Virus record (IMG/VR): IMGVR_UViG_3300043256_000135
Span: 12,450-76,449 of that record
Length of the DNA: 64,000 nucleotides
From: a virus
Reading direction: 5' to 3' (one strand)
Position numbers and translations under genes: made by a program. The notes under the pieces are model-generated. The model did no database searches. It saw only the letters and a program-made list of their open reading frames with translations, and was not told the DNA's origin. This document shows, piece after piece, positions 1 to 64,000 of this stretch. Within the stretch, counting starts at the first letter, position 1. Each line of letters starts with the position of its first letter.

Positions 1-761
1 TCGCGGATTTCAACCACGCGGCCCAGAACTCCGCACGTGCGGATGCGATCACCCAGATCGAACTGTCTGGCTTGGGGATCAAGGAGGGTGAAGGTCGGGG
101 CCTCGGTCAGCTGCTCGCATGGTGCGCCCACGGCGAACTCGTAATTCATCTGCCTCCTCGCTGCGCGGATGTCTTCCATCGGCGTAGATTCGGTGGTGTC
201 CCACTTGGTCCCATTGTTCTCGGGCGTGGCAAAGTTGCGAGCCTCGAAGTACTTGATCCCGGCGGATGTGAACTTCCCATCCTCCATGACGGTCAGCTGC
301 TCGCACGTTGCGCCCTCGGCGTATTCGTAATCGTCCGGCGACACGCCCACGCTTGACTCTGTGGCGAATTCCACATCGGCCTTATTCTTCACGGCCCGCG
401 GCCCGACGTTGTCGTCCAGCCACGTCCGAATCTCCTCGGCCCGCGCTGGCGACGGAATGCCGCCGTCCAGGACAAAGCCGCCGACCGCCTCGGGCTCGCG
501 GGTCATGTCCCACAGGTCGCAGATGAACGCGCGGGCGTCGGGTTGCTTCTCGAACTCGTCGCTGATGTACACCATCTGCATCTCGCGGCCCATCTCCCCC
601 AGTTCCTTCATCGTGCCATCGGTCTGGTGTTTCGTGAAGGTGGCCATCTCCCGGTAGGCAATCGCGAAGAACTTGGCCTGATCGTTGCTCGGCATGTGAG
701 CGAACGCTTTGGCCATCTGTCCCACGTCGATGTCGATCTCGGTCTCGCTGGTGAACTTCAC
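1..761 (-). CDS. Hypothetical mosaic protein (>253 aa, 3' end outside window) with an internal direct repeat and a capsid-like segment
   Basis: Not in ORF track because there is no stop in the window. GTG at 761 overlaps the TGA of the upstream gene; frame open to position 1 (MKFTSETEIDIDVGQMAKAFAHMPSNDQAKFF...). Confidence 0.8.
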   Translation of the reverse strand, partial: MKFTSETEIDIDVGQMAKAFAHMPSNDQAKFFAIAYREMATFTKHQTDGTMKELGEMGREMQMVYISDEFEKQPDARAFICDLWDMTREPEAVGGFVLDGGIPSPARAEEIRTWLDDNVGPRAVKNKADVEFATESSVGVSPDDYEYAEGATCEQLTVMEDGKFTSAGIKYFEARNFATPENNGTKWDTTESTPMEDIRAARRQMNYEFAVGAPCEQLTEAPTFTLLDPQARQFDLGDRIRTCGVLGRVVEIR

Positions 762-1048
762 GGGGCCACCTCACCGATGTCGAAGACGTGCGCTACTACC
801 TGACCACCCAGGACTGTCGCGCTCCCCACGTGCTGGCCCAGAGTAACTTCGGGCGGCAGTGGAGTAGCGGTGCCGATGACGGCCAGCGCACGGTTGACGA
901 CGGGGGCGTCAGGCTTTACGTGAGCCCACACGGCCAGCTGGTCATTTGGGGCAGCCACGTACAGGATCGTTGCCCCTTCGGGCATGGGGATCACGTGGTC
1001 CACTTTGTCGAAGTCCAGCAGGTACTTGTAAATGATGTGGTCGGTCAT
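758..1048 (-). CDS. Small phage hypothetical protein (DUF7352-like)
   Basis: MTDHIIYKY...PMPEGATILYV...LAVWAHV...VIGT...VVAHVFD pattern; GGAG RBS and promoter motif upstream. Confidence 0.75.
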   Translation of the reverse strand: MTDHIIYKYLLDFDKVDHVIPMPEGATILYVAAPNDQLAVWAHVKPDAPVVNRALAVIGTATPLPPEVTLGQHVGSATVLGGQVVAHVFDIGEVAP

Positions 1049-1070
1049 GGGTTCGGTCTCCAGTTGGGAT

Positions 1071-1082
1071 AGCATACCACAC
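1071..1082 (-). promoter_or_regulatory. Extended -10 promoter motif GTGTGGTATGCT
   Basis: Member of a recurring intergenic RTGTGGTA(T/G)NNT motif. Confidence 0.65.
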
Positions 1083-1100
1083 CCAGGTGGGCGTGGGGGA

Positions 1101-1811
1101 TTATTTCGTAGGTCGTTTACACCCCTGCGAGCAATCCGATTTTTTGTAGGTAATCTGGGAAATGTATTCGCCAGAGCCACCACATTCTTCGCATATAGCC
1201 TTCGAGTTGGAATTCAGCTTTTTGTCTCGATCGGATTTCGGTGTCACAGGTTTGATGACGTTGCCCTTCGCGTCGAACGCCTTGACGACGGTGCCGGTGC
1301 CACCCCCGGTCGCCATTGGCTTCCCGGTCTTCATTACCGCGGCTAGCTGCGGGCTGATCATGTGGTGCGTCATACCGGTCAGCACTTGGCGCGCGGAGTC
1401 TTCCAGCACGTCGCTCGCGTTGCCCGGGTAATTAGCCAGCACCACGTCGTCCACGGTGTGTTGCTGCTGGTAGCGCGTGAGCGCGTTCGGCTTCACGGTT
1501 CCGTCGGGCTGCACGGTCCACTCGGTCATGGTCGCGCGGTGCACGGTCGTGTTATGCTGGCGGTACTGCTCCAGCTCCACTTCCTTCAATACCTTGCCGG
1601 CGGCTGGGTGCGGCGGTGGGGGCACCACTTCCACGGGAAGCACCACACCCTGGATCTTTGGCGCCAAGGTGATAGCGGCATGGACGCCCGTCGTACTTAC
1701 GTCCATCGACAGGTGGACGACCTGGATCTTCTTGTCCGTGTCTGCGTCGTAGATATCCACGTTGTTCGGATCGCCGACGTTGCCCCGAATGTAGATGCGT
1801 TTGATAGTCAT
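1101..1811 (-). CDS. Hypothetical protein with C-terminal zinc finger
   Basis: 236 aa ORF; CEECGGSG...CSQGC. Confidence 0.7.
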   Translation of the reverse strand: MTIKRIYIRGNVGDPNNVDIYDADTDKKIQVVHLSMDVSTTGVHAAITLAPKIQGVVLPVEVVPPPPHPAAGKVLKEVELEQYRQHNTTVHRATMTEWTVQPDGTVKPNALTRYQQQHTVDDVVLANYPGNASDVLEDSARQVLTGMTHHMISPQLAAVMKTGKPMATGGGTGTVVKAFDAKGNVIKPVTPKSDRDKKLNSNSKAICEECGGSGEYISQITYKKSDCSQGCKRPTK

Positions 1812-1930
1812 CGCTGTCCTCGCGGGTTCTGGGCGTCCATCCAGTCGACGATGGCCTGGACGAGGGCGGGCGGAACTCCCCGGCGCAGCAGCTCGTCCAG
1901 GAGCATGGCGATTCGTTGGTGGTAGGGCAT
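1808..1930 (-). CDS. Small hypothetical protein (40 aa)
   Basis: MPYHQRIAMLLDELLRRGVPP...; start and stop overlap both neighbours. Confidence 0.55.
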   Translation of the reverse strand: MPYHQRIAMLLDELLRRGVPPALVQAIVDWMDAQNPRGQR

Positions 1931-2139
1931 CAGTAGTTCCCGTCTTGCAGCATGATCGCGGGCCCGTTCGTCACCTCGTGGATCGTGTAAACGTCACCGT
2001 TGCACCGCCGCGACAGGCTGTGCCTTCTCAGCATGGCGTTGAACTTGCGCCGGGCGTCGGCCTCGGACAGGGCGACCACCACAGCCGCCGTGCCCGTGGG
2101 CCATTGCCCCTCGAAGTCGTTCGTGTAGTAGGTTCGCAT
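1930..2139 (-). CDS. Hypothetical protein
   Basis: 69 aa ORF in a coupled series. Confidence 0.65.
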   Translation of the reverse strand: MRTYYTNDFEGQWPTGTAAVVVALSEADARRKFNAMLRRHSLSRRCNGDVYTIHEVTNGPAIMLQDGNY

Positions 2140-2384
2140 CAGAAGTTCCTCTCGATGAGCGCGCTAGGCTCCTGTGTCATGTGGTTGCCGTGCAGAATGT
2201 TCAAGAAGTCGCACATCCCGTCACGATTGCCGGTCACTCCCTCGATCTCCAGCTTGTCCAGGCGCGCTGGGATCTCGGCCTTTGTACGGTTGTTTAGCTC
2301 GCGCTGGGCCTCGGCGACAGTCGGTAGGTACTCGTTGTACCAGTCTTCGGTCTCGGGATACGCTTGTACGCGATAAACGATCAT
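2139..2384 (-). CDS. Hypothetical protein
   Basis: MIVYRVQAY...; ATGA overlap with upstream gene. Confidence 0.65.
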   Translation of the reverse strand: MIVYRVQAYPETEDWYNEYLPTVAEAQRELNNRTKAEIPARLDKLEIEGVTGNRDGMCDFLNILHGNHMTQEPSALIERNF

Positions 2385-2725
2385 GGCTTGTCCCTCAATC
2401 GTAGGTGAATGATGTTCGAAGCCCAGGGGGCGATCTCCAGCGTGTCCGATCCGCTGATCTCCACGTGGTCGCCGCGCAGTGTCACGTCGATGAAGTCCTG
2501 CCAAGACTTGTACTCATCGGTCAAGGCGAACCGGATCCGGGTGCGATCGGGCAGGTAGCTCAGCGGCTTGTCGCGGTAAGGCTCCAGCTCCACGCGAGTC
2601 GGCTCTCTGTTGGTCAGCTCGGCGATCTGCTCGCGGGCCTCTTGCAGCCGCATCCCCAGGGTCTCGAACTCCTGCTGTGCCCACTTGGGCAGGGTCTCCC
2701 GCCGATATGCTTTCTTGGTGCTCAT
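2381..2725 (-). CDS. Phage hypothetical protein
   Basis: 114 aa; LPKWAQ motif followed by a coiled coil; ATGA overlaps. Confidence 0.7.
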   Translation of the reverse strand: MSTKKAYRRETLPKWAQQEFETLGMRLQEAREQIAELTNREPTRVELEPYRDKPLSYLPDRTRIRFALTDEYKSWQDFIDVTLRGDHVEISGSDTLEIAPWASNIIHLRLRDKP

Positions 2726-2934
2726 GATTCTTTCCTCTGGGTTCGCAGAGTCTCATCGCCTTTGATGGTAGCTCCGCAGAATGGACAGAACTTGATTGCA
2801 ATGACGATCTGAGGTTCCCAGGCCAATACAAAGTCGGCCATGTCAGTAGGAACCTCTTCGCCGGCCCGCGTTCCCATGATGCCGACTAGAAAGTGGCGGC
2901 GCATGGTGCAGCAATAAGTTTCCAGTTCACTCAT
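2722..2934 (-). CDS. Small Cys-rich zinc-ribbon protein
   Basis: YCC...IKFCPFCG. Confidence 0.65.
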   Translation of the reverse strand: MSELETYCCTMRRHFLVGIMGTRAGEEVPTDMADFVLAWEPQIVIAIKFCPFCGATIKGDETLRTQRKES

Positions 2935-3581
2935 AACCCCAGCTCCATGTCAGTGCCGCAGCAGCAAGTCGGCAGGCCCACGTCGATCCACTTCTGGGTC
3001 GTGCGCAGAGTATAGCCACACTCAACATCGCTACAGCTCACCTTGATCATGCGGGTGCCTTGCTTGGTAGTCGAGGACTTCGACAGCTCCGCGTGCGGGT
3101 AGGGCCCGAGGTTACCGGTCAGCGCCAGCAACTGGCTGGAGAGCTGCTCTCCAGCCACCGTCGCGGTCATCTTGCCTTCCAGCCCGATGGCCTTGGCCAG
3201 CTTGCGGAACGGCCCCTTGTGGCCCGCATCTTTGCCGACGATGGTGTGGATCAGCTCGTGGATCATGATGTCTAGGACCCGGATGGGCTCGTCCAGCGCG
3301 GGGCTGATGAATATCTCGCAGGTCGCATCGGCACTGCTCTCCGAATGCCACGCCTGCCCGATGGTCTTGCCTCGGCCACCCTTGGGCCAGCCGCAACTCA
3401 GCCTCAACTTTGGGTAGTCGGGCGCTCCCTGCTCGTCGAACAGCGAGCGGACTTCCAGCGCGGCGGCGTTCAGCCACTGCTCTCGGGTCGCGTGCTTCTG
3501 CCCGGTGCATGCTTTCTTTGGCTTGAGCTTCTCGCGCAGCTTGGTCCGCACTGCGCTGTTGAGTTTCATGATTGGGTCCAT
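2931..3581 (-). CDS. SprT-like zinc metallopeptidase
   Basis: HELIH (HExxH), GHKGPF third ligand, C-terminal Cys ribbon. Confidence 0.8.
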   Translation of the reverse strand: MDPIMKLNSAVRTKLREKLKPKKACTGQKHATREQWLNAAALEVRSLFDEQGAPDYPKLRLSCGWPKGGRGKTIGQAWHSESSADATCEIFISPALDEPIRVLDIMIHELIHTIVGKDAGHKGPFRKLAKAIGLEGKMTATVAGEQLSSQLLALTGNLGPYPHAELSKSSTTKQGTRMIKVSCSDVECGYTLRTTQKWIDVGLPTCCCGTDMELGL

Positions 3582-3605
3582 GGATTGTTCCTCGTTTGTT
3601 GCCCA

Positions 3606-3617
3606 ATCCTACCACAC
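3606..3617 (-). promoter_or_regulatory. Extended -10 promoter motif GTGTGGTAGGAT
   Basis: Intergenic, upstream of GAGG RBS of the SprT-like gene. Confidence 0.65.
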
Positions 3618-3638
3618 GTTTACACCAGCGGCGGGGAA

Positions 3639-4217
3639 TTACCCTTTCTCATCCCAAATCTGATCGACCAACCCCCATGCCACGGCCAGCTCCGCGGTGA
3701 AATACTTGTCGGATTTTCCGGCAAAGATCCTTGCCCAGTGGGGGGCAGGCTTTTTGGTGTAGGCTGCGAGCAGGCGGGCGTATGTGGCCATTTGTACCTT
3801 GGCGGCCTCGGCGAGGCTCTTCAGGTAGAGTGGCGGGATGTTCTCGGGCACGTCGGACAGGGCCACGTCATGCAGCATGAAAGTGACGTTCTCGCTGGCG
3901 TACCGGTAGCCCTTCTCCCCGCATGCGACTAGCAGGGGTGCAGCGCTTTGGCACTTGCCCAGGGCGACGGTGTGGACCGGGGCGGATATGGTTCGGGTCA
4001 CGTCGTGCAGGGCGAACGCTTCGTCTAGGTCACCGCCGTACGATGAGACGTACAGCTCGATGGGTTCCTTGTTCACGTCGGCCAGCAGGTAAAGCCCACG
4101 GATGGCGCGGCCGACGGTGGCCTCTTCAACACCGCCGTGCAGGAAGATGCGGCGCCCGGCGATGTCCACGCCGTGCTCCAGGGCGGCTTCGATGCGCGCG
4201 TTGGTTAGGCGGGCCAT
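3639..4217 (-). CDS. clpP: ClpP-family protease proteolytic subunit
   Basis: RRIFLHGGV, YVSSYGGD, GKCQSAA (Ser), FMLHD (His), DKYFTAELAVAWGLVDQI (Asp). Confidence 0.9.
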   Translation of the reverse strand: MARLTNARIEAALEHGVDIAGRRIFLHGGVEEATVGRAIRGLYLLADVNKEPIELYVSSYGGDLDEAFALHDVTRTISAPVHTVALGKCQSAAPLLVACGEKGYRYASENVTFMLHDVALSDVPENIPPLYLKSLAEAAKVQMATYARLLAAYTKKPAPHWARIFAGKSDKYFTAELAVAWGLVDQIWDEKG

Positions 4218-4726
4218 TAGCGGGTCAGACGGTCGAATTGTGCCAGGAATCTTGCCCGTGCAGTCCGCCAGTGCCAGGGCTCGATTGGCAGATCAGGGTA
4301 GGGTACCATGCCCGATGTAGGCACCCACAGATCGAAGCCGAACTCCGCGGCCTCGGTGATCATCAGACGATGGTCCACTGCTTTGAGCGCCGAGGTGAAC
4401 TCCTCCGGCAGCCCGAACTTCGCGCGGATTACGGCCTCTAGGCGGTCCTCGATCACCTTGTAGTCTGGCAGTAGCGCCTTCAGAGGCGTGGGCATGTCGC
4501 CCACGTATGCTTCTTGGGCGTCGTGAAGTAGTGCCTCCAGTTCCAAGCCAGTTGGTGCGACGTCGCTGGCCAGCACGCAATGCTGCGCCACGCTGTAGGG
4601 CCACGGCGTATGTCCGCTGTACCTATTGGTCAGAGACAGGGCGTGCGCGATGTCTTCGATGAGAATTGAGTCGGGCGTGGGATTCAGAAAATCCACGGTC
4701 CCGCTGCGGGTACTGATGTAGGTCAT
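4217..4726 (-). CDS. HD-domain nucleotide phosphohydrolase (YfbR/YfdR-like)
   Basis: IEDIAHALS...RYSGH...YSVAQH...LLHDAQEAYVGD. Confidence 0.88.
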   Translation of the reverse strand: MTYISTRSGTVDFLNPTPDSILIEDIAHALSLTNRYSGHTPWPYSVAQHCVLASDVAPTGLELEALLHDAQEAYVGDMPTPLKALLPDYKVIEDRLEAVIRAKFGLPEEFTSALKAVDHRLMITEAAEFGFDLWVPTSGMVPYPDLPIEPWHWRTARARFLAQFDRLTR

Positions 4727-6063
4727 GGCTTGAGGCGCTGTTCGGCCAACCATTGGCCGTGACAGGGCGGGTCCTTCATGTCATTGGGTCGGAAGTATGT
4801 GATTCCTTCAATGGTGATCCGCTCGCGGCCATCCTTGCCGCGCAGTACGATTGCTGGATATTGATGTACCGTGCCGTCGGGGAACAGCCTGGAGATGCCC
4901 AGGCCCCTCTGCCAGCCCGTGTTGCTCTGCTGTGGGCGGTAGCGTCCCACCTCATGCCGTGCCCCCATGGGCAGAGACATCCAGCACTGACCCTCTTGGG
5001 CTTCAGTGGTTCCAAATGACAGGCCCGCACGGTGGCAGTGCCCAGAGAGGCCTGAACGGCCAGCGGCCAGTAGTTCCGCTCGGGCGGGGCTGACGCCTAG
5101 CTTGGTACCGTGCAGCACACGGAAGAAGTCGAACAGCAACAGGCCGGGCTTCGCATCCTCGGTCCCATCTGGGGCCAGGATGGTGCCACCGTGATACAGC
5201 TGCACATTGTAGTCGTCCAGGCCTAGCAGTTCATCCACGCGCAGGCAGCGCAGCCCGGCGAGGCCGGGGGCCACTTGAGTCAGGTACCGGGCCAGTCGGT
5301 CGCCGGCATCGTGGTTGCCACCGGTGCTGATTAGGTCACCGCAGAAGCCTGCGTCCTCGCGGATCTGCCGGAACATCTCACGTTCGAAGTCCAGCTCGGA
5401 TTGCAGCGGCTCAGTCCAGCCCGGGGTGTGAGGGTGGCTGCTAATCTCGGCGCCCTCCAGGACATCCCCGTTCAGGATCGTGCAGTCAGGCTTTAGATCT
5501 CGCAGGGCGGACAGGTAGGCGAACCACACGAACGGGTCCAGGAACTGGCTATGGGTGTCACTGATGGTCAGGATCAGGTACGACCCGTCGTCATTGAACT
5601 CCAGGCTCTTGGGGTCAATGACATAGGGCGCGACGTATCGTTCCAAGTAGCGTTCGGTGTGTTCGCGCCTGGATTCTTTTGCGCGGTTCGCACGCCATAG
5701 TCGCGTGCCAGGTTGGTCGCGCAAGCCGGCTACCTCCAACGCATGGCTGAACGTGCCGAACTGTGCAATAATGAACTCAATCGGATAGTTTCCGTACAGC
5801 TCGTACCGCTTGCCGTCATTGCCTATGCTGCGGAACTTCCATTGAGGATTCGTATCCTTGTCTTCCGCCACGCGCACAATGTCGGCCAGCATGTCTTCAA
5901 TGGTGGGCCGGCGCTTCAACTTACGCCGTCGGTTCTGTTCCTTCCGGGCGTCTTCGTGCGCCTTGCGCTGGCGATACTTTTGAGTCTCAACCTTGCTCTT
6001 CTTGGTCGAGTCTGGCGCGGCCAGCAGCTCGTCCACGGCCTTCATCTTTTTGCGGCGGCTCAC
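4723..6063 (-). CDS. Calcineurin-like metallophosphoesterase with basic N-terminal extension
   Basis: SDTH, NGD, GNHD, HG and GHCH motifs; FGTFSHALEVAGL repeat-like motif in the N-terminal part. Confidence 0.85.
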   Translation of the reverse strand: MSRRKKMKAVDELLAAPDSTKKSKVETQKYRQRKAHEDARKEQNRRRKLKRRPTIEDMLADIVRVAEDKDTNPQWKFRSIGNDGKRYELYGNYPIEFIIAQFGTFSHALEVAGLRDQPGTRLWRANRAKESRREHTERYLERYVAPYVIDPKSLEFNDDGSYLILTISDTHSQFLDPFVWFAYLSALRDLKPDCTILNGDVLEGAEISSHPHTPGWTEPLQSELDFEREMFRQIREDAGFCGDLISTGGNHDAGDRLARYLTQVAPGLAGLRCLRVDELLGLDDYNVQLYHGGTILAPDGTEDAKPGLLLFDFFRVLHGTKLGVSPARAELLAAGRSGLSGHCHRAGLSFGTTEAQEGQCWMSLPMGARHEVGRYRPQQSNTGWQRGLGISRLFPDGTVHQYPAIVLRGKDGRERITIEGITYFRPNDMKDPPCHGQWLAEQRLKP

Positions 6064-6332
6064 AGTGCTTCACCGGTGTCGGGGTCCAGCTTCATTACGT
6101 CGCGCACGTAAGCCCGGACGGTGCCATACCATCTCGGGCCATCGAATCGTTCGCGCAGCCCGTTGCGATAGAGCCACGGCAGGCTCATGCTCGCGCTCGG
6201 ATCACCGGTATGCTTCAGCTCCAGGAAGTACCTGATCGCTGCAATCAGCTCGGTGTTGCCATTCATCATGTGCTTTGTGGGGACAGTGGCGCCCTTCAAC
6301 AGGGAGTCGACAACTTGTTTGGGTTTGGTCAT
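6060..6332 (-). CDS. Hypothetical protein
   Basis: MTKPKQVV...; overlaps both neighbours. Confidence 0.65.
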   Translation of the reverse strand: MTKPKQVVDSLLKGATVPTKHMMNGNTELIAAIRYFLELKHTGDPSASMSLPWLYRNGLRERFDGPRWYGTVRAYVRDVMKLDPDTGEAL

Positions 6333-6895
6333 CTGATGTTGGCTCCAATCCATTCGCGCACGGCTGCATCCAGTACAGTATACCTCGCCATATGGGAAAC
6401 AGCGTATACTCCCCATCCATTTTTCACGCCTTCGTGTGCTACTTGAACGATGACGCCGACCAGCTCACCGTGATCGTTTACAACCGCGCCGCCACTACAG
6501 CCATAAATCACTGGGGCGCTCATCCAACCAGACTGCTGTGCCTGGTACCCTTCGGTCTTTAGTAGGGCATCGCCCTGATGCCAACTATAGGTGTACACTC
6601 GCTCGAACACTTGGGGCATCTCTGCGGCGGGCCGCAGGCCGTACGCCTTTGCTTCAGCGCAGGGGACCAGGGCCAAGTCCGTGTCGGGGTGGGGGATTGC
6701 TTCACCGCATGGCATCCCATCGGCCGTGATTATCGGCAGCATGTGCTTCGCAGTCAGGATCCACCCGTCCACGATAACCACACCCGAGCCTGTTTCGCCG
6801 TTGGGGCCCTTCAGTAGTAGGACATTTGGATAGTTCCAAGTTGTTGAACAGGCAGGCAGGAGCAGAACAGCAGCTAGGGCAGCACACTTCAGCAT
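6329..6895 (-). CDS. Trypsin-like serine protease, predicted lipoprotein
   Basis: Lipobox LLLPAC; GSGVVI, LTAKH, DLALV, GCSGGAV triad motifs. Confidence 0.85.
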   Translation of the reverse strand: MLKCAALAAVLLLPACSTTWNYPNVLLLKGPNGETGSGVVIVDGWILTAKHMLPIITADGMPCGEAIPHPDTDLALVPCAEAKAYGLRPAAEMPQVFERVYTYSWHQGDALLKTEGYQAQQSGWMSAPVIYGCSGGAVVNDHGELVGVIVQVAHEGVKNGWGVYAVSHMARYTVLDAAVREWIGANIR

Positions 6896-9318
6896 CAGAA
6901 AGCCTCACCGCCATCGTCAGGCGGTTCGTTGGGTCCAGCGTCTTGGTTGTCATCGCCGACAGGTGGCCATGCTCGGGGGCCGGACTTCGTCACGGTCTCC
7001 CACAGCTTACGGCATTCATCCAGCGAGGGGAAGACCCATACTTTTGGGCGCCCGGACGACTGGCGGCGCTGCCCGCGGGGGTCTACCCAGCCCTGAACGC
7101 TCCTCCCTGTCGTCGTAGACACCCCGAAGCGGGACAGGAAGATACCTAGAGGTCGATTCGGGTTTGTCTTGAAACTTGGGTATTCTACCTTGAATCGCTC
7201 CACCAGTTCCTCCTTCAGAATCTGCGTCCTCCAGCCCGCATGGCTGGGCAGCAGTCGGCCCTCTTCCAGAGCATTCAGCAGGAAGGATTGCATCTCGCTC
7301 ATGCTCTGGTCCTGCTGCTTTCGCAGCTCGATGGTCTTTGGGCATTTCCACACGTCGAACTCACTCAGGTCGTAAGTGAGCAGAAAGTGCATCAGGGCCT
7401 CGTACCCACCATTATCCATCTGGGCGTGCAGCGCAGTGAAGTAGGCGATGTCCGTCTGGTAGCGGTCGTCGATTTCAACCACAAAGAACCGGCGGTCGTC
7501 CAGGTCGGCGCTAATGGCCCACTCCCGGTTCGTCGCCATGATCAGGTGGACACAGTTCCGCGACTCCATGTTGTCGACACCCTTCTGCTCAGTGCGCAGG
7601 GTCTCCTCGGTAATCAGAGACTTCAGGGCGGATTCGGCGCTCTCGTCGTGTGCAACGAAACATTCGTCCGCGAATACCAGCACGGAGTCTTTCAGCATCG
7701 CGTTGAACTGGCCAGTGACATGCTTCGGGTTGGACACGTACTTGTAGTGGCCACCGAACAGCTTGCCGAACATTTTGGCGAACGTGCCCTTGCCCGTGCC
7801 CTGGCCGCCGCGCATAACGATGGCGACCTGCCCAGGGTTCTCGGGATGCTGCACGGCATTGGCCATCCACTGCACCACGTAGATGTAGTACTCTTCGTTC
7901 CCCCGGCACACCACGTTCTTCACGTGGTCCAGGAACAGGGAGCAGTCGCCCGGCAGGGCGTTCACGGCGAAGCCGCGCCACAGGTTCATACAGTCGGAGA
8001 ACTCACGGTTGGGGTAGAACACCACGCTGCGGTAGGTGCGCCGGTGTGTATGTTGGAGCCACCATTTGCCGACGGGGATCTCTTTGGGGACGGGGTTGCC
8101 TTTCTTATCGGGCCACATCTCCACCACGGTCTGGTTGCTGTACATCGTCGTGAAACCGTCGCGTTGATGGAACTCGATCTCTGACCGGCCAATGGCTTCG
8201 TTGTAGCGTTCGCATGCGATTCGCATCTTACCGCCCACCGATTCGATCAGGGCGTACTGCCGGTTCAGCAACTCCAGCCACGGCTCGATCGAGTCCTCGC
8301 GTGCCCGCTGAATCGTGCGCAGGGCGCAGCGGTGCACATTGGCGGCGTTACCCTGGGCCAGTACGTGGGCGCTGATGCCTAGGTCGGGGTCGGTGATGAT
8401 GCTGTAGATGGTGTCGTCATCGAAGTTGTTGCGTACCAGCTCGCACGCCACGAACCAGAGCCAGTCGCTCCGACTGTTGCCGGCGGTCAAAGGCTGGTCG
8501 GGATCATGCCCTTGCACGATAGCGACGCGGGCGCGCGGCGATACGCTCTTGAAGATGCCGTTCTCGTCGCTGAAGGCGTCCGCGGGCACGCGCTGGCAAT
8601 TGCCGGAGACGTTTACCTGCACCTGATTTTTGCTTCCCACGCGCGTCCCGGTTGCGAGGTCGGGGGCCTTCATGAAGTACTCGGGGTTGTCGGCGTCGTA
8701 CGTGGTGTCCCAGTTGGCCAGGATCACGTCGGCCATGATGGGGGTCTGGCCGTTCTTTCGTTTTGAGGCGTTGGGGAAATTGCACGTCCCCACAAGACGC
8801 ATAACGTGATCGGCGCTATGGCACGCATCCGCTTGGAGCAACTTGGCGATCTGGACGTTGTACCGCTCGGCGTCTTCGACCTTCAACAGCTCCCCGCCCA
8901 GCTCGATCGGGCAGGCCAATTTCCAGAACGCTTGATACCCGCCGCCGCTGAAGGTGATCACGGTCGGCTTGGGAACAAGGTCGGTGGTCTGGAGCAGGTT
9001 CAGAATGCGCTTCTGCTCCTGAAGAAGGGGCAACCCCTTCTTCGGGTCGACATCGACATGCAGCCACTCCATCCTCAAAACGTCCCCCTTGCTGGCCTTA
9101 CCGCAGCCTGGACGAACAGGGTTGGGGTGGAAGTAGATGTTGCGCTCCGCGGCCTGCTGGCGCACGATCCACGCGGCCATCTCCTCAACCGTGTCCGGGC
9201 CGAACGTACCGAAGTCGTTGGTCTTATCTTCGTGGAACGCACACAGCGCCCACGGACCATCAGGCTTCCACCGCTTCAAGAAGTCGGCGGCCAGGGCGGT
9301 GTCGGGGGCGATCATCAT
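6895..9318 (-). CDS. Primase-helicase (RepB-type primase plus SF3/DUF5906 helicase)
   Basis: HVDVD, SGGGYQAFW and MRLVGT primase motifs; GGQGTGKG Walker A, FADE Walker B, DDRRF. Confidence 0.88.
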   Translation of the reverse strand: MMIAPDTALAADFLKRWKPDGPWALCAFHEDKTNDFGTFGPDTVEEMAAWIVRQQAAERNIYFHPNPVRPGCGKASKGDVLRMEWLHVDVDPKKGLPLLQEQKRILNLLQTTDLVPKPTVITFSGGGYQAFWKLACPIELGGELLKVEDAERYNVQIAKLLQADACHSADHVMRLVGTCNFPNASKRKNGQTPIMADVILANWDTTYDADNPEYFMKAPDLATGTRVGSKNQVQVNVSGNCQRVPADAFSDENGIFKSVSPRARVAIVQGHDPDQPLTAGNSRSDWLWFVACELVRNNFDDDTIYSIITDPDLGISAHVLAQGNAANVHRCALRTIQRAREDSIEPWLELLNRQYALIESVGGKMRIACERYNEAIGRSEIEFHQRDGFTTMYSNQTVVEMWPDKKGNPVPKEIPVGKWWLQHTHRRTYRSVVFYPNREFSDCMNLWRGFAVNALPGDCSLFLDHVKNVVCRGNEEYYIYVVQWMANAVQHPENPGQVAIVMRGGQGTGKGTFAKMFGKLFGGHYKYVSNPKHVTGQFNAMLKDSVLVFADECFVAHDESAESALKSLITEETLRTEQKGVDNMESRNCVHLIMATNREWAISADLDDRRFFVVEIDDRYQTDIAYFTALHAQMDNGGYEALMHFLLTYDLSEFDVWKCPKTIELRKQQDQSMSEMQSFLLNALEEGRLLPSHAGWRTQILKEELVERFKVEYPSFKTNPNRPLGIFLSRFGVSTTTGRSVQGWVDPRGQRRQSSGRPKVWVFPSLDECRKLWETVTKSGPRAWPPVGDDNQDAGPNEPPDDGGEAF

Positions 9319-9322
9319 GGGT

Positions 9323-9334
9323 AGTATACCATAT
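9323..9334 (-). promoter_or_regulatory. Extended -10 promoter motif ATATGGTATACT
   Basis: 4-7 nt before ATGATG of primase; leaderless arrangement. Confidence 0.6.
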
Positions 9335-9346
9335 CACCGGGGGGGT

Positions 9347-9760
9347 CTAGGTTTCCAGGAAGGGCCGGAGTTCACGGAAAGTTGGGGTGCGGACCCACAG
9401 GCAGATGGCAGCCTCGTACAGCTCTTGCCGTGTGCCACCTTCCTTGCCTCCCAGGATTGCAACGGCGGCCAGCCCCTCGAACAGCAGCCACTCGCTTGCG
9501 ATGTTGAGCATCACAAACGCGCGTCCGTTTACACGCGCCCACAGGATGAGCCAGATTCGCTGGCCCTTCGTCAGGGGGTGGTCCAGCTGCACCGGGGTAT
9601 CCACCCGGGCGGGCCATTCCTCGGTAGCCTTGCATTCGATCCACCCGTCGCGGTAGGCGATGTCCGGTGTGCCCGGGTGGCACCCACCGTTCTCTACGGC
9701 GAAGGCGCCCAGGGGGCGTAGGATCTTCACCAGCTGTTGCCTCATGTCGCGCTCAAGCAT
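9347..9760 (-). CDS. VRR-NUC / PD-(D/E)XK nuclease (resolvase-like)
   Basis: E...GTPDI...WIECK...Q..W. Confidence 0.8.
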   Translation of the reverse strand: MLERDMRQQLVKILRPLGAFAVENGGCHPGTPDIAYRDGWIECKATEEWPARVDTPVQLDHPLTKGQRIWLILWARVNGRAFVMLNIASEWLLFEGLAAVAILGGKEGGTRQELYEAAICLWVRTPTFRELRPFLET

Positions 9761-10028
9761 CTTCCCACCAATCCATGTTCACACAGAGGTAGCATTCCCC
9801 GTCGGCCGTCATCATGCGCCGTTCCTTCTCTTCTCCGCACGTCGGGCACACCGCCACCGGTTGCTTCACGTAGCCGCAGAAGCAATCCTCGGGGTTGCCC
9901 AGGATCAACAGGGCGTCCATCTCTGGGCAGAAGTGTGCGGTCTTCGACAACTTGAACACCAGCCACGGGATCCAGCCGCGTCGGTCGATCCAGCGATACA
10001 ACAGACTGCGCAGGCGCCGGGGTATCAT
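9753..10028 (-). CDS. Cys-rich hypothetical protein
   Basis: HFCPEMD, CFC, CPTC, CYLC. Confidence 0.65.
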   Translation of the reverse strand: MIPRRLRSLLYRWIDRRGWIPWLVFKLSKTAHFCPEMDALLILGNPEDCFCGYVKQPVAVCPTCGEEKERRMMTADGECYLCVNMDWWEDA

Positions 10029-10360
10029 GCTCGACTCACTCGCTTCGCGACCATCAGTCCGCGCTGGCGGAGTAGATAGTTGAGGGCGCCCAGCAGGAAC
10101 ACGCCGCCGACAACAAAGCGGGCCCACACCGGCAGGTCGATCCCCCAGAACTCTTCGGGGATCAACACGTTGAGCCCACCAATGGTGAAGGCACCGACGT
10201 TGACCCCGCGAAGGAATGAGGGCAGGGTGGCCAGCTTTATGTCGAGCCCTATGCGCTCAACGTCCAGCTTGTGGTGGATCGTCGCGTCGATGCCGTGCTT
10301 GGCTGCGGCGTCGAGCAGTTGTTCGTCGCGGACACTCAGGAGTCTTCTCTTGTCGTTCAT
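10025..10360 (-). CDS. Small membrane protein
   Basis: C-terminal hydrophobic segments. Confidence 0.65.
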   Translation of the reverse strand: MNDKRRLLSVRDEQLLDAAAKHGIDATIHHKLDVERIGLDIKLATLPSFLRGVNVGAFTIGGLNVLIPEEFWGIDLPVWARFVVGGVFLLGALNYLLRQRGLMVAKRVSRA

Positions 10361-10875
10361 TTTTCGAACCTCGGTCCCTGCGGGCCGCGCTCAGCGCCCT
10401 GGTATTTGCCGGTGTAGGTGTTCTCGGGTATCTCGTCTGTGGTGTGGAAGATGATCTGCGCGATCGGCTCATGGTCCACGATCGTCACGTCTTCCCCGCT
10501 GTGATTCGTGAGCAGCATGGTCAGGTAGCCCTTCCACCCGGGCTCCAGCACGCACTGCGCCGGCAGGATCCCCCGTCGGGCCCAGGTGCTCTTGGGATGG
10601 ACGAAGCCCACCACGTCGAGCGGCATGTTGAAGTGCTCCACGATGCCCACCAGGGTAGACTCACCAGCCCCGAGGATGATGCCATCGCTGTCGGGGGTCT
10701 GAACTAGTCGGTGCATGTTGAACTCATCCGACAAGCTATAGGCGTTGGTCAGGTCCACACGCACGTCGTAGCCCGCACTTGACAGGCCATACGACATGCC
10801 GCGGAACACCGTGCGCTCGTGGAAGGGGTCGATGATTTCGAGGTTCTTGATCTGATGGTCTGCTAGAATGCTCAT
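10357..10875 (-). CDS. dcd: dCTP deaminase (trimeric dUTPase fold)
   Basis: MSILAD, YGLSSAGYDVR, KSTWARRG, LEPGWKGYLT, YTGKYQG. Confidence 0.88.
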   Translation of the reverse strand: MSILADHQIKNLEIIDPFHERTVFRGMSYGLSSAGYDVRVDLTNAYSLSDEFNMHRLVQTPDSDGIILGAGESTLVGIVEHFNMPLDVVGFVHPKSTWARRGILPAQCVLEPGWKGYLTMLLTNHSGEDVTIVDHEPIAQIIFHTTDEIPENTYTGKYQGAERGPQGPRFEK

Positions 10876-11345
10876 TGATTTGTTCTCCGATCCAGTTCAC
10901 TCGGGCAGTAGAAGCGAAGGGCCACGCCTGCCTCTTCCAGCGTTTTCTCCGCCTCTCGCAGGTCGTCAGCCCACCGTTCGGGCACAGGGCGGCCACTGGC
11001 CACCACCCGGTCGATGTCGGCGGCGATGATGTGCTTGGTGCAGTTGCTCAGGCACGGAGCGCCCATGAAACCCCAGATGAAGAGCGTCCCGCCGCGCGCC
11101 GCGGGGCCTGCCTGGAGCAGCGCGTTCATCTCAGCGTGCACGATCAACCCCAGTTTTGCGCTGCGATCGTGTAAACGCTTGTCGTCAGCGATGCGAGACG
11201 GGAAGCCGTTGTAGCCGGTGCTGATCACTCGCCGATTCTGCACGATTACCGCGCCGACCTGTGAGCTAGGGTCCTTGGACATCAGCGAAGCTTCGCGGGC
11301 CAGTCGCAGGAAATGTACGTCCCACTTGTCAATTAGTCTTTTCAT
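10872..11345 (-). CDS. dCMP deaminase
   Basis: SKDPSSQVGAV, GYNGFP, HAEMNA, PCxxxC. Confidence 0.9.
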   Translation of the reverse strand: MKRLIDKWDVHFLRLAREASLMSKDPSSQVGAVIVQNRRVISTGYNGFPSRIADDKRLHDRSAKLGLIVHAEMNALLQAGPAARGGTLFIWGFMGAPCLSNCTKHIIAADIDRVVASGRPVPERWADDLREAEKTLEEAGVALRFYCPSELDRRTNQ

Positions 11346-11559
11346 GTTTCACTTTCCAACGGTAGAAGCCTATCACATCCATGACGATGAAGACGGAACT
11401 CCAGATCCAAATCGCCGACATGGCCATCAGGATGCCAAGTATCAGCCAAACGCCACTGCCAACTGCGCGGAATACCCAGCCGGTGATGTGTTTTTTGCCG
11501 AGCAGCCACGTGCCAAGTATCAATGCGACGTAACCGATATGTCCGAAGAGGTCGATCAC
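11329..11559 (-). CDS. Small 3-TM membrane protein (half PnuC-like)
   Basis: Three hydrophobic segments ending GFYRW; GTGA overlap with polA. Confidence 0.6.
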   Translation of the reverse strand: MIDLFGHIGYVALILGTWLLGKKHITGWVFRAVGSGVWLILGILMAMSAIWIWSSVFIVMDVIGFYRWKVKHEKTN

Positions 11560-13625
11560 GCTGCCGCTCCTAACTCGCCCCACGTGGGGCCCACTTCCAG
11601 GTCACACACGGTGGGCACGTTCAGCTCTATCGCATGCACCATGATTTCGTTGAGCTGTTGAGCCTCACGCATGGCCCAGATAGTCAGATCGAGTTCATCA
11701 TGCACCTGTAATTGCATCCGCACGCCCGCTTCGTCGGCCAGGACCATGGCCACTTTGGTCTGGTCGGCACTGCTGCCCTGGATCAGGCCGTTCAGGGCTT
11801 TGTGCCCTCCGAACAGTTCACCAGTCTCGGGATGGATTGGGAAGCGGCGCTTGCGGCCCAGCAATGTACGGATGTACCCCATGTTCGTCGCGCGGTTCTT
11901 CACCATGCGGTCTAGTTGCTTGATATACGGTACCTTCTGATTGAAGCGTTGGAGCAATGCTTCACCCTCGGGCCCGGCCATCTCGAACGGATGGGCGCCG
12001 GTTTTCCGTAGCGCCTTACCCTCCGGGCTGTCGATGGGGTGGACCGTCCACCGCCTCTGGTTCGGATCTCGCACCACCCAGATGGTGGGCAGACCCAGCG
12101 AACGGGCCAGCTTGCCACCACCCATGTTGTAGCATAGACCCAAGAAAATTGTCTTGGCATTGCCGCGCAGCAGCTTCGCCGCCTTGGCAATGGCCTTATC
12201 GTTCGACAGCAGGTCGGCCTGTCGGAACTCCTCGTACATCATGGTGGCCATCATGGAGTGATTGTCCCAGTCCGGATCCGTGCGGCAGGCATGGGCCGCC
12301 TCAGCGCCGCCCTTGCAGCCGGTCATTTCGGCGTAGTGGATAATCATCCGGGGCTCCTGCCCGGAGAAGTCTAGGCAGGCCCATTTACCTCCCTGATCAG
12401 GGAGGTAAATGGACCTCCACAGCGGCCCGATCTCGGGATCCCGCGCAGGCTGTTGCTGTAGGTTGGGGTCGCTGGACGAGAGTCGCCCGAACGCCGGGCC
12501 GCGGATGCTACCGTCGTCGCGCTCCTGCCGCAGCTGGTTGAACGTGCAATGAACCCGGCCATTGATTTGGTGGTTTCGGATCGACTTGCAGAACGTCGTG
12601 CGGACCTTGTTCCACTTCTTGGCCAGCAGGATGGCGTCGGCCAGAGGCGTCCCAAGAGATTGGAGCCACTCCGACTTCACCGAAGGGTTCCCGCCGGTCG
12701 GCTTGCCGGTCTTCTTGCTGATGGTTTTTGGCGTCAAGGGGACCTTGACGCCGGTGGCCTCCAGGATCTTCGCTAGGGCGGCGGACTTGGAAATGTCGTC
12801 GGGTGACATTTCCCGGCCTGACAGCCGGGTGGCCTCGCGGCATGCCTTGTTCTCGATCTGCCACGCCTTGGCGTCGATGTGCTCCAGCTTCGCCATGTCC
12901 ACGGCCACGCCCCGGCGGCGCATCTTGAGCAGTACAGGCAACAAGCGGGACTCCAGGTCGTACACTTGTTCCAAGTCCTGACGGCGGATCTCAGCCTCAT
13001 GCAACCGAAGGATGTGCAGCGGCAGTCTCGCGTCTTGGATCGCATACTGCGCCACAATCTTCGCGGGCGCCTTCCACATATCCTTCTTGGGGTCCAAACC
13101 GTGTGCAACAGCCCACGCATTCAGGCCCTCTTCATCTTTGCCAGGCAGGCCGAGCCGCTCGGCTTGAGCGTCAAGGCTCATGTGGTGGAACTCCTCGCCC
13201 CAGTACCAGTCTCCGGTTTCCTTGTCCTGCATTCGACAGAGCGTCGGCTCGTCCAGCAGCGGACCCGACACCTGAATGTCCCGAAAACGGCTGGGGCGAA
13301 ACAGGACATTCTCTTCAGCAAGAAAATCCAGGTCGTACTGGAGGTTCGCGCCGCCAAGCTCACCACCAAAGTGGCGAGCTTGCTCGCGCAGGTACTCCAG
13401 CACGCGGTCGGGGTCGTCGTAGTTGCCCCCGCCTTCGTGGCGCATCGGCAGGTAGAACGCCGGGCCGTTCTCGTCGCCGCAGCAGAACGACACGCCAGTG
13501 ATGTAGCCGCCGCGCCTCACGCCCGGGCCAAGCGTGGTCAACTGGTCGTCGCGGGTCTCGATGTCCAGCGCGACGCGGTCGTAGTCTGCCCAGTGGGGCA
13601 GATCGGATAGGGGCGGGAGGTTCAC
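11556..13625 (-). CDS. polA: DNA polymerase family A with 3'-5' exonuclease
   Basis: LDIET, YDL and YAIQD exonuclease motifs; GRLSSSDPNLQQQP, DFSGQEPR, AKTIFLGLCY, QGSSAD, VHDEL. Confidence 0.95.
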   Translation of the reverse strand: MNLPPLSDLPHWADYDRVALDIETRDDQLTTLGPGVRRGGYITGVSFCCGDENGPAFYLPMRHEGGGNYDDPDRVLEYLREQARHFGGELGGANLQYDLDFLAEENVLFRPSRFRDIQVSGPLLDEPTLCRMQDKETGDWYWGEEFHHMSLDAQAERLGLPGKDEEGLNAWAVAHGLDPKKDMWKAPAKIVAQYAIQDARLPLHILRLHEAEIRRQDLEQVYDLESRLLPVLLKMRRRGVAVDMAKLEHIDAKAWQIENKACREATRLSGREMSPDDISKSAALAKILEATGVKVPLTPKTISKKTGKPTGGNPSVKSEWLQSLGTPLADAILLAKKWNKVRTTFCKSIRNHQINGRVHCTFNQLRQERDDGSIRGPAFGRLSSSDPNLQQQPARDPEIGPLWRSIYLPDQGGKWACLDFSGQEPRMIIHYAEMTGCKGGAEAAHACRTDPDWDNHSMMATMMYEEFRQADLLSNDKAIAKAAKLLRGNAKTIFLGLCYNMGGGKLARSLGLPTIWVVRDPNQRRWTVHPIDSPEGKALRKTGAHPFEMAGPEGEALLQRFNQKVPYIKQLDRMVKNRATNMGYIRTLLGRKRRFPIHPETGELFGGHKALNGLIQGSSADQTKVAMVLADEAGVRMQLQVHDELDLTIWAMREAQQLNEIMVHAIELNVPTVCDLEVGPTWGELGAAA

Positions 13626-14527
13626 GACAGGCGCTTCTCCGCCAGGGCCACGTATTCCGGATTCAACTCACATAGGATAGCATTGCGCCCGTGCTTCTCC
13701 GCGACCATGCCGGTGGTGCCGCTGCCGCCGAACGGGTCCAGCACCGTGCCGCCTTCGGGGCAACCGGCCAGGATGCACGGCTCGATCAGGTCGGGCGGGA
13801 ATACGGCGAAGTGGGCGCCCTTGAACGGCTTTGGTGCGACGGTCCAGACGGAGCGGCGATTGCGTTTCAATACTGGACCAACCTGGGCTAGACCCGCCTT
13901 GGTTCGATGTTTTTCATCGCCTTGGTCATAGGCTGTCTTGTATTTGTGGTTCTTGTTACAAGGATCTCGGCCTGTCGCGTCTTCCTTCACCGCTTCGTGG
14001 TCGTAGTAGTACTTCGGCTTCTTCGACAGCAGGAAGATGTACTCGTGCGCCTTCGTGCAGCGGTCACGCACGGATTCGGGCATCGGATTGGGCTTATGCC
14101 AGATGATGTCTTGGCGCAGGTACCAGCCGTCGGCTTGCATGGCGAAGGCGACGCGCCAAGGGATGCCAATGAGGTCTTTGGCTTTGAGGCCGGGAGGGAC
14201 AGTATTATTGGTCTGGCTGGCTTGCGCAGGCGAATGCTTTGCTCCTCCTTTTGTGCTGGCTACCTGATAGGACCTGTTTGCGGCATAGCTATCCCCCAGG
14301 TTCAGCCATACCGTGCCGTCGTCGCGCAGCACGCGGCGCACCTCGCGGAATACCTCGACCATCTTGGCCACATATTCGTCGGGCGTGGACTCTAGGCCGA
14401 GCTGGCCCTCGACGCCGTAGTCGCGCAGCCCGAAGTAGGGCGGAGACGTGACGCAGCAGTTCACTGACGTGGCGGCCATGCCGCGCATCAGCTCAATGCA
14501 GTCACCTTGTTTGATTTCTACAGTCAC
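13622..14527 (-). CDS. N4-cytosine/N6-adenine DNA methyltransferase (beta class)
   Basis: TSPPY before VLDPFGGSGTT; HFAVFP. Confidence 0.93.
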   Translation of the reverse strand: MTVEIKQGDCIELMRGMAATSVNCCVTSPPYFGLRDYGVEGQLGLESTPDEYVAKMVEVFREVRRVLRDDGTVWLNLGDSYAANRSYQVASTKGGAKHSPAQASQTNNTVPPGLKAKDLIGIPWRVAFAMQADGWYLRQDIIWHKPNPMPESVRDRCTKAHEYIFLLSKKPKYYYDHEAVKEDATGRDPCNKNHKYKTAYDQGDEKHRTKAGLAQVGPVLKRNRRSVWTVAPKPFKGAHFAVFPPDLIEPCILAGCPEGGTVLDPFGGSGTTGMVAEKHGRNAILCELNPEYVALAEKRLS

Positions 14528-14943
14528 TCGTCTTTCTCTAGTTCGGTGTATGGTGGCAGCGGATTCGGATACCGCTCAAACACAGCATCCACCAGCTTCT
14601 GAATGCGGCCCATCCACCCGGCCTTGGCCTTGGGTGGGCGGTCGTCTTCGACCATGTCGTTCATCATAGCGTCGCGGAACACGAACAGGCAGGCCATGGC
14701 CTTGCTGACGTGGTGGATGCCGCTGTCGGGGTCGATATCCTCACCTTCCCAGTAAGCCATCAGGTGGCGCATGGCGGCGTCGTAGTAAACGGACGCTTGG
14801 ATCGGGGCCACGCGGTAGTTGTGGCGGCGGTACTTGAAGGCACCTTCCAGGCATCCGACCGCCACCTCATACAGGACGGGGCAGGGCAGGACCGACAGCG
14901 GTGGCTTCGCGCGGCCGAGGGCGTCCTTGGGATTGATGGTCAT
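14524..14943 (-). CDS. dATP/dGTP diphosphohydrolase domain protein (DUF5664-like)
   Basis: NPKD..G..K..L, GAFKY..HNY, AMRHL, GEDIDPDSGIHH. Confidence 0.85.
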   Translation of the reverse strand: MTINPKDALGRAKPPLSVLPCPVLYEVAVGCLEGAFKYRRHNYRVAPIQASVYYDAAMRHLMAYWEGEDIDPDSGIHHVSKAMACLFVFRDAMMNDMVEDDRPPKAKAGWMGRIQKLVDAVFERYPNPLPPYTELEKDE

Positions 14944-15203
14944 ACGTTCAGTCCCCGGTTCCAGCCGCGGAGCAACGCGATCTCGCGTTGCTCGGGTCGC
15001 AACCGGCGGAACACCTCGCGGATTTCCTTCGCGCGAGACGGCGTCAACTTCTTGGTGAGCACGCTGTGGGGGAACAGGCGCTTGACGTACCACAGCTTGG
15101 CCGGGCCAATGTCGAGCCCGTCATCGGGCGTCGGGTCCGGTGCGGAGGCAACGCCAAACACATTGTCCCTCAGCTTCTGGTATGCGTTCTTGAAGAAACT
15201 CAT
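14940..15203 (-). CDS. Hypothetical protein
   Basis: MSFFKNAY...; GGAG RBS. Confidence 0.65.
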   Translation of the reverse strand: MSFFKNAYQKLRDNVFGVASAPDPTPDDGLDIGPAKLWYVKRLFPHSVLTKKLTPSRAKEIREVFRRLRPEQREIALLRGWNRGLNV

Positions 15204-15207
15204 GGTG

Positions 15208-15552
15208 TCAGTCTCCGTTCTGCCCGGGGTGGTCCCCCTCGGGCTGGTCTTGCTTGATCTCTTCGTCCGGCGTCTGGCCTCCGATGGCCTCGCAAACGGT
15301 GTCAACCATGGCCTTCTCATTGGCCGCCTTCGCGATGGTTGTGGCCACGGCGGCCAGGGCGTTGCCGGCTTCCAGCAGGGCACGGCGACGGCGCCAGGGG
15401 AACAACACCGTCCCCGCCACGGACAGCTGGTACCCGGCGCGCATCAGTCCGCAGGCGACACACGGCTCATACGTTTTGCGGCCACCCGCGTAATCGGTGA
15501 GGGTGCAGCCACAGGGGCGGCGGTCGATTTTTTCGATGATGTGGTTATTCAT
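15208..15552 (-). CDS. Hypothetical protein
   Basis: 114 aa; CGC and CVAC. Confidence 0.65.
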   Translation of the reverse strand: MNNHIIEKIDRRPCGCTLTDYAGGRKTYEPCVACGLMRAGYQLSVAGTVLFPWRRRRALLEAGNALAAVATTIAKAANEKAMVDTVCEAIGGQTPDEEIKQDQPEGDHPGQNGD

Positions 15553-15555
15553 GAT

Positions 15556-15996
15556 TTAGTCTAGTAGATCCCTCAGAAGCACAGGCCGAAAATCTGTTTG
15601 CTCAACTGACACACCAATATACCATGGATCCGGCAGCACATGAGCATGTGTGTGGCCATGAACATTCTTTAGGTACCGGTGTTTTTGTCCAGGGTGAACT
15701 GGGATGTGAGTCAGGATACTGCCGTGAAACTCGAACATTCCCCTCACCTTCGTGAAATGCTCCAGGTATTTCACCATTGGGTAGACATCATGGTTTCCCA
15801 TGGCTAGCTTCTTGGTGCCGTTCAGTTCGGGCACGCGATCCAAGCGAAACATATCTCCCAACACGTATACAACGTCACGCTTCCTGACTACCTCATTCCA
15901 TCGGCGAATCAGTTCATCGTCGTCGATCCCGCGCAGCTCGTGCAGCTTCTTATGTCCCATGTGAAGATCAGCTGTTACAAATACTTGGCTACTCAT
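15556..15996 (-). CDS. Small calcineurin-like metallophosphoesterase
   Basis: ADLHMGH, LGD, GNHD, THIP, HGHTH. Confidence 0.9.
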   Translation of the reverse strand: MSSQVFVTADLHMGHKKLHELRGIDDDELIRRWNEVVRKRDVVYVLGDMFRLDRVPELNGTKKLAMGNHDVYPMVKYLEHFTKVRGMFEFHGSILTHIPVHPGQKHRYLKNVHGHTHAHVLPDPWYIGVSVEQTDFRPVLLRDLLD

Positions 15997-16000
15997 CTCG

Positions 16001-16213
16001 CTACAGTCTACCACACAACTCAGTCAGGCGGGCGAGAAATGCCCGGATGCGCTCGCTCTTGTAGAAGGGGTCCACATCGCTCCCAGCCAAGTCGACCACG
16101 ACAGCGGGGTAACGCTCCCGCGCGGCGTTGTAAACGGCCTGTCCGAGTCGCAGCTGGTGCCCGCTGTCAAGTACAGCCTTGAGGGCAGCGAGCATGATGT
16201 CGTCGGTGTTCAT
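16001..16213 (-). CDS. Hypothetical protein
   Basis: LRLGQAVYN...DPFY; ATGA overlap. Confidence 0.7.
   Translation of the reverse strand: MNTDDIMLAALKAVLDSGHQLRLGQAVYNAARERYPAVVVDLAGSDVDPFYKSERIRAFLARLTELCGRL
16005..16016 (-). promoter_or_regulatory. Extended -10 promoter motif GTGTGGTAGACT
   Basis: 8 nt upstream of the phosphoesterase ATG. Confidence 0.55.
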
Positions 16214-17397
16214 CGTATGATCGCCAGATATTCTGACGCTCTTGTGCATGCGGTGTAGAGCCACGACCGCGCGTTCTGGCGGAAGCACGCGGACTCATCG
16301 AACACGATCACGGTGGGCCACGCCGAGCCCTGGGCCTTGTGGCACGTCAGGGTATATCCATACGTGAACTCCTGAATCTCACCCTTGCGGTCGTAGTGCT
16401 CCAGCTTCTCGCCCAGGAAAGGCGCGCAGTAGGCGTCGATGATCTGCGTCTCATCGTCGCCGTCGCGGCGGATCTCCAGCCCCAGAGTCTTGTTGTCCTG
16501 CAACACCGAGGCGTCGTTAGACGCGATGTATATCTCCCCGTTCAGCAAGCCTAGGTCGTGGTTGTTCCGCAGGCATACCAGCCGCTCACCCATCTCAGGC
16601 CAGGGGGTCGAATACCCGAGCAGCTCCCGCACCCGCTTGTTTGTCGCGTGTCGGGTCTTGTTGCGGCCGACGATGATCTGGTCGTAGGTCGGCACGTTCT
16701 CCGGGTTCAGCTCGCCCTTGCGTAGAACGGCCGCGTCGCCCAGGTTGCAGTACTCCAGCGGTTTGCCCTCGCGAATGTCGGTGGCGAGCCGCAGAATCCC
16801 TGATTCTCGCGCTTGGCGATGCACCTCGGTCAGCATGATATCGGGCTCGCCCTTCGTGAAGAAGCCGGCGCCGAACACCGGGGGCAGCTGGGCCGGGTCG
16901 CCCAGGACCAGAACGGGGGTGTTGAAGCTGAGCAGGTCGCGGCCCATCTCTTCGTTGACCATGCTGCACTCGTCGATGATGATCAGGTCAGCATAGCGCA
17001 CATCGGCGTCGGGATTCAGCTGGAAGTGCGGTTGCTTCATGCGCTGGACTTCTTGCTGGATCTGGATGCGGACCGAGGCCCGATGTTGATCGGTCTTCAC
17101 GTTCAACAGCAGATCCTGGAGATCCCGTAGCCGCTCGCCGGACTTCGATCGGCTCTCGTAGATCAGCCGGTGGATGGTCGTCGCCTCGCCGCAGCCCTTG
17201 TCGCGCATGACCGAGGCGGCCTTGCCCGTGAAGCTGCCGTACAGAACGTGGCCCAGGCCCTCGGCGAAGTGTTTGACCAGCGTCGTCTTTCCGGTGCCCG
17301 CATACCCTGCAAGGTAGAAAAACGGTTTATCCCCTTCAGATTTCATCCAGGTGGCGACAGCGTCCAGCGCGTCGGCTTGCTGTGGGGACCACTTCAC
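16210..17397 (-). CDS. Dda/RecD-like SF1B DNA helicase
   Basis: GYAGTGKT, TIHRLIY, DECSM, GDPAQLPP, HRQA, TCHKAQGS, YTACTRA. Confidence 0.92.
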   Translation of the reverse strand: MKWSPQQADALDAVATWMKSEGDKPFFYLAGYAGTGKTTLVKHFAEGLGHVLYGSFTGKAASVMRDKGCGEATTIHRLIYESRSKSGERLRDLQDLLLNVKTDQHRASVRIQIQQEVQRMKQPHFQLNPDADVRYADLIIIDECSMVNEEMGRDLLSFNTPVLVLGDPAQLPPVFGAGFFTKGEPDIMLTEVHRQARESGILRLATDIREGKPLEYCNLGDAAVLRKGELNPENVPTYDQIIVGRNKTRHATNKRVRELLGYSTPWPEMGERLVCLRNNHDLGLLNGEIYIASNDASVLQDNKTLGLEIRRDGDDETQIIDAYCAPFLGEKLEHYDRKGEIQEFTYGYTLTCHKAQGSAWPTVIVFDESACFRQNARSWLYTACTRASEYLAIIR

Positions 17398-17597
17398 GGC
17401 ATCTCCTCGACGGCCTCGACCAGAGCGTCCGTCAGCTTGTGGCAGGCATCGTCGATGCGGGTGATCCGGGACCGGGCGTTCATCTCGAATTCAGGGGTTA
17501 CGCTCTCGCAATCCAGCAGGGATGCCTCAACGTAGGACCGCTCCTTTTGGAGCACATCCAGGGCTTCGATCATGGAGTCTAGGTTCAGGTGTAACAT
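17394..17597 (-). CDS. Hypothetical protein
   Basis: 67 aa helical ORF overlapping the helicase start. Confidence 0.6.
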   Translation of the reverse strand: MLHLNLDSMIEALDVLQKERSYVEASLLDCESVTPEFEMNARSRITRIDDACHKLTDALVEAVEEMP

Positions 17598-17611
17598 GTG
17601 CGGGTCTCAGT

Positions 17612-17685
17612 TGGGGTGCTGCCGGGAATCGAACCCTGGTCTTCCGCGCCACAGGCGGACGTTCTACCACTGAACTAGCAGCACC
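17612..17685 (-). tRNA. tRNA-His (GTG)
   Basis: Acceptor GTGCTGC/GCAGCAC, G-1:C73 identity pair, encoded CCA, anticodon arm TCCGC-CTGTGGC-GCGGA, TTCGATT T-loop. Confidence 0.92.
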
Positions 17686-17699
17686 ATGAATTCTACCGG

Positions 17700-17790
17700 C
17701 ACCCCTCCGCCGCGGACTCAAACCGCGATTTCCCGACTCCACGCCGGGTGCCTTACCAGCTGGTCCAGTGCTTAGACGAACGGGTGGGTG
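17700..17790 (-). ncRNA. Non-canonical tRNA-like element
   Basis: D-stem GTCT/AGGC with 20-nt loop, CCCGGC/GTCGGG arm, T-arm CGCGG-TTTGAGT-CCGCG, extended acceptor, no CCA. Confidence 0.6.
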
Positions 17791-17813
17791 ATTTCGAATG
17801 CCGTTGCTTTCTC

Positions 17814-17975
17814 GGGTCCAGTCGGCCAAGTCTCCCGGGTGCGTCTTGCGAGTCCACCATTCTCTCACCCTCAAGGGGTGTCTGGCGTCGGATTGCTAGG
17901 GGCAACCCGACAAACCCTGGGCGTTTACGGCTTGAAGCATGTCCGTTGCAACAGACGGTTCACCACCGGATACCC
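17814..17975 (-). ncRNA. Putative multibranch structured RNA
   Basis: Intergenic; closing helix plus nested hairpins and a GCAA tetraloop (manual folding). Confidence 0.5.
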
Positions 17976-17980
17976 TAAGA

Positions 17981-18868
17981 TCAGAAAGCGCTGTCGCCGT
18001 CTTCGGCATCGCCACCGCCGTCGGTGGTCGCGGCCTTGTTCAGGTCGGCCTTCAGCTCGCCGCCCTCGATCATAGTCTTCAACTCACGGCCGGCGATGTA
18101 GCCAGCGTGTTCCGGGACCATGAGCGACTGCACGGCGTTGTTGTCGACCGCGAAAGTGATCGTGGGGTTGAACCACGAACCGCTGTCGTTCGACTCCTGG
18201 CCGGTGCCGATGATCACGCGGTGCGCGAACAGCGGCGGATTCCGCTTGCGGCCCGTGCCATCATCGACCATGCAGTAGCGTGCACGGCTGATGAACTTCT
18301 TCTTGTACACCGCGATCGAGGTGGACGAGAAGGGGATGACCACGACGCCCGAGGGGCTGTCGTTGTCCAGGATCACACCGTAGACGTAGTAAGTCTCGAC
18401 CAGATCGTTGCCGTCTGGCGAGTAGAACTCACCGTACTTCATCTTGCCGGCCTTCTTCCGGCTGTTCTCGCCCGCCTCAATGGCGCGGGCGTTCTCCGCG
18501 ATGGCTGCCTCAACCAGCTCAGTGCCGGGCTGGTGCAGGGACACGATGCCGCCGCCTTGGTTGCGGGGGCGCCACTCAACGAATACATGCTGCCGCAGAG
18601 CGGGCACGATCGTCACGTTCTCCAGCAGTTCGCCGGTGCCGGTGTTCAGGATCATACCGGCGACAGCGCCGTCGATCTTGCCGTTGGGGCCCTGGACTTC
18701 CGGGCTCTGTGCCTGAAGGATCTTTAGGAAGGGGATGCCGGCTTCGTCCCGGCCCACGTCGTCGAGGCCAGAACCGAAGTCCTCACCATAGTTGATGGCG
18801 GGTACGAGGGCACTGGCGTTCGGGTCTACAGTCACCACACTGGTGACTGACTTTTTCTTGGTAGCCAT
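17981..18868 (-). CDS. Putative ssDNA-binding/annealing protein
   Basis: IPFLKILQAQSPEV, VEWRPR..GGG; acidic tail ending in Phe; replication context. Confidence 0.65.
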   Translation of the reverse strand: MATKKKSVTSVVTVDPNASALVPAINYGEDFGSGLDDVGRDEAGIPFLKILQAQSPEVQGPNGKIDGAVAGMILNTGTGELLENVTIVPALRQHVFVEWRPRNQGGGIVSLHQPGTELVEAAIAENARAIEAGENSRKKAGKMKYGEFYSPDGNDLVETYYVYGVILDNDSPSGVVVIPFSSTSIAVYKKKFISRARYCMVDDGTGRKRNPPLFAHRVIIGTGQESNDSGSWFNPTITFAVDNNAVQSLMVPEHAGYIAGRELKTMIEGGELKADLNKAATTDGGGDAEDGDSAF

Positions 18869-18901
18869 GCGGATTGTCTCCAGAAGTTTGGGCCGGCTCT
18901 T

Positions 18902-19504
18902 TTAGGCGCCCGGCCGTTCAGCGCCATGGTCTCTAAGTATAGCACTCTCGGCGAGGATTGCACGTAGTTTTTCTTCCCCCGAGTTTTGAATCTGACGAAC
19001 ACGCTCTGGGGTGACAGCGAGAATGTCGCCTACCTGTCGCAGCGTCATAGGCAGAGTGTTTACACCTCTGCGCATGCGGATCACCATCGCCTCGCGACTT
19101 GGCAACAGCTTGATGCCGTCGCGCACGGCATCAACCATCTCAGCTTCATCCAGTACTTCCGACACGTCGGGCGCCGAGTCCGCGAGGTCGTAGGCGGTCT
19201 CCAGCGAACCACAGATGAGGGAAGGCCGCCGCCGCGGCGTTCGCACGATCTCATTCCTGGTGTGAATGGCGTCCATGATTATCTTCAAGATGTGCCAGCG
19301 GGCGTAGGTCGAAAACTTCGTGCCTCGCGCAGGGTCATACAGCTCGGCCGCGTCTATCAAACCGAGGTAGGCTTCCTGCACCAGATCCTTGTATTCCATT
19401 CGACTGGCCTGGAAATGATTGGCGAAGTGCGTCGCAAGACCCATGTTGGCAAGTACGAGTTCATTGCGCTTCTTCTGTAGGGGGGTCAGCTTTCTCTTTT
19501 TCAT
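18902..19504 (-). CDS. Phage-encoded sigma-70 family sigma factor
   Basis: Region 2 DLVQEAYLGLIDAAELYDPARGTKFSTYARWHI; region 4 TLRQVGDILAVTPERVRQIQ. Confidence 0.92.
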   Translation of the reverse strand: MKKRKLTPLQKKRNELVLANMGLATHFANHFQASRMEYKDLVQEAYLGLIDAAELYDPARGTKFSTYARWHILKIIMDAIHTRNEIVRTPRRRPSLICGSLETAYDLADSAPDVSEVLDEAEMVDAVRDGIKLLPSREAMVIRMRRGVNTLPMTLRQVGDILAVTPERVRQIQNSGEEKLRAILAESAILRDHGAERPGA

Positions 19505-20240
19505 TGGGGGTCACAGCCTGAAACATAGTCACCGCTCGGGCGCGGTGGTTGGTGGAGCGCAGGAGCAAGATAGTACCCCATGTCTTCCAATCGGTTTTGC
19601 GGTGCATTGGCCACACCACGTCTAGATAGACGAGGTTAGCGCCGGGCGCGGCCACGCGGCGCAGGGCGCGCATGATCTTCCCGCGGTTGGGCGGCGGGCA
19701 GTCATACTTCTTGGCATCCTCCGCACTGTAGGGCGGATCCGCGAGCACGAGATCGAAGCGGCCCTCCCACTCCTCGGGCATGGCGAGCACGTCGCCCTGC
19801 CACGTCGGGTATCGGCCCTGGTCGGGGCCGTGCGTGTCGACGAGTTCCATGAGCACACCGATCTCTCCCGCAGCCATGTGAGTCGGTGCCCGGCCGGTCG
19901 ACTCCTCGATCACATCGAACACCTTCACCATGTTGTCCCAGCCGGCCACCTCCATGGCATTGCGCAGCGTCAGCCCACCCGAGAACACGTGCAAGATCCG
20001 CCGCGCGTCCGGGAACATGACGTGGATTCGTTCCAGGTAGCCGTGCGGATAGGCGCCATAAAGGTCGTTCGGATTCTTGTAGCACGCGCCGATCATCCAG
20101 GCGCCAGTGACCATGGGATTTTTCCCGCCGTAGGACAGCGGCGGCCGGTCGGGAAACTTCCGATTGTAGGCGTGGCACGCCAGCTCGTGCCGGCCAAGCT
20201 GCGGTTTGCCGCCGATCCAGACTTGGTGGATGTCGGTCAT
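19461..20240 (-). CDS. Putative amino-methyltransferase (DPPY)
   Basis: GAYP, LHVFSGG (motif I-like) then FDLVLADPPY. Confidence 0.7.
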   Translation of the reverse strand: MTDIHQVWIGGKPQLGRHELACHAYNRKFPDRPPLSYGGKNPMVTGAWMIGACYKNPNDLYGAYPHGYLERIHVMFPDARRILHVFSGGLTLRNAMEVAGWDNMVKVFDVIEESTGRAPTHMAAGEIGVLMELVDTHGPDQGRYPTWQGDVLAMPEEWEGRFDLVLADPPYSAEDAKKYDCPPPNRGKIMRALRRVAAPGANLVYLDVVWPMHRKTDWKTWGTILLLRSTNHRARAVTMFQAVTPNEKEKADPPTEEAQ

Positions 20241-20271
20241 TTCTTCGCTGCCTCTTCTTCAGTAAGGAACG

Positions 20272-20481
20272 TCATGCTCGCCACTCTCGACCAAACTCTT
20301 CGACAAACCACGCCACCAGCATAACAGCCACGCCACATAGGGCACCATCATGATGTATGAGAGTAGCTCCGAAACCGGTTATAGCAGCGCACACCAGGCC
20401 CGTAAAAGGCTTTCTCGTTCTCAAAAATCCTATGCCGAGACCGACCCCAAGGAACGCCAGAATTGCAGCTACAATGATCAT
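20272..20481 (-). CDS. Small membrane protein
   Basis: MIIVAAILAFLGVGLGIG...; three hydrophobic segments. Confidence 0.6.
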   Translation of the reverse strand: MIIVAAILAFLGVGLGIGFLRTRKPFTGLVCAAITGFGATLIHHDGALCGVAVMLVAWFVEEFGREWRA

Positions 20482-20482
20482 G

Positions 20483-20734
20483 TCATCCACCCATTGCCGA
20501 CAGTCCACAGCCGGGACACCCATCGGTGCCCGGGACGCCCCATCCTCCACACTCGCACGGCCCCGTTGGCCGCCATGGATACCGCGCCTTCTTGACATCG
20601 GCCGCCTGATCCACCAGCATCTCGCACAGCACCCGCAGCGCACTCACCTGGGAGCCGTACTTGGCGGTCTTGAGGCCGGCGATCTTTGCCCGATAGTAGC
20701 CATCGGGCGTCCTGATGATCTTGGGGAGGGTCAC
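20483..20734 (-). CDS. Hypothetical protein with zinc finger
   Basis: CECGG...CPGCG. Confidence 0.6.
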   Translation of the reverse strand: MTLPKIIRTPDGYYRAKIAGLKTAKYGSQVSALRVLCEMLVDQAADVKKARYPWRPTGPCECGGWGVPGTDGCPGCGLSAMGG

Positions 20735-21246
20735 TTCTTCGCGGTCACCTTCGCCACACGGCGCTGGTAGCCCTTCAGGAGTTTGATGGGAACGTCGATG
20801 CCTTCCTTCAGCATGGACTTGATCGCCGCCTTGTTGCTGCTCTGGTGCACCTCCATCGACTTGACCGAGAGGATGCCATTCCCAGACAGTTCCTCGACCA
20901 GCTCGTCCGCGTCGGCTTCCGACCCAGCGGTGAAAGGAACAGAGACCAGCGTCTTGATCAGGCCACCCTGATCATTCTCACGCAGCCACTTCAGGGCATC
21001 CGGGTTGGCCTGCGTCAGCTTCCCAGCGGACAGCTTGTCTTCTACCTCAACGCTCACGCCGGACTTCGTCTTGAAGGCGGTCAGCTCCAGCTCGTCCATC
21101 AGCTCGGGAATCTGGAACTCGGACAGGTTCTGCACCTTCTTCTGAGCGGCCCGGAGTTGGGCCTCTATGATTGACACCTCTGTCTCGGCGTCGAACATGG
21201 CGTCAGCGAGTTGGGAAAGTCGGGTCAATCCATCAGTGTCAGTCAT
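20731..21246 (-). CDS. Conserved phage replication-module protein
   Basis: Coiled coil, IPELM, ALKWLREN..GGLIK, VHQS pattern typical of PolA/SNF2 phage modules. Confidence 0.75.
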   Translation of the reverse strand: MTDTDGLTRLSQLADAMFDAETEVSIIEAQLRAAQKKVQNLSEFQIPELMDELELTAFKTKSGVSVEVEDKLSAGKLTQANPDALKWLRENDQGGLIKTLVSVPFTAGSEADADELVEELSGNGILSVKSMEVHQSSNKAAIKSMLKEGIDVPIKLLKGYQRRVAKVTAKK

Positions 21247-21403
21247 TTTGTCGCTCCATGGTGATCTCCACCACATCGTCTTGGGAAATGCCAAGAGAGT
21301 CAATCTTCCGCATGAGCGGGATGAAGGCTTCACCCAGGGTCTCAACAGTGATGTTGAACTCGTAGACGTCGTCCACGGTCTCGATTGTTACGTGCCATTT
21401 CAT
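21239..21403 (-). CDS. Small hypothetical protein (54 aa)
   Basis: MKWHVTIETVDD...; GAGG RBS; fills the gap between neighbours. Confidence 0.55.
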   Translation of the reverse strand: MKWHVTIETVDDVYEFNITVETLGEAFIPLMRKIDSLGISQDDVVEITMERQND

Positions 21404-21405
21404 AT

Positions 21406-21660
21406 CTAGAGGTCCTCTTGCTCAAACACGCTCCGGTTATTCGCAGCACATTCATCTCTGTACCTCTTCAATTTCCGAAATACGCCAGCAATCTGCCTCA
21501 CCGCGTCACGCAACGACCACTCGCAAGCCACAATCTTCAGATTGACTGGGTTGCCTTTGACGGTTTCGGCATGAATGATTATGGACGCCTTTCCCGGTTC
21601 GTAGTTACAGACGCGGATATCAAAGCCGTTGGCATTGAAGTTTCGTGTGGGAGTGTTCAT
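21406..21660 (-). CDS. Hypothetical protein
   Basis: MNTPTRNF...; directly behind a promoter motif. Confidence 0.65.
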   Translation of the reverse strand: MNTPTRNFNANGFDIRVCNYEPGKASIIIHAETVKGNPVNLKIVACEWSLRDAVRQIAGVFRKLKRYRDECAANNRSVFEQEDL

Positions 21661-21665
21661 AGGAC

Positions 21666-21677
21666 AGTATACCACAC
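21666..21677 (-). promoter_or_regulatory. Extended -10 promoter motif GTGTGGTATACT
   Basis: 5 nt before ATG. Confidence 0.7.
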
Positions 21678-21738
21678 GCTGGCACCCTTGCGGAGATTTT
21701 CTTTGGCCCACAGGGGCTGGAGGTTCGTGCGTGCCATG

Positions 21739-23223
21739 CTATACCCACTCCCGGATGGAATCGCCCAAAATCAGAGCTGCTAGATCCACCTTGTCCCGCA
21801 GGGCCCGTAAGATGGTCCGGTCAAGAGTCCCGCGTGCGATAATATCTATGTAGAGCACAGACTTGTCCTGCCCGATGCGGTGGGCGCGGTCTTCGCTCTG
21901 GAGCCGGTCGGAGAGCCGGAAACTGTTGTTGTAGTACACGACCGTCTTTCCCATATGCAAAGTCAAACCTTCACCAGCGGCTGCTGGGTTAGCCACGAAG
22001 AACTGCGCGGTACCATCCTTGAACGCGGCGCGGCGCACCTCGCGGTCGTCTTGGGAGGTCCGGCCGTCGTAGACGACACAAGTCTTTCCCTTCGCGAGCA
22101 GTGCGGCCTCGATCAGGTCGATGTCCTTTTGGAACTTCGCAAAAATGATGGCTTGGTGGGGGATGTCTTCGATCGTATCCATCAGGCACAGCAGTCGCGG
22201 GTTCGGCATGATCTCGATCATGTCGCCGCCGTCCGTTGGCAAGTACCCGGAGGCAATCTGCTGGAGCCTCAGTAGCCTAGTTATTGCAAGAGCGGCCGTG
22301 ACCATGTCGTCATCTGCCAACCAAATTACAAACTCCCTTTTGAGTTCTTCGTAGAGCCGCTTCTGCTCTGGGCTCATGTCGAACGTGCGCTTCTCGTACA
22401 GCTTCGGCGGCAAATCGAGCACGTCCTCTTTCAGTAGGCGATCACCCATCTTGTCCACGATCGCGTGCAGAGACGCAAGGTTCTGGTACCCGGTCAGCGT
22501 CTGAAACCGTTGACCGTTATCGTTGCGGACGTACTCCTCGAATACCCCATACAGTGCTTTGAACGCGGGGAAGCTGCCGCAGCCCATGCGCTTCCAGACG
22601 TCCTCATCCAGAAACATCAGCTGCGAATAGAGATCAAAGGGTCCCTGCGTGATTGGGGTCCCCGTCAGGATGCGGCGATAGGGGGCATACTTGCTTGCGG
22701 CCAACACGCGCTTGGTGCGCTTCGCCGAGGGCGTCTTGATTCTTGCGCTTTCATCGAGAACAAACATGCACCGGCGATCGGTCAGCAGGAACTTGGAAGC
22801 CTCTTTTCCCTTCATCAGGCCACGCTTCGCACCCTTCGTACGAGAAGTCATAATTGAGTCGTACGACATTATCAGGACTGCCAACATGCTCGGGGGCGTC
22901 GACAGGAATTCCTTCAGTTCCTTCTGGAAGCCGATGGTTTTCGCTTTGCTGGTATTCCACAGGAACACCTGCACGCGCTTCGGGTCCACGCCGAAGTGCA
23001 GCGGCAATTCATCAAAGACCCAGTTGGGCGCGACCGCCTTGGGAGCCAGCACCAGCGCACCGTTGATTTCGCCCGACTCGTACAGGTGACCAATGATATC
23101 GATGGTGGGCTTCGTCTTCCCCGTCCCCTGTTCCCAGAAGATCGCACGAGCCCGCAGGTCGCGGGTGCGCTCATACAGCTCGGCCTGATGTTCGAACGAA
23201 GTCGTCTTTTGGGTGTAGGTCAT
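21739..23223 (-). CDS. SNF2-family helicase
   Basis: EQGTGKT, LDES, LTGTP, LLRLQQI, GEGLTL, QSEDRAHRIGQ. Confidence 0.93.
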   Translation of the reverse strand: MTYTQKTTSFEHQAELYERTRDLRARAIFWEQGTGKTKPTIDIIGHLYESGEINGALVLAPKAVAPNWVFDELPLHFGVDPKRVQVFLWNTSKAKTIGFQKELKEFLSTPPSMLAVLIMSYDSIMTSRTKGAKRGLMKGKEASKFLLTDRRCMFVLDESARIKTPSAKRTKRVLAASKYAPYRRILTGTPITQGPFDLYSQLMFLDEDVWKRMGCGSFPAFKALYGVFEEYVRNDNGQRFQTLTGYQNLASLHAIVDKMGDRLLKEDVLDLPPKLYEKRTFDMSPEQKRLYEELKREFVIWLADDDMVTAALAITRLLRLQQIASGYLPTDGGDMIEIMPNPRLLCLMDTIEDIPHQAIIFAKFQKDIDLIEAALLAKGKTCVVYDGRTSQDDREVRRAAFKDGTAQFFVANPAAAGEGLTLHMGKTVVYYNNSFRLSDRLQSEDRAHRIGQDKSVLYIDIIARGTLDRTILRALRDKVDLAALILGDSIREWV

Positions 23224-23332
23224 GGGGTGCGGGAATAATGTGCCGGCCCCGGGAGAGAACACTCTCCCGGACCGGCGTTGCCAGCTACGGGTTGGCAACA
23301 GAGCAACCAAACGGAGGATTCTTCACCACACC

Positions 23333-23344
23333 ATTCTACCACAC
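23333..23344 (-). promoter_or_regulatory. Extended -10 promoter motif GTGTGGTAGAAT
   Basis: Upstream of the SNF2 gene. Confidence 0.6.
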
Positions 23345-23389
23345 ATGGAGCCCGGAGGTCGAGAAAACTTCGGCGCTGATGCCCACGGG

Positions 23390-23665
23390 GGATGGTGTAC
23401 ACGGGTGTACACCATTGCACCGCTGCACTGGTGTACACCAAAACACCCAATTAGAGCCCACTGGTGGGCGAGTACACGATGTACACCGTTGTACACTATC
23501 TCTAGAGAGGGTACAGGGAAAGTACAGAAAGGACGTGTAGAACGCACGTTTCCCGGGCAACCCGCAATCCACCCGTGTACATGGTGTACACCCGTGCCAC
23601 CCTTATCCCACAAGGACTTACGACGCCACTATTGCAGCCATGCAATAGTGGCACCCGTGTACAGA
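23390..23665. repeat. GTAC-rich palindromic locus A (origin-like)
   Basis: About 11 GTAC sites; inverted repeats at 23392-23415 and 23625-23652. Confidence 0.75.
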
Positions 23666-23746
23666 TAGGGCTGGATGTTTCCCGATCGGGAACTTTTGGG
23701 CCGGATCGGCCACACGGCGGCCGATCCTTCCCGGACGGGAAAGCCC

Positions 23747-24031
23747 TCAGACTTCTGGGGTGCCTAGGAGCCCCGCTACGGCCTTCACCAATAGAAGGGC
23801 CACTGGGACCATCAGGCCATAGAAGAGCCGCCTCACGCCAGCCGCGGCCTGTTCCAGGCGATCCAGGCGGACATTGTGTCCCTTGATCCCATTGCCATCG
23901 CCGACTAGGATCGATTGGACCTTTTTTGCCCGGGCGTCCAAGGTGTCGATCTTCTCGTCCAGGCCCTTCAGGACGACCAGGGTCTCGGCCTGAGTCACCT
24001 CGATTTCGCGCAGTCTTTCGTCGATTTCCAC
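23747..24031 (-). CDS. Coiled-coil plus single-TM protein (XhlA/holin-like)
   Basis: N-terminal coiled coil, C-terminal hydrophobic helix; lies at the end of the virion module. Confidence 0.6.
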   Translation of the reverse strand: MEIDERLREIEVTQAETLVVLKGLDEKIDTLDARAKKVQSILVGDGNGIKGHNVRLDRLEQAAAGVRRLFYGLMVPVALLLVKAVAGLLGTPEV

Positions 24032-24036
24032 ACCAG

Positions 24037-24059
24037 AGTATAGGCCAACGTGGTATACT
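24037..24059. promoter_or_regulatory. Back-to-back divergent -10 boxes
   Basis: TATACT on minus (24037-24042) and ACGTGGTATACT on plus (24048-24059), each 5 nt from a start codon. Confidence 0.6.
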
Positions 24060-24064
24060 CGTCC

Positions 24065-24196
24065 ATGAAGAACAATTTCACGCTGTTTGCCAAGATGGGG
24101 GTCCTAACCATCGGGGTTATTGTCCTGAACATAGTTGCTCTGCTGGCGGTGGTTGCTGGCGCCCTGTGGCTGCTCCAGGAATTCGGTGTACTGTGA
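24065..24196 (+). CDS. Small single-TM protein (43 aa)
   Basis: MKNNFTLFAKMGVLTIGVIVLNIVALLAVVAGALWLLQEFGVL. Confidence 0.6.
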   Translation: MKNNFTLFAKMGVLTIGVIVLNIVALLAVVAGALWLLQEFGVL

Positions 24197-24411
24197 AAAC
24201 CATAGATGCAATTTGTCAGCGCGTCATACGTGAGTGCCAGAAGATAGAGGCAATGGCAACAGGGCGCGATACCTTCTGGATCCAGAGCCAACACAACGGT
24301 GCAGAAATCCAAGTCTGCGACATTGTGGCGAAGCGCGCCCTGTCCCAGGATCGCCAGAAAGAGCTGGTGAACTGGTGGCTGGAAAACGTGACGTCGCTTC
24401 TACTTCCCTAG
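24193..24411 (+). CDS. Hypothetical protein
   Basis: GTGA overlap; MKTIDAICQRV... Confidence 0.6.
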   Translation: MKTIDAICQRVIRECQKIEAMATGRDTFWIQSQHNGAEIQVCDIVAKRALSQDRQKELVNWWLENVTSLLLP

Positions 24412-24420
24412 GCGCTGAAC

Positions 24421-24585
24421 ATGTGGACTACACATATATTCGACCTAGGAAGATGGGTGTCCATACGTACTGGAAAGCACCAACAGCCATGGACCTACGG
24501 TAGCCGAGAAGCGGCCTTAGAGGCCATCAACGACTACAGAAAGAAGTGGCCGATGGTACACCTACGGCTGCGAATCACACACTGA
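24421..24585 (+). CDS. Small hypothetical protein (54 aa)
   Basis: MWTTHIFDLGRW... Confidence 0.55.
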   Translation: MWTTHIFDLGRWVSIRTGKHQQPWTYGSREAALEAINDYRKKWPMVHLRLRITH

Positions 24586-24592
24586 GGACAGC

Positions 24593-24934
24593 ATGAATCA
24601 CCACGACTTCCGATCCACCCCGGACCTTAGCTGGATAGACTCATTGTTCGCCTGCCCGGGTCGGCTTGAGCTGTTTGGTCCGGACGATTGCCCCATACCC
24701 GGCAGCCAGCGGCTGTTGAAACCGATCGACCCCACCGGGTATGAGGCAGACCATGCAATTAGTTGTGGAGCGCGCTATGAAGCCTTCTACCCCAAGAATA
24801 GATGCGGACGCCGGACCCCAATCTCACATTACCGGGTTACTGGTGGGGACATGGAGGATGGATTGCAGGCATTCTTGCAAGAATTCGTAAAGACCGATCG
24901 TGATACTCTGATGGTCTACATCCCACAGCCCTAG
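24593..24934 (+). CDS. Hypothetical protein
   Basis: 113 aa; GAGG RBS; converges on the tail-tip gene. Confidence 0.6.
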   Translation: MNHHDFRSTPDLSWIDSLFACPGRLELFGPDDCPIPGSQRLLKPIDPTGYEADHAISCGARYEAFYPKNRCGRRTPISHYRVTGGDMEDGLQAFLQEFVKTDRDTLMVYIPQP

Positions 24935-27852
24935 GCACTGAACGTCCCGTACGCCACCCGGACGGCACTGGGATTCTCGATCTCCACGAACTGGGGATCC
25001 GGGCTCTCATTCACAGTGTGACGCAGCTCGATGGTGTCCGAGGAGGTCAGGGACGCGGTGACCCCGCTGGTGCCCCCAGCGGTGATGATGACAGACCAAC
25101 TGCCGCCGTTGATGCGGTGCTCCACGTCGCTAGTGGAGTAGGCAGCCCCGATGCGCACTGTGAACACGCCCCCAACGATCGTAGCGTAGCTGTTCGAGAT
25201 GTCCCCGGCCCGCAGGTTCCCGCCCAGGTAGAACAGGCCGTCGTTGACCGACGTGGGCACCACGTCGTGGATGAACGTCTGCCGGCTGGTTAGGTCCACC
25301 TCGGTGCCGATGTCGTGCCGAGTCTCGATCTGCACCCGGATTTCCGTGCCGGCTGCCGCAATCTCTTGAATCTCCAGGCGGTCGATGATGGCGGACAGGC
25401 TGGTGCCGGTGGCCCAAGCGGTCGGGCTGCTGGCGATCTCGGTGTTGACGCCGTCGGGATCCACGAACACCCTCACCCGGAACTCGGTGCTGGCGTCCAC
25501 GCTGGTGTCGTCGGCCAGCATCGCAGCCAGCTCATCGCCGTTGGTGAAGTTGCGCCGGAACCAATCCACATCGAAACCGAAGGTGTTCTCCCCAGCCCCA
25601 CCGTCGCCCTCCACGTCCGGGGCACCGTACTCAGTGGCCCCACCGTTGTACAGGACGGCTGCCGGAGGGTAGGGGCGGATGGTCCGCTTGGCCATGGTCA
25701 GGGCTACCGGGGTCACGGCGCCCGCGTAGGTGGCGATGGACGACCGCATCCGCAATTCGATGTCCACGTTGTTGGTATTGACGAAGTTGGTGTCGGTGAT
25801 GCCCGAGCCCAGGTGGAGCAGGAACACATCGTCGTTCGCCGCATGGGCGACTTGCGCGCTGTCCAGCACGCCGCGGAAGACGCCGTCCAGACTCACGTCA
25901 GGCCCGCTGGTGGTCGCGTCCCGCACCAGCATGAACTCGTCATTGACCATGATCAGTTGGGCCAAATGCTGCCCCAGATCCGAGTCGCTGGCCGTGTCGT
26001 CGAAGGCGGCCTCCAAATCCGTCTGGGAATCAGGGGTCGCATTGATCAGGATGCTGGCAGTCGGATTCGCCACGCCCGCGGTAAGGGCGGCATCCAGCTG
26101 GCCGATCTTCGTGAACTGGAACACCTCACCCGCCTCGGAGTAGGAGCCGGCTGGGGCACCACTCGCGTGTCGCTCCTTGATCAAGAAGGTGACTTCGCCG
26201 CCCTGCCGCCGGGCCGAGCAAATGATCTTGGTAACCGTATCGTCCCCGACGTACTTCGGATCCCGCACCACGATGGCCCGCGGGACTTCTAGAGCCACCA
26301 GCTGCGCGGCCGGATAGGCCACCAGCGAGACAACGGGCGGGGTCCAGCCGGTGGCCGGTGGGGTGCCCATGGACGCAGCAGAGAACTGGAACACATCCTG
26401 AACCACGGACAGAGTCATCTTGTTGGACTGGAGCCGGCCATAGTCGATCCGGGTGATCCGCATGGGCAGCTTCGTGAAGCCCAAGCGGGCGTTTGTCCAC
26501 GCGACCACATCACCGATGGACAGCTCCCACATCTGCCGGTTGACAATCAAGGTGCAGCGGGCCAGGGGGTAACTTTGCGCCCGCAGGGCACGCCATGCGA
26601 AGATGGACGCCAGGGCGCTGTTCTTGCAACCGGGGTAATTGATCTTGGCGCTGACGGTCGAAGCACCCGCGATCGTGCCGTTGCCTTGGATCATAGCATT
26701 CGCCATGTCCTGGGCCAGGGCGAACGACGCCTTGTAGTCGTCGTCGCGCTTGATGTAGCCTACACTGATGGTGTTGGTGGTGTCAGCCCAGCTGCCGCGG
26801 GAGTAGTCACGAACCTCGGACACATTGTCGTCGGTCAGCTGCGGCACAGTATCGATATCGTAGTCAGCTCGGGCCAGCTTGATGGCCCATTTCCCGGTCG
26901 TCTGATCCAGGAAGACCACACCATCAATATGGCGTTGCAGCTCGGCTAGGATTTCCTTGGCCGGCGTTTCCCTGTCCAGCAGCATACTGAAGCCATTGAC
27001 TTCGGTGATCATGGTGTCGGCGGCAGCCAGAAAGTTGGGAAGATCGATGTCGGTGACCGACACCTCTTTCCCGAAGCCCCACTCTTCGTTTGTTAGGATC
27101 TCGTAGATTACGTTCACCGGATTGGCATCCACACCGACTTTGTCCTCACCGGCGCCTTGGCCCGAGAAGATGCCGGTGTATCGCTCCAGCTCAGCCGACC
27201 ACGGTTTGATGGACGTACTCATGCCCAAAGAGGCCCCACGGTTGCTGGCCAGTGGGGCGGCGCTGGTGAACTGCCGGGCGACCATGTAGCATGTGCCCGA
27301 GTAGCGCGGGGCCGTCGGGGTGATGGCCGACGCGACCCGCTGCCGAGCGTCGTCGTTCAGGTAGGCGTTCACGGCCTGGGTGGTGCTACCGGTGTAGAAG
27401 TCGCAGGTAGCCTGCACGCCGCCCTGCCCAAGTTCCTCACCGCCGAAGAGGTCCGGCTTGTCAATGTCGAAAAAAGTGTTGGTCGAAACGGTGCCGGAGA
27501 ATACCTCATCGTCGCCGATCCACACCCGCTTCAGGACCACGTCTGGGCCGCGGCACATAGCGAGCTGCATACCCAGGTGGTAGCGGAAGCCTGTTGTAAT
27601 GCGTTCAGAACTCCATAGACCGGTCTTGATCTTCTCGGTGATGGCGTCCTGGAGTAGGTCGCCAAACCAGATGACGTTGGGGCCCTTCTGGCGCACGCGG
27701 CCCCAGATCAACGGAACGTGGCGATCCTCGGTGGTCGTCGGGAACGTGAAGTCACCCAGGCCCGCGGGGCGTGCATTCTCTATGTTTGGCTTCGGCCGGA
27801 GCAGCTCTGACAGCACGACCGAGATCACGAACAGCAGCAGGGTAGTGAACAT
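24931..27852 (-). CDS. Tail tip / central tail hub protein (lambda J-like)
   Basis: VPLIWG...GPNVIWFGD, NPVNVIYEILT..WG, GKWAIKLARADY, GDVV; position after baseplate genes. Confidence 0.85.
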   Translation of the reverse strand: MFTTLLLFVISVVLSELLRPKPNIENARPAGLGDFTFPTTTEDRHVPLIWGRVRQKGPNVIWFGDLLQDAITEKIKTGLWSSERITTGFRYHLGMQLAMCRGPDVVLKRVWIGDDEVFSGTVSTNTFFDIDKPDLFGGEELGQGGVQATCDFYTGSTTQAVNAYLNDDARQRVASAITPTAPRYSGTCYMVARQFTSAAPLASNRGASLGMSTSIKPWSAELERYTGIFSGQGAGEDKVGVDANPVNVIYEILTNEEWGFGKEVSVTDIDLPNFLAAADTMITEVNGFSMLLDRETPAKEILAELQRHIDGVVFLDQTTGKWAIKLARADYDIDTVPQLTDDNVSEVRDYSRGSWADTTNTISVGYIKRDDDYKASFALAQDMANAMIQGNGTIAGASTVSAKINYPGCKNSALASIFAWRALRAQSYPLARCTLIVNRQMWELSIGDVVAWTNARLGFTKLPMRITRIDYGRLQSNKMTLSVVQDVFQFSAASMGTPPATGWTPPVVSLVAYPAAQLVALEVPRAIVVRDPKYVGDDTVTKIICSARRQGGEVTFLIKERHASGAPAGSYSEAGEVFQFTKIGQLDAALTAGVANPTASILINATPDSQTDLEAAFDDTASDSDLGQHLAQLIMVNDEFMLVRDATTSGPDVSLDGVFRGVLDSAQVAHAANDDVFLLHLGSGITDTNFVNTNNVDIELRMRSSIATYAGAVTPVALTMAKRTIRPYPPAAVLYNGGATEYGAPDVEGDGGAGENTFGFDVDWFRRNFTNGDELAAMLADDTSVDASTEFRVRVFVDPDGVNTEIASSPTAWATGTSLSAIIDRLEIQEIAAAGTEIRVQIETRHDIGTEVDLTSRQTFIHDVVPTSVNDGLFYLGGNLRAGDISNSYATIVGGVFTVRIGAAYSTSDVEHRINGGSWSVIITAGGTSGVTASLTSSDTIELRHTVNESPDPQFVEIENPSAVRVAYGTFSA

Positions 27853-27871
27853 CAGTCCACCCCCCGGGTGC

Positions 27872-28291
27872 CTAGCTGTGCTTGGCTAGGTACTCGATCG
27901 CAGCCTGTAGTCGGTTGGGGTCGTCCTTCATAAAGCCAAGAGCTGTATTGCAGCAACCGCACAGCATCTCGCGAATCTTGCCCGTCTCGTGGCAGTGGTC
28001 CACGTGCAAGCGTCCCCATCGTCGATCTGTGGGCGGCCCGCCGCAGATTGCACATAAGCCGTTCTGCGCGGCTATCATTTCGTCTGCCCTCTCCCGAGTC
28101 ACGCCATGCTGTTGTTTGAAGACTTTTGCGCGAACCTTTTCGGGATTGGCTTGGCGCCACTTCTTGGCCAACTCTGCCATTCGAGCATGTTGTTTCGGCG
28201 TGCGCGGATTTCTTCGGTGCCAATCGCGGTGATACTTCAGCCGCGCCTCTCGCTCCTCTAGCGTCTCGTTCTTTTTCTTTGTTGAGACCAT
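27872..28291 (-). CDS. Endonuclease VII-family (HNH-like) endonuclease
   Basis: CAICG...LHVDHCHETGKIREMLCGCCNTALG. Confidence 0.9.
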   Translation of the reverse strand: MVSTKKKNETLEEREARLKYHRDWHRRNPRTPKQHARMAELAKKWRQANPEKVRAKVFKQQHGVTRERADEMIAAQNGLCAICGGPPTDRRWGRLHVDHCHETGKIREMLCGCCNTALGFMKDDPNRLQAAIEYLAKHS

Positions 28292-28299
28292 GATATTTC

Positions 28300-28311
28300 A
28301 TTATACCACAC
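28300..28311 (-). promoter_or_regulatory. Extended -10 promoter motif GTGTGGTATAAT
   Basis: Consensus TGnTATAAT 8 nt before the endonuclease ATG. Confidence 0.7.
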
Positions 28312-28314
28312 ATC

Positions 28315-29142
28315 CTAGGCAGAGGGAAGTCCATTTTGAAAAAGATCGAAGTTGGGAGTAAAAGCAAATCCACCAAAGTCGGCGACGCGGTCGAAGACTA
28401 GGGCACAGTCGCCTAGGATTAGGTGGTCGCATCCGGCAAAAACTTGCATGTTCAGCCCGGTTGGGTCGACCTGGAAGGGCAGGAACATCGTCAACACATC
28501 ACCGGACTGGGCGGTGATCATGCGAAAGTCGTGGGTGCCGGTCGGCCGGAGATACCCACCAACGAAGTCGAAGCCGGTGGCGCCCGCGCCGGTCACCGTA
28601 ATGGTGTCGCCACTGATGGAGGCAGCTGCACCCAAGTGGTCGAAGTTGGTGGCGATGGCCCCACATGCGGCATCGTAGAGTACATGCTGACACATGGCAG
28701 CATATGTGAAGCGCGGCATGAGCCGGTTCATCGCGGACTCAATCGACCGGATGGCGAACGTGGCGCTGTGCCCGTCGTTCGGAAAGGCGCATGACTGCAC
28801 ATTGCCCTTGAACAGCAGCACCTGGGTATCGAAGGCGGGGACTTCATCGCGCTGGTAGCGGAAGATGTTCAGGCCGGCGCCCTGCCCCGGAGGTACAGTG
28901 ATGTACAGTTGCGCGAACTCATTGTCCGACGGCATGGTGACAGTCAGGTTGCGGTTGGCCTGATCGCTGCCCTGCTCGATCTTGCCCCGTGCGATAGCCA
29001 GCGGCGTGTAAACATCGCCGTCCACGGTCAGCTCATCCTCGGCTGATGTGTAGCGGAAGGCGTCCGAGCCCAGGGTGAACTCGTACAGCTCGATCGGGCG
29101 TGACTCCTCAACGCTCTGTTCTAGGGTATCAAGATCGGCCAT
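28315..29142 (-). CDS. Tail tip/baseplate hub protein (BR0599/DUF2163-like)
   Basis: PIELYEF, CQHVLYD..CG, GCDH...C...FGGF (four Cys). Confidence 0.88.
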   Translation of the reverse strand: MADLDTLEQSVEESRPIELYEFTLGSDAFRYTSAEDELTVDGDVYTPLAIARGKIEQGSDQANRNLTVTMPSDNEFAQLYITVPPGQGAGLNIFRYQRDEVPAFDTQVLLFKGNVQSCAFPNDGHSATFAIRSIESAMNRLMPRFTYAAMCQHVLYDAACGAIATNFDHLGAAASISGDTITVTGAGATGFDFVGGYLRPTGTHDFRMITAQSGDVLTMFLPFQVDPTGLNMQVFAGCDHLILGDCALVFDRVADFGGFAFTPNFDLFQNGLPSA

Positions 29143-29144
29143 GG

Positions 29145-30971
29145 CTAGTTGTCGTCAAAGACTTGGACCACCGGCTGCTGGCAAGTGGCGAGTCCGACGC
29201 GGGGGTGGTTGATCACAAAGTTGTCCGCGCCGAAGCGGCCCAGCTCGTAGAACTGCACGCGGACGATCTCGGCCACAGTCCGGTTCGCGGGCCACGTCGT
29301 ATCCAGAGTGAGTCGCTCAGTCGTGGTGTCCACGTTGGCGACGGACTGCACGATGCGTACCAAGCTGGTGCCGTCGGTGAACGTGATGCGGAACGTATCC
29401 TTGGGCGCTCGCGCGTTGATGAACCGCTCGTACTCAATGTTCTCGATGTCCATCGTGTTGGCGGCGCTGACCAGATCGGCCTTCACTTCCAGGTCCTCGA
29501 TCCAGGTCGGTGTGTAGAATGCCTTCTGGCGGCCGGCCAGAGCGATCAACACGCGGCGGAAATTCAGGGTCTCCAGGCGGCTGCGCAGAACGAAGCCCTT
29601 CTGGTGGTGCCGCTTGTTGCGATCCCAGGTACTGGAGAGGGCGATCAAGCCGGTGCTGTTATCTATACGGTAGATGCGCCGCTTATACTCTTCAGCCATT
29701 TCGCCCGAAACTACGTTGCAATCATCGAACAGCACGCGGCCATTGTATGTCGAGTAGGCGGCGGTGCTGCCGGCCAGGGCCCCAGTATCGTTGTCGTTTA
29801 CCTCGAATCTGATCTTGAACGTCTCCAGATTGTTCTGCGCCCGGGCGGCGGCGACGGTTCCCAGGACCGTGGCTGCCCGCAGGGGCATGATCAGGGTGCC
29901 CACCGGGTAGGCGTTCACGCTCGCGTCGGTGGCGGTGATGGTCGTGGCGGTCAGCGAGTCGATGGTGATCACGTCAAACGTATTCGCATCGGTGATGATC
30001 ACGGCCAGCCCGCCCAAGCGTAGGTCGACCTCATCAGCGTTGGTTACCGGGTATACTGTGGCGCCGGAGCTAACCGCTGCGGTTAGCTCCAGAGCCTCAT
30101 CCCACACCGGGAACCCGAAGACATTGTCGGTCCAATCCATGATGAAGGCTTGCATTCGCTGCCGTTCGTTCGTGGTCAGTTTGTAAATTACCTCGAATAT
30201 CTGGCGCGGCTGCTTTCGCAGGGCGATGCGCTGTTCTTTGCCGGACAAGGCAGTAATGATGTCGGTCAGGAAGGCCAGCGTTTCCTTCACTGGTGCCTCA
30301 TACTGTGTGGGCATCAGGACAATTCGCGTGCCCGAGATGAACAGCTGCGGGGCATCGCTGCTGTCGAAGCTGAAGTCCAGTGTAGTATCGAAGGTTGCTA
30401 GCCCATTCTGTGCGGCGATCACCTCACGCTTGACCATGGTACCTAGCGCCAGGGTGTCGCTCAGGTTGTCGGTCGTCGCGGCGTCCAGCATGGAGGTCTG
30501 GCGTGGCACCACTTCCGGCGTGCTTTCGTCGGGCAAGCTAACGCCCGGCGTCGCATTGTTCGTGATGCTGTCCAGCGTGATGCTCACCTCGCGGTGCGCA
30601 CTGTACATCTCGTAGTCTTCCTGCTTCTGGGTGATGATGTTGCCGAACGCGATCTCGGTTCGAGGCAGGACGTGCACCTTCTCCCACCAGTCGATCATGC
30701 TGGTGGTATGGTCGGCAAAGCTGGCTACAACCACACCCTGCTCGGTACCCGCCGGGCGGGCTACCAGGGTGGGGCGATCCTGGTTGGTGCGCAGCCCACT
30801 GTTGTCGGGCAGGTTGATGAGCACCGCCTCGAATAGACCACTGGTCCCAGGCGTCTGCGTTGGACGACCGAAGCCACCCTCAAACCCCAGGCCCGTCAGG
30901 TACGCGCGGGGGAAGGTGTCTAGTTGCCCATCAGTGAAGATGAACGATGCGCCTTGGTCTACTCCGGCCAT
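29145..30971 (-). CDS. Tail assembly / distal tail protein
   Basis: ETLAFLTDII..SGKEQRIALR.PR, GRQKAFYTPTW; YuA-like tail module. Confidence 0.75.
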   Translation of the reverse strand: MAGVDQGASFIFTDGQLDTFPRAYLTGLGFEGGFGRPTQTPGTSGLFEAVLINLPDNSGLRTNQDRPTLVARPAGTEQGVVVASFADHTTSMIDWWEKVHVLPRTEIAFGNIITQKQEDYEMYSAHREVSITLDSITNNATPGVSLPDESTPEVVPRQTSMLDAATTDNLSDTLALGTMVKREVIAAQNGLATFDTTLDFSFDSSDAPQLFISGTRIVLMPTQYEAPVKETLAFLTDIITALSGKEQRIALRKQPRQIFEVIYKLTTNERQRMQAFIMDWTDNVFGFPVWDEALELTAAVSSGATVYPVTNADEVDLRLGGLAVIITDANTFDVITIDSLTATTITATDASVNAYPVGTLIMPLRAATVLGTVAAARAQNNLETFKIRFEVNDNDTGALAGSTAAYSTYNGRVLFDDCNVVSGEMAEEYKRRIYRIDNSTGLIALSSTWDRNKRHHQKGFVLRSRLETLNFRRVLIALAGRQKAFYTPTWIEDLEVKADLVSAANTMDIENIEYERFINARAPKDTFRITFTDGTSLVRIVQSVANVDTTTERLTLDTTWPANRTVAEIVRVQFYELGRFGADNFVINHPRVGLATCQQPVVQVFDDN

Positions 30972-32080
30972 CAGTTCTTCTTGTACATGATCCCTTGGTG
31001 GATTGATGTATCAGATGCAGTTGGGGAATCGCTTCTTTGGCGAGAGGGGAAGAGCACCCACGTATCGCCACCAATGACAATCTCCTGCTCAGCCGTAAAC
31101 TGGTCGAGGTTGATTCCACGAACGTCAACCATGCCCCCCATTGGGCCAAAAATTGTAGTCGACCCGGCTTGATCCCAGTAGAAGATTGCGATCGGGTAGC
31201 CGGGTAAGAAGCCCTTATCGAGGCTCGGCAGGGCCTGCCCGAAGTCGGTGGCGAACTGGTTGCCGCGGAACCCGCCGACGAACAGCACACGCTCCGTATC
31301 GCTACCGCCCCCAGCGCTCTGTCGGTCCAGGCCCAGATCGGCTTGGTTGCCGCCGACGACGCCCCACAGGCCGGCCCCAGTCTGGAGCGGCAGGCCGTCG
31401 GCCTGGATCGTTGCCATAAACAGTTCCATGCCGTTCGTGGGATCGGGAGAAGAGCCATCTTTCGTGAGGCCATCCAACAAATGTGTGTTGCCAACTCGAA
31501 CTCCGTTGTCGGACGTGGTAGCTGTATGGCGGGCGCCATAGGCGTAGGAGCCGCCGTTCCAATCGTTGAACTTCTGCAACTCGCCGAAGCCGAAGTGCAC
31601 GTACTTTCCGGCGGTCGTCTCCACGACGACGTGGACCGCCTCGACAGGGGTCACCGTGACAAAGGCCCAGTACTGAATCGGGGTATCCCCTGCAAGGTCA
31701 ACCCTGCGCGCGCCTGCGATGGTGGCGTCCGTCGTACTTGCGGCCCCATTGCCGCTGTCATTGTCCTGATCCCAGGGCCCAGCGCGTGTGTCGTTGTAGT
31801 TACCAACTCCGCTGGCGTGGTCGTACTGGTAGATGCCCAGATAACGCGGAGAGCCAGTGTCCCACTGAAACGCCACTTGGATGTCTGGGGTGTTTGTGCC
31901 GAGGGCAACCTTGCTCCACGCGGCCTCGCCGGTGGACGTGTCCACCCCGAGCGTGCCGAGTCCGTCAAGATCCTCGCCGGTCCACGCGGGGTTACCGCCG
32001 CCTCCGAGTGTTAGGAACGTGTCCAACTTGGTCATGAAATCCGCGATGCTGGACGTGGTTTCGTTGATGAAAAGTGCCAT
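30971..32080 (-). CDS. Virion structural (tail) protein
   Basis: 369 aa; HFGFGEL.K, IVIGGDTWVLFP; follows tape measure. Confidence 0.7.
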   Translation of the reverse strand: MALFINETTSSIADFMTKLDTFLTLGGGGNPAWTGEDLDGLGTLGVDTSTGEAAWSKVALGTNTPDIQVAFQWDTGSPRYLGIYQYDHASGVGNYNDTRAGPWDQDNDSGNGAASTTDATIAGARRVDLAGDTPIQYWAFVTVTPVEAVHVVVETTAGKYVHFGFGELQKFNDWNGGSYAYGARHTATTSDNGVRVGNTHLLDGLTKDGSSPDPTNGMELFMATIQADGLPLQTGAGLWGVVGGNQADLGLDRQSAGGGSDTERVLFVGGFRGNQFATDFGQALPSLDKGFLPGYPIAIFYWDQAGSTTIFGPMGGMVDVRGINLDQFTAEQEIVIGGDTWVLFPSRQRSDSPTASDTSIHQGIMYKKN

Positions 32081-32083
32081 GGC

Positions 32084-33751
32084 TTACGTATCCCATTTCC
32101 ACGCGATGTACTGATAGGCGTTCGTGTGGGTGTGGTTGTGGAAGACCAGATAGCGGTCACCGTTGACCGTAATGTAGTCCTCACTGAAGTTGACGATCCG
32201 CGAACCGGTGCCATCATCCGACTCAACCCAGAAGACACCACGAAGCTGGCCATAGAGCTGGTCGCTAGCGGCGTCAGGGGTGGAACTCTCTTGCTTCCGA
32301 AGCGTCAAAGGCCACAGAAAGAACTCGTCGACCGTGCCCGGAATCTTGCGGAGAACCAGCACGGTGGAGCCGCGGTCCAGCTCGAAGACGGAAAGGCTCA
32401 TTTGGATTGATCCAATCGCTACGACCTTGTCGGCGGTCGCACCGATCTCAACCCGCGGGCGACCACAGGGCGTGCAGATGATCTCCTCGAACGTGGGCGT
32501 ACCACTTGCGTTGTCGTTCTGGATGTTCTTGTACACCTGCTCACCGTTGTCCCAGGCCCAGCCGCAACCGCTGCTGATCATGCGGTTCTCGGTTAGGCTG
32601 GTAACGTGGTCGCTGCCCACGGTCGGATCAATGTTGATAGCTCGGGAACTGCCGAAAGTGTAGATCGGATAGGGGGACTCGGTCTCGGTGCCGATGCGGT
32701 TCAGAAGACCAGCGTAGTGCTGGATGTAGATGCCGTTGTCCGACACTGCGGCAGCCTCATCGAGCTGCGTCAGCATAGAAAAGTGCAGGTCATCAGCCTT
32801 CATCCAAAAGTCCATCTCGTCCGTACCGGCGCCGGTGTCCTCCGAGCAGATGATGTAAGACCCGCCGTCGGCGAACGTGGTCTCATCGGTCAGCCCCGGC
32901 GAGCGACCAGTATGGGAGGACAGATCCAGGGCGGGGTTGTGGGCAACCAAGGCCATGGACAGAACAGCGAAGCGGGTATCGAGGCCCGACGTAGCAGTGC
33001 CGGAAAGCAGGGCCGTAAACGGCTTGTTGGTCCAGCCGGCTGCGTCGCCGACCAGCACCACGGACTTTTCATTCAGGACGCTGTTGATGCTGCGATCGTT
33101 CGTGTTCCGACCATCAACCGTCCAGCCGGTCTCAGCCAGGGTGATGTCGACCGTGGCGCCTGTGCCTCCGCCGCCCGTGACGGCCAGTCCGGTCGTGCCG
33201 ATGATGCCGGTTGATCCACCCATGGTGATCGTGCAGCCGGTGCCCGACACACCGTTCGGGCCCACCGCGGTCGTCGCGGTCGGGTAGGACGGCAGCGAGG
33301 AGTAGACGCCACCCCCGCCGGTGCCCAGATCCTCGAACAGGCTGGCCGTGGCCACTGCGCTACCGCTCAGGGTATCGACCTGCACCTTCGCTGGACAGCG
33401 GGACGATCCCGAGTCGAACTCGATGATGTCGCCCACTGCGTAGCCGGTGCCCCCGGCACTGATAGTCACGCTGCCGTTTACACGGTCGCCGAATGCGCCA
33501 TTGCTGTGGATGCGCATGGTCAGGATCTGCCCGGCGCTGACGGTCAGCACCTCGAACTTGGCGTCCAGGTGCGCGCCCGCGTGGGTCAGCTCGACGATGT
33601 CGCCGATCACGTAGGTGCCACCGGTGCCGCCGTTGTTGATCACGACGGTGGCTACGTTGCGGCTAGTGCGGAAGCTGACGATCTTGTTGATCAGGTCGTG
33701 ATAGCTAGTTGCTCGGGCGGTGCCCGAGCCGACTTCGATTTGGCATGGCAT
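32084..33751 (-). CDS. Virion structural (tail) protein with Gly/Thr-rich insertion
   Basis: 555 aa; YGQLRGVFWV...EDYITVNGDRYLVF. Confidence 0.7.
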   Translation of the reverse strand: MPCQIEVGSGTARATSYHDLINKIVSFRTSRNVATVVINNGGTGGTYVIGDIVELTHAGAHLDAKFEVLTVSAGQILTMRIHSNGAFGDRVNGSVTISAGGTGYAVGDIIEFDSGSSRCPAKVQVDTLSGSAVATASLFEDLGTGGGGVYSSLPSYPTATTAVGPNGVSGTGCTITMGGSTGIIGTTGLAVTGGGGTGATVDITLAETGWTVDGRNTNDRSINSVLNEKSVVLVGDAAGWTNKPFTALLSGTATSGLDTRFAVLSMALVAHNPALDLSSHTGRSPGLTDETTFADGGSYIICSEDTGAGTDEMDFWMKADDLHFSMLTQLDEAAAVSDNGIYIQHYAGLLNRIGTETESPYPIYTFGSSRAINIDPTVGSDHVTSLTENRMISSGCGWAWDNGEQVYKNIQNDNASGTPTFEEIICTPCGRPRVEIGATADKVVAIGSIQMSLSVFELDRGSTVLVLRKIPGTVDEFFLWPLTLRKQESSTPDAASDQLYGQLRGVFWVESDDGTGSRIVNFSEDYITVNGDRYLVFHNHTHTNAYQYIAWKWDT

Positions 33752-36681
33752 TACTGGATCACCTGCTGGACTCGGTCTTTGTTACGAGCGAGGGCGTTGA
33801 TGATGGCTTCGTCAGCGCCACCGTCATTGATTGCGTTGGGAACATCGTCTTCACTCTGCACGTTCACGATCTGGATGTTGGGCGCGGGAGCCTGAGGCGC
33901 ATCCTTGGCGTTCGGCACAATGGTGCCCGCGCGGTCTGGCACGAACAGCTCCGGTCCGTTTTCGCCGACGATGAAGCTACGATTGGCTTGGACTGGTCCA
34001 CCCTCTTGCTTTCCAGGGAAGGGAAAAGGTCCCTGCCCAAAGGCTCGGCCGCTGGGGCCAAACACAGCACTGATGGCCTGCACGACCAATAGTCGTGCGA
34101 GGATGCGACCCAAGTCCGCAATAATTGATTTAGCAAGATCCTTGAACGAGAGTTTACCTTTCTCATTCAACTGCGCCAGTGCATCCGTGATGCTGTCCGC
34201 GAATACGTTTGCAACCTTTTCGCCGACAGAGGCCAGATCCTCGGCCTCTTGCTTCATCTTGATGAACGCTCGGGTGAACCCTTCTCCCAGCTCATTGCTA
34301 GCTTCCAAGCCCTTCAACTTTACGTTTTCCAGTTCCTTCGCTAGCTCTGCGGCACTTAGGCGGCCCTGATCAAACAAGGTCCGAAGCAAGTTCACCTGAT
34401 CGTTCAATGCCTGCTGCGACTTGATGCGCCGTTCCAGACGATCCAGTTGGCGTTCTTCTTTCTGGTGTTGACGTGCTAGCTCGCGCTCAAGCTCGATTTC
34501 TTTCCTTGTCTCAGTATTTAGCCGCCGCTTTCCGTTGATAACCCTATTGATTCGATTTTCGACATTCTTGGTAATCTTCTCGCCTTCTTCGCGCAGTTTA
34601 TTCTCCAACTCCATCTTGTCGGCAACTGTATCACCAATCTTGGCGCGCAGCTCCAGTGCCGTAAGTTCCTTCTCCAAGATCTCAAGGCTATTCAGCTGAC
34701 CCTCTAGCGCGGTAGGCACCAAGGCGTCCTGCATCGCCTGAAGTTCTATGTTGAACGCTTCTTGGCTGATGACGGTATCATCAAGCAAGCTCTTCAGTGC
34801 TGTCAACTCTTCATTGAACTTTTTCTGTGGACCAGTGATTCTTTCGAAAATACGCTGTCTCACTGCCAACTTCGTATTCCCCTCAATCAAGAGACGGATT
34901 CGTTCTTTCTCTTTAGGGGTAGGTAACGCCTCTTCTGCTTCTATTCGCTGAATTTGTTCGTCAAATTTGATCCGAATCTTATCTTCTTGTGTCAATGCTG
35001 CCAGCGCATCCCGACGCCGCTCCAACCTAGCGATAGCGGCCTCAGTGATATCGGCGCCTCGCCGCTCACGGTCGTTTGCTTCCCTCTGCGCGGCGGTCAC
35101 CTCCTGGGTGACATTTTTCTGAGCCTCTAGTCGTTTCTCCAGCTCTGCAAGTCTCGCAATTTGTGCGTCAGTTGCCTTCCCATCCTTGCCCTGACCGACT
35201 GCATTGATGCGGCTTTGTCGTGCTATGTCACGCATCAGTGTCAACTGTGCGGTGAATTCCTTGTTGACGAACTTTGAGTCCTCCTCAGTTCTGTTGAGAA
35301 TCTCGCCCAGCTCTTTCATGTTCGCGTTGTATTGCTGGACTGCGCGCACGAGTGGAATCATGGCTGCTCCTACAGCCAGGAAGGGCCCAACGGCCATTGC
35401 ACCACCGATAGAAGCCCTCAGGGCGACGAATGATGTTTGGGTCGCAAATACTTGAGCCCGAAGTGCAACCAAGGAAGCGACGGCTTTCGGGATGGCGGTT
35501 ACCAGGAGTACGTTGAAGGCTGCGATCAGCTTTCCAAGTCCCCCAAGGGCCAAAGCCACCAGAGCGACCTGGAGCAAATCTGCGTTTCTTGCGACAAGCC
35601 TAAACAGGTCAGTGAGTGTATCCAGGAATGCAATCGCCACGGGAGACGCGAACACCTCACCGACGGCAAGGTTGAAGCCCTCAAGTGCGGACTTCGCGCG
35701 GAACAATGCCCCACTCAGGGTCTGATCCATGATCTCTGCGACCCGCTTTGCCTCACCACCGGAATCCTTTAGGGCCTTGTTCAGCTTGCGGATCTTCGGA
35801 ATGTTATCCACCAGCACGGCGAAGGCCGGGCCACCACGTTGGCCGAACACCTCCAGGGCGTCGCCGGTATCGAAGCCGGCCAGCTTCAAGGTTTCGAGAG
35901 CATCTGTCAGGCTCACAACCGTCGGATCCACTTTCGAAAGCTGGATCTCGGCGGCGTTTAGAATGTCAGTCAGTTCACGCCCCGGGCTCGCCAGCTCGGC
36001 CAGGACCCGGCGCAGGCCGGTGCCGGCCAGGGTGCCCTTCAGGCCGGCGTCGGACAACGCGCCCAAGGCTGCGTTGGTGATCTCAAGCGTCTGACCCAGC
36101 CCCTTGGCAATGGGCGCCACGAACTTCAGAGCCTGCCCCAATTGGGACACGTTGGTATTGGCACTGTTCGCGGTCTCCGTCAACACGTCGGTGACGCGAG
36201 CAGTCTCTCGGGCTTGCAGCCCAAAGCCTCGCAAGGTGCTGGCAGTAATGTCGGCGGCCTCTGCCATCGCCAGCCCGCCCGCCTGGGCCAGGAGCAGGGT
36301 CTGCCCCACGGCCTCCATGGTCTCGGCCACGCTGAAGCCCGCTCGGGCCAACAGAACCATGGCGTCCGCGGCCTGGGTAGCCGAGAATCTGGTGGTAATG
36401 CCCAACTCTTGGGCACGGTCTCGAAGCACTTCGAACTCACCGGCCGTGGCCTTGGTCACCGCTCGGACGACAGCGATGGACTCCTCGAACTTGGCCATGT
36501 TCCGAATGGCGCCGAAGATGATGGCTCCACCGGCTAGGGCCGCAAACGTGAGCCCGAGGCTCTTCCGCACCCGGGCGGCCTGGGCCTCGATCTTCGTCAA
36601 CTGACGAGAAATCGGCCGCGTGCCCAAGGGCACCCGGCTCGGGTCGACGACGACCTGGATCCTAAATGTCTGCTCGGCCAC
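33751..36681 (-). CDS. Tape measure protein (TP901 family)
   Basis: TTRFSATQAADAM..LARAG, GLKGTLAGTGLR; C-terminal GGPV...IVGENGPELFVP. Confidence 0.93.
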   Translation of the reverse strand: MAEQTFRIQVVVDPSRVPLGTRPISRQLTKIEAQAARVRKSLGLTFAALAGGAIIFGAIRNMAKFEESIAVVRAVTKATAGEFEVLRDRAQELGITTRFSATQAADAMVLLARAGFSVAETMEAVGQTLLLAQAGGLAMAEAADITASTLRGFGLQARETARVTDVLTETANSANTNVSQLGQALKFVAPIAKGLGQTLEITNAALGALSDAGLKGTLAGTGLRRVLAELASPGRELTDILNAAEIQLSKVDPTVVSLTDALETLKLAGFDTGDALEVFGQRGGPAFAVLVDNIPKIRKLNKALKDSGGEAKRVAEIMDQTLSGALFRAKSALEGFNLAVGEVFASPVAIAFLDTLTDLFRLVARNADLLQVALVALALGGLGKLIAAFNVLLVTAIPKAVASLVALRAQVFATQTSFVALRASIGGAMAVGPFLAVGAAMIPLVRAVQQYNANMKELGEILNRTEEDSKFVNKEFTAQLTLMRDIARQSRINAVGQGKDGKATDAQIARLAELEKRLEAQKNVTQEVTAAQREANDRERRGADITEAAIARLERRRDALAALTQEDKIRIKFDEQIQRIEAEEALPTPKEKERIRLLIEGNTKLAVRQRIFERITGPQKKFNEELTALKSLLDDTVISQEAFNIELQAMQDALVPTALEGQLNSLEILEKELTALELRAKIGDTVADKMELENKLREEGEKITKNVENRINRVINGKRRLNTETRKEIELERELARQHQKEERQLDRLERRIKSQQALNDQVNLLRTLFDQGRLSAAELAKELENVKLKGLEASNELGEGFTRAFIKMKQEAEDLASVGEKVANVFADSITDALAQLNEKGKLSFKDLAKSIIADLGRILARLLVVQAISAVFGPSGRAFGQGPFPFPGKQEGGPVQANRSFIVGENGPELFVPDRAGTIVPNAKDAPQAPAPNIQIVNVQSEDDVPNAINDGGADEAIINALARNKDRVQQVIQ

Positions 36682-36687
36682 TTGGAA

Positions 36688-37065
36688 CTATTTCTTTTTT
36701 TTTCCTGCTTGCGCGAGGCGAGTGGCCTGCTGGTCGCGCGACCACTTCAAATATGCCTCATCCATCTCACGAAGCACGTGTTCGAAGACGCTACACATAG
36801 TATAATCCAGGCCCTTCTTTTCTCCATACAAAACGATTTTCGACCATGGGATCGGGCCGATGGCGGTACCGAAGTACCGCTCGCTGGAGAGAGCGTCGAA
36901 CGCTAGCAGATAGAGTTCATCCCCGCGCACCAGCGGGGGCTCCTCTTCGATGAACTTCTGGGCGCGGCCTCCGGTACCCCGGGCCTTTTGGTACTGGCCC
37001 GACTCTGACGCCCAGCCATCGCGCTGGTGAGTCAGTTCGTAGATGAGCCGCGCGGTTAGTTTCCC
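36688..37065 (-). CDS. Tail assembly chaperone GT extension (-1 frame)
   Basis: -1 frame open from the slippery site through ...LSSERYFGTAIGPIPWSKI...MDEAYL. Confidence 0.8.
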   Translation of the reverse strand, partial: GKLTARLIYELTHQRDGWASESGQYQKARGTGGRAQKFIEEEPPLVRGDELYLLAFDALSSERYFGTAIGPIPWSKIVLYGEKKGLDYTMCSVFEHVLREMDEAYLKWSRDQQATRLAQAGKKKK

Positions 37066-37511
37066 GCCAGCTCGTCGGCGTCAGGCGCCGGGATCTCGTC
37101 ATCGGCGTAGAACCGCGAAGGTGTGCTCGCTTCATTGCGCACGTCATCCATCAGCTCCAGGGGCAGCTGGTGGCATAGCTTCTGTGCGTTCTCTCGGGTA
37201 AAGGGCACGTGGCCGTTCTCGTCCAAGCCTTCGCCGTCGCCTTCGACGTTCTCCCAGCCCTTGATCACGTACCGGGGATACAGCACGCGGTCCTCATCGC
37301 GAGCCATGTCGATGTCAGCCGCCGTGACGGACTTCGACTTGAGGAGTTGGCGTTGACGCTGGCCACTCATTTTCAGCATCGCATTGTAGTACTGCGAGTT
37401 GCATTCGAGGGCGGGGGCCAGGAGCAGGACAGCCTTGGCGCCCAGGGCGGGCATAGAGAATCTCGTGACGGAGTTGCCGGAGAGGGTATACTTGTCCAGG
37501 TTCTTGAACAT
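37056..37511 (-). CDS. Tail assembly chaperone G
   Basis: Between tail tube and tape measure; ends ...AGN at G GGA AAC TAA. Confidence 0.85.
   Translation of the reverse strand: MFKNLDKYTLSGNSVTRFSMPALGAKAVLLLAPALECNSQYYNAMLKMSGQRQRQLLKSKSVTAADIDMARDEDRVLYPRYVIKGWENVEGDGEGLDENGHVPFTRENAQKLCHQLPLELMDDVRNEASTPSRFYADDEIPAPDADELAGN
37059..37065 (-). other. -1 ribosomal frameshift slippery heptamer GGGAAAC
   Basis: X XXY YYZ immediately before the stop; -1 frame joins the downstream ORF. Confidence 0.85.
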
Positions 37512-37535
37512 CGGTTCGGGTCCTTGTGTTACGGG

Positions 37536-39125
37536 TTAGGCGGTCGGCACGCGAGGGAAGAGGCTGATGCCTAGCGACACGTTCGGGATGGTCCCGTCCG
37601 GATCGTTGAATGCTTCGCCAGTGACGTTGACTAACACGGACTGATCTACCGGGTATTCCCGGTCTCCACCGCCGAAGGTCAGCGCCGGAAGATCGAGCGC
37701 CAGGGCGCCGTCTTCATTGTCCAGGATGGCTGCGAACGTCACTGTGGTATTCGCCTTGATGGCGTCAACAATCTCCGAGTTGGTGAAGAGCATCTGGCCT
37801 TCCAGGTTTACCTCGAATAGGCCGGCGTTCACAAAGGAAGCGCCCAGTGTACCCAGGCAGTTCTCGGGGGTCACATTGTTGCGGATGGTCAGCGTCAGGC
37901 TCTTGAAGCATACATCCGACGCCAGGGTGATGAGGTCGGTCGTTAGGCTAACAATGTCGCTGGCCGTATTCAGTGCAACGGTTCGCAGTGGGCTGACACC
38001 CGCGTCCGCATCGGTCTTCCGCGTGGTCGTAATGTCATCGGCATTGGTGCCGATGAAGCCCCAGGTAGCAACAGCCTTGTCGTTCAGCGGCAGGCTCAGG
38101 GCCAGCTCATTCGCGAAGTTGCCGATTGCGTACTCGTACTCATCGGTGCCAGCTCCGCCCAGGTCGGGGAAGACAGCCTCGAACTGGTAGCTGCGCTCCA
38201 GGTAGCGGCTGTCATCCGCATCCGCGGTCACTGCAACGTTGCGCAGGAAGCGGCCGAACAGGATGTCACAATCGCCTTCGCCCGTGTTATCGGCGCTTGC
38301 GCCGAGATTGGAATCCAGCTTGTCCAGGTTCAGCGTGGCAGTGCTGATGCTAGTGATGCGCGCATAACCGTAGGTGTCTTCCGACGCCGAGGCTTTCAAA
38401 GCGTTGATCACAGCACCCGCACTAGATGCTCCACCTATGTGGATAAACTGTCCAGGCAGCAGGCCCAGGACGGTCCAGTCGGCCACGTCCGCGGCCGAGA
38501 CCAGCGTGGCGGTCGAACCGGACTTCGTGAACGTTAGGTCGGTATCACCGATTCGAATGCCGGCCACTTGCAGACTTGCGCTGGTAGCGGGCGTTTCAGT
38601 TACTAGAGTACTTGCGACCTGAATGGTCGTATCAGTCGAGGCTACGTCAGCATTCAGTTCGTGGATATCGTTGTTCGCGGCATTGGTATAGCCCTTGGCA
38701 TAAACCAGGCTTCGGCCAGCTGCGGCGACAAATACCATTTTGGCGGCAAGTCCAACGCTAACGCTGTCTACGGTGAAGTCATCCGTGGTCCCGACGGCCG
38801 GCGGCGGGATCGTGCCCGTACCGTCCTTTAGGTCGAACCCAACATTGGCATACTCAGCGAAGACAAAGCCTTCGGCGAAGTCTTCAAAGGACTCCATCGT
38901 GAGATCGGCCTCGAACTCTACCGCGCTCTCCAGGTTGACCACGGTGCCCTTCTTGCGACCTCGCTGGATAGCGATAGGACGACGTGCGACAGTCGTGATG
39001 GAGGCACCGTATGCGCTGATGGTATTCGGCTCCAGCAGGAACCACAGCGGAGAACCCGGCAGGACACCGATCGAGGTTTCGACCGTGTACTGCAAGACCA
39101 CGTTGTTCGTAAGCACTCTCGCCAT
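37536..39125 (-). CDS. Major tail tube protein with large insertion
   Basis: 529 aa; N- and C-terminal tube-like segments (VARRPI...KKGTVVNLES; LTIRNNV...LG...G.FEV). Confidence 0.82.
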   Translation of the reverse strand: MARVLTNNVVLQYTVETSIGVLPGSPLWFLLEPNTISAYGASITTVARRPIAIQRGRKKGTVVNLESAVEFEADLTMESFEDFAEGFVFAEYANVGFDLKDGTGTIPPPAVGTTDDFTVDSVSVGLAAKMVFVAAAGRSLVYAKGYTNAANNDIHELNADVASTDTTIQVASTLVTETPATSASLQVAGIRIGDTDLTFTKSGSTATLVSAADVADWTVLGLLPGQFIHIGGASSAGAVINALKASASEDTYGYARITSISTATLNLDKLDSNLGASADNTGEGDCDILFGRFLRNVAVTADADDSRYLERSYQFEAVFPDLGGAGTDEYEYAIGNFANELALSLPLNDKAVATWGFIGTNADDITTTRKTDADAGVSPLRTVALNTASDIVSLTTDLITLASDVCFKSLTLTIRNNVTPENCLGTLGASFVNAGLFEVNLEGQMLFTNSEIVDAIKANTTVTFAAILDNEDGALALDLPALTFGGGDREYPVDQSVLVNVTGEAFNDPDGTIPNVSLGISLFPRVPTA

Positions 39126-39174
39126 GACTAATTACTCCGTTGCCAATTCAGCTTGGCTTTCTGCTCGTCAGCCT

Positions 39175-39582
39175 TCATTTCAGCTCAGTGTATGAAAAGA
39201 AACATTCCACATTGATCTGGTAGAAATCATCGCCCGCCCCGATTTCAATCGGAGCCGCAGCTGTGAATCGGACGCCCGTGAGGGTCTTTCCTTCGAAAAT
39301 ACCCATGGCGACTTGCGCTAGAGTATCGGCCCCTTCGGCCCCATCTTCAAGGGGCGAGAAACACTGGATGATGGCCGTGCCCACGGATTCGAACTTCCGA
39401 AGGCCCACGCCGCCCAGGGACTCCTGGGCCCTTCCGGCGTGCCGGACCACCAGGCGGGCCCAGGCTTCAAGTTCCGGAGGATCGAAGTGCTCATTGTCCA
39501 GGGTCAGATGTGCCGTATCAAGCCCTGCGTCGGCTAGGTAGGCCGTATAGATGATTCCGCGCGCTTCGTTGAGAGTCGTCAT
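39175..39582 (-). CDS. Tail terminator-like protein
   Basis: DNEHFDPP..WARL, G..IIQCFSP; position. Confidence 0.75.
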   Translation of the reverse strand: MTTLNEARGIIYTAYLADAGLDTAHLTLDNEHFDPPELEAWARLVVRHAGRAQESLGGVGLRKFESVGTAIIQCFSPLEDGAEGADTLAQVAMGIFEGKTLTGVRFTAAAPIEIGAGDDFYQINVECFFSYTELK

Positions 39583-39992
39583 CTGCCTACCAAATCAACC
39601 CGAATGGCCTTGATAATGCCCCGGCGGATGAAGCCCGCGGGGGCCTGTTTGCTGCTCCCGGCATCTAGTTTGAGGATGTAAGGGACGTTGTTCGTAATGT
39701 GGACGGGTCCCCGGGCCAGCTTGTATTCTGTCACCACCTGGGCGACCCCTGCCGCACTGGCGCCCGACAGTTGGCCGGCCTCCGCTTGGGCCCGGGTGCC
39801 CGCCGTCTGATCCAAGGCGCTGCCGATGTTGGGCACCCAGTTGGCTCGGGCCCAACCGGTGAGCACTGGGGTGCCGCCTTCACTGGGAGCCGCTTGGAGG
39901 TTGGCGACGATATCCAGGACCAGCTTTTTGATAATCTGCTCGACGAACCGATTCAGGCCCGCAATCACTACGCGCACACGCCGGCTGACCAC
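39579..39992 (-). CDS. Neck/tail completion protein (HK97 gp10-like)
   Basis: TPVLTGWARANW, NNVPYI..L..GSSKQAPAGF. Confidence 0.82.
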   Translation of the reverse strand: MVSRRVRVVIAGLNRFVEQIIKKLVLDIVANLQAAPSEGGTPVLTGWARANWVPNIGSALDQTAGTRAQAEAGQLSGASAAGVAQVVTEYKLARGPVHITNNVPYILKLDAGSSKQAPAGFIRRGIIKAIRVDLVGR

Positions 39993-40487
39993 TCACTCTA
40001 GCTCCGCTGCTTTTGCAGCTACGCGCTTCTCCCGCGCTTTACGATTGCGCTCCACGCGCTTGGCTTCGGCCTTCTTGTCCGCCGCGCGCTTCTCCCGCGC
40101 CTTGCGGTTGCGGTCTTCGCGCGCTTGATCCTTCTCGACCTGATCCCATGCTTTCTCGGCGGGGACGTTGGGTTCGATCACCTCGTCGATCAGCTTCTCA
40201 ACGGTATCGAGGCCGGCTTCCTCCTGCTCCAGGACGGCGACAGGGGCCTCGCTGCGCGTCTGCAACGCTAGCCGGCGCTGCGCCTCAACCGGCTTGAAGT
40301 CGGCCTGCTCTAGAGTGCCGTTCTCGAACCACCGGCGAAGACGGTTCAGGCCCAGCTTCTCGCGCTGTGCCTGTGAGATGATCTCGCCGGGCAGGACAAA
40401 AGGCTTCTTGGGGTCGTCGCCCATACGGAGGCGGCGTTTCGCGACAAGATCCGCTGTGGGATCCCAGTGTTGTTTCCAGTGTCTCAT
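39993..40487 (-). CDS. Hypothetical protein with basic C-terminal repeat
   Basis: RNRKAREKR twice. Confidence 0.7.
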   Translation of the reverse strand: MRHWKQHWDPTADLVAKRRLRMGDDPKKPFVLPGEIISQAQREKLGLNRLRRWFENGTLEQADFKPVEAQRRLALQTRSEAPVAVLEQEEAGLDTVEKLIDEVIEPNVPAEKAWDQVEKDQAREDRNRKAREKRAADKKAEAKRVERNRKAREKRVAAKAAELE

Positions 40488-40496
40488 GATGCGGGT

Positions 40497-41066
40497 TTAG
40501 CTGATTCCGTTGCCCATGTCGATGACGTAGAAGTCGATAGTGCCGGCCGCCGTCACCGTGTCGTCGACTGTTACCGGAGTCGGCAGGCCGATGTTCAGGT
40601 ACATCTTATTCGTGGCCGAGTCGGCCAACTGCTTCGGGAAGGTCGCGGTCGACTGTCCCAAGACGTTGACTTGCAGCGCCGGGGTGAGATCACTCGCGTC
40701 CAGGTCCTGCTTTTCCAGGTAGTCGATCATGGTCGTGGCGAGCGTCTGAGCCGAAGCCGCCGCGGAGCCGATGCCCACGTCCAGGTCGGTGGCCGCAACG
40801 ATGCCCGTAGCGGTGTTGCCCTTGGTCAGCTCCAGGTCAACTTCCATGCCGAGGATGTGCAGGTTCCGGTCTGGCCACGTCAGCAGCTGAACGCTACCAT
40901 AGTCGAGGGCGGCCGTGATGGTGACCACTTGGGCCGTCAGCTTCAGCGTCACCTTCTGGGCTGTTACCAGCTGGTAGTCAACGCCATTGGTGGAAAATGG
41001 AACGACGAGGGGAGAACCGTCACGCAGTTGGCTAGAACGGCCCTGTTGTCTGGTCTTGAAACTCAT
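40497..41066 (-). CDS. Putative head decoration protein
   Basis: Beta-rich; paralogous to the C-terminal domain of 44418-45146. Confidence 0.6.
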   Translation of the reverse strand: MSFKTRQQGRSSQLRDGSPLVVPFSTNGVDYQLVTAQKVTLKLTAQVVTITAALDYGSVQLLTWPDRNLHILGMEVDLELTKGNTATGIVAATDLDVGIGSAAASAQTLATTMIDYLEKQDLDASDLTPALQVNVLGQSTATFPKQLADSATNKMYLNIGLPTPVTVDDTVTAAGTIDFYVIDMGNGIS

Positions 41067-41081
41067 TGGATCAGTGTAGGG

Positions 41082-41342
41082 TTAGGGCTTACGCAAGTAG
41101 AGAGCGACAAGTAGGGCTTGATCTGCAACGGTAGTACCTGTCGCTTCAATTCGAACATGCCTCAGTGGCAGCAAAGTACCGGCAGTCACAGTGACCGGAA
41201 CCTGCGTGGTATCTGGCCGGATCAACTGAACGATGCCCGCTTCTGGACACCAAAGAGCGTCAGCTTCACCACCCGCGTGCGCGGTATCCGATACGTTTAC
41301 AGCGTAGTGGCCATAAATCTGGGTGTTTACAACGCTCGTCAT
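41082..41342 (-). CDS. Head spike base protein (RcGTA Rcc01079-like)
   Basis: ALW...AG.V......V..GTLLPLR..RI.ATGTT; 86 aa. Confidence 0.65.
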   Translation of the reverse strand: MTSVVNTQIYGHYAVNVSDTAHAGGEADALWCPEAGIVQLIRPDTTQVPVTVTAGTLLPLRHVRIEATGTTVADQALLVALYLRKP

Positions 41343-41367
41343 GATGTTCGCCAGGGGTAAATGGGGT

Positions 41368-41389
41368 GGCCCGGCTATAGCTCCGGGCC
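41368..41389 (-). terminator. GC-rich hairpin after the capsid gene
   Basis: GGCCCGG-N8-CCGGGCC; no clear U-tract. Confidence 0.4.
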
Positions 41390-41395
41390 TTACGA

Positions 41396-42391
41396 TCAGT
41401 TGACGATCGTGATGTAGAACTGACCGAGGTCGGCCGAGACCAGCTTCTGGTCGAAGGCCATCTGGATCTCGATCATGTCGGACTCACGCTTCTCGTCGCG
41501 GATGCGCTTCACGCGCATGCCGAGAGCACCGGCGCCCAAGAGGCCGGTCCAAGAGAAGGTGTATCCGGCGCTCGGGACGTAGAGCCCGGGGCTCGGCGCG
41601 GAGTAGACCAGCAGAGCGGACTTGCCGCCGATGAGGTCGATGCTGTCCGCAGCACCTTCAGTTGCCGAGTTGACGACCGAGTCCATGACCAGAACCTCTT
41701 CCAGCTCGAAGAGGGCGGCCAAGTTCTGGCGCATGACGATGGCGGGGCCATTCGTCTGTCCACGGTCCAAGCGCCCGACGATGTCGGGGTGATCCAACAG
41801 AGCGTCGTAAACCTCGCGGCCCACGACCATCTTGTTGGGCCTGAAGCCCGTGCGTGCCTGCACCCGACGCTTACCGGCGCGAACGTCCTCAATCGGGGTC
41901 GAGTCCGCGCGGTCCCAGCGGCCTACCTCATTGGTAGACGGGGACGCGGAGTCAACACCGGTCTGGTCGGTCGTCCAGAGGCCGCTTCCGAAGAAGTCGG
42001 TGACCCACTGGAGTTCCTTCCGGATCATGCCCGCCTGAGACAGCCCTTCGGTCATCTCGCGGTCGGCCTGGAGCGGGGAATCGTAGTTCGCCCGGACCTG
42101 ATCGGCCAGCATCTCGTGCAGTGCCCACACATCGCAGGCGTAGCTGTCCGTGCTTACCTCGTGGGTGCGCTGAGCGGACAGGGCGCCGGGGGCGCGCTTT
42201 TTCATCTCGTCACGGAACCAAGCTCCGCGAGGGATGGTGAAGTACTTGTCAGTCTGCTTTGCGACGGACAAGACAGGGAAGACCCGATCAGCGATGAATG
42301 CCTCGGGGTTCTGAGCGAACGCGATTGCGATCGTGGTCAGTGGCCGATCGACATGAACGTCACCGCGACCCGGCTGGTTGATAGGTGCCAT
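41396..42391 (-). CDS. Major capsid protein (lambda gpE-like, HK97 fold)
   Basis: HVDRPLT.IAI, FIADRVFP, WD..DSTPIED, RPNKMVVG, PSAGYTF. Confidence 0.88.
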   Translation of the reverse strand: MAPINQPGRGDVHVDRPLTTIAIAFAQNPEAFIADRVFPVLSVAKQTDKYFTIPRGAWFRDEMKKRAPGALSAQRTHEVSTDSYACDVWALHEMLADQVRANYDSPLQADREMTEGLSQAGMIRKELQWVTDFFGSGLWTTDQTGVDSASPSTNEVGRWDRADSTPIEDVRAGKRRVQARTGFRPNKMVVGREVYDALLDHPDIVGRLDRGQTNGPAIVMRQNLAALFELEEVLVMDSVVNSATEGAADSIDLIGGKSALLVYSAPSPGLYVPSAGYTFSWTGLLGAGALGMRVKRIRDEKRESDMIEIQMAFDQKLVSADLGQFYITIVN

Positions 42392-42421
42392 GTTTCTGTT
42401 TCCTTAGGGGGTTGGGGTGAT

Positions 42422-42814
42422 TTACACTTGGCGTCCGGCCACGTGCAGGAGGATGCTGATGATGTCGCCATCAGCAGCAGCGGCTTCGAGTGCTCGGCCG
42501 TGACTGTACTTGCTTGCGCCGACAGTATTGGCTACCAGGGCCTTGCCCGTGGATCCTTGAGCACCGACAAGGTCGCCGACGGAGATTGCTTCTGCGGCTT
42601 CGATCTTCATGATCGCAGGCTGTCCACAGGGGGCCATCGCAAACAGGTCGCCATCAGCGGCTGCGGCTTCGGCGCTAACGCCTTCGGCCAGGAAGTCGTC
42701 CGTGCCGACGCCTACATCGTACTTGCCGTCGGACTGGAGAGAGACAAACCGGTAGATCGCAATTGCTTCGCCGGCCGTCGCGGAAAGAGTCTGGAGATTC
42801 TCGGCAGTTGCCAT
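42422..42814 (-). CDS. Capsid cement/decoration protein (DUF2190-like)
   Basis: A.EAI..YRFV, AAEAISVGD.V, GRALEAAAADGDII. Confidence 0.82.
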   Translation of the reverse strand: MATAENLQTLSATAGEAIAIYRFVSLQSDGKYDVGVGTDDFLAEGVSAEAAAADGDLFAMAPCGQPAIMKIEAAEAISVGDLVGAQGSTGKALVANTVGASKYSHGRALEAAAADGDIISILLHVAGRQV

Positions 42815-42832
42815 TTTCTTTTCCTCGGTAGA

Positions 42833-44002
42833 TTAGGAGCCGGCCAGCTGCGAGTGCAGCTTGAGGCCCTCGGGGGTATCCAGGGCTACCGTGTAGGCGC
42901 GCTCTGGGGAAAGGGTGGAATCGTTCTCCATGAGGCCCTTGGCGATGCCCGTGATCAGGGTATGAGCGTCGGCGCCTTCACCGTTGCCATCGTTGCTCGT
43001 GCCGAGCGTCTCGAACGCCTTGGCCATGCCCGCGTCCTTGGAGAGCAGAATTGCCGTGACGTCCTCGCGCTTCTCGACCGGAAGGGTCTCGATAGCTTCG
43101 AGCAGGTCAGCCTTCGGGCCGATCTCGCCGGTCAGGTGCTTCAGCTCTTCGCCGGCCTGCTTCTCGAACCCGGCGCGCTTCGCCAGCTTCTCGGACTTCT
43201 CGACGCGCTCTTCGGCCTTGTCCGCGCGCTGCGCAGCCTTGACCAGTCGTTGGTCGTCTGACTTGAGGAACCTATCGCCATCGCGCGAGGTGTAAACGAC
43301 GGGATCGGCTTCGGTCGCGTTCTTGACGATCGCGTCCTTGTCTTCGGACTTCAGGAACTCGCCCTGGCCCTCAGACTCCAGCCCGTCGAAATGGGCGCGC
43401 TGCTCGGGGGACAGCTTGACGATCTGCTCGGCACGCTCAGCGCGCTGCTCGGACTTCGCCAGCTCTTCGGGGGTGATCACCGTCTCTTCGGTGACCTTTT
43501 CTTTCTTCGACATGGTGATGTCTCCGGATTCGCCGAGGGGCTCGGCGGTAGCACTTGCCTGGGTTTCGTCTGACGCGAGCGAGGCAAGAAAGCCCTCGGC
43601 CAGTATTTCGTTGGTGATGCTTTCGTCGGCCTTGACCAGGGCGGATAGCCCGTGGCTGTGACCTTCTGCATCAGAAATGAGAATGTTGCCGGCATCGTCC
43701 ATGATCCAGTCGTGAACGTGGCCGTCGGCGAAGCTAGTCTGCCCAGCCTTCAGCTCGGCCATTCCCTCGCTGGACGCACTGATCAGCACGATGCTGTGGG
43801 AGTGCCCGCCGGTGAAGGTGGTCATAGCCAGCCGGTTTTTCTGGATTGGCTCCACGGTGACAGTATCCGCCGCACGCTTCAGGATTGCAATGCGTGCAGG
43901 ACCGTGGGCGGGGTTGTCCACAAGGCTGATTTCATCCAGGCGGAATTTCGATATCCGACGCCGCCGCTTGGGCTTGACCGGATCTTGTGCATGGCTGCTC
44001 AT
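42833..44002 (-). CDS. Scaffolding protein with N-terminal protease strand and His repeats
   Basis: LDEISLVDNPA, three GHxH repeats, acidic coiled coil; upstream of cement and capsid. Confidence 0.75.
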   Translation of the reverse strand: MSSHAQDPVKPKRRRRISKFRLDEISLVDNPAHGPARIAILKRAADTVTVEPIQKNRLAMTTFTGGHSHSIVLISASSEGMAELKAGQTSFADGHVHDWIMDDAGNILISDAEGHSHGLSALVKADESITNEILAEGFLASLASDETQASATAEPLGESGDITMSKKEKVTEETVITPEELAKSEQRAERAEQIVKLSPEQRAHFDGLESEGQGEFLKSEDKDAIVKNATEADPVVYTSRDGDRFLKSDDQRLVKAAQRADKAEERVEKSEKLAKRAGFEKQAGEELKHLTGEIGPKADLLEAIETLPVEKREDVTAILLSKDAGMAKAFETLGTSNDGNGEGADAHTLITGIAKGLMENDSTLSPERAYTVALDTPEGLKLHSQLAGS

Positions 44003-44418
44003 TCGTCGATTACCTCCAGGTACTCCCCGCCGATGGAAAAGCCCGTGTATTCGCCGTTCTTGGCCTTTTCGAGCAGCTCTGGGCTATCGGGAGCCATCGC
44101 AATCAGCAGACCAGAGTAGGGGGTGATGATGCCCAGGGCTTTCGCTATTTCGCTGGTCAGGGGAAAATGATGAATTACTGCGCCGTCTTGAATTGGCTGT
44201 TTGTTGCCGTCCCGCGCGTGCATGTCGCAGGCTACCCGTTTGGACTTGGCGAAGTCCGTTACAGCCTCCAGCATGGCCTGCTCCTCGAAGTGCTCGCCGT
44301 CCGAGTCGTAGAAGTCGCCATTCTCGTCGGCCACCTTGCAGATCATGGCCCAGCCGAAGATCAACCCCAGCTCGGTGCTGACCTTGAGAATCGTAGCGTC
44401 CGTGCGAAACTCAGCCAT
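43999..44418 (-). CDS. XkdF-like prohead serine protease domain
   Basis: LIFGWA, DSDGE, DMH, GEYTGFSIGG. Confidence 0.85.
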   Translation of the reverse strand: MAEFRTDATILKVSTELGLIFGWAMICKVADENGDFYDSDGEHFEEQAMLEAVTDFAKSKRVACDMHARDGNKQPIQDGAVIHHFPLTSEIAKALGIITPYSGLLIAMAPDSPELLEKAKNGEYTGFSIGGEYLEVIDE

Positions 44419-45146
44419 TACAGGAGGGGGACGTACCAAACTTCAACAGTGCCGGTAAGCGTCAGGACGCCGGTGCCCGAGGTTACGGGGCTGGAGGCAT
44501 TCAAGAACAAGTCCGTGGTCACTCCGGGGACTTCCGCGGCCCCAACGGCTGCCGCACCAGTGACAGTGCCGGTCGTGGTGCCGGTTGCATCGATCTTGCC
44601 GCGCAAGTCATCTTCGCCTGCGTTGCTGAAGTCGGTACTAGCTGTAACGACAGTACCCACAGCCACATCGACCGTGCTGGCATCGCCGGCCAGATCACTG
44701 TGCGTGAAGGTCAGGGCCAGCTTGGTGGCAACAATCCGGTAGGCGGCCGGTAAATCGTCGGAGAGCTGGAGGCCTCCATAGTCGTTCGCGGCTGTCATGC
44801 TGAGAGTATCTGCGGCCAGGGTGACAGTCAACTTTTTGACCTGCGGGCCGACTACAGCCACAGTCGCGTTGGTCGGCAGGACGGTGGGGTTGGTGTCCGC
44901 TTCGACGATGTTTCCATCGATGGCCGCCGCAGCACCCGCCAAGTCCGTATCCAGGGTTCCACCCGTCAGGGCGCCGGTCAGGGTCGGAGTCGTGAGGGCC
45001 GGGGTGTCGAAGGTTCCGGTGGTGACGGCCGGATTGGTCAGGACCGGAGTAGTCAGAGTCGGCGAGACGAAGGTCCCGGCGTCGACCTCGGGATTCCGCA
45101 GATCCGCGTTCAGGATGAGGGTGTTACGCGATAGTTTTCCGGCCAT
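44418..45146 (-). CDS. Putative head fibre/decoration protein
   Basis: PTLTT pentapeptide repeats plus a beta domain. Confidence 0.62.
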   Translation of the reverse strand: MAGKLSRNTLILNADLRNPEVDAGTFVSPTLTTPVLTNPAVTTGTFDTPALTTPTLTGALTGGTLDTDLAGAAAAIDGNIVEADTNPTVLPTNATVAVVGPQVKKLTVTLAADTLSMTAANDYGGLQLSDDLPAAYRIVATKLALTFTHSDLAGDASTVDVAVGTVVTASTDFSNAGEDDLRGKIDATGTTTGTVTGAAAVGAAEVPGVTTDLFLNASSPVTSGTGVLTLTGTVEVWYVPLL

Positions 45147-45210
45147 GAAGGGATCTCGCTCTTGGGGGTCAGATTCAGGATCGGCTTTCTGGTCTGTGAT
45201 TTCAAGCCGT

Positions 45211-46209
45211 TTACAGGATGGCGGCGCCGACCGCACCCAATTCGCTCAGTTTCAGGATCCGTGTTTGGACAAGGCACCGGCAGTTGATGTCCTCCAGGGC
45301 CACCCCAAAGCTGCCGGGGTGCAGCGTGAGATTGCCGGCGCCGCTCACGAAGGGCTCGCCGACCAGCCTCCGCTGGCCGTGCATGGTCCGATGGCTGGTC
45401 TGGGCGCCAGCCCCGAAGTCCCGGACCAGCTCATCGCCCGCCGTGGCCCAAATCCGGATGAGCTGATCACCCTGGAGCTGGCCCGACTCGATCGCCTGCC
45501 GGTACATCTCGTCCGTGCCTTCGTGGGCCACGCGCAGGCCCTCGGTCCGGGCGATGGTCTCCGACCGCAGCTTCAGCGCCCGCTTGCGGTAGCGGTCCAC
45601 CATCTTGTCGATCTGGGCCTGGGAGAGAGGCTCCCCGCGATTGATGGCCCCGCGGACCGTCCGGTCGAACCGGCTGTCGCGCAGCTCTCGGGCCAGGGCC
45701 CCGCGATCCAGATCCCGCAACTGTCGCTCGTAGTTCCGCACCCAGCGTTCCTGCTGTTCGGTCAACCCAATGGAACTTCGGAAAGCACGAGCGATCTCAC
45801 GGGGGTTCTTGCCCTGTTGAATCCCGTCAATCAGGGCGGCCTGGGTAGACCGGCGCTGCTGCTCAGTGAAATTGGTGACCAGCCGCAGTTGGTTCGAGCG
45901 CATGGCCTGCACGGCCCGGGTGTTTGTCTGATCGAAGCCAATGATGATCTCGTTTTCCGTCAGGAAGTTGGCCGTATCGATGCCCGCCCGTACGAACTGC
46001 TCGACCCACACCGAGCCCAAGCGCGCGGCGGCAAGGCTGATGATCTCGAATGCTTCAGCGAACCGGGCCTGCTCCAGCAGAATAGCCAGTTCATCCAGGC
46101 TGATACTTCCCTCGATCGCGCGCAGCGCGGCCAGGAACTCCCGCTGGAACGCGGTCTCGGCGCCCACGATCAGGGCTTCGATTCGGGATTCGGGATCAAT
46201 AGTAGCCAT
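45211..46209 (-). CDS. Head morphogenesis protein (SPP1 gp7/Mu F-like)
   Basis: RSETIARTE, W.TAGD..VR..H, INCRC. Confidence 0.88.
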   Translation of the reverse strand: MATIDPESRIEALIVGAETAFQREFLAALRAIEGSISLDELAILLEQARFAEAFEIISLAAARLGSVWVEQFVRAGIDTANFLTENEIIIGFDQTNTRAVQAMRSNQLRLVTNFTEQQRRSTQAALIDGIQQGKNPREIARAFRSSIGLTEQQERWVRNYERQLRDLDRGALARELRDSRFDRTVRGAINRGEPLSQAQIDKMVDRYRKRALKLRSETIARTEGLRVAHEGTDEMYRQAIESGQLQGDQLIRIWATAGDELVRDFGAGAQTSHRTMHGQRRLVGEPFVSGAGNLTLHPGSFGVALEDINCRCLVQTRILKLSELGAVGAAIL

Positions 46210-46212
46210 AGG

Positions 46213-47029
46213 TCAGGGTATCAGCGCGGTCTCGACCATCAGAATTTCAAAGGTACTGCACACCGACGAGTTGGTCGTGTCGTTTTCCGTGATGCGAATA
46301 TCGATGTCAGTCTTAGGTCCCACTACGATCGGCGCATCGAATCGATCTTCGATGTACGACGAAGTGCCCGTCTCGCGTAACCCCATCGTACCGCGGAGTC
46401 GCCATGCACCGCCTCCGTTGCTATTGTCCCTGGTGAATAGGCCAAGCTCTATTTCGGCCGCGGCGCCGCTCTTTGCGAAGTTGCCTTGCCAGGATGTAAT
46501 AAGGCCGGTCAGGTTGCCGGCGATAGTGTACATAGCTTGCTGCGTCTGCCCCCCGGTCGGCACTAAGCACCGCCTGCGTTGCACCTGCGGATGCCAGCCG
46601 TATGGTAATGGTGCCTACGTTGGAGCCTGCACTACCTGCCGTTACCACGAACGCGCGGAACACGCGCCGCCAGTCCGTGCGCGCGAAAGTCACGATCCCC
46701 GTGCCGTTCAGCGTGACAGTTTCTTCCGCCAACAACCAGTCGGTGCCGGCCAGCCCCTGAACCGTCAGCGTGAGCGCGCCGGTGGATCCACCGGCGCCGT
46801 CTTCGGTGGACGAACTGAGAACTTCCAGCGAGAACGTACCAGCCTGGAACGGGTACAGCCCATCGTCGTTCCATACAGTTTCAGGCAGCCCGGTGATATC
46901 CACGTCCGGGTTCTTGCCGAACTTGCGCAGGTTGGTAACTCCGTTCACGAGTCCCAGCCTCACAGCAACTTCGGGATAGTGGTCCCGGATCCATCGCCTC
47001 GACCAGCTCTGGATGTGCAGGCGTACCAT
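46213..47029 (-). pseudogene. Virion-associated beta-rich protein interrupted by a frameshift in a G6 run
   Basis: 5' frame (KFGKNPDVD...ETVW) and 3' frame (GQTQQAMYT...) join if one G at 46549-46554 is removed. Confidence 0.7.
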
Positions 47030-47033
47030 CGGT

Positions 47034-47420
47034 TTACACGGCCTTGCACAGGCAAGTATACATCGCGGCAGCCGGGTCGCGGTCCAGGCTCTTGATGCGG
47101 TACGTCGCATCCTCAATGGTAATCCTGTCCTGCACCTTGGGCACGGCCGAATTCTGGATACTGTCGCCGACCAGCTGAATGATCACATCGCCGTCTTCCA
47201 CCAGCGTGCCCTTGACGCTCTTGATGTCGGTGGAATCGATGAAGCCCTTGGCGGTGTGGTTCGTGCTTGTCCGGTTCTTGCCGCCGGTGTTGTTGCCCGT
47301 GCGTGCGCCTCCGGTGAAGCTGATCAGGACCACGACATGCGCCGGATCTTTCAGTGTGTTGTCTCCAATCTCACGCTTGATGATCTTCGAGACATTGATG
47401 TTGGCAATCTTGATACCCAC
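47034..47420 (-). CDS. Head closure / head-tail joining protein
   Basis: GTLVEDGD, P...DRITIE...Y.I...DPA.A.Y. Confidence 0.72.
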   Translation of the reverse strand: MGIKIANINVSKIIKREIGDNTLKDPAHVVVLISFTGGARTGNNTGGKNRTSTNHTAKGFIDSTDIKSVKGTLVEDGDVIIQLVGDSIQNSAVPKVQDRITIEDATYRIKSLDRDPAAAMYTCLCKAV

Positions 47421-47626
47421 TACAATTCTGCTCCTGTTAGGTGTCGCTCTGTGCGTTCATCCGACTTGGGGACTACTGTCCAACCATTACGACCGTCTTC
47501 TGTCTGGACGGAGGTCACATCGTAGGCGGAGGTCATGTCAACCAGGGTGCCTTCGTCGTTCACTTTCATGACCTTGAACTGGTCGCCCTCTTCAGTGGTA
47601 TAGAGTGTCACATGTAGACTGATCAT
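47420..47626 (-). CDS. Hypothetical protein
   Basis: 68 aa; coupled to neighbours. Confidence 0.6.
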   Translation of the reverse strand: MISLHVTLYTTEEGDQFKVMKVNDEGTLVDMTSAYDVTSVQTEDGRNGWTVVPKSDERTERHLTGAEL

Positions 47627-48210
47627 GGGAGTCCTTGGCTCAGGTCGAAATCGTCCTTGCTGTAGTCAACAACCTCAGTGGTGCCCCAGGCGCCGCCGGA
47701 AATGCCGCTGCTTTCAATGTAGCAGCCCACGAGGTCATTGACCACGGTGGGCAGGCGAGTTTCGCTGCCGGTGCCCGCGGTGCCGGTGAAGAATTCAACT
47801 TCGGCGCTGCCGGCCTTGACTCGCTTCACATTACTGCCGGTGCCAGTGCTGCTCTGTTCGGTGGCGTCGTCCAGAAAAATCAGGGCCTGTTCGAATTCCG
47901 CGTTGGCAAAAGCGTCGGGCGTAGTACCATCTGCAACGGCTACACCACTGCACGCGGCCCCATCCCTAGGCCACTGAAGCGGCTGCGGCGTGACTGTATC
48001 CGTTTGCTCTCCCGACCATGTAACCGCGCGGTCAAGAAATCTCACTGCGCTAACCAACGCACGCTTTTTATTGGCAGTTGACGCATCAGTCCACGCATCA
48101 GAGCCCAGACGTGCACTGAAGTAGTCGTTGGCGTCATTGACTGGGTCCGCCGTGAGCGCATAAACGCTATACGTGTTTGAACCGATAGTTAGTGTGGATA
48201 CTGTTCCCAT
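47623..48210 (-). CDS. Head-tail adaptor (DnaT-like family)
   Basis: ANDYF, AL..A.R.LD, QPLQWPR, VKRVKAGS.EVEF. Confidence 0.8.
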   Translation of the reverse strand: MGTVSTLTIGSNTYSVYALTADPVNDANDYFSARLGSDAWTDASTANKKRALVSAVRFLDRAVTWSGEQTDTVTPQPLQWPRDGAACSGVAVADGTTPDAFANAEFEQALIFLDDATEQSSTGTGSNVKRVKAGSAEVEFFTGTAGTGSETRLPTVVNDLVGCYIESSGISGGAWGTTEVVDYSKDDFDLSQGLP

Positions 48211-48215
48211 GATTT

Positions 48216-48581
48216 CTACTTGGTAATGTCCTGTTTGAACTCGAACGTACCTTTGGCAATGGTTCGAATCTTACTGGATCCGTCCGTCTGTTGCAGGTCG
48301 AAGAAGTACTCGTTAGGGGTCTGATCCGCGTCGCCCGCCGTCAGTTCGAACTGCACCACCCCGTTGGGGCCGTCCGTAATAGTCCCGGTCAACTGGAATA
48401 GGTTATTCACAGAGTCCACTGGCTCATCAGACGGATCCACGGTCAGCAAGTACGAGAAACCGGTAATGGGTTCTGGAGTCACGCCGTCCGCCTTTAGGAT
48501 TGTGAAGGTCCAGGGAGTCGTGTCGCCCCGGCTAATGCACAGGTCGATCGCGACCGGGCAAATGTTCAGAAGTATGGCCAT
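48216..48581 (-). CDS. BppU-N-like Ig-fold virion protein
   Basis: RGDT..W.FTI, ITDG.NGVV.F.LT, YFFDLQ, TIAKG.F....DIT. Confidence 0.7.
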   Translation of the reverse strand: MAILLNICPVAIDLCISRGDTTPWTFTILKADGVTPEPITGFSYLLTVDPSDEPVDSVNNLFQLTGTITDGPNGVVQFELTAGDADQTPNEYFFDLQQTDGSSKIRTIAKGTFEFKQDITK

Positions 48582-49942
48582 TAGATGCTCACCCCTATGT
48601 TTGAGGCCGGCAGAATCACATCAACGTTCAAGTCGGCCAGTACTACGTCTACATTGACGACAGGGCCGGCCCCAATAATACCGAGTTTGATTGCGGTAGT
48701 CTCAGGGATCTCGACTGTCTCATCAATAACCCGAGTCATTGCCCGAGAGGCTTGGATCTGCTCCACGATCTCGACCGTCTCGTTCACCAATCGCACCATC
48801 GCCCGCAGCCGAAGAGTGGTTTCCACGATCTCGATCACTTCATTCACTATCTGGACCGTACCCAGCACTCGGTTCGTAGCTTCGACGATCTGAATGACCT
48901 CATTCACTATCTGGACCGTACCCAGCACTCGGTTCGTAGCTTCGACGATCTGCTCTATCTCATCGACCAAACGAACCATGGTCCTGGGACGAACTGTCGT
49001 CTCGACTATCTCTACCACCTCGTTCATCATGCGAGTCATGGCCAAGTGCTGCTCGACAGTCTCAGAAATCTCCTCGACTTCGTTGATTACTTGCACAAGT
49101 GCTGCCCCAGCAGGGGGTGCTACTGCTAAGGTCCGGCTGCGCAGCTCGAACATGCGCAGCGGATGAGCGGCCATTGCCTTGATCTCGCTCTCCGCAAGGG
49201 CCCGCGTGTACACACGGACATCGTCGATCATCCCGTTGTACTCGCCATAGGGGTCTCCACCGTTGCGGGCAATGGCTGTTCCACGAACAAGAGTGTTATC
49301 AATCGTTCCGGTCTTGGAAATAGATCCAGACTGAACGCCGTTGACATAGATCCGCATCTCAGCACCGTCATACCGAAATGCTAAGTGGGTCCACAGCCCC
49401 TCCGGCGCACCCTCGCCAGAGTTAGCTACTTGTGTTGATGTAGATCCCCCGGCCTTCAAACGCCAACGCACTTGGCCGTCGGTACTGGCGTACGACAGCA
49501 TGAAAACATGATCCGCTTCTTGGACACCATTGGCCTTCACGAAGATACGCATATCTCCGGGGCCGATGTTATCAGGCTTTAGCCACACACAGAGGGTGCA
49601 CTCACTGACAGCAGAACCGTCGGGCGTCTCGATCTGGAAGTTGTCGCCATCGTCGATGGCCAGATAACCACCATTAGTACCGTCACCATCAAAATCTATC
49701 CCTGGTCCCTTGCTGCTCGCTCGCCACGTTGGAAGATTGGTTCCTGCGAAAGTGGCGTCATGTCTTCCCCGTGAACTGGGAGCTAGATTGGGGACGACCA
49801 AACCTGTATAACCCAATCCAGGCACCCACGCTCCAATCAAGCCCACCCAGTCTTCCGGAAACCGAGATTCCCCAGGACTGCGAGCGAAGCCCTGCCTGTA
49901 GCTAGGGCGCCGCGCTAGTTGGTGAAATGTTGTAACACCCAT
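48581..49942 (-). CDS. LamG/ConA-like lectin domain fibre protein
   Basis: WTHLAFRYDG..MRIYVNG, YNGMIDDVRVYTRAL..EI; C-terminal 20-aa repeats. Confidence 0.85.
   Translation of the reverse strand: MGVTTFHQLARRPSYRQGFARSPGESRFPEDWVGLIGAWVPGLGYTGLVVPNLAPSSRGRHDATFAGTNLPTWRASSKGPGIDFDGDGTNGGYLAIDDGDNFQIETPDGSAVSECTLCVWLKPDNIGPGDMRIFVKANGVQEADHVFMLSYASTDGQVRWRLKAGGSTSTQVANSGEGAPEGLWTHLAFRYDGAEMRIYVNGVQSGSISKTGTIDNTLVRGTAIARNGGDPYGEYNGMIDDVRVYTRALAESEIKAMAAHPLRMFELRSRTLAVAPPAGAALVQVINEVEEISETVEQHLAMTRMMNEVVEIVETTVRPRTMVRLVDEIEQIVEATNRVLGTVQIVNEVIQIVEATNRVLGTVQIVNEVIEIVETTLRLRAMVRLVNETVEIVEQIQASRAMTRVIDETVEIPETTAIKLGIIGAGPVVNVDVVLADLNVDVILPASNIGVSI
48680..49100 (-). repeat. Seven 60-nt / 20-aa coding repeats
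   Basis: 48841-48890 identical to 48901-48950; unit like VNEVIQIVEATNRVLGTVQI. Confidence 0.85.
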
Positions 49943-49944
49943 TT

Positions 49945-50457
49945 CTACTGAAGTTCAGGTGGAATTGGAGTCAGAATGAACGAATGGGACTCACTTGTTG
50001 AATCGAAGGGATCGTCCGTATCGTTATGAACTATCGGCGAGACGTAGCGGAACGGGATCCTCACCTTCCCTGAGATCTTCATCTCGTTCCCTACGCCCGT
50101 CGAATACACCAACGCTCCATCCAACCACAAACAGTTTCGCAATTGGTCTGCCGTCATCACGCCTTCAGCTGTCGTCGTCGGATCGGTCGTTGGCTTGCCG
50201 TCAAAGCCTGTCGTGGTGTTGCTGAACGACAAGTAGGCTAGAATCCCCTGACCGATTACGGGCACTGTGTCGAAACTGTCGATGAACAACTCGTACATGT
50301 AGAACTCGGAGCGCGGAGCGACACCGAGATCATGGAACGAGCCCATCACCACGCCGTCAGCAGCCAGCCCACCGAGGTCCAGGAGTTCATCTCCGCCAGT
50401 GGCGGCATCGGTCCACGTCCGCGATGCCTCGGGATTGACGTAGAGCTTGTTGACCAT
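49945..50457 (-). CDS. Putative virion protein, paralogue B
   Basis: 170 aa; MVNKLY.NPE...LTPIPPELQ. Confidence 0.75.
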   Translation of the reverse strand: MVNKLYVNPEASRTWTDAATGGDELLDLGGLAADGVVMGSFHDLGVAPRSEFYMYELFIDSFDTVPVIGQGILAYLSFSNTTTGFDGKPTTDPTTTAEGVMTADQLRNCLWLDGALVYSTGVGNEMKISGKVRIPFRYVSPIVHNDTDDPFDSTSESHSFILTPIPPELQ

Positions 50458-50969
50458 TACTGGAGTTCAGGCGGGATCGGTGTCAACACGACCTTATGCG
50501 CATCCGATGTAGACAATAGAGCGTCGGCTGTGTTGTTATGAAGTACTGGCGCTACATACCGGTGCGGGATATGAATGATCCCCGAAACTTTGAGTTCATT
50601 GGCTGCAGTCGTCGAGTAGACACTAGCGGCATCCACCAGCTTGACATTTCGCAATTGATCTGTCGTCATCGTGCCTTCCGCAGTCGTCGTCGGATCCGTA
50701 GTAGGGTTGCCGTCGAAGTTCGTCGTAGCATTACTGAATGACAGATAAAACAGCACCGACTCACCGACTACTGGTGCGGTATCGAACCCGTCGATAGTCA
50801 CCTCATACATGTAGTCTGCGGGCTGCGCTCCAGCACCACGATCGAGGAACGAACCCATGACCACGGCGTCTGCGGCCAACCCGCCTGCATCCATGAGTTC
50901 GGCACCGCCAGTAGTCGCGTCAGACCAATCAATCGCGGTCTCGGGATTGATGTAGAGTTTGTTGACCAT
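50457..50969 (-). CDS. Putative virion protein, paralogue A
   Basis: 170 aa; tandem duplicate of 49945-50457. Confidence 0.75.
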   Translation of the reverse strand: MVNKLYINPETAIDWSDATTGGAELMDAGGLAADAVVMGSFLDRGAGAQPADYMYEVTIDGFDTAPVVGESVLFYLSFSNATTNFDGNPTTDPTTTAEGTMTTDQLRNVKLVDAASVYSTTAANELKVSGIIHIPHRYVAPVLHNNTADALLSTSDAHKVVLTPIPPELQ

Positions 50970-51367
50970 CAGAGTGCCCTCGCCTGTGCTACAGTTCCAG
51001 CTCGAACTTTGCCAAGTCCCAATTCCTCAGCTCTGCTGACAGCTCTTTTCCGCAACACTGCAAGAGCAGCGATCGTGCTACTTCCAGCGCCAAAAATATC
51101 GATCATCAGATCGGCTTCTTTGCCAAATGGATTCAGTGTGCCCATTCCAAGCAAGCCAAACAGTTCTGCTTTTTTGTCAGCCGCCAGAACTGTATATTCC
51201 GCAGGAACCACTGCCTGAAGCACTTCTGTTGCTTCCATCGTGTCCCTATTCACACTTCTATTGACTACGTTGATCTGATCCGCAGCCAACGCATCATTAG
51301 CGTCGTAGGCGCCCGTATCTGGATGGCCTGCATCCAATTCGGCGCGAAGGTCTTCTAAACGACCCAT
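50969..51367 (-). CDS. Hypothetical protein
   Basis: 132 aa; SRAEELGLG.V motif. Confidence 0.7.
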   Translation of the reverse strand: MGRLEDLRAELDAGHPDTGAYDANDALAADQINVVNRSVNRDTMEATEVLQAVVPAEYTVLAADKKAELFGLLGMGTLNPFGKEADLMIDIFGAGSSTIAALAVLRKRAVSRAEELGLGKVRAGTVAQARAL

Positions 51368-51370
51368 GGC

Positions 51371-51943
51371 TTATACCCCACTCATCTGATGATTCACGAA
51401 GACCTTCAGAGTATCCGACGAAGTCTTGGTGAACGAGGCCGCAAATTCCGCGTGCATGATCACAGGTTCCGATGCACCCGGAGACGGATTCGTCAAAATC
51501 AGGTCAGTGATATCAGCAAGGTTTGCATCAGCGGTAGCGTAACTGACCCGGTACGTAATGATGTCCGTGCCTGCGCCGGTGTTGTTCGAGTCTCCGTCAT
51601 TGACCTTGGGATAAGTACTGTCGATGACTTGATCGGATCCTGTTGCAAGCGTGCCGAGCAGGTCGGAGCGATTTGCGGCCTTGTCCGGAGCGTTGTTCGC
51701 AGGAGTGTTGTCGTACATCTCCATGATCATGTCTGGCACGCCGTTGGCGTCAGTGAAGTTGGTGGGGACCGGACCGATTGGTGTGCCGGAGGTCAGCAGG
51801 GCGCCACGCTCTGCGTAGTACAAGTCGCCCGCGTCGGTGACGATGTTGTGGGTCTTGAAGACCTTCTTCTCGCCCGTGATTTGGTTCTCCAGGACCGCTA
51901 TGACGCTACTCCGGATCTTCAACTTCTCTTCGATGCTTCTCAT
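51371..51943 (-). CDS. Putative fibre-anchor virion protein
   Basis: HNIVTDAG...FTKTSSDTLKVFVNH. Confidence 0.7.
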   Translation of the reverse strand: MRSIEEKLKIRSSVIAVLENQITGEKKVFKTHNIVTDAGDLYYAERGALLTSGTPIGPVPTNFTDANGVPDMIMEMYDNTPANNAPDKAANRSDLLGTLATGSDQVIDSTYPKVNDGDSNNTGAGTDIITYRVSYATADANLADITDLILTNPSPGASEPVIMHAEFAASFTKTSSDTLKVFVNHQMSGV

Positions 51944-52125
51944 CTGTATTCCTCGTGGGTGTGGATGATTTCTCCGGTCTTCAAGTCATAGACTTCGATC
52001 TTGACCCTGTATTTGTGCTTCGTCTCGGGAGCACCGCCGATGACCCGCTTCTTGCCAGTCTTCACGTTCGTCAAGATGGCCGTGATCGTCTCGCCCATCT
52101 TGATTTTTTGGGTGGGTATTGTCAT
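51940..52125 (-). CDS. Small hypothetical protein
   Basis: 61 aa; ATGA overlap. Confidence 0.6.
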   Translation of the reverse strand: MTIPTQKIKMGETITAILTNVKTGKKRVIGGAPETKHKYRVKIEVYDLKTGEIIHTHEEYR

Positions 52126-52196
52126 GATGGCTAGAGTATCGTCCTAAACGGACTGCTTTTCCAGGGTCTGAGGTTCTTGGGCCGCCCGCTGGAGCA

Positions 52197-53426
52197 TCAA
52201 CGATACTCCTGCCAAGACACAGCGCCAAGGACTGATGCGGCGCCCCCGATGTTGGTGATAGCGATAGTCAGATTGGTGGGATTCGCGCCATCGATGTCCA
52301 GAGCCAGCGGCAGTCGCCCAGTCAGGTCCACGCCGCCGGTGTTGTTCGCCTGATTGGTAGCGCCCACCATGAACGATCGGATCACAATGCCGCCGGTGAC
52401 TGCAGTCGCTGAGGTATCGACTTCCGTTGTGGATTCGTCATCCACGGAGGCAAAGGAGCCAGCGGTCAGCACACCGTCGTAGATCACATCCACGATCGCG
52501 ATGGCCGCATCGTTGAGAATCTCGATCAGTCCCCGGGTCAAAAGCGTGCGGTTTACACGCCCGTTGAACGTCGCCTTGGGTCGGATGCTCAGAACGGGGA
52601 TCCGAGTTCCATCGACAGCGACTAACGAGTCCCCTGTTCGGGTCGAGAATGGGAAACCCACATTTGTGTCCTGTCCGCCTTCACTCATGACCGCCGCGCA
52701 AATGGCCGTCATGGAGTTGCTGGTCGTCAGTGTGCTAATGGCCTCTATCGTCAAGTAAACCGGCAGCTGCGCCGTCGACATGTACACAGTCTCCCGGGCG
52801 TTCTGCTCCAGGAACTCATGAGCATACCGCAACTGACCGTCGATGATGAAGCCCACACGCACGCGGCCAACGCCCAACCACTCCATGTCGATCGCAAACA
52901 GCTGGGCCTTGGTCGGATCCAGCTCGGAGTACTTATCCAAGTTCCAATCAGCTTGTGCGATGCGAGTATCCACCGGAGTACCGGTGACATTGCTGCGCTT
53001 CACGATCCACAGACTGCCGTTGATCTCTTCCAGGAAGATGCCGTTCTCGCTGTCGAAGTAGCCAACGCGCTTGCGCACGCTAGCACTGCCTTGGCCGAAG
53101 TTGTACGTCATGTAGACCAGCTGGGATCTCCCGGGCTGGTATCGGAAAAACGACTTGGTCTGCCGCTCAACCACATCATTTTGTGCAGCGACTGTCATTC
53201 GCACCGCAGACTCGTCCTGCACGTAGGTTGCCGTGCCCGTAGCCGTCAACTTCTGGTTCCACAGCAGGGGCTGTGCATCGTAGGTCATCGTCGACTCGAA
53301 CAGCCCGGTAGGGTTCGACACGCGCAGGCGATCGAAGGCGTCCAGCTGTGGGCCGTCCCCCAGCTGCACTACCTGTGAGCCGTCTGGCTTCTGTTTGCCG
53401 CCGCCGTATACTCTGCCTAGAGTCAT
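52197..53426 (-). CDS. Beta-sandwich virion-associated protein
   Basis: DAFDRLRVSNP, FRYQPGRSQ, DMEWLGVGRVRVG, IC..VMSEGG. Confidence 0.75.
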   Translation of the reverse strand: MTLGRVYGGGKQKPDGSQVVQLGDGPQLDAFDRLRVSNPTGLFESTMTYDAQPLLWNQKLTATGTATYVQDESAVRMTVAAQNDVVERQTKSFFRYQPGRSQLVYMTYNFGQGSASVRKRVGYFDSENGIFLEEINGSLWIVKRSNVTGTPVDTRIAQADWNLDKYSELDPTKAQLFAIDMEWLGVGRVRVGFIIDGQLRYAHEFLEQNARETVYMSTAQLPVYLTIEAISTLTTSNSMTAICAAVMSEGGQDTNVGFPFSTRTGDSLVAVDGTRIPVLSIRPKATFNGRVNRTLLTRGLIEILNDAAIAIVDVIYDGVLTAGSFASVDDESTTEVDTSATAVTGGIVIRSFMVGATNQANNTGGVDLTGRLPLALDIDGANPTNLTIAITNIGGAASVLGAVSWQEYR

Positions 53427-53429
53427 GGA

Positions 53430-54809
53430 TCAGGTCCGGTTGAAGGTTGCGACAATTCGCCAGCTGTTCACACCGCCGTCTTCCAGCCCGGTGGGGGTTG
53501 CTCGCAGCGAATGGGTGTTAGCCGCCCAGGTGAGCGTCGCAGGATTGGTTGCGTCGACCACGCCGTCGACCATCAGCTCGAAGTTGGGCGAGCCGCTGAC
53601 GGTCTCGATCTCCAGGAGGATCGTGCCGGCAGTCGGGACGATCTGGTCGCCTGAAGCATCATAGAACTGCACAGACAGGAAGTTGTGGGGGAAGTCCGCC
53701 GGCAGGCCCGTTACCTCGATAATATCTATCGGTCCGACCGCCGGCGTCTGCATTGTCATCATTCGGCGTCGACTTGCGCTGATGGTCTTGCTTGTGCCGC
53801 GGAACGTCAAGTTGAATGCTCCTGCATCCCAGGGGCTGAACGTAGATCGCACAGTTCCGATGATGTCAAAGCCAAGGCTGGTATCCATCGGTAGAGATAC
53901 TGCTGACAGATTGTCGCCGTAGTGCAGTGCGGCATTGTCGGAGTCCTCCAAGATGGTGTAATCTTCAGAACCACCGGTGAGATTCGCGACCATCACTCGT
54001 GTGCCTGAGCCGCCGGTGCCGGCCTGGAAAGTGGCGCTGTCAATAAAGTCACCGGGTAATCCTTGCGAAGCTGCAAAACGACCATTCGTGATGTTCTTGT
54101 TGCAGCTGGCATTCCATCCGGCATCATCGCTACGTGAATTAAAAAGAGCCGGGCTGCCTTTTATGAGATTGTTCCGAATGTCGTAGTCCCTGCTGCCGCT
54201 GGTAAAGTCGTCAATCTCGAAAGCCATGCTTGTAGTGTCGGAGGTGCAGTTGTACACCCTCATTACGTGGTCTCTTGTTGGACCGGTGGTCCCAATAGAC
54301 CGATGAGATATATCATAGAACAGGCTGTTGACAACTACGACATTGGCCATATCCACATCATTGAACCATAGACCCCGTCCACTACCAGCAGTGAAGCCGT
54401 GAATGAGCATCCGATCAAAGACAAGCGCACTGACTACTATACCATTGAAGAATGCCGCTTGATCTGCCGTCGTAACTGCGGGAGTGAGTTCAAAACTGGA
54501 GAACTTCACATGTACCCCAGATTTAGAAATACTGATGATATGGTCGCTGGTACTGCCGGTCACCCTAGCACCCGAGCCTGCGGTTCCATCATGCTCTGCA
54601 CCGTCATCCGCGCTAATCCAAATGTAGCGTGTGATATCCGTCACCCAACTGCTATGAGTTAGCGCAAAATTGGCGGCATGCTCTTCATCTTTCAGTGCAG
54701 CGCGCTCAATCACGTCCGCCGTAACGCAGTTCTTCGCTTGACCCGTTTCCCATAGCTCCAGGTCGGCGTAGTCAGCAGCAGTACCGACAGTCTTCTTGGT
54801 GACAGTCAC
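53430..54809 (-). CDS. Right-handed beta-helix (pectin lyase-like) protein
   Basis: DYADLELWE N-terminus; V.NSLFY, VYNCT and IRNNL rungs; DIIG..R...WDAGAF. Confidence 0.7.
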   Translation of the reverse strand: MTVTKKTVGTAADYADLELWETGQAKNCVTADVIERAALKDEEHAANFALTHSSWVTDITRYIWISADDGAEHDGTAGSGARVTGSTSDHIISISKSGVHVKFSSFELTPAVTTADQAAFFNGIVVSALVFDRMLIHGFTAGSGRGLWFNDVDMANVVVVNSLFYDISHRSIGTTGPTRDHVMRVYNCTSDTTSMAFEIDDFTSGSRDYDIRNNLIKGSPALFNSRSDDAGWNASCNKNITNGRFAASQGLPGDFIDSATFQAGTGGSGTRVMVANLTGGSEDYTILEDSDNAALHYGDNLSAVSLPMDTSLGFDIIGTVRSTFSPWDAGAFNLTFRGTSKTISASRRRMMTMQTPAVGPIDIIEVTGLPADFPHNFLSVQFYDASGDQIVPTAGTILLEIETVSGSPNFELMVDGVVDATNPATLTWAANTHSLRATPTGLEDGGVNSWRIVATFNRT

Positions 54810-55174
54810 TAGCTGTTTCCCCCGCCTGCGTTGGGGTTGAGCCCGCGCCGCAGTGCGTTGGAGTTGACCACAACGAGGGTTCGCTCCTGTGCCTTCTCGT
54901 TCGCCTGCGCAGGCAAGAAGTCCACAATCAACCGGCGCTTCTCGTTCGAACGGGGGATGCCCGTGTTGGGGTCAATATCTGCCTCCATCAGATCGGTGAA
55001 GTCGCTGGTCGGCGCGCCGGGGATATGAACAGAGCTGAACGGCGGCTTAGGCCGGCTGTTCCACCCGGCGACCGGATTTTGGCTCTCTACAACGTCGAAG
55101 CCTGGATAGGCGCCATCGGGGAGGTTCGACAGAACTTGGTCGCCGGTCTCTTCACCGAAAATGAGCTGTGCCAT
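54809..55174 (-). CDS. Hypothetical protein
   Basis: MAQLIFGEETG...; directly after portal. Confidence 0.65.
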   Translation of the reverse strand: MAQLIFGEETGDQVLSNLPDGAYPGFDVVESQNPVAGWNSRPKPPFSSVHIPGAPTSDFTDLMEADIDPNTGIPRSNEKRRLIVDFLPAQANEKAQERTLVVVNSNALRRGLNPNAGGGNS

Positions 55175-55175
55175 G

Positions 55176-56807
55176 CTACTTGTCCCTAAATCGTTGGTTG
55201 GCAACGGCCGCGCGCTGCGCTTGATCAGGGAACTCCTCTCGGGCCTTCTTACTGCCCATGAATCGGCTGACGAAGTCTGAGCGGGATTCGCCCGCGTTCG
55301 GGCTGAGCAATACCTTCTCTACTTTGGCCGGGGGGTTGTTGGGTCCGGGGGTCTTGAGTTTCGCGGTAGCCTCCATTGTGGCCATGGCCTGCGCCTGGGC
55401 GTCCTCGGCGGAGAGCAGCAGGTCGGTGTCGATTGTCTCCAGCTTGGCGAGGCGGGTGAGTCCCATCAGGTCCAGAACCTCATTGACCGCTTCGTCCTGA
55501 CGATCAAGTTGCACACCGGCGACGGCCATGTCTCGTATGGCAGATGCCATCTCAGCAACGCTACGGAAAGCCACGGCCTCCGTCTTCAGCTTCGGCATCA
55601 TTTCCTTGGGCCAGCCGTTCAGCTCCCACAGCGGTTCGAGCATATCCTTCTCGACTGCGGTGCGAATTTCCTTCAAGGTGCCGTCCACCAACAGCGCGAA
55701 AGCCTGGGTCTTGTCTTCGGACAGGCTCCTGGAGCCTGCGCTGTTCTCTCCCAACATCAAGTGCTCCACGCCCAGGACTCGCGCGATCTCGCGCTGGATC
55801 CGAACAATGGCCTTGGCGACCGCGTCCAGGGAGTAGCTCCCGCCGTCCAGCAGCTCGATGCCCCATTGTAGTGCGGCGACCGGCGTACGGTTCTCGCCGG
55901 TGCCCTTGTAGGGGGTCGAGTCCAGTAGCATGCCGAGGTCGGGATTCTTGATGTGGCTCTTCACGAACGCTTCGAGTCCGGCGACCAGCTCTTCCGCCCG
56001 GGCCTTCGTGATGGTCTTGGCCTTGACCGCCTTGTCGAGTTCCATCAGCGGGGCCCGCCCGATTGGGATTCCGCGCAGGTCGCCCGCGTAGCCGAACTGC
56101 TCCAGCTCTTGCAGGCGCTGGAGGCGCTTGACCGAGTCGCTGACGTGCCGCAGAAGCCCGAGGCCCTCGGGGCTGTCGTTCAGGGCGTCGTCCACCACAT
56201 AGACCATTTTCTCGCGTGGGATGGAGACATCCTTGCCAGTTTGGGGACTGGTCTGAATGCAGCCGGCCATCCAGCCATCGTTGTCGATGTGCCACCGCTG
56301 GATTGTCACTTGGGGCAGGGCGATCACATCCTTGAACCCGATGCCGCCATCTTCGTTCCGCTTAGCGACCCACTCGCCTGCGGCGAAGCCGTGGAAACGG
56401 TGACCGGCCAGCCGGCGCACGACACGGTGCCAGGGGCGCCGCATGTCATTCAGGGTGTCCAGAGCGCGCTGCGCGAACTCCTCGCCTTCCTCGCCGCTAT
56501 CCTTCGGAGCCTCGGCCTTCCACTCGGCGTTCGCCACAAGGTTGAGTAGGAGCCGGACGCCCGCTGCGATGATGGCCACGTTGGCGATGGCGTCGGAGAA
56601 AAGCTTGTACTTGGCCCGCCCGGTCAACTCAGCGTTGGTCTCATTGGGCTGGAGGTACCCGCCGTAGACCGCCGTGCCGCCAACGGCTATGGTGCTCTCG
56701 GGATCTGGACTCGGCAGTGTCTGGTCTACCGGGAGTCGACCCTCATCGCTGGCCTTGTAGAACTTGCCGCCCTTTCTTGGCTGGGCCTTGCTGTGGTGGA
56801 GTGCCAT
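55176..56807 (-). CDS. Portal protein (DUF935/Mu gp29-like) with appended C-terminal domain
   Basis: HGF...EWV.K, SPEGLGLLR, GIP, GSRSLSEDK, LWELNGW; follows TerL. Confidence 0.88.
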   Translation of the reverse strand: MALHHSKAQPRKGGKFYKASDEGRLPVDQTLPSPDPESTIAVGGTAVYGGYLQPNETNAELTGRAKYKLFSDAIANVAIIAAGVRLLLNLVANAEWKAEAPKDSGEEGEEFAQRALDTLNDMRRPWHRVVRRLAGHRFHGFAAGEWVAKRNEDGGIGFKDVIALPQVTIQRWHIDNDGWMAGCIQTSPQTGKDVSIPREKMVYVVDDALNDSPEGLGLLRHVSDSVKRLQRLQELEQFGYAGDLRGIPIGRAPLMELDKAVKAKTITKARAEELVAGLEAFVKSHIKNPDLGMLLDSTPYKGTGENRTPVAALQWGIELLDGGSYSLDAVAKAIVRIQREIARVLGVEHLMLGENSAGSRSLSEDKTQAFALLVDGTLKEIRTAVEKDMLEPLWELNGWPKEMMPKLKTEAVAFRSVAEMASAIRDMAVAGVQLDRQDEAVNEVLDLMGLTRLAKLETIDTDLLLSAEDAQAQAMATMEATAKLKTPGPNNPPAKVEKVLLSPNAGESRSDFVSRFMGSKKAREEFPDQAQRAAVANQRFRDK

Positions 56808-56813
56808 ATCCAC

Positions 56814-56842
56814 AGCTTACGCCATTTAGAACGGCGAATCAA
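56814..56842 (-). promoter_or_regulatory. Sigma-70-like promoter TTGATT-N17-TAAGCT
   Basis: Canonical spacing, 6 nt before the portal ATG. Confidence 0.5.
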
Positions 56843-56934
56843 CGTCGGGGGACGGTTTTTGACGGTGACCGTTACGGTCGGGCCCGTTTACATGTCCTGC
56901 CTGATGCGGAAGCGGATGGCCATGGCGGCATGAA

Positions 56935-57183
56935 TCAGTCGTCCTCGCAGTTCGGCATCACGTCGTCCCAGCTGTCGGGCAAGTGGATGACGTTGTTGGC
57001 GTTGATTGCAGCGCAGAGCACGCCCATGTTCTCCAGAACATCGTCGATTTGATTTGCCACCCCCCGGGGGCCTTGTGGGCGACCAGTAACGCTACTGAAG
57101 ATGGCGCGCAGGACCATGGCCTCTTTTTCGGACAGCGACAGGGTCAGGGTGAGTTGGGCCGCGGGTGTTGCTTTGATGTCCAT
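56935..57183 (-). CDS. Hypothetical protein, paralogue B
   Basis: LTLTLSLSEKEAMVLR...GPR...PDSWDD. Confidence 0.7.
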   Translation of the reverse strand: MDIKATPAAQLTLTLSLSEKEAMVLRAIFSSVTGRPQGPRGVANQIDDVLENMGVLCAAINANNVIHLPDSWDDVMPNCEDD

Positions 57184-57434
57184 CAGTCGTTGTCCTCGTT
57201 GGCTACCAGATCGTCCCATTTGTCCGGGAAGTAGCTATTGCCCTCGACGTTGTCGTAGTAGTAGCCAATACCCTGATCGCGGAAGGCGTTCTCGATGCCA
57301 TATGCCACGCTGCGCGGTCCTGTGGTCGTGCCACCGATGTTGCGCATGATGGTCCGCAAGGCCATGGCCTCGCGCTTGGACAGGGTGAGAGTGAGAGTAA
57401 GAGGTGTGTCCGGCTGCGTGATCTTGATGTTCAT
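57183..57434 (-). CDS. Hypothetical protein, paralogue A
   Basis: LTLTLTLSKREAMALR...GPR...PDKWDD. Confidence 0.7.
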   Translation of the reverse strand: MNIKITQPDTPLTLTLTLSKREAMALRTIMRNIGGTTTGPRSVAYGIENAFRDQGIGYYYDNVEGNSYFPDKWDDLVANEDND

Positions 57435-57664
57435 GGTGCTATTTCTCCAACCTTGATCATGGTGTATTCCCCCGGGGCCAACTCGATGCCAGTCAACCAA
57501 TTGAAGTCATAGTAACACAGGTATGCTGCGCTGTATAGAGCGGTAGACCATCGCCCTCTTCTGCCGGAGCGTTTCTCAAGCATGGTGACTTCAGGGTCCT
57601 CGGATGCACGGACGGCATCGTCAATAAACTTGCCAATGCCTCGTACTACGTAGAGTTTTTTCAT
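57431..57664 (-). CDS. Hypothetical protein
   Basis: 77 aa; GGAG RBS. Confidence 0.65.
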   Translation of the reverse strand: MKKLYVVRGIGKFIDDAVRASEDPEVTMLEKRSGRRGRWSTALYSAAYLCYYDFNWLTGIELAPGEYTMIKVGEIAP

Positions 57665-57684
57665 GGTTTGATTCTCCAGAGTAA

Positions 57685-57745
57685 GGAACGTGGGGGAATC
57701 GAACCCCCTAGACTTCGCGGCAATTGCAAGTCCGCCATGCCATCC
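57685..57745 (-). ncRNA. Minimal tRNA-like leader (perfect T-arm, no D-arm)
   Basis: GGGGG-TTCGATT-CCCCC; GACTT/AAGTC stem; GGA...TCC ends. Confidence 0.45.
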
Positions 57746-57750
57746 AAAGC

Positions 57751-57762
57751 ATCATACCACAC
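57751..57762 (-). promoter_or_regulatory. Extended -10 promoter motif GTGTGGTATGAT
   Basis: Intergenic, after terL. Confidence 0.65.
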
Positions 57763-57803
57763 TCAGACTTGTACAGTCGGACAAATTCGGGGATTTGGTG
57801 AAG

Positions 57804-59399
57804 TCAGTCGTTTAGCTCGGGCATGAGCAGGCGGGGCCCGAAGAGGGAGACCGGATCCGCGAGATCCTTGAGAAGGGAGTGATAGGCCCGGGACAGCGCG
57901 TCGGTGATATCCTTGAAAGTCGAACCGGGGAACAGGCCCAGTTCCGCTAGGACCATGCTGTTCCACGCTCCCTCGACCATACACACGTTGCCAGCGTTCA
58001 CCTGGGCAGCGAATGGCTCCGCCCGCTGCTCCTTGTCGCCGGACTCTGGGCTGAAGCGGCAGTCGAAGCCCTGGAGATCCTTCGCGAACTGGGCGACCTG
58101 CGCCTTACCGGCTTGGCCGGGGTCCTGCGGGATGTCCTGTGGCACGTCGGTGCCGTCGGTCTCCGCGGTGAGGCGGATCGTGCTGCGAACTTCGTTCGGG
58201 TCGCCCCGGAGGCGAACGGCGTGCTCGATGATGAGCCGGCCGTCGTGGGCCAGAGTCAGCTTGGCGCCGACGGTCCACGGGCTGGTTCTATCCTTCGAAG
58301 CCGCGAGGTCCCATCCTCTTACCGTTCGTCCAGGGATCGGGGCTGGGATCAGGGTGATCTGCTCGACCCGGAACATTCCGCCCTCTCTTGGGACAGGGCG
58401 CTGTTGCAGCTGGCAGGCTACCGCGTACTCGCCGCCGTCCAGCATCAGCTGGACCTTGAGCTGGTCGACCGCGTTCTGAGGGTATCGCTCGGGGAAGAGC
58501 AATTCGTTTTGTTTGGTGCGCGGATCCTGGAGGTACAGCAGCTTGGCGTTGGGGGTCGTGGGGGTCGCGGGCACGAAGTACGGACAGGGGTCGCCTTCGT
58601 CTTTGACCCGGCACATCATCTTGGGCTTGCCTGTGCCGTGCGTGGATGGTACAGGGGTCCAGCTCTGGTACTTGGGCTCGTACTCCATCGGGAGTACCAG
58701 GACGGTCCAGCCTTGCTGCTCCATTAGGCCCTCGATGATCAGGCCCGAGATGTCGGCCGAGTGCAGCCGCTGCATAATGACCACGTAAACCGGCTTCTTG
58801 GGGTCGGTGAACCGGGTGGGGGTGGTTTCTGTGAACCAGAACCGTGCGGTGGCACGCTCTACGTCGGACTCGGCCAGGGCGACGGAATGCGGGTCGTCGA
58901 CGATGATCCGCTGCCCACGCCACCCGGTCAAAGCGCCACCGGTGGATCCGGCGTAGCGAAAGCCCCGCTCGGTGTTGCTGTACTTCTCCTTGCCCCGGTC
59001 GTCTTCTTTCCACGCGATCGGCCACCGTTGCTGATACCAGTCCGAGGAGACGAGGTCACGCATGTGTAGCATGTCGCGGGTGGACAGTCTCTTATCATAG
59101 CTAGAACCGATGTACTGCATTCCCGGTCGGCCTCGCGGCCCCCACTCCCATGCGCAAAAGAAGACGCTTGTCAGCATAGACTTAGCGGTGCCGGGCGGCA
59201 CATTGATGAGCAGCCGAGTGATGCGGCCCTCGTTTACTGCCTGGAGGTGATCGCACATGGTCTCCATACACCAGCCCTTTGTCAATGGGGTTGTAGGGTG
59301 CAGGACGTGCCATGCTTGCTTGACGAACTCCCAGAACGATAGCTCACAGCGGGCGCGATCGGGATCCTTGAGGATGAGGGAGGTAGGGTCGTAGGTCAT
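57804..59399 (-). CDS. terL: Terminase large subunit
   Basis: LLINVPPGTAKS, IIVDDPH, IMQRLH, QLQQRP, WDLA, QDPGQAGK, FP.STFKDITDA. Confidence 0.95.
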   Translation of the reverse strand: MTYDPTSLILKDPDRARCELSFWEFVKQAWHVLHPTTPLTKGWCMETMCDHLQAVNEGRITRLLINVPPGTAKSMLTSVFFCAWEWGPRGRPGMQYIGSSYDKRLSTRDMLHMRDLVSSDWYQQRWPIAWKEDDRGKEKYSNTERGFRYAGSTGGALTGWRGQRIIVDDPHSVALAESDVERATARFWFTETTPTRFTDPKKPVYVVIMQRLHSADISGLIIEGLMEQQGWTVLVLPMEYEPKYQSWTPVPSTHGTGKPKMMCRVKDEGDPCPYFVPATPTTPNAKLLYLQDPRTKQNELLFPERYPQNAVDQLKVQLMLDGGEYAVACQLQQRPVPREGGMFRVEQITLIPAPIPGRTVRGWDLAASKDRTSPWTVGAKLTLAHDGRLIIEHAVRLRGDPNEVRSTIRLTAETDGTDVPQDIPQDPGQAGKAQVAQFAKDLQGFDCRFSPESGDKEQRAEPFAAQVNAGNVCMVEGAWNSMVLAELGLFPGSTFKDITDALSRAYHSLLKDLADPVSLFGPRLLMPELND

Positions 59400-60145
59400 A
59401 GCGTGATGTCAGCCCGAGCAAAGATGCCGGGAACTCGGGGGTCGGTTAGGGGGACAGTATCATGCTTGGAATTGTTCTCGGCAGCCCACATCGGTTGGAG
59501 GTTGGAGTAGTGAAAGCAAACGTCGCGTTGGCGGGGGTCGTTCAGATCCCAGAAGGCGACGGGGACGATGTGATCTACTTCCCAACTGCCGTAGTTCTCC
59601 CAGGTCATAGCGTTGAGGAACTGCGCTTCCATGTAAGTCTTCAATTCTGACAGATTACATCCCACAGCCTTAGAGGAGCTGAACCCAGGCTTGTTGCCAG
59701 CAATGATTGCTTTCATCATCTTGCGTGCATACTGTCGCATATTCCGGCTCAGTCGATAGGCTGGGTCGTTCTGTTTCCTCTTTTTTCTACGCTCCTTGCG
59801 TCGTGCCCTGACTTCGGGTTTTGCGCGGTATGCGCGAACCATTTCCTTGTGTTCCTGGGCCCATTTCTTTTGGTAGTTGCGTGTTCGCTCAGGATTGCTG
59901 GCATGCGACCTATTGGTAAGGAAGCGTGCTCTCTCGGGATTGTCCGTTTGCCACTTGCGGCTCTGTTGTGCGATTTTGGCACGCCCTGCATCGGTTAGGT
60001 TGGCGTATTTTTCTCGGGCTTCTGCGCTCAACCGCTCTCGGTTTGCGGCGTTGAAGTGGGCCATACGGCAGGAAGTATTGCAGTATTTACGTAACCCATG
60101 CACGTTCTTGGGCAGGGGATTGGAGCAGTGTTGGCAGGGTTTCAT
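59396..60145 (-). CDS. HNH endonuclease
   Basis: N-terminal CxxC...CxxxC; MTWENYG.WEVDHIVP...FHYSNLQPMWA.EN.SK. Confidence 0.88.
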   Translation of the reverse strand: MKPCQHCSNPLPKNVHGLRKYCNTSCRMAHFNAANRERLSAEAREKYANLTDAGRAKIAQQSRKWQTDNPERARFLTNRSHASNPERTRNYQKKWAQEHKEMVRAYRAKPEVRARRKERRKKRKQNDPAYRLSRNMRQYARKMMKAIIAGNKPGFSSSKAVGCNLSELKTYMEAQFLNAMTWENYGSWEVDHIVPVAFWDLNDPRQRDVCFHYSNLQPMWAAENNSKHDTVPLTDPRVPGIFARADITL

Positions 60146-60156
60146 GGGGGTGCTAA

Positions 60157-60168
60157 AGTATACCACAT
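60157..60168 (-). promoter_or_regulatory. Extended -10 promoter motif ATGTGGTATACT
   Basis: Upstream of the HNH gene. Confidence 0.6.
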
Positions 60169-60466
60169 GGGGATGAGACCGAGGGCATTGTACGTTTTCT
60201 CCGTGAAATGCGGTCGTTTACACGCACCGCGGGGGTTTTGAGTTTTGGTATTGCAAAAAGTCATTTGGGTTTTGAATACTGCGCGCGGAGAGCAGAGACC
60301 AAGGAACGCCCCCGCGGTCACCCGGGTCGATTCTTTCTCAAAACAAGACTCCCATGCCATGGGCCTTTCAGCCCCTTGAGCCCCACCATGAGACATCCCT
60401 GTACCACCCATGCTATGGCACGTACACCTAACCCCATCATGAGACCCCCACATGGCACACCCCTTG

Positions 60467-60949
60467 CTATGCCCCCTCATCCACAGGCCCTGCTGGCAAC
60501 GTCGCCACAAAGGCCCTAGCTGCGGTCAGCTGCGCCGGTGTCATGTCTTCCACCCGGATGCGCTGCTCCTGGACCACCGTACCAGAGACCCGTTGATCGA
60601 CATCGACTTTGTCCCCCCATGCTTCCCGGTCCCGGCGCTTCAGCCACGCATTGAGGATACGATCCGAGAAAACCCGCTTCCTGCTGACCACCTCGCCGTT
60701 CTTGCCGTAGGTCTCGGTGACGGTCCCCTCCACCACTAGCTTGCGAACCGTCTCCATGATGAGGGCGTCCAGGCGCCCCTGTGCAGCCTCGCACTGCTCC
60801 CTGAAGTCAGGGTCTACCTTCATGCGGTCGTAGATGCACTGTCGGCTCACCCCTACGGAGGCTGCACTAGGGGACACCTCTCCAGTATGCTCCAAGGCCT
60901 TGAGGTAGGCCGCTTGTTTGTCAGGGGTGAACTTGGTAGGGACTGCCAT
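60467..60949 (-). CDS. terS: Terminase small subunit
   Basis: HTH (YLKAL...G.V..SA..VGVSR..IY....DP.F), FSDRIL...LK; upstream of terL. Confidence 0.8.
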   Translation of the reverse strand: MAVPTKFTPDKQAAYLKALEHTGEVSPSAASVGVSRQCIYDRMKVDPDFREQCEAAQGRLDALIMETVRKLVVEGTVTETYGKNGEVVSRKRVFSDRILNAWLKRRDREAWGDKVDVDQRVSGTVVQEQRIRVEDMTPAQLTAARAFVATLPAGPVDEGA

Positions 60950-60975
60950 TATGTCAGGTGGGTATGGGGAAGGGG

Positions 60976-61016
60976 CGGCAAGAATTGCCGGCATATCTTG
61001 CCGGCAAGAATTGCCG
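60976..61016. repeat. Three overlapping palindromes CGGCAW-N3-TTGCCG
   Basis: Units start at 60976, 60989 and 61002. Confidence 0.75.
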
Positions 61017-61189
61017 ATCTGTCAGCAGTGTACGTCCAGGGGGTGGAGGATGCAAGGGCCAGGACTGTGCTCAGAGGGGGCTGGCTGGACGCGCACGGGA
61101 GTTTCGGGGCTGCCGTGTGGTGCGGGGGCCGCTCGACTCTAGGCCCGTACAGCCCAAGGGGCGCAGCCCAATCTCTACCCCTTACGGTA

Positions 61190-61490
61190 TAGGCTGTACA
61201 CCATTTCCCCAACATAGTGTACAAATCCGAGCCTACTAGTGTACACCCTAACCCTTGCCCAGGAAAGACTTTAGCGGGGATTAGACACCGTTACTACTAT
61301 GTACACTAGTACTATAGGGGGTACAGTAAAGGGTGCACTAGTGTACCACATTCCCGGCGAACCCATCGGGCACCCATGTACACCCTTTGAACGGTGCGCC
61401 GCAACCCTAACCCCGTAGCCCTTGAGCATTTAGTCTGTACACTAGTAGGCTCGGATTTGTACACCATGTCCCCAACATGGTGTACACCCC
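61190..61490. repeat. GTAC-rich palindromic locus B
   Basis: Perfect 29-bp inverted repeat 61217-61245/61436-61464; hairpin unit at 61195-61223 and 61458-61486. Confidence 0.8.
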
Positions 61491-61795
61491 TACCGCCCCT
61501 CTTGCCTCCGGTTCCGCCACTTCCGCCATGTATCTACCAAGGGCCCGGGTGTCCAGCTTGCCCCGTGCTTGCCCCGCATTCGGTCCAACCACGCATTGTA
61601 ATGGCCCTGCCACCGTAGATCCGCCTTCCCGGCATAGCAGGCCCTGTCCACTTTGCGCCTATGCTTCTTGCGCCCCTCGGCATAGGCCCGGTCTCGGCGC
61701 ATGGCCTCCCGGCGGTTGGCCTCATTGACCGCTTCGATCCACTCCGCGTCAGATAGCGCGGCCAGCTGCTCCGGCGTCATATCTTTAGCTCTCAC
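61490..61795 (-). CDS. Hypothetical protein
   Basis: GTGA overlap; MRAKDMTPEQL... Confidence 0.6.
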   Translation of the reverse strand: MRAKDMTPEQLAALSDAEWIEAVNEANRREAMRRDRAYAEGRKKHRRKVDRACYAGKADLRWQGHYNAWLDRMRGKHGASWTPGPLVDTWRKWRNRRQEGR

Positions 61796-62022
61796 ACCAT
61801 CCCCCGTAGTTGGGGCAGGTTGTCCGGGTGCACTTCCACCACATCCCCACCGACTCGCTGGAGGCCTACAACCTCCCCGCTCCCGTACAGCTTCGCCAGA
61901 GTACCATCGGGGCAATTCCGCAGGATTGACCTGACCATTCTAAGTGCCCACTTTCGTCCACCATCCGTCCGGGAGGTTTCCAGGATCTCCCCGTCAGCGT
62001 TTGCTATCACAATGCGGATCAT
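61792..62022 (-). CDS. Hypothetical protein
   Basis: 76 aa; coupled to neighbours. Confidence 0.6.
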   Translation of the reverse strand: MIRIVIANADGEILETSRTDGGRKWALRMVRSILRNCPDGTLAKLYGSGEVVGLQRVGGDVVEVHPDNLPQLRGMV

Positions 62023-62894
62023 GACAGCAATTCCGGCTTGGTCGGCCGCTTGAAGAACCCAAAGTGCACGTCTCTATCAGACCGGGTTACCGCAGCCATA
62101 AACGCCACCCGGCGACCCCGCAGCGGGTGGTCGCCGTCGCCCCACAATGGCCCATCACCACCGGCAGCTTTGTGCTCAGCTTCGAGCAGGTCATGGTACA
62201 CCTCGGGCACGCTCCCCCAGAGCAGGTAGGCACCTGTCGCAACATCACCCACGCGAACCATCATCACCAGCCGATCCCCATAGTCATTCCGCTGCATCTT
62301 CACGGACACCGCTTCCCCCTCGACTCGGACACGCCCCGCATTCTCGGGCACAGGTACCAGCACCTCAACGGGCTTTTCGCGTTCCTCCCGGGCGATCTTC
62401 ACCACCAGGGCCACCTGCTTCTCGGAAATCCCCCCGAACCGGATCAGCCCCGCCCGGATGTCCCGAACGATGCGATGGTTGATCCGTAGGTCGGCCAACA
62501 GCTCAGCCCCGCACCTTGAGGCAAACATCCTCAACCGCGCCCGATTCTGAACCCGCTCGCGCCGTGCGACGGTGGCACGCCGACGGCGTTGCTTGGCTTC
62601 GGACTTCGCTTTTCGAACTTCCTGGACCACGGGATCCCCCAGGAAATCGGCAAACGCCTTCAGGACACAATCACAACCCGTCGCGAACCGCGTCCCCACA
62701 CTACTCTCCAATGTGTAGACATCCTTGATACACTGCCCACATGAATCGCACGTCCCCGCGGCCACCGCCGGCTCTGGCCAGAATCCCAGATCCTGCCCGG
62801 CGTCGAGGGCGACGGTGTGCGTAGTGCACTCCTCGACCGATACCAGCCGATACGGCCCGGGCCCAAAGCCTTGTCGCTCGAATAGGTGTGTCAT
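62019..62894 (-). CDS. Hypothetical protein with zinc finger and OB-like C-terminus
   Basis: GTCDSCG..I...GCDC; SEKQ; FGFFKRP. Confidence 0.72.
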   Translation of the reverse strand: MTHLFERQGFGPGPYRLVSVEECTTHTVALDAGQDLGFWPEPAVAAGTCDSCGQCIKDVYTLESSVGTRFATGCDCVLKAFADFLGDPVVQEVRKAKSEAKQRRRRATVARRERVQNRARLRMFASRCGAELLADLRINHRIVRDIRAGLIRFGGISEKQVALVVKIAREEREKPVEVLVPVPENAGRVRVEGEAVSVKMQRNDYGDRLVMMVRVGDVATGAYLLWGSVPEVYHDLLEAEHKAAGGDGPLWGDGDHPLRGRRVAFMAAVTRSDRDVHFGFFKRPTKPELLS

Positions 62895-63052
62895 GCTTGT
62901 TCCTCTACCAGCATGGCTGCCGCAGTGGCCCGTGCATCGCCTTCGTCCGTGGTGTAGTAATCGCGGGCAGCTTGCCGCTGCCCGTTGATGAAGATCCGTA
63001 CCACCCATTCGTCGGTGGCGGGCAAGCGTTTGACAGTAACAGTTGCTTTCAT
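62891..63052 (-). CDS. Small hypothetical protein
   Basis: EWVVR...DYYTTD..DA..TA; -10 motif GTAGGGTAGGAT 5 nt upstream. Confidence 0.65.
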   Translation of the reverse strand: MKATVTVKRLPATDEWVVRIFINGQRQAARDYYTTDEGDARATAAAMLVEEQA

Positions 63053-63111
63053 GACCCATCCTACCCTACTCCCAGCCATGGGGTCGAGTAATTCTGAAAA
63101 AAAAAAGCGCC

Positions 63112-63327
63112 CTATTGTTTCTCAAGCGGGGTCCGTCCCAACTTCGGCCCGATCCGCCCCACGGGCGCATAACCCCCCAGCTCCGCGGCCCACTTCGCCG
63201 CGAGACCGTCCAGGCCCCGCCCAGCGGCCCGCGCGTCAACCCCGAACCACGCCACAAGCGCAGCCCGCTCCGCGTCCCACAGGGACGCCCACAAGCGGGC
63301 TAGGATCAGTCGGTCATCCTCGGTCAT
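63112..63327 (-). CDS. Hypothetical protein
   Basis: MTEDDRL...; ATGA overlap. Confidence 0.55.
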   Translation of the reverse strand: MTEDDRLILARLWASLWDAERAALVAWFGVDARAAGRGLDGLAAKWAAELGGYAPVGRIGPKLGRTPLEKQ

Positions 63328-63470
63328 CGCAACCCCACAGAGTCCGAGCACACCAGCACCGTTACGGCCAAGGCCCCGAATTTCACTTGGTACGTCACCA
63401 TCAGCACCCATCGATCCGCAGTCCCGCCGATTCCCGGCGTTTTGGTCCACGCGGCTTTCAGCACTGTCAC
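63324..63470 (-). CDS. Small hypothetical protein (48 aa)
   Basis: GTGA and ATGA overlaps on both sides. Confidence 0.5.
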   Translation of the reverse strand: MTVLKAAWTKTPGIGGTADRWVLMVTYQVKFGALAVTVLVCSDSVGLR

Positions 63471-63700
63471 CGCTCCGCCCTCAGTCGCCTAGCGGCACCA
63501 TCAGCTCCGCCCAACCCACAAAGCGCCGCGCGCTCCCGGGCCACAGTCGCCAGCAGGGTTTCCCCCTTCCGGTCTCCGGCCCGCATTGTCGCACTCTGCC
63601 GCCACTCCGGCGATCGTAACAGGTCGTCCAGGAAGGCCCGCAGGCAATCTCGGAAGCGGTGCACCGCTCGGGCTGCGTGTTCCTGTAGTTTGGCGTCCAT
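63467..63700 (-). CDS. Hypothetical protein
   Basis: 77 aa. Confidence 0.55.
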   Translation of the reverse strand: MDAKLQEHAARAVHRFRDCLRAFLDDLLRSPEWRQSATMRAGDRKGETLLATVARERAALCGLGGADGAARRLRAER

Positions 63701-63703
63701 GGT

Positions 63704-63844
63704 TCAGCTTACCGACTTGTGGACTATGGAAGCCAGAGCCGACATCAGCATGCAAACGATCCACCCGCCGCCGCCGATTAGAATGGACACGCGTACGAGA
63801 TAGTTATCCCAGGTGTCCGAGATTATGTTGCGAATTGTGTTCAT
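63704..63844 (-). CDS. Small membrane protein (46 aa)
   Basis: MNTIRNIISDTWDNY...; GTGGGGTAGGAT motif 6 nt upstream. Confidence 0.5.
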   Translation of the reverse strand: MNTIRNIISDTWDNYLVRVSILIGGGGWIVCMLMSALASIVHKSVS

Positions 63845-64000
63845 GCCACCATCCTACCCCACGAAACCGCCCGCGGTCGGGCAATTCCAAAACTTTCAGT
63901 CCGGCCGTCCGAATTCATCCATACTATCGGCCACACCGACCGCAAGATTCCGCACCCACCCCCACACGCCCCCAAAGCCCCGCACCGGGCGCCACAACCC

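Follow-up and report, generated by a model that had tools for sequence, protein, structure and literature searches.

Capsid-like Segments in a Family of Phage Accessory Proteins: Possible Mimics of the Phage's Own Head Protein

Introduction

What is a short piece of a major capsid protein doing in a separate, non-structural gene of the same phage, held between two direct repeats? Capsid proteins trigger several bacterial immune systems, among them CapRel, Lit and Avs7/8/10 (bioRxiv 10.64898/2026.01.04.697583; PMC9712102) and type I Thoeris. The conserved capsid surfaces that immune proteins read are hard for phages to mutate.

The stretch of DNA analysed here (the window) is 64,000 nucleotides long and spans bases 12,450-76,449 of a complete phage genome of 76,449 bp with direct terminal repeats. 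The genome has a G+C content of 60%, carries almost all of its genes on the minus strand and was probably recovered from a marine sediment metagenome, the one sequencing run listed as containing this DNA; no RNA run was listed. An earlier note on this DNA had drawn attention to a minus-strand open reading frame (ORF) at the left edge of the window, in which two 42-nt repeats enclose a capsid-like peptide, and had read the arrangement as a repeat-bounded, exchangeable epitope cassette that might act as a decoy. A mimic or decoy role for the peptide, judged from its sequence, is possible; the cassette fared far less well.

The Accessory Gene and Its Surroundings

The minus-strand ORF at positions 1-761 is a real gene, as the earlier note had it, and its product is 500 amino acids long once the ORF is extended in the genome (L001:11708-13210, minus strand). 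The protein is referred to here as P0001. The window holds the 5' part of the gene (1-761, residues 1-253), which starts with a GTG at 761 and is open to the left window edge; the gene has a GC3 of 0.81, and the N-terminus of P0001 aligns with the starts of its homologues. Features within the gene are given below in window coordinates and lie on the same strand. Directly upstream is a small gene of 96 amino acids (MTDHIIYKY..., 758-1048, minus strand) with no family match. Its TGA stop and the GTG of P0001 overlap, so that the two genes may be translationally coupled. The small gene has a homologue in the metagenome contig L083 (1707-1991), at the same place upstream of a family member, the gene order there being a SprT-like gene, the small gene and the family member.

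The surroundings of the P0001 gene are non-structural, with genes for a SprT-like protein, a ClpP-like protease, a dNMP phosphatase and an RNA ligase, and the head module lies far away. The SprT-like zincin (2934-3581, minus strand) has a HELIH motif and a C-terminal Cys-rich ribbon and belongs to phrog_6361, of unknown function; it is also present at L083:886-1458, so that its synteny with the accessory family is conserved. The ClpP-like protease gene (3642-4217, minus strand) matches head maturation and ATP-dependent protease PHROGs (best E=5e-13) and has nucleotide-metabolism and accessory genes around it. The head module is about 38 kb away and has an apparently separate protease-scaffold gene of its own at 42833-44002, identified by eye from the sequence. 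The RNA ligase gene (L001:8154-9248, minus strand; phrog_548, E=4e-32) lies in the same accessory arm as P0001.

With non-structural neighbours and with modules that are shuffled within its family, the P0001 gene behaves as an accessory gene. A search with the family profile A2 found no member of the P0001 family in 18 long records of phages with related capsids, and the family is therefore dispensable for head assembly.

A Segment Resembling the Capsid A-Domain

The major capsid protein gene of this phage (41396-42391, minus strand) encodes 331 amino acids of the gpE family (PF03864, 6.3e-8; phrog_1005, 3.9e-81; PDB 3bjq, 7e-15), and its closest phage relatives are the capsids of Roseobacter RDJL Phi 1, Pseudomonas KPP23 and Rhizobium RHph_Y52 (~48-50%). 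The pairing of KWDTTESTPMEDIRAARR in P0001 with RWDRADSTPIEDVRAGKR in this capsid (41876-41917), from which the whole question arose, is indeed identical at 10 of 18 positions. BLASTP aligned P0001 residues 178-206 with capsid residues 149-178 (13/30 identical, pairwise E=1e-5). This segment, termed motif A, occupies 144-230, with a core from W187 to M206 at 144-203, and is picked up by BLASTP, by a capsid HMM (13.2 bits at HMM positions 149-177) and by a motif HMM. The PHROG for the major head protein, phrog_29, reached P0001 residues 178-207 at E=0.055. The idea that a capsid profile would recognize the spacer thus held for profiles closer to this capsid and failed for Pfam, in which neither P0001 nor its 76-aa repeat-to-repeat segment matched PF03864 above the gathering score.

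In the capsid, the original of motif A runs from W159 to P185 (41837-41917), as aligned by hhalign with the family motif profile, and is the start of the conserved A-domain block. Its invariant or near-invariant residues are W159, P166, R171, G182 and P185, and the positions that motif A has in common with the capsid (Trp, Pro, Ile, Glu-Asp, Arg, Gly, Pro) are those that vary little or not at all among the aligned capsids. The opening motif W...P-I-E-D-I/V-R...G-x-x-P is present in P0001 in its first ~21 positions; the copy stops after these ~21 of ~31 module positions, exactly at the start of the second repeat copy, and could be decaying. Recent DNA capture from the phage's own capsid gene was considered and rejected, as 5 of the 10 identical residues share codons, which is what chance and codon usage predict. 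Since there is no codon-level identity to the capsid gene, the likeness is held at the protein level.

Whether so short a likeness exceeds chance was judged above all by two forward tests, neither of which involves a choice of segment. For the first, all 40 family proteins were scanned with a capsid HMM made from 120 homologues of the capsid. This HMM matched with its positions 149-191 in about 10 of the 40, at the coordinates of the module, and its scores for P0023 (14.9 bits), P0001 (given above) and P0006 (8.1 bits) compare with 7.9 bits for the best of 4000 shuffled family sequences. For the second, the 40 family proteins were compared with all 1514 six-frame ORFs of this phage, and besides P0001's own gene and its paralogue the capsid was the sole ORF matched by several family queries (six, best E=1.9e-4), other ORFs being reached by one or two queries at E>0.06.

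Reverse tests used family profiles that contain no capsid sequence, but they are partly circular because their training segments were chosen by eye and by a regular expression patterned on the capsid motif; only the forward tests escape this. Read with that in mind, profile A2 matched three places in this genome, namely the P0001 gene, the paralogue and the capsid (E=2.8e-7), and in the 18 related-capsid phage records it found capsid genes only, in 7 of the 18 and always with the same profile positions. A motif-A HMM built from eight members without P0001 ranked the capsid first among the 1514 ORFs (E=1e-8), with P0001 second (1.4e-5), and in 71 other capsid loci (372,890 aa in six frames) it gave 32 matches at E<=0.01, all of them capsid ORFs. 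With hhalign, motif A and the capsid were aligned over 27 columns with a probability of 95.3 and P=2.3e-8.

A Second Capsid Piece and the Make-up of the Family

About 40 family proteins were retrieved by an exhaustive search. Their hallmark is a conserved N-terminal helical domain of about 90 amino acids (residues 1-90 in P0001, 492-761), detected by HMM in 27 of the 40 and predicted by AF2 with a pLDDT of ~95, and nearly all of them end in a nearly invariant CxxCxGxG...C-x2/3-C tail. In P0001 this zinc tail reads CPECGGAGE...PCSRGC (residues 475-497), with the CxxCxGxG and the second Cys pair both present. The middles of the proteins are a patchwork of modules. One of these is the full motif A module, W-x5-7-P-I-E-D-I-R-K-A-K...G-x-x-P, which is found in about 12 of the 40 members, for example as GWDLADSSPIEDIRKAKDEI in P0023, as SWNNPPGDIMEDMRKAKAAIEADTGLKP in P0009 and in two copies in P0018.

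The capsid HMM matched a second region, its positions 14-51, in other members, with P0039 scoring 18.2 bits. The capsid original of this motif B is AFIADRVFPVLSVAKQT (residues 31-47, 42251-42301, minus strand), which is copied in other family members; it is not present in P0001. In P0039 the copy GFIRDKVFPKLKMAKQTNQYTT stands against AFIADRVFPVLSVAKQTDKYFT of the capsid. Motif B appears as EFIADKVFP or EFISDKVFP in P0010, P0032, P0035 and P0009, and as GFISHRVFP in P0005, P0017 and P0023, always just before the zinc tail. A family-only motif-B HMM ranked the capsid first in the genome (E=0.0012) and gave 12 matches in the 71 capsid loci, all capsid, and hhalign aligned motif B with the capsid at a probability of 88.5 (P=2.8e-6). 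This capsid and 3bjq can still be aligned in two blocks, which begin with the capsid originals of motifs A and B.

Three of the motif B carriers, P0032, P0035 and P0039, have another N-terminal domain and form part of a second family. The gene next to the small upstream gene (1101-1811, minus strand, 236 aa) is also of this second family by family comparison; its product has an 'IYIRGN...YDADT' N-terminal domain and a C-terminal CxxCGGxGE...C-x3-C tail like that of P0001, from the shared CxxCxGxG...C-x3-C type. The second family comprises P0031, P0032, P0035, P0036, P0039 and P0040, and its three carriers have motif B before a second zinc tail.

Judged by these sequence comparisons, the capsid likeness is statistically real, conserved across the protein family and not special to P0001. 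Core-protein echoes in the P0001 family, compared with the ORFs of this phage, were of the capsid only. A portal-like stretch of P0001 at 378-485 reached just 7/14 in BLASTP (E=2.8), no better than chance, and was rejected.

One way to discount all this would be to regard the capsid-like pieces as functionless relics of illegitimate recombination, or as coincidental helix-start sequences. The patchwork nature of the family agrees with such an origin, as does the 79-aa P0033, which is made of two P0001 pieces; the P0001 copy of the motif is truncated; S/T-P-x-E-D-I-R is a common, generic helix start, and a similar SPARAEEIR occurs upstream in P0001. In addition, profile searches of Pfam and PDB gave no capsid match; the family profile, when run against all PDB sequences, missed the distant solved capsid 3bjq and gave weak KOW matches only. 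Against relics or coincidence, motif A is kept in ~12 members whose shared domains are just 25-50% identical and whose flanking linkers cannot be aligned, and its conserved positions are those that are invariant in the capsid. Furthermore, recurrence is seen for two distinct capsid pieces, one of which extends to a second family whose N-terminal domain is unlike that of the first, and in 372,890 aa of six-frame translation the motif HMMs matched capsid ORFs exclusively. The order of the motifs in the accessory proteins, A then B, is the reverse of that in the capsid, and these are therefore not decayed capsid genes. On balance, relics or coincidence seem improbable.

The Two Direct Repeats

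The repeats themselves are as the earlier note described them. The first copy in the reading direction (290-331, peptide YEYAEGATCEQLT) and the second (104-145, peptide YEFAVGAPCEQLT), which abuts the truncated motif A, are identical at 37 of 42 nt, whereas the 1500-nt gene, shuffled by codon 200 times, gave direct matches over 42 nt of 24-31 at best. They enclose 144 nt, and their start-to-start spacing of 186 nt places this spacer in frame. The element has two copies in the whole genome, the next best match being 26/42, and the flanks of the two copies, compared in register, are unrelated. Nine of the ten residues common to both copies use the same codon, including the rare GCA (P=0.007 from genome codon usage), and four of the five changed codons are non-synonymous. 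Shared codons together with mostly non-synonymous changes point to a recent duplication or conversion at the DNA level that has been drifting neutrally, and not to a conserved peptide.

The homologues tell how the arrangement may have come about. Among the ~40 family proteins, the repeat peptide is confined to P0001, with two copies, and P0004, with one. P0004 is the closest full-length homologue (41%) and has its single repeat copy followed by the DGKFT block, with no motif A, so that P0001 differs from it by a gain of ~45 residues, namely motif A and the second repeat copy. The block DGKFT...KYFEAR (234-281), common to P0001 and P0004, is not capsid-like: the residues 'DGKFT...NF' had been thought to recall the same segment of gpE-family capsids, and they lie outside every capsid alignment, all of which start at about residue 178, and are present in the motif-less P0004. 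A candidate explanation in which the repeat peptide plus 'KYFEAR' would be the second half of the full module, as in P0009 and P0018, was dropped, since an HMM of that half matches neither P0001 nor the capsid.

If the two 42-nt repeats bounded an exchangeable epitope cassette, with capsid-like spacers swapped in and out, one could point to genuine in-frame repeats whose DNA is related, and to a family that is modular as a whole. But there are two genomic copies and no array; the repeat peptide is found in two members only, with one copy in P0004 beside the DGKFT block and no motif; and none of the other motif-bearing members (~11) has the repeat. With the repeat peptide in just P0001 and P0004 and the motif elsewhere repeat-free, the homologues do not show constant repeats with variable spacers. 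Past position 1, where the earlier note had proposed to look for further repeat-spacer units, the gene encodes beta-barrels and the zinc tail only. Neither three or more regular repeats nor constant repeats with variable inserts were found, and Rfam and Tandem Repeats Finder returned nothing for the region. The contigs of the one available run, a marine sediment metagenome, showed one form, with no joints or variants, though contig data carry little information here. An exchangeable cassette is thus very improbable, and the two repeats appear, from their sequence, to be a local duplication scar and no part of any mechanism.

Predicted Structure

The repeats and motif A all lie in a low-confidence linker of P0001 (residues 128-232, 66-380; AF2 pLDDT 32-67), in which the AF2 model has short lone helices at residues 166-176 and 196-209 only. 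The confident parts of the model are the N-domain, one barrel (residues 370-420) and the zinc tail. In the model of P0009, motif A is a lone helix (residues 170-185, pLDDT ~73) between disordered stretches, and motif B has a pLDDT of ~40. Both models combine a helical N-domain with linkers, small barrels and a zinc knuckle, and no HK97 fold (N-arm, E-loop, P- and A-domains) was found in either. As motifs A and B sit in low-confidence linkers and in reversed order, they would behave as short linear mimics and not as a decayed capsid domain.

Searches of Pfam, PHROG, NCBIfam, PADLOC and PDB gave no family match, and the PADLOC models at E<=0.1 gave none for P0001, P0009, P0023, P0039 or the two neighbouring genes. 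Fold searches returned generic small barrels only, for residues 327-434 of P0001, the BFVD rows being without meaning at a TM of ~0.1; over residues 327-434 VIA-align gave Z scores of up to 6.2 to PilZ, F1 N-terminal and phage neck barrels, and in a comparison with KOW/SH3-like barrels the family profile was weak on uL24 and Spt5 KOW (E ~1-5). For the zinc tail, DnaJ_CXXCXGXG of Pfam did not match P0001, and the NCBIfam anti-TRAP model (RtpA) reached relatives only, at 17.8 and 14.4 bits against a cut-off of 65. P0001 is like DnaJ-type zinc finger proteins (the DnaJ Cys-rich domain, BSD2/OR, anti-TRAP) in having CxxCxGxG and a second Cys pair, but unlike them in having a single knuckle and no J-domain and in scoring below every curated threshold. 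Complex prediction of the capsid with P0001 residues 140-262 returned no verdict (score 0.00).

There was no match to GenBank phages by tblastn with P0001 and P0009, family-alignment locus scans of viral and metagenome contigs found no relatives, and a scan with the N-domain matched two short metagenome contigs and none of the viral or genome contigs.

What Might the Motifs Compete For?

Because the motif copy recurs across the whole family, it looks like deliberate molecular mimicry. P0001 is a mosaic accessory protein in which a helical domain at the N-terminus is followed by a long flexible linker, by small beta-barrels and, at the C-terminus, by a DnaJ-like zinc knuckle. Its linker motif copies the opening of the A-domain (Trp, loop and first helix) of the phage's own gpE-family capsid, and relatives carry a second copy, of the N-terminal FIADRVFP stretch of the capsid. 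In the reading we favour, the motifs would act as mimics and rival newly made capsid protein in binding some partner by which these conserved segments are read, most likely a host immune sensor of capsid protein, with P0001 serving as an antagonist or bait and its folded domains perhaps supplying valency or added activity. The repeats would be a scar of a recent duplication or recombination, in which a P0004-like block became joined to the motif and the motif was truncated. We give this reading, with a host capsid sensor as the target, a probability of roughly 40%, ahead of a target in the head machinery, then functionless relics and, far behind, the repeat-bounded cassette.

The capsids from which the motifs would be taken (PF03864, HK97 fold, 3bjq) share with P0001 the Trp-loop-helix A-domain opening W-x6-P-I-E-D-V/I-R...G-x-x-P, and with its relatives the N-terminal stretch F-I-A-D-R-V-F-P. 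Unlike them, P0001 has no HK97 fold and no PF03864 match, and the accessory pieces, of ~20-30 residues each, are found in floppy linkers and in reversed order.

In the HK97 fold, the A-domain forms contacts within capsomers. An alternative partner is the head machinery of the phage itself (capsid subunits or the protease-scaffold), to which the motifs would bind as part of a dispensable assembly helper or placeholder, of ejected head cargo, or of a weapon against head assembly in competing phages whose capsids are related. Motif A is the start of the A-domain, a penton- and hexon-forming region (bioRxiv 10.64898/2026.01.04.697583), and motif B is the N-terminal stretch before the E-loop, so that both come from regions of self-association. 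The zinc tail can be counted on the same side, as zinc fingers of this DnaJ-like CxxCxGxG kind typify dedicated assembly chaperones (BSD2, OR), and so can the sub-threshold anti-TRAP matches of the tail in relatives. This is countered by the location of the gene far from the head module, by its absence from all 18 related-capsid phage records, which means that it is not needed for assembly, and by folded domains that match no head-protein family. A head-machinery target is unlikely, although it comes next after a host sensor. Were it the right one, short capsid pieces would have been reused as portable binding tags.

A host sensor is ranked first because immune receptors read the conserved part of the A-domain or short capsid motifs: Avs7/8/10 bind the conserved hexon-forming A-domain region, while short motifs of the capsid are what Lit and CapRel recognize (bioRxiv 10.64898/2026.01.04.697583; PMC9712102). 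Motif A resembles the segments read by such sensors (the Gol region of T4 gp23 for Lit, the CapRel trigger, the A-domain for Avs7/8/10) in being a conserved piece of capsid. The Gol, CapRel and Avs triggers are parts of real capsids and set off immunity, whereas the piece in P0001 is part of another protein, which is non-structural. A bait could also backfire: bound to an activating sensor, it could switch that sensor on rather than block it.

The closest parallel in concept may be DSAD1. As Garb and colleagues are said to have found in 2022, DSAD1 occupies the site of DSR2 where the tail-tube protein binds. P0001 would be like it in being a phage protein that takes the place of a structural protein at an immune sensor and leaves the sensor inactive. 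To our knowledge, DSAD1 has no sequence resemblance to the tail tube; P0001 differs in that its resemblance would be a copy of a structural protein at the level of sequence.

A bolder version of the host-sensor reading holds that several phage lineages keep accessory proteins displaying the most conserved, least mutable pieces of their own capsids (here the A-domain opening and FIADRVFP) on floppy linkers, as baits that blunt or misdirect capsid-reading receptors; on present sequence comparisons this is doubtful. A literature search turned up no account of capsid mimicry by an accessory protein of the same phage, and the bait reading, if true, would be a form of self-mimicry counter-defence without published precedent. 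A separate, dispensable protein that shows conserved capsid pieces would be a new route round the constraint on mutating the surfaces that immune proteins read. The family offers a concrete handle for tests in its two defined motifs, each with a handful of conserved residues. It also carries a warning for annotation, in that a short capsid-like match in a non-structural gene need not mean a broken capsid gene.

Two smaller observations concern other pieces of P0001. Residues 101-120 (402-461, minus strand) hold the block IPSPARAEEIRTWLDDNVG, which is common to P0005 and P0008 and starts like motif A (S-P...E-E-I-R), with no significant likeness to capsid or portal. The stand-alone P0033 combines the CDFGPY-NAQC-CGKS knuckle (residues 438-455 of P0001) with LGA-RMNT (360-367), and illustrates how freely the pieces of this family are shuffled.
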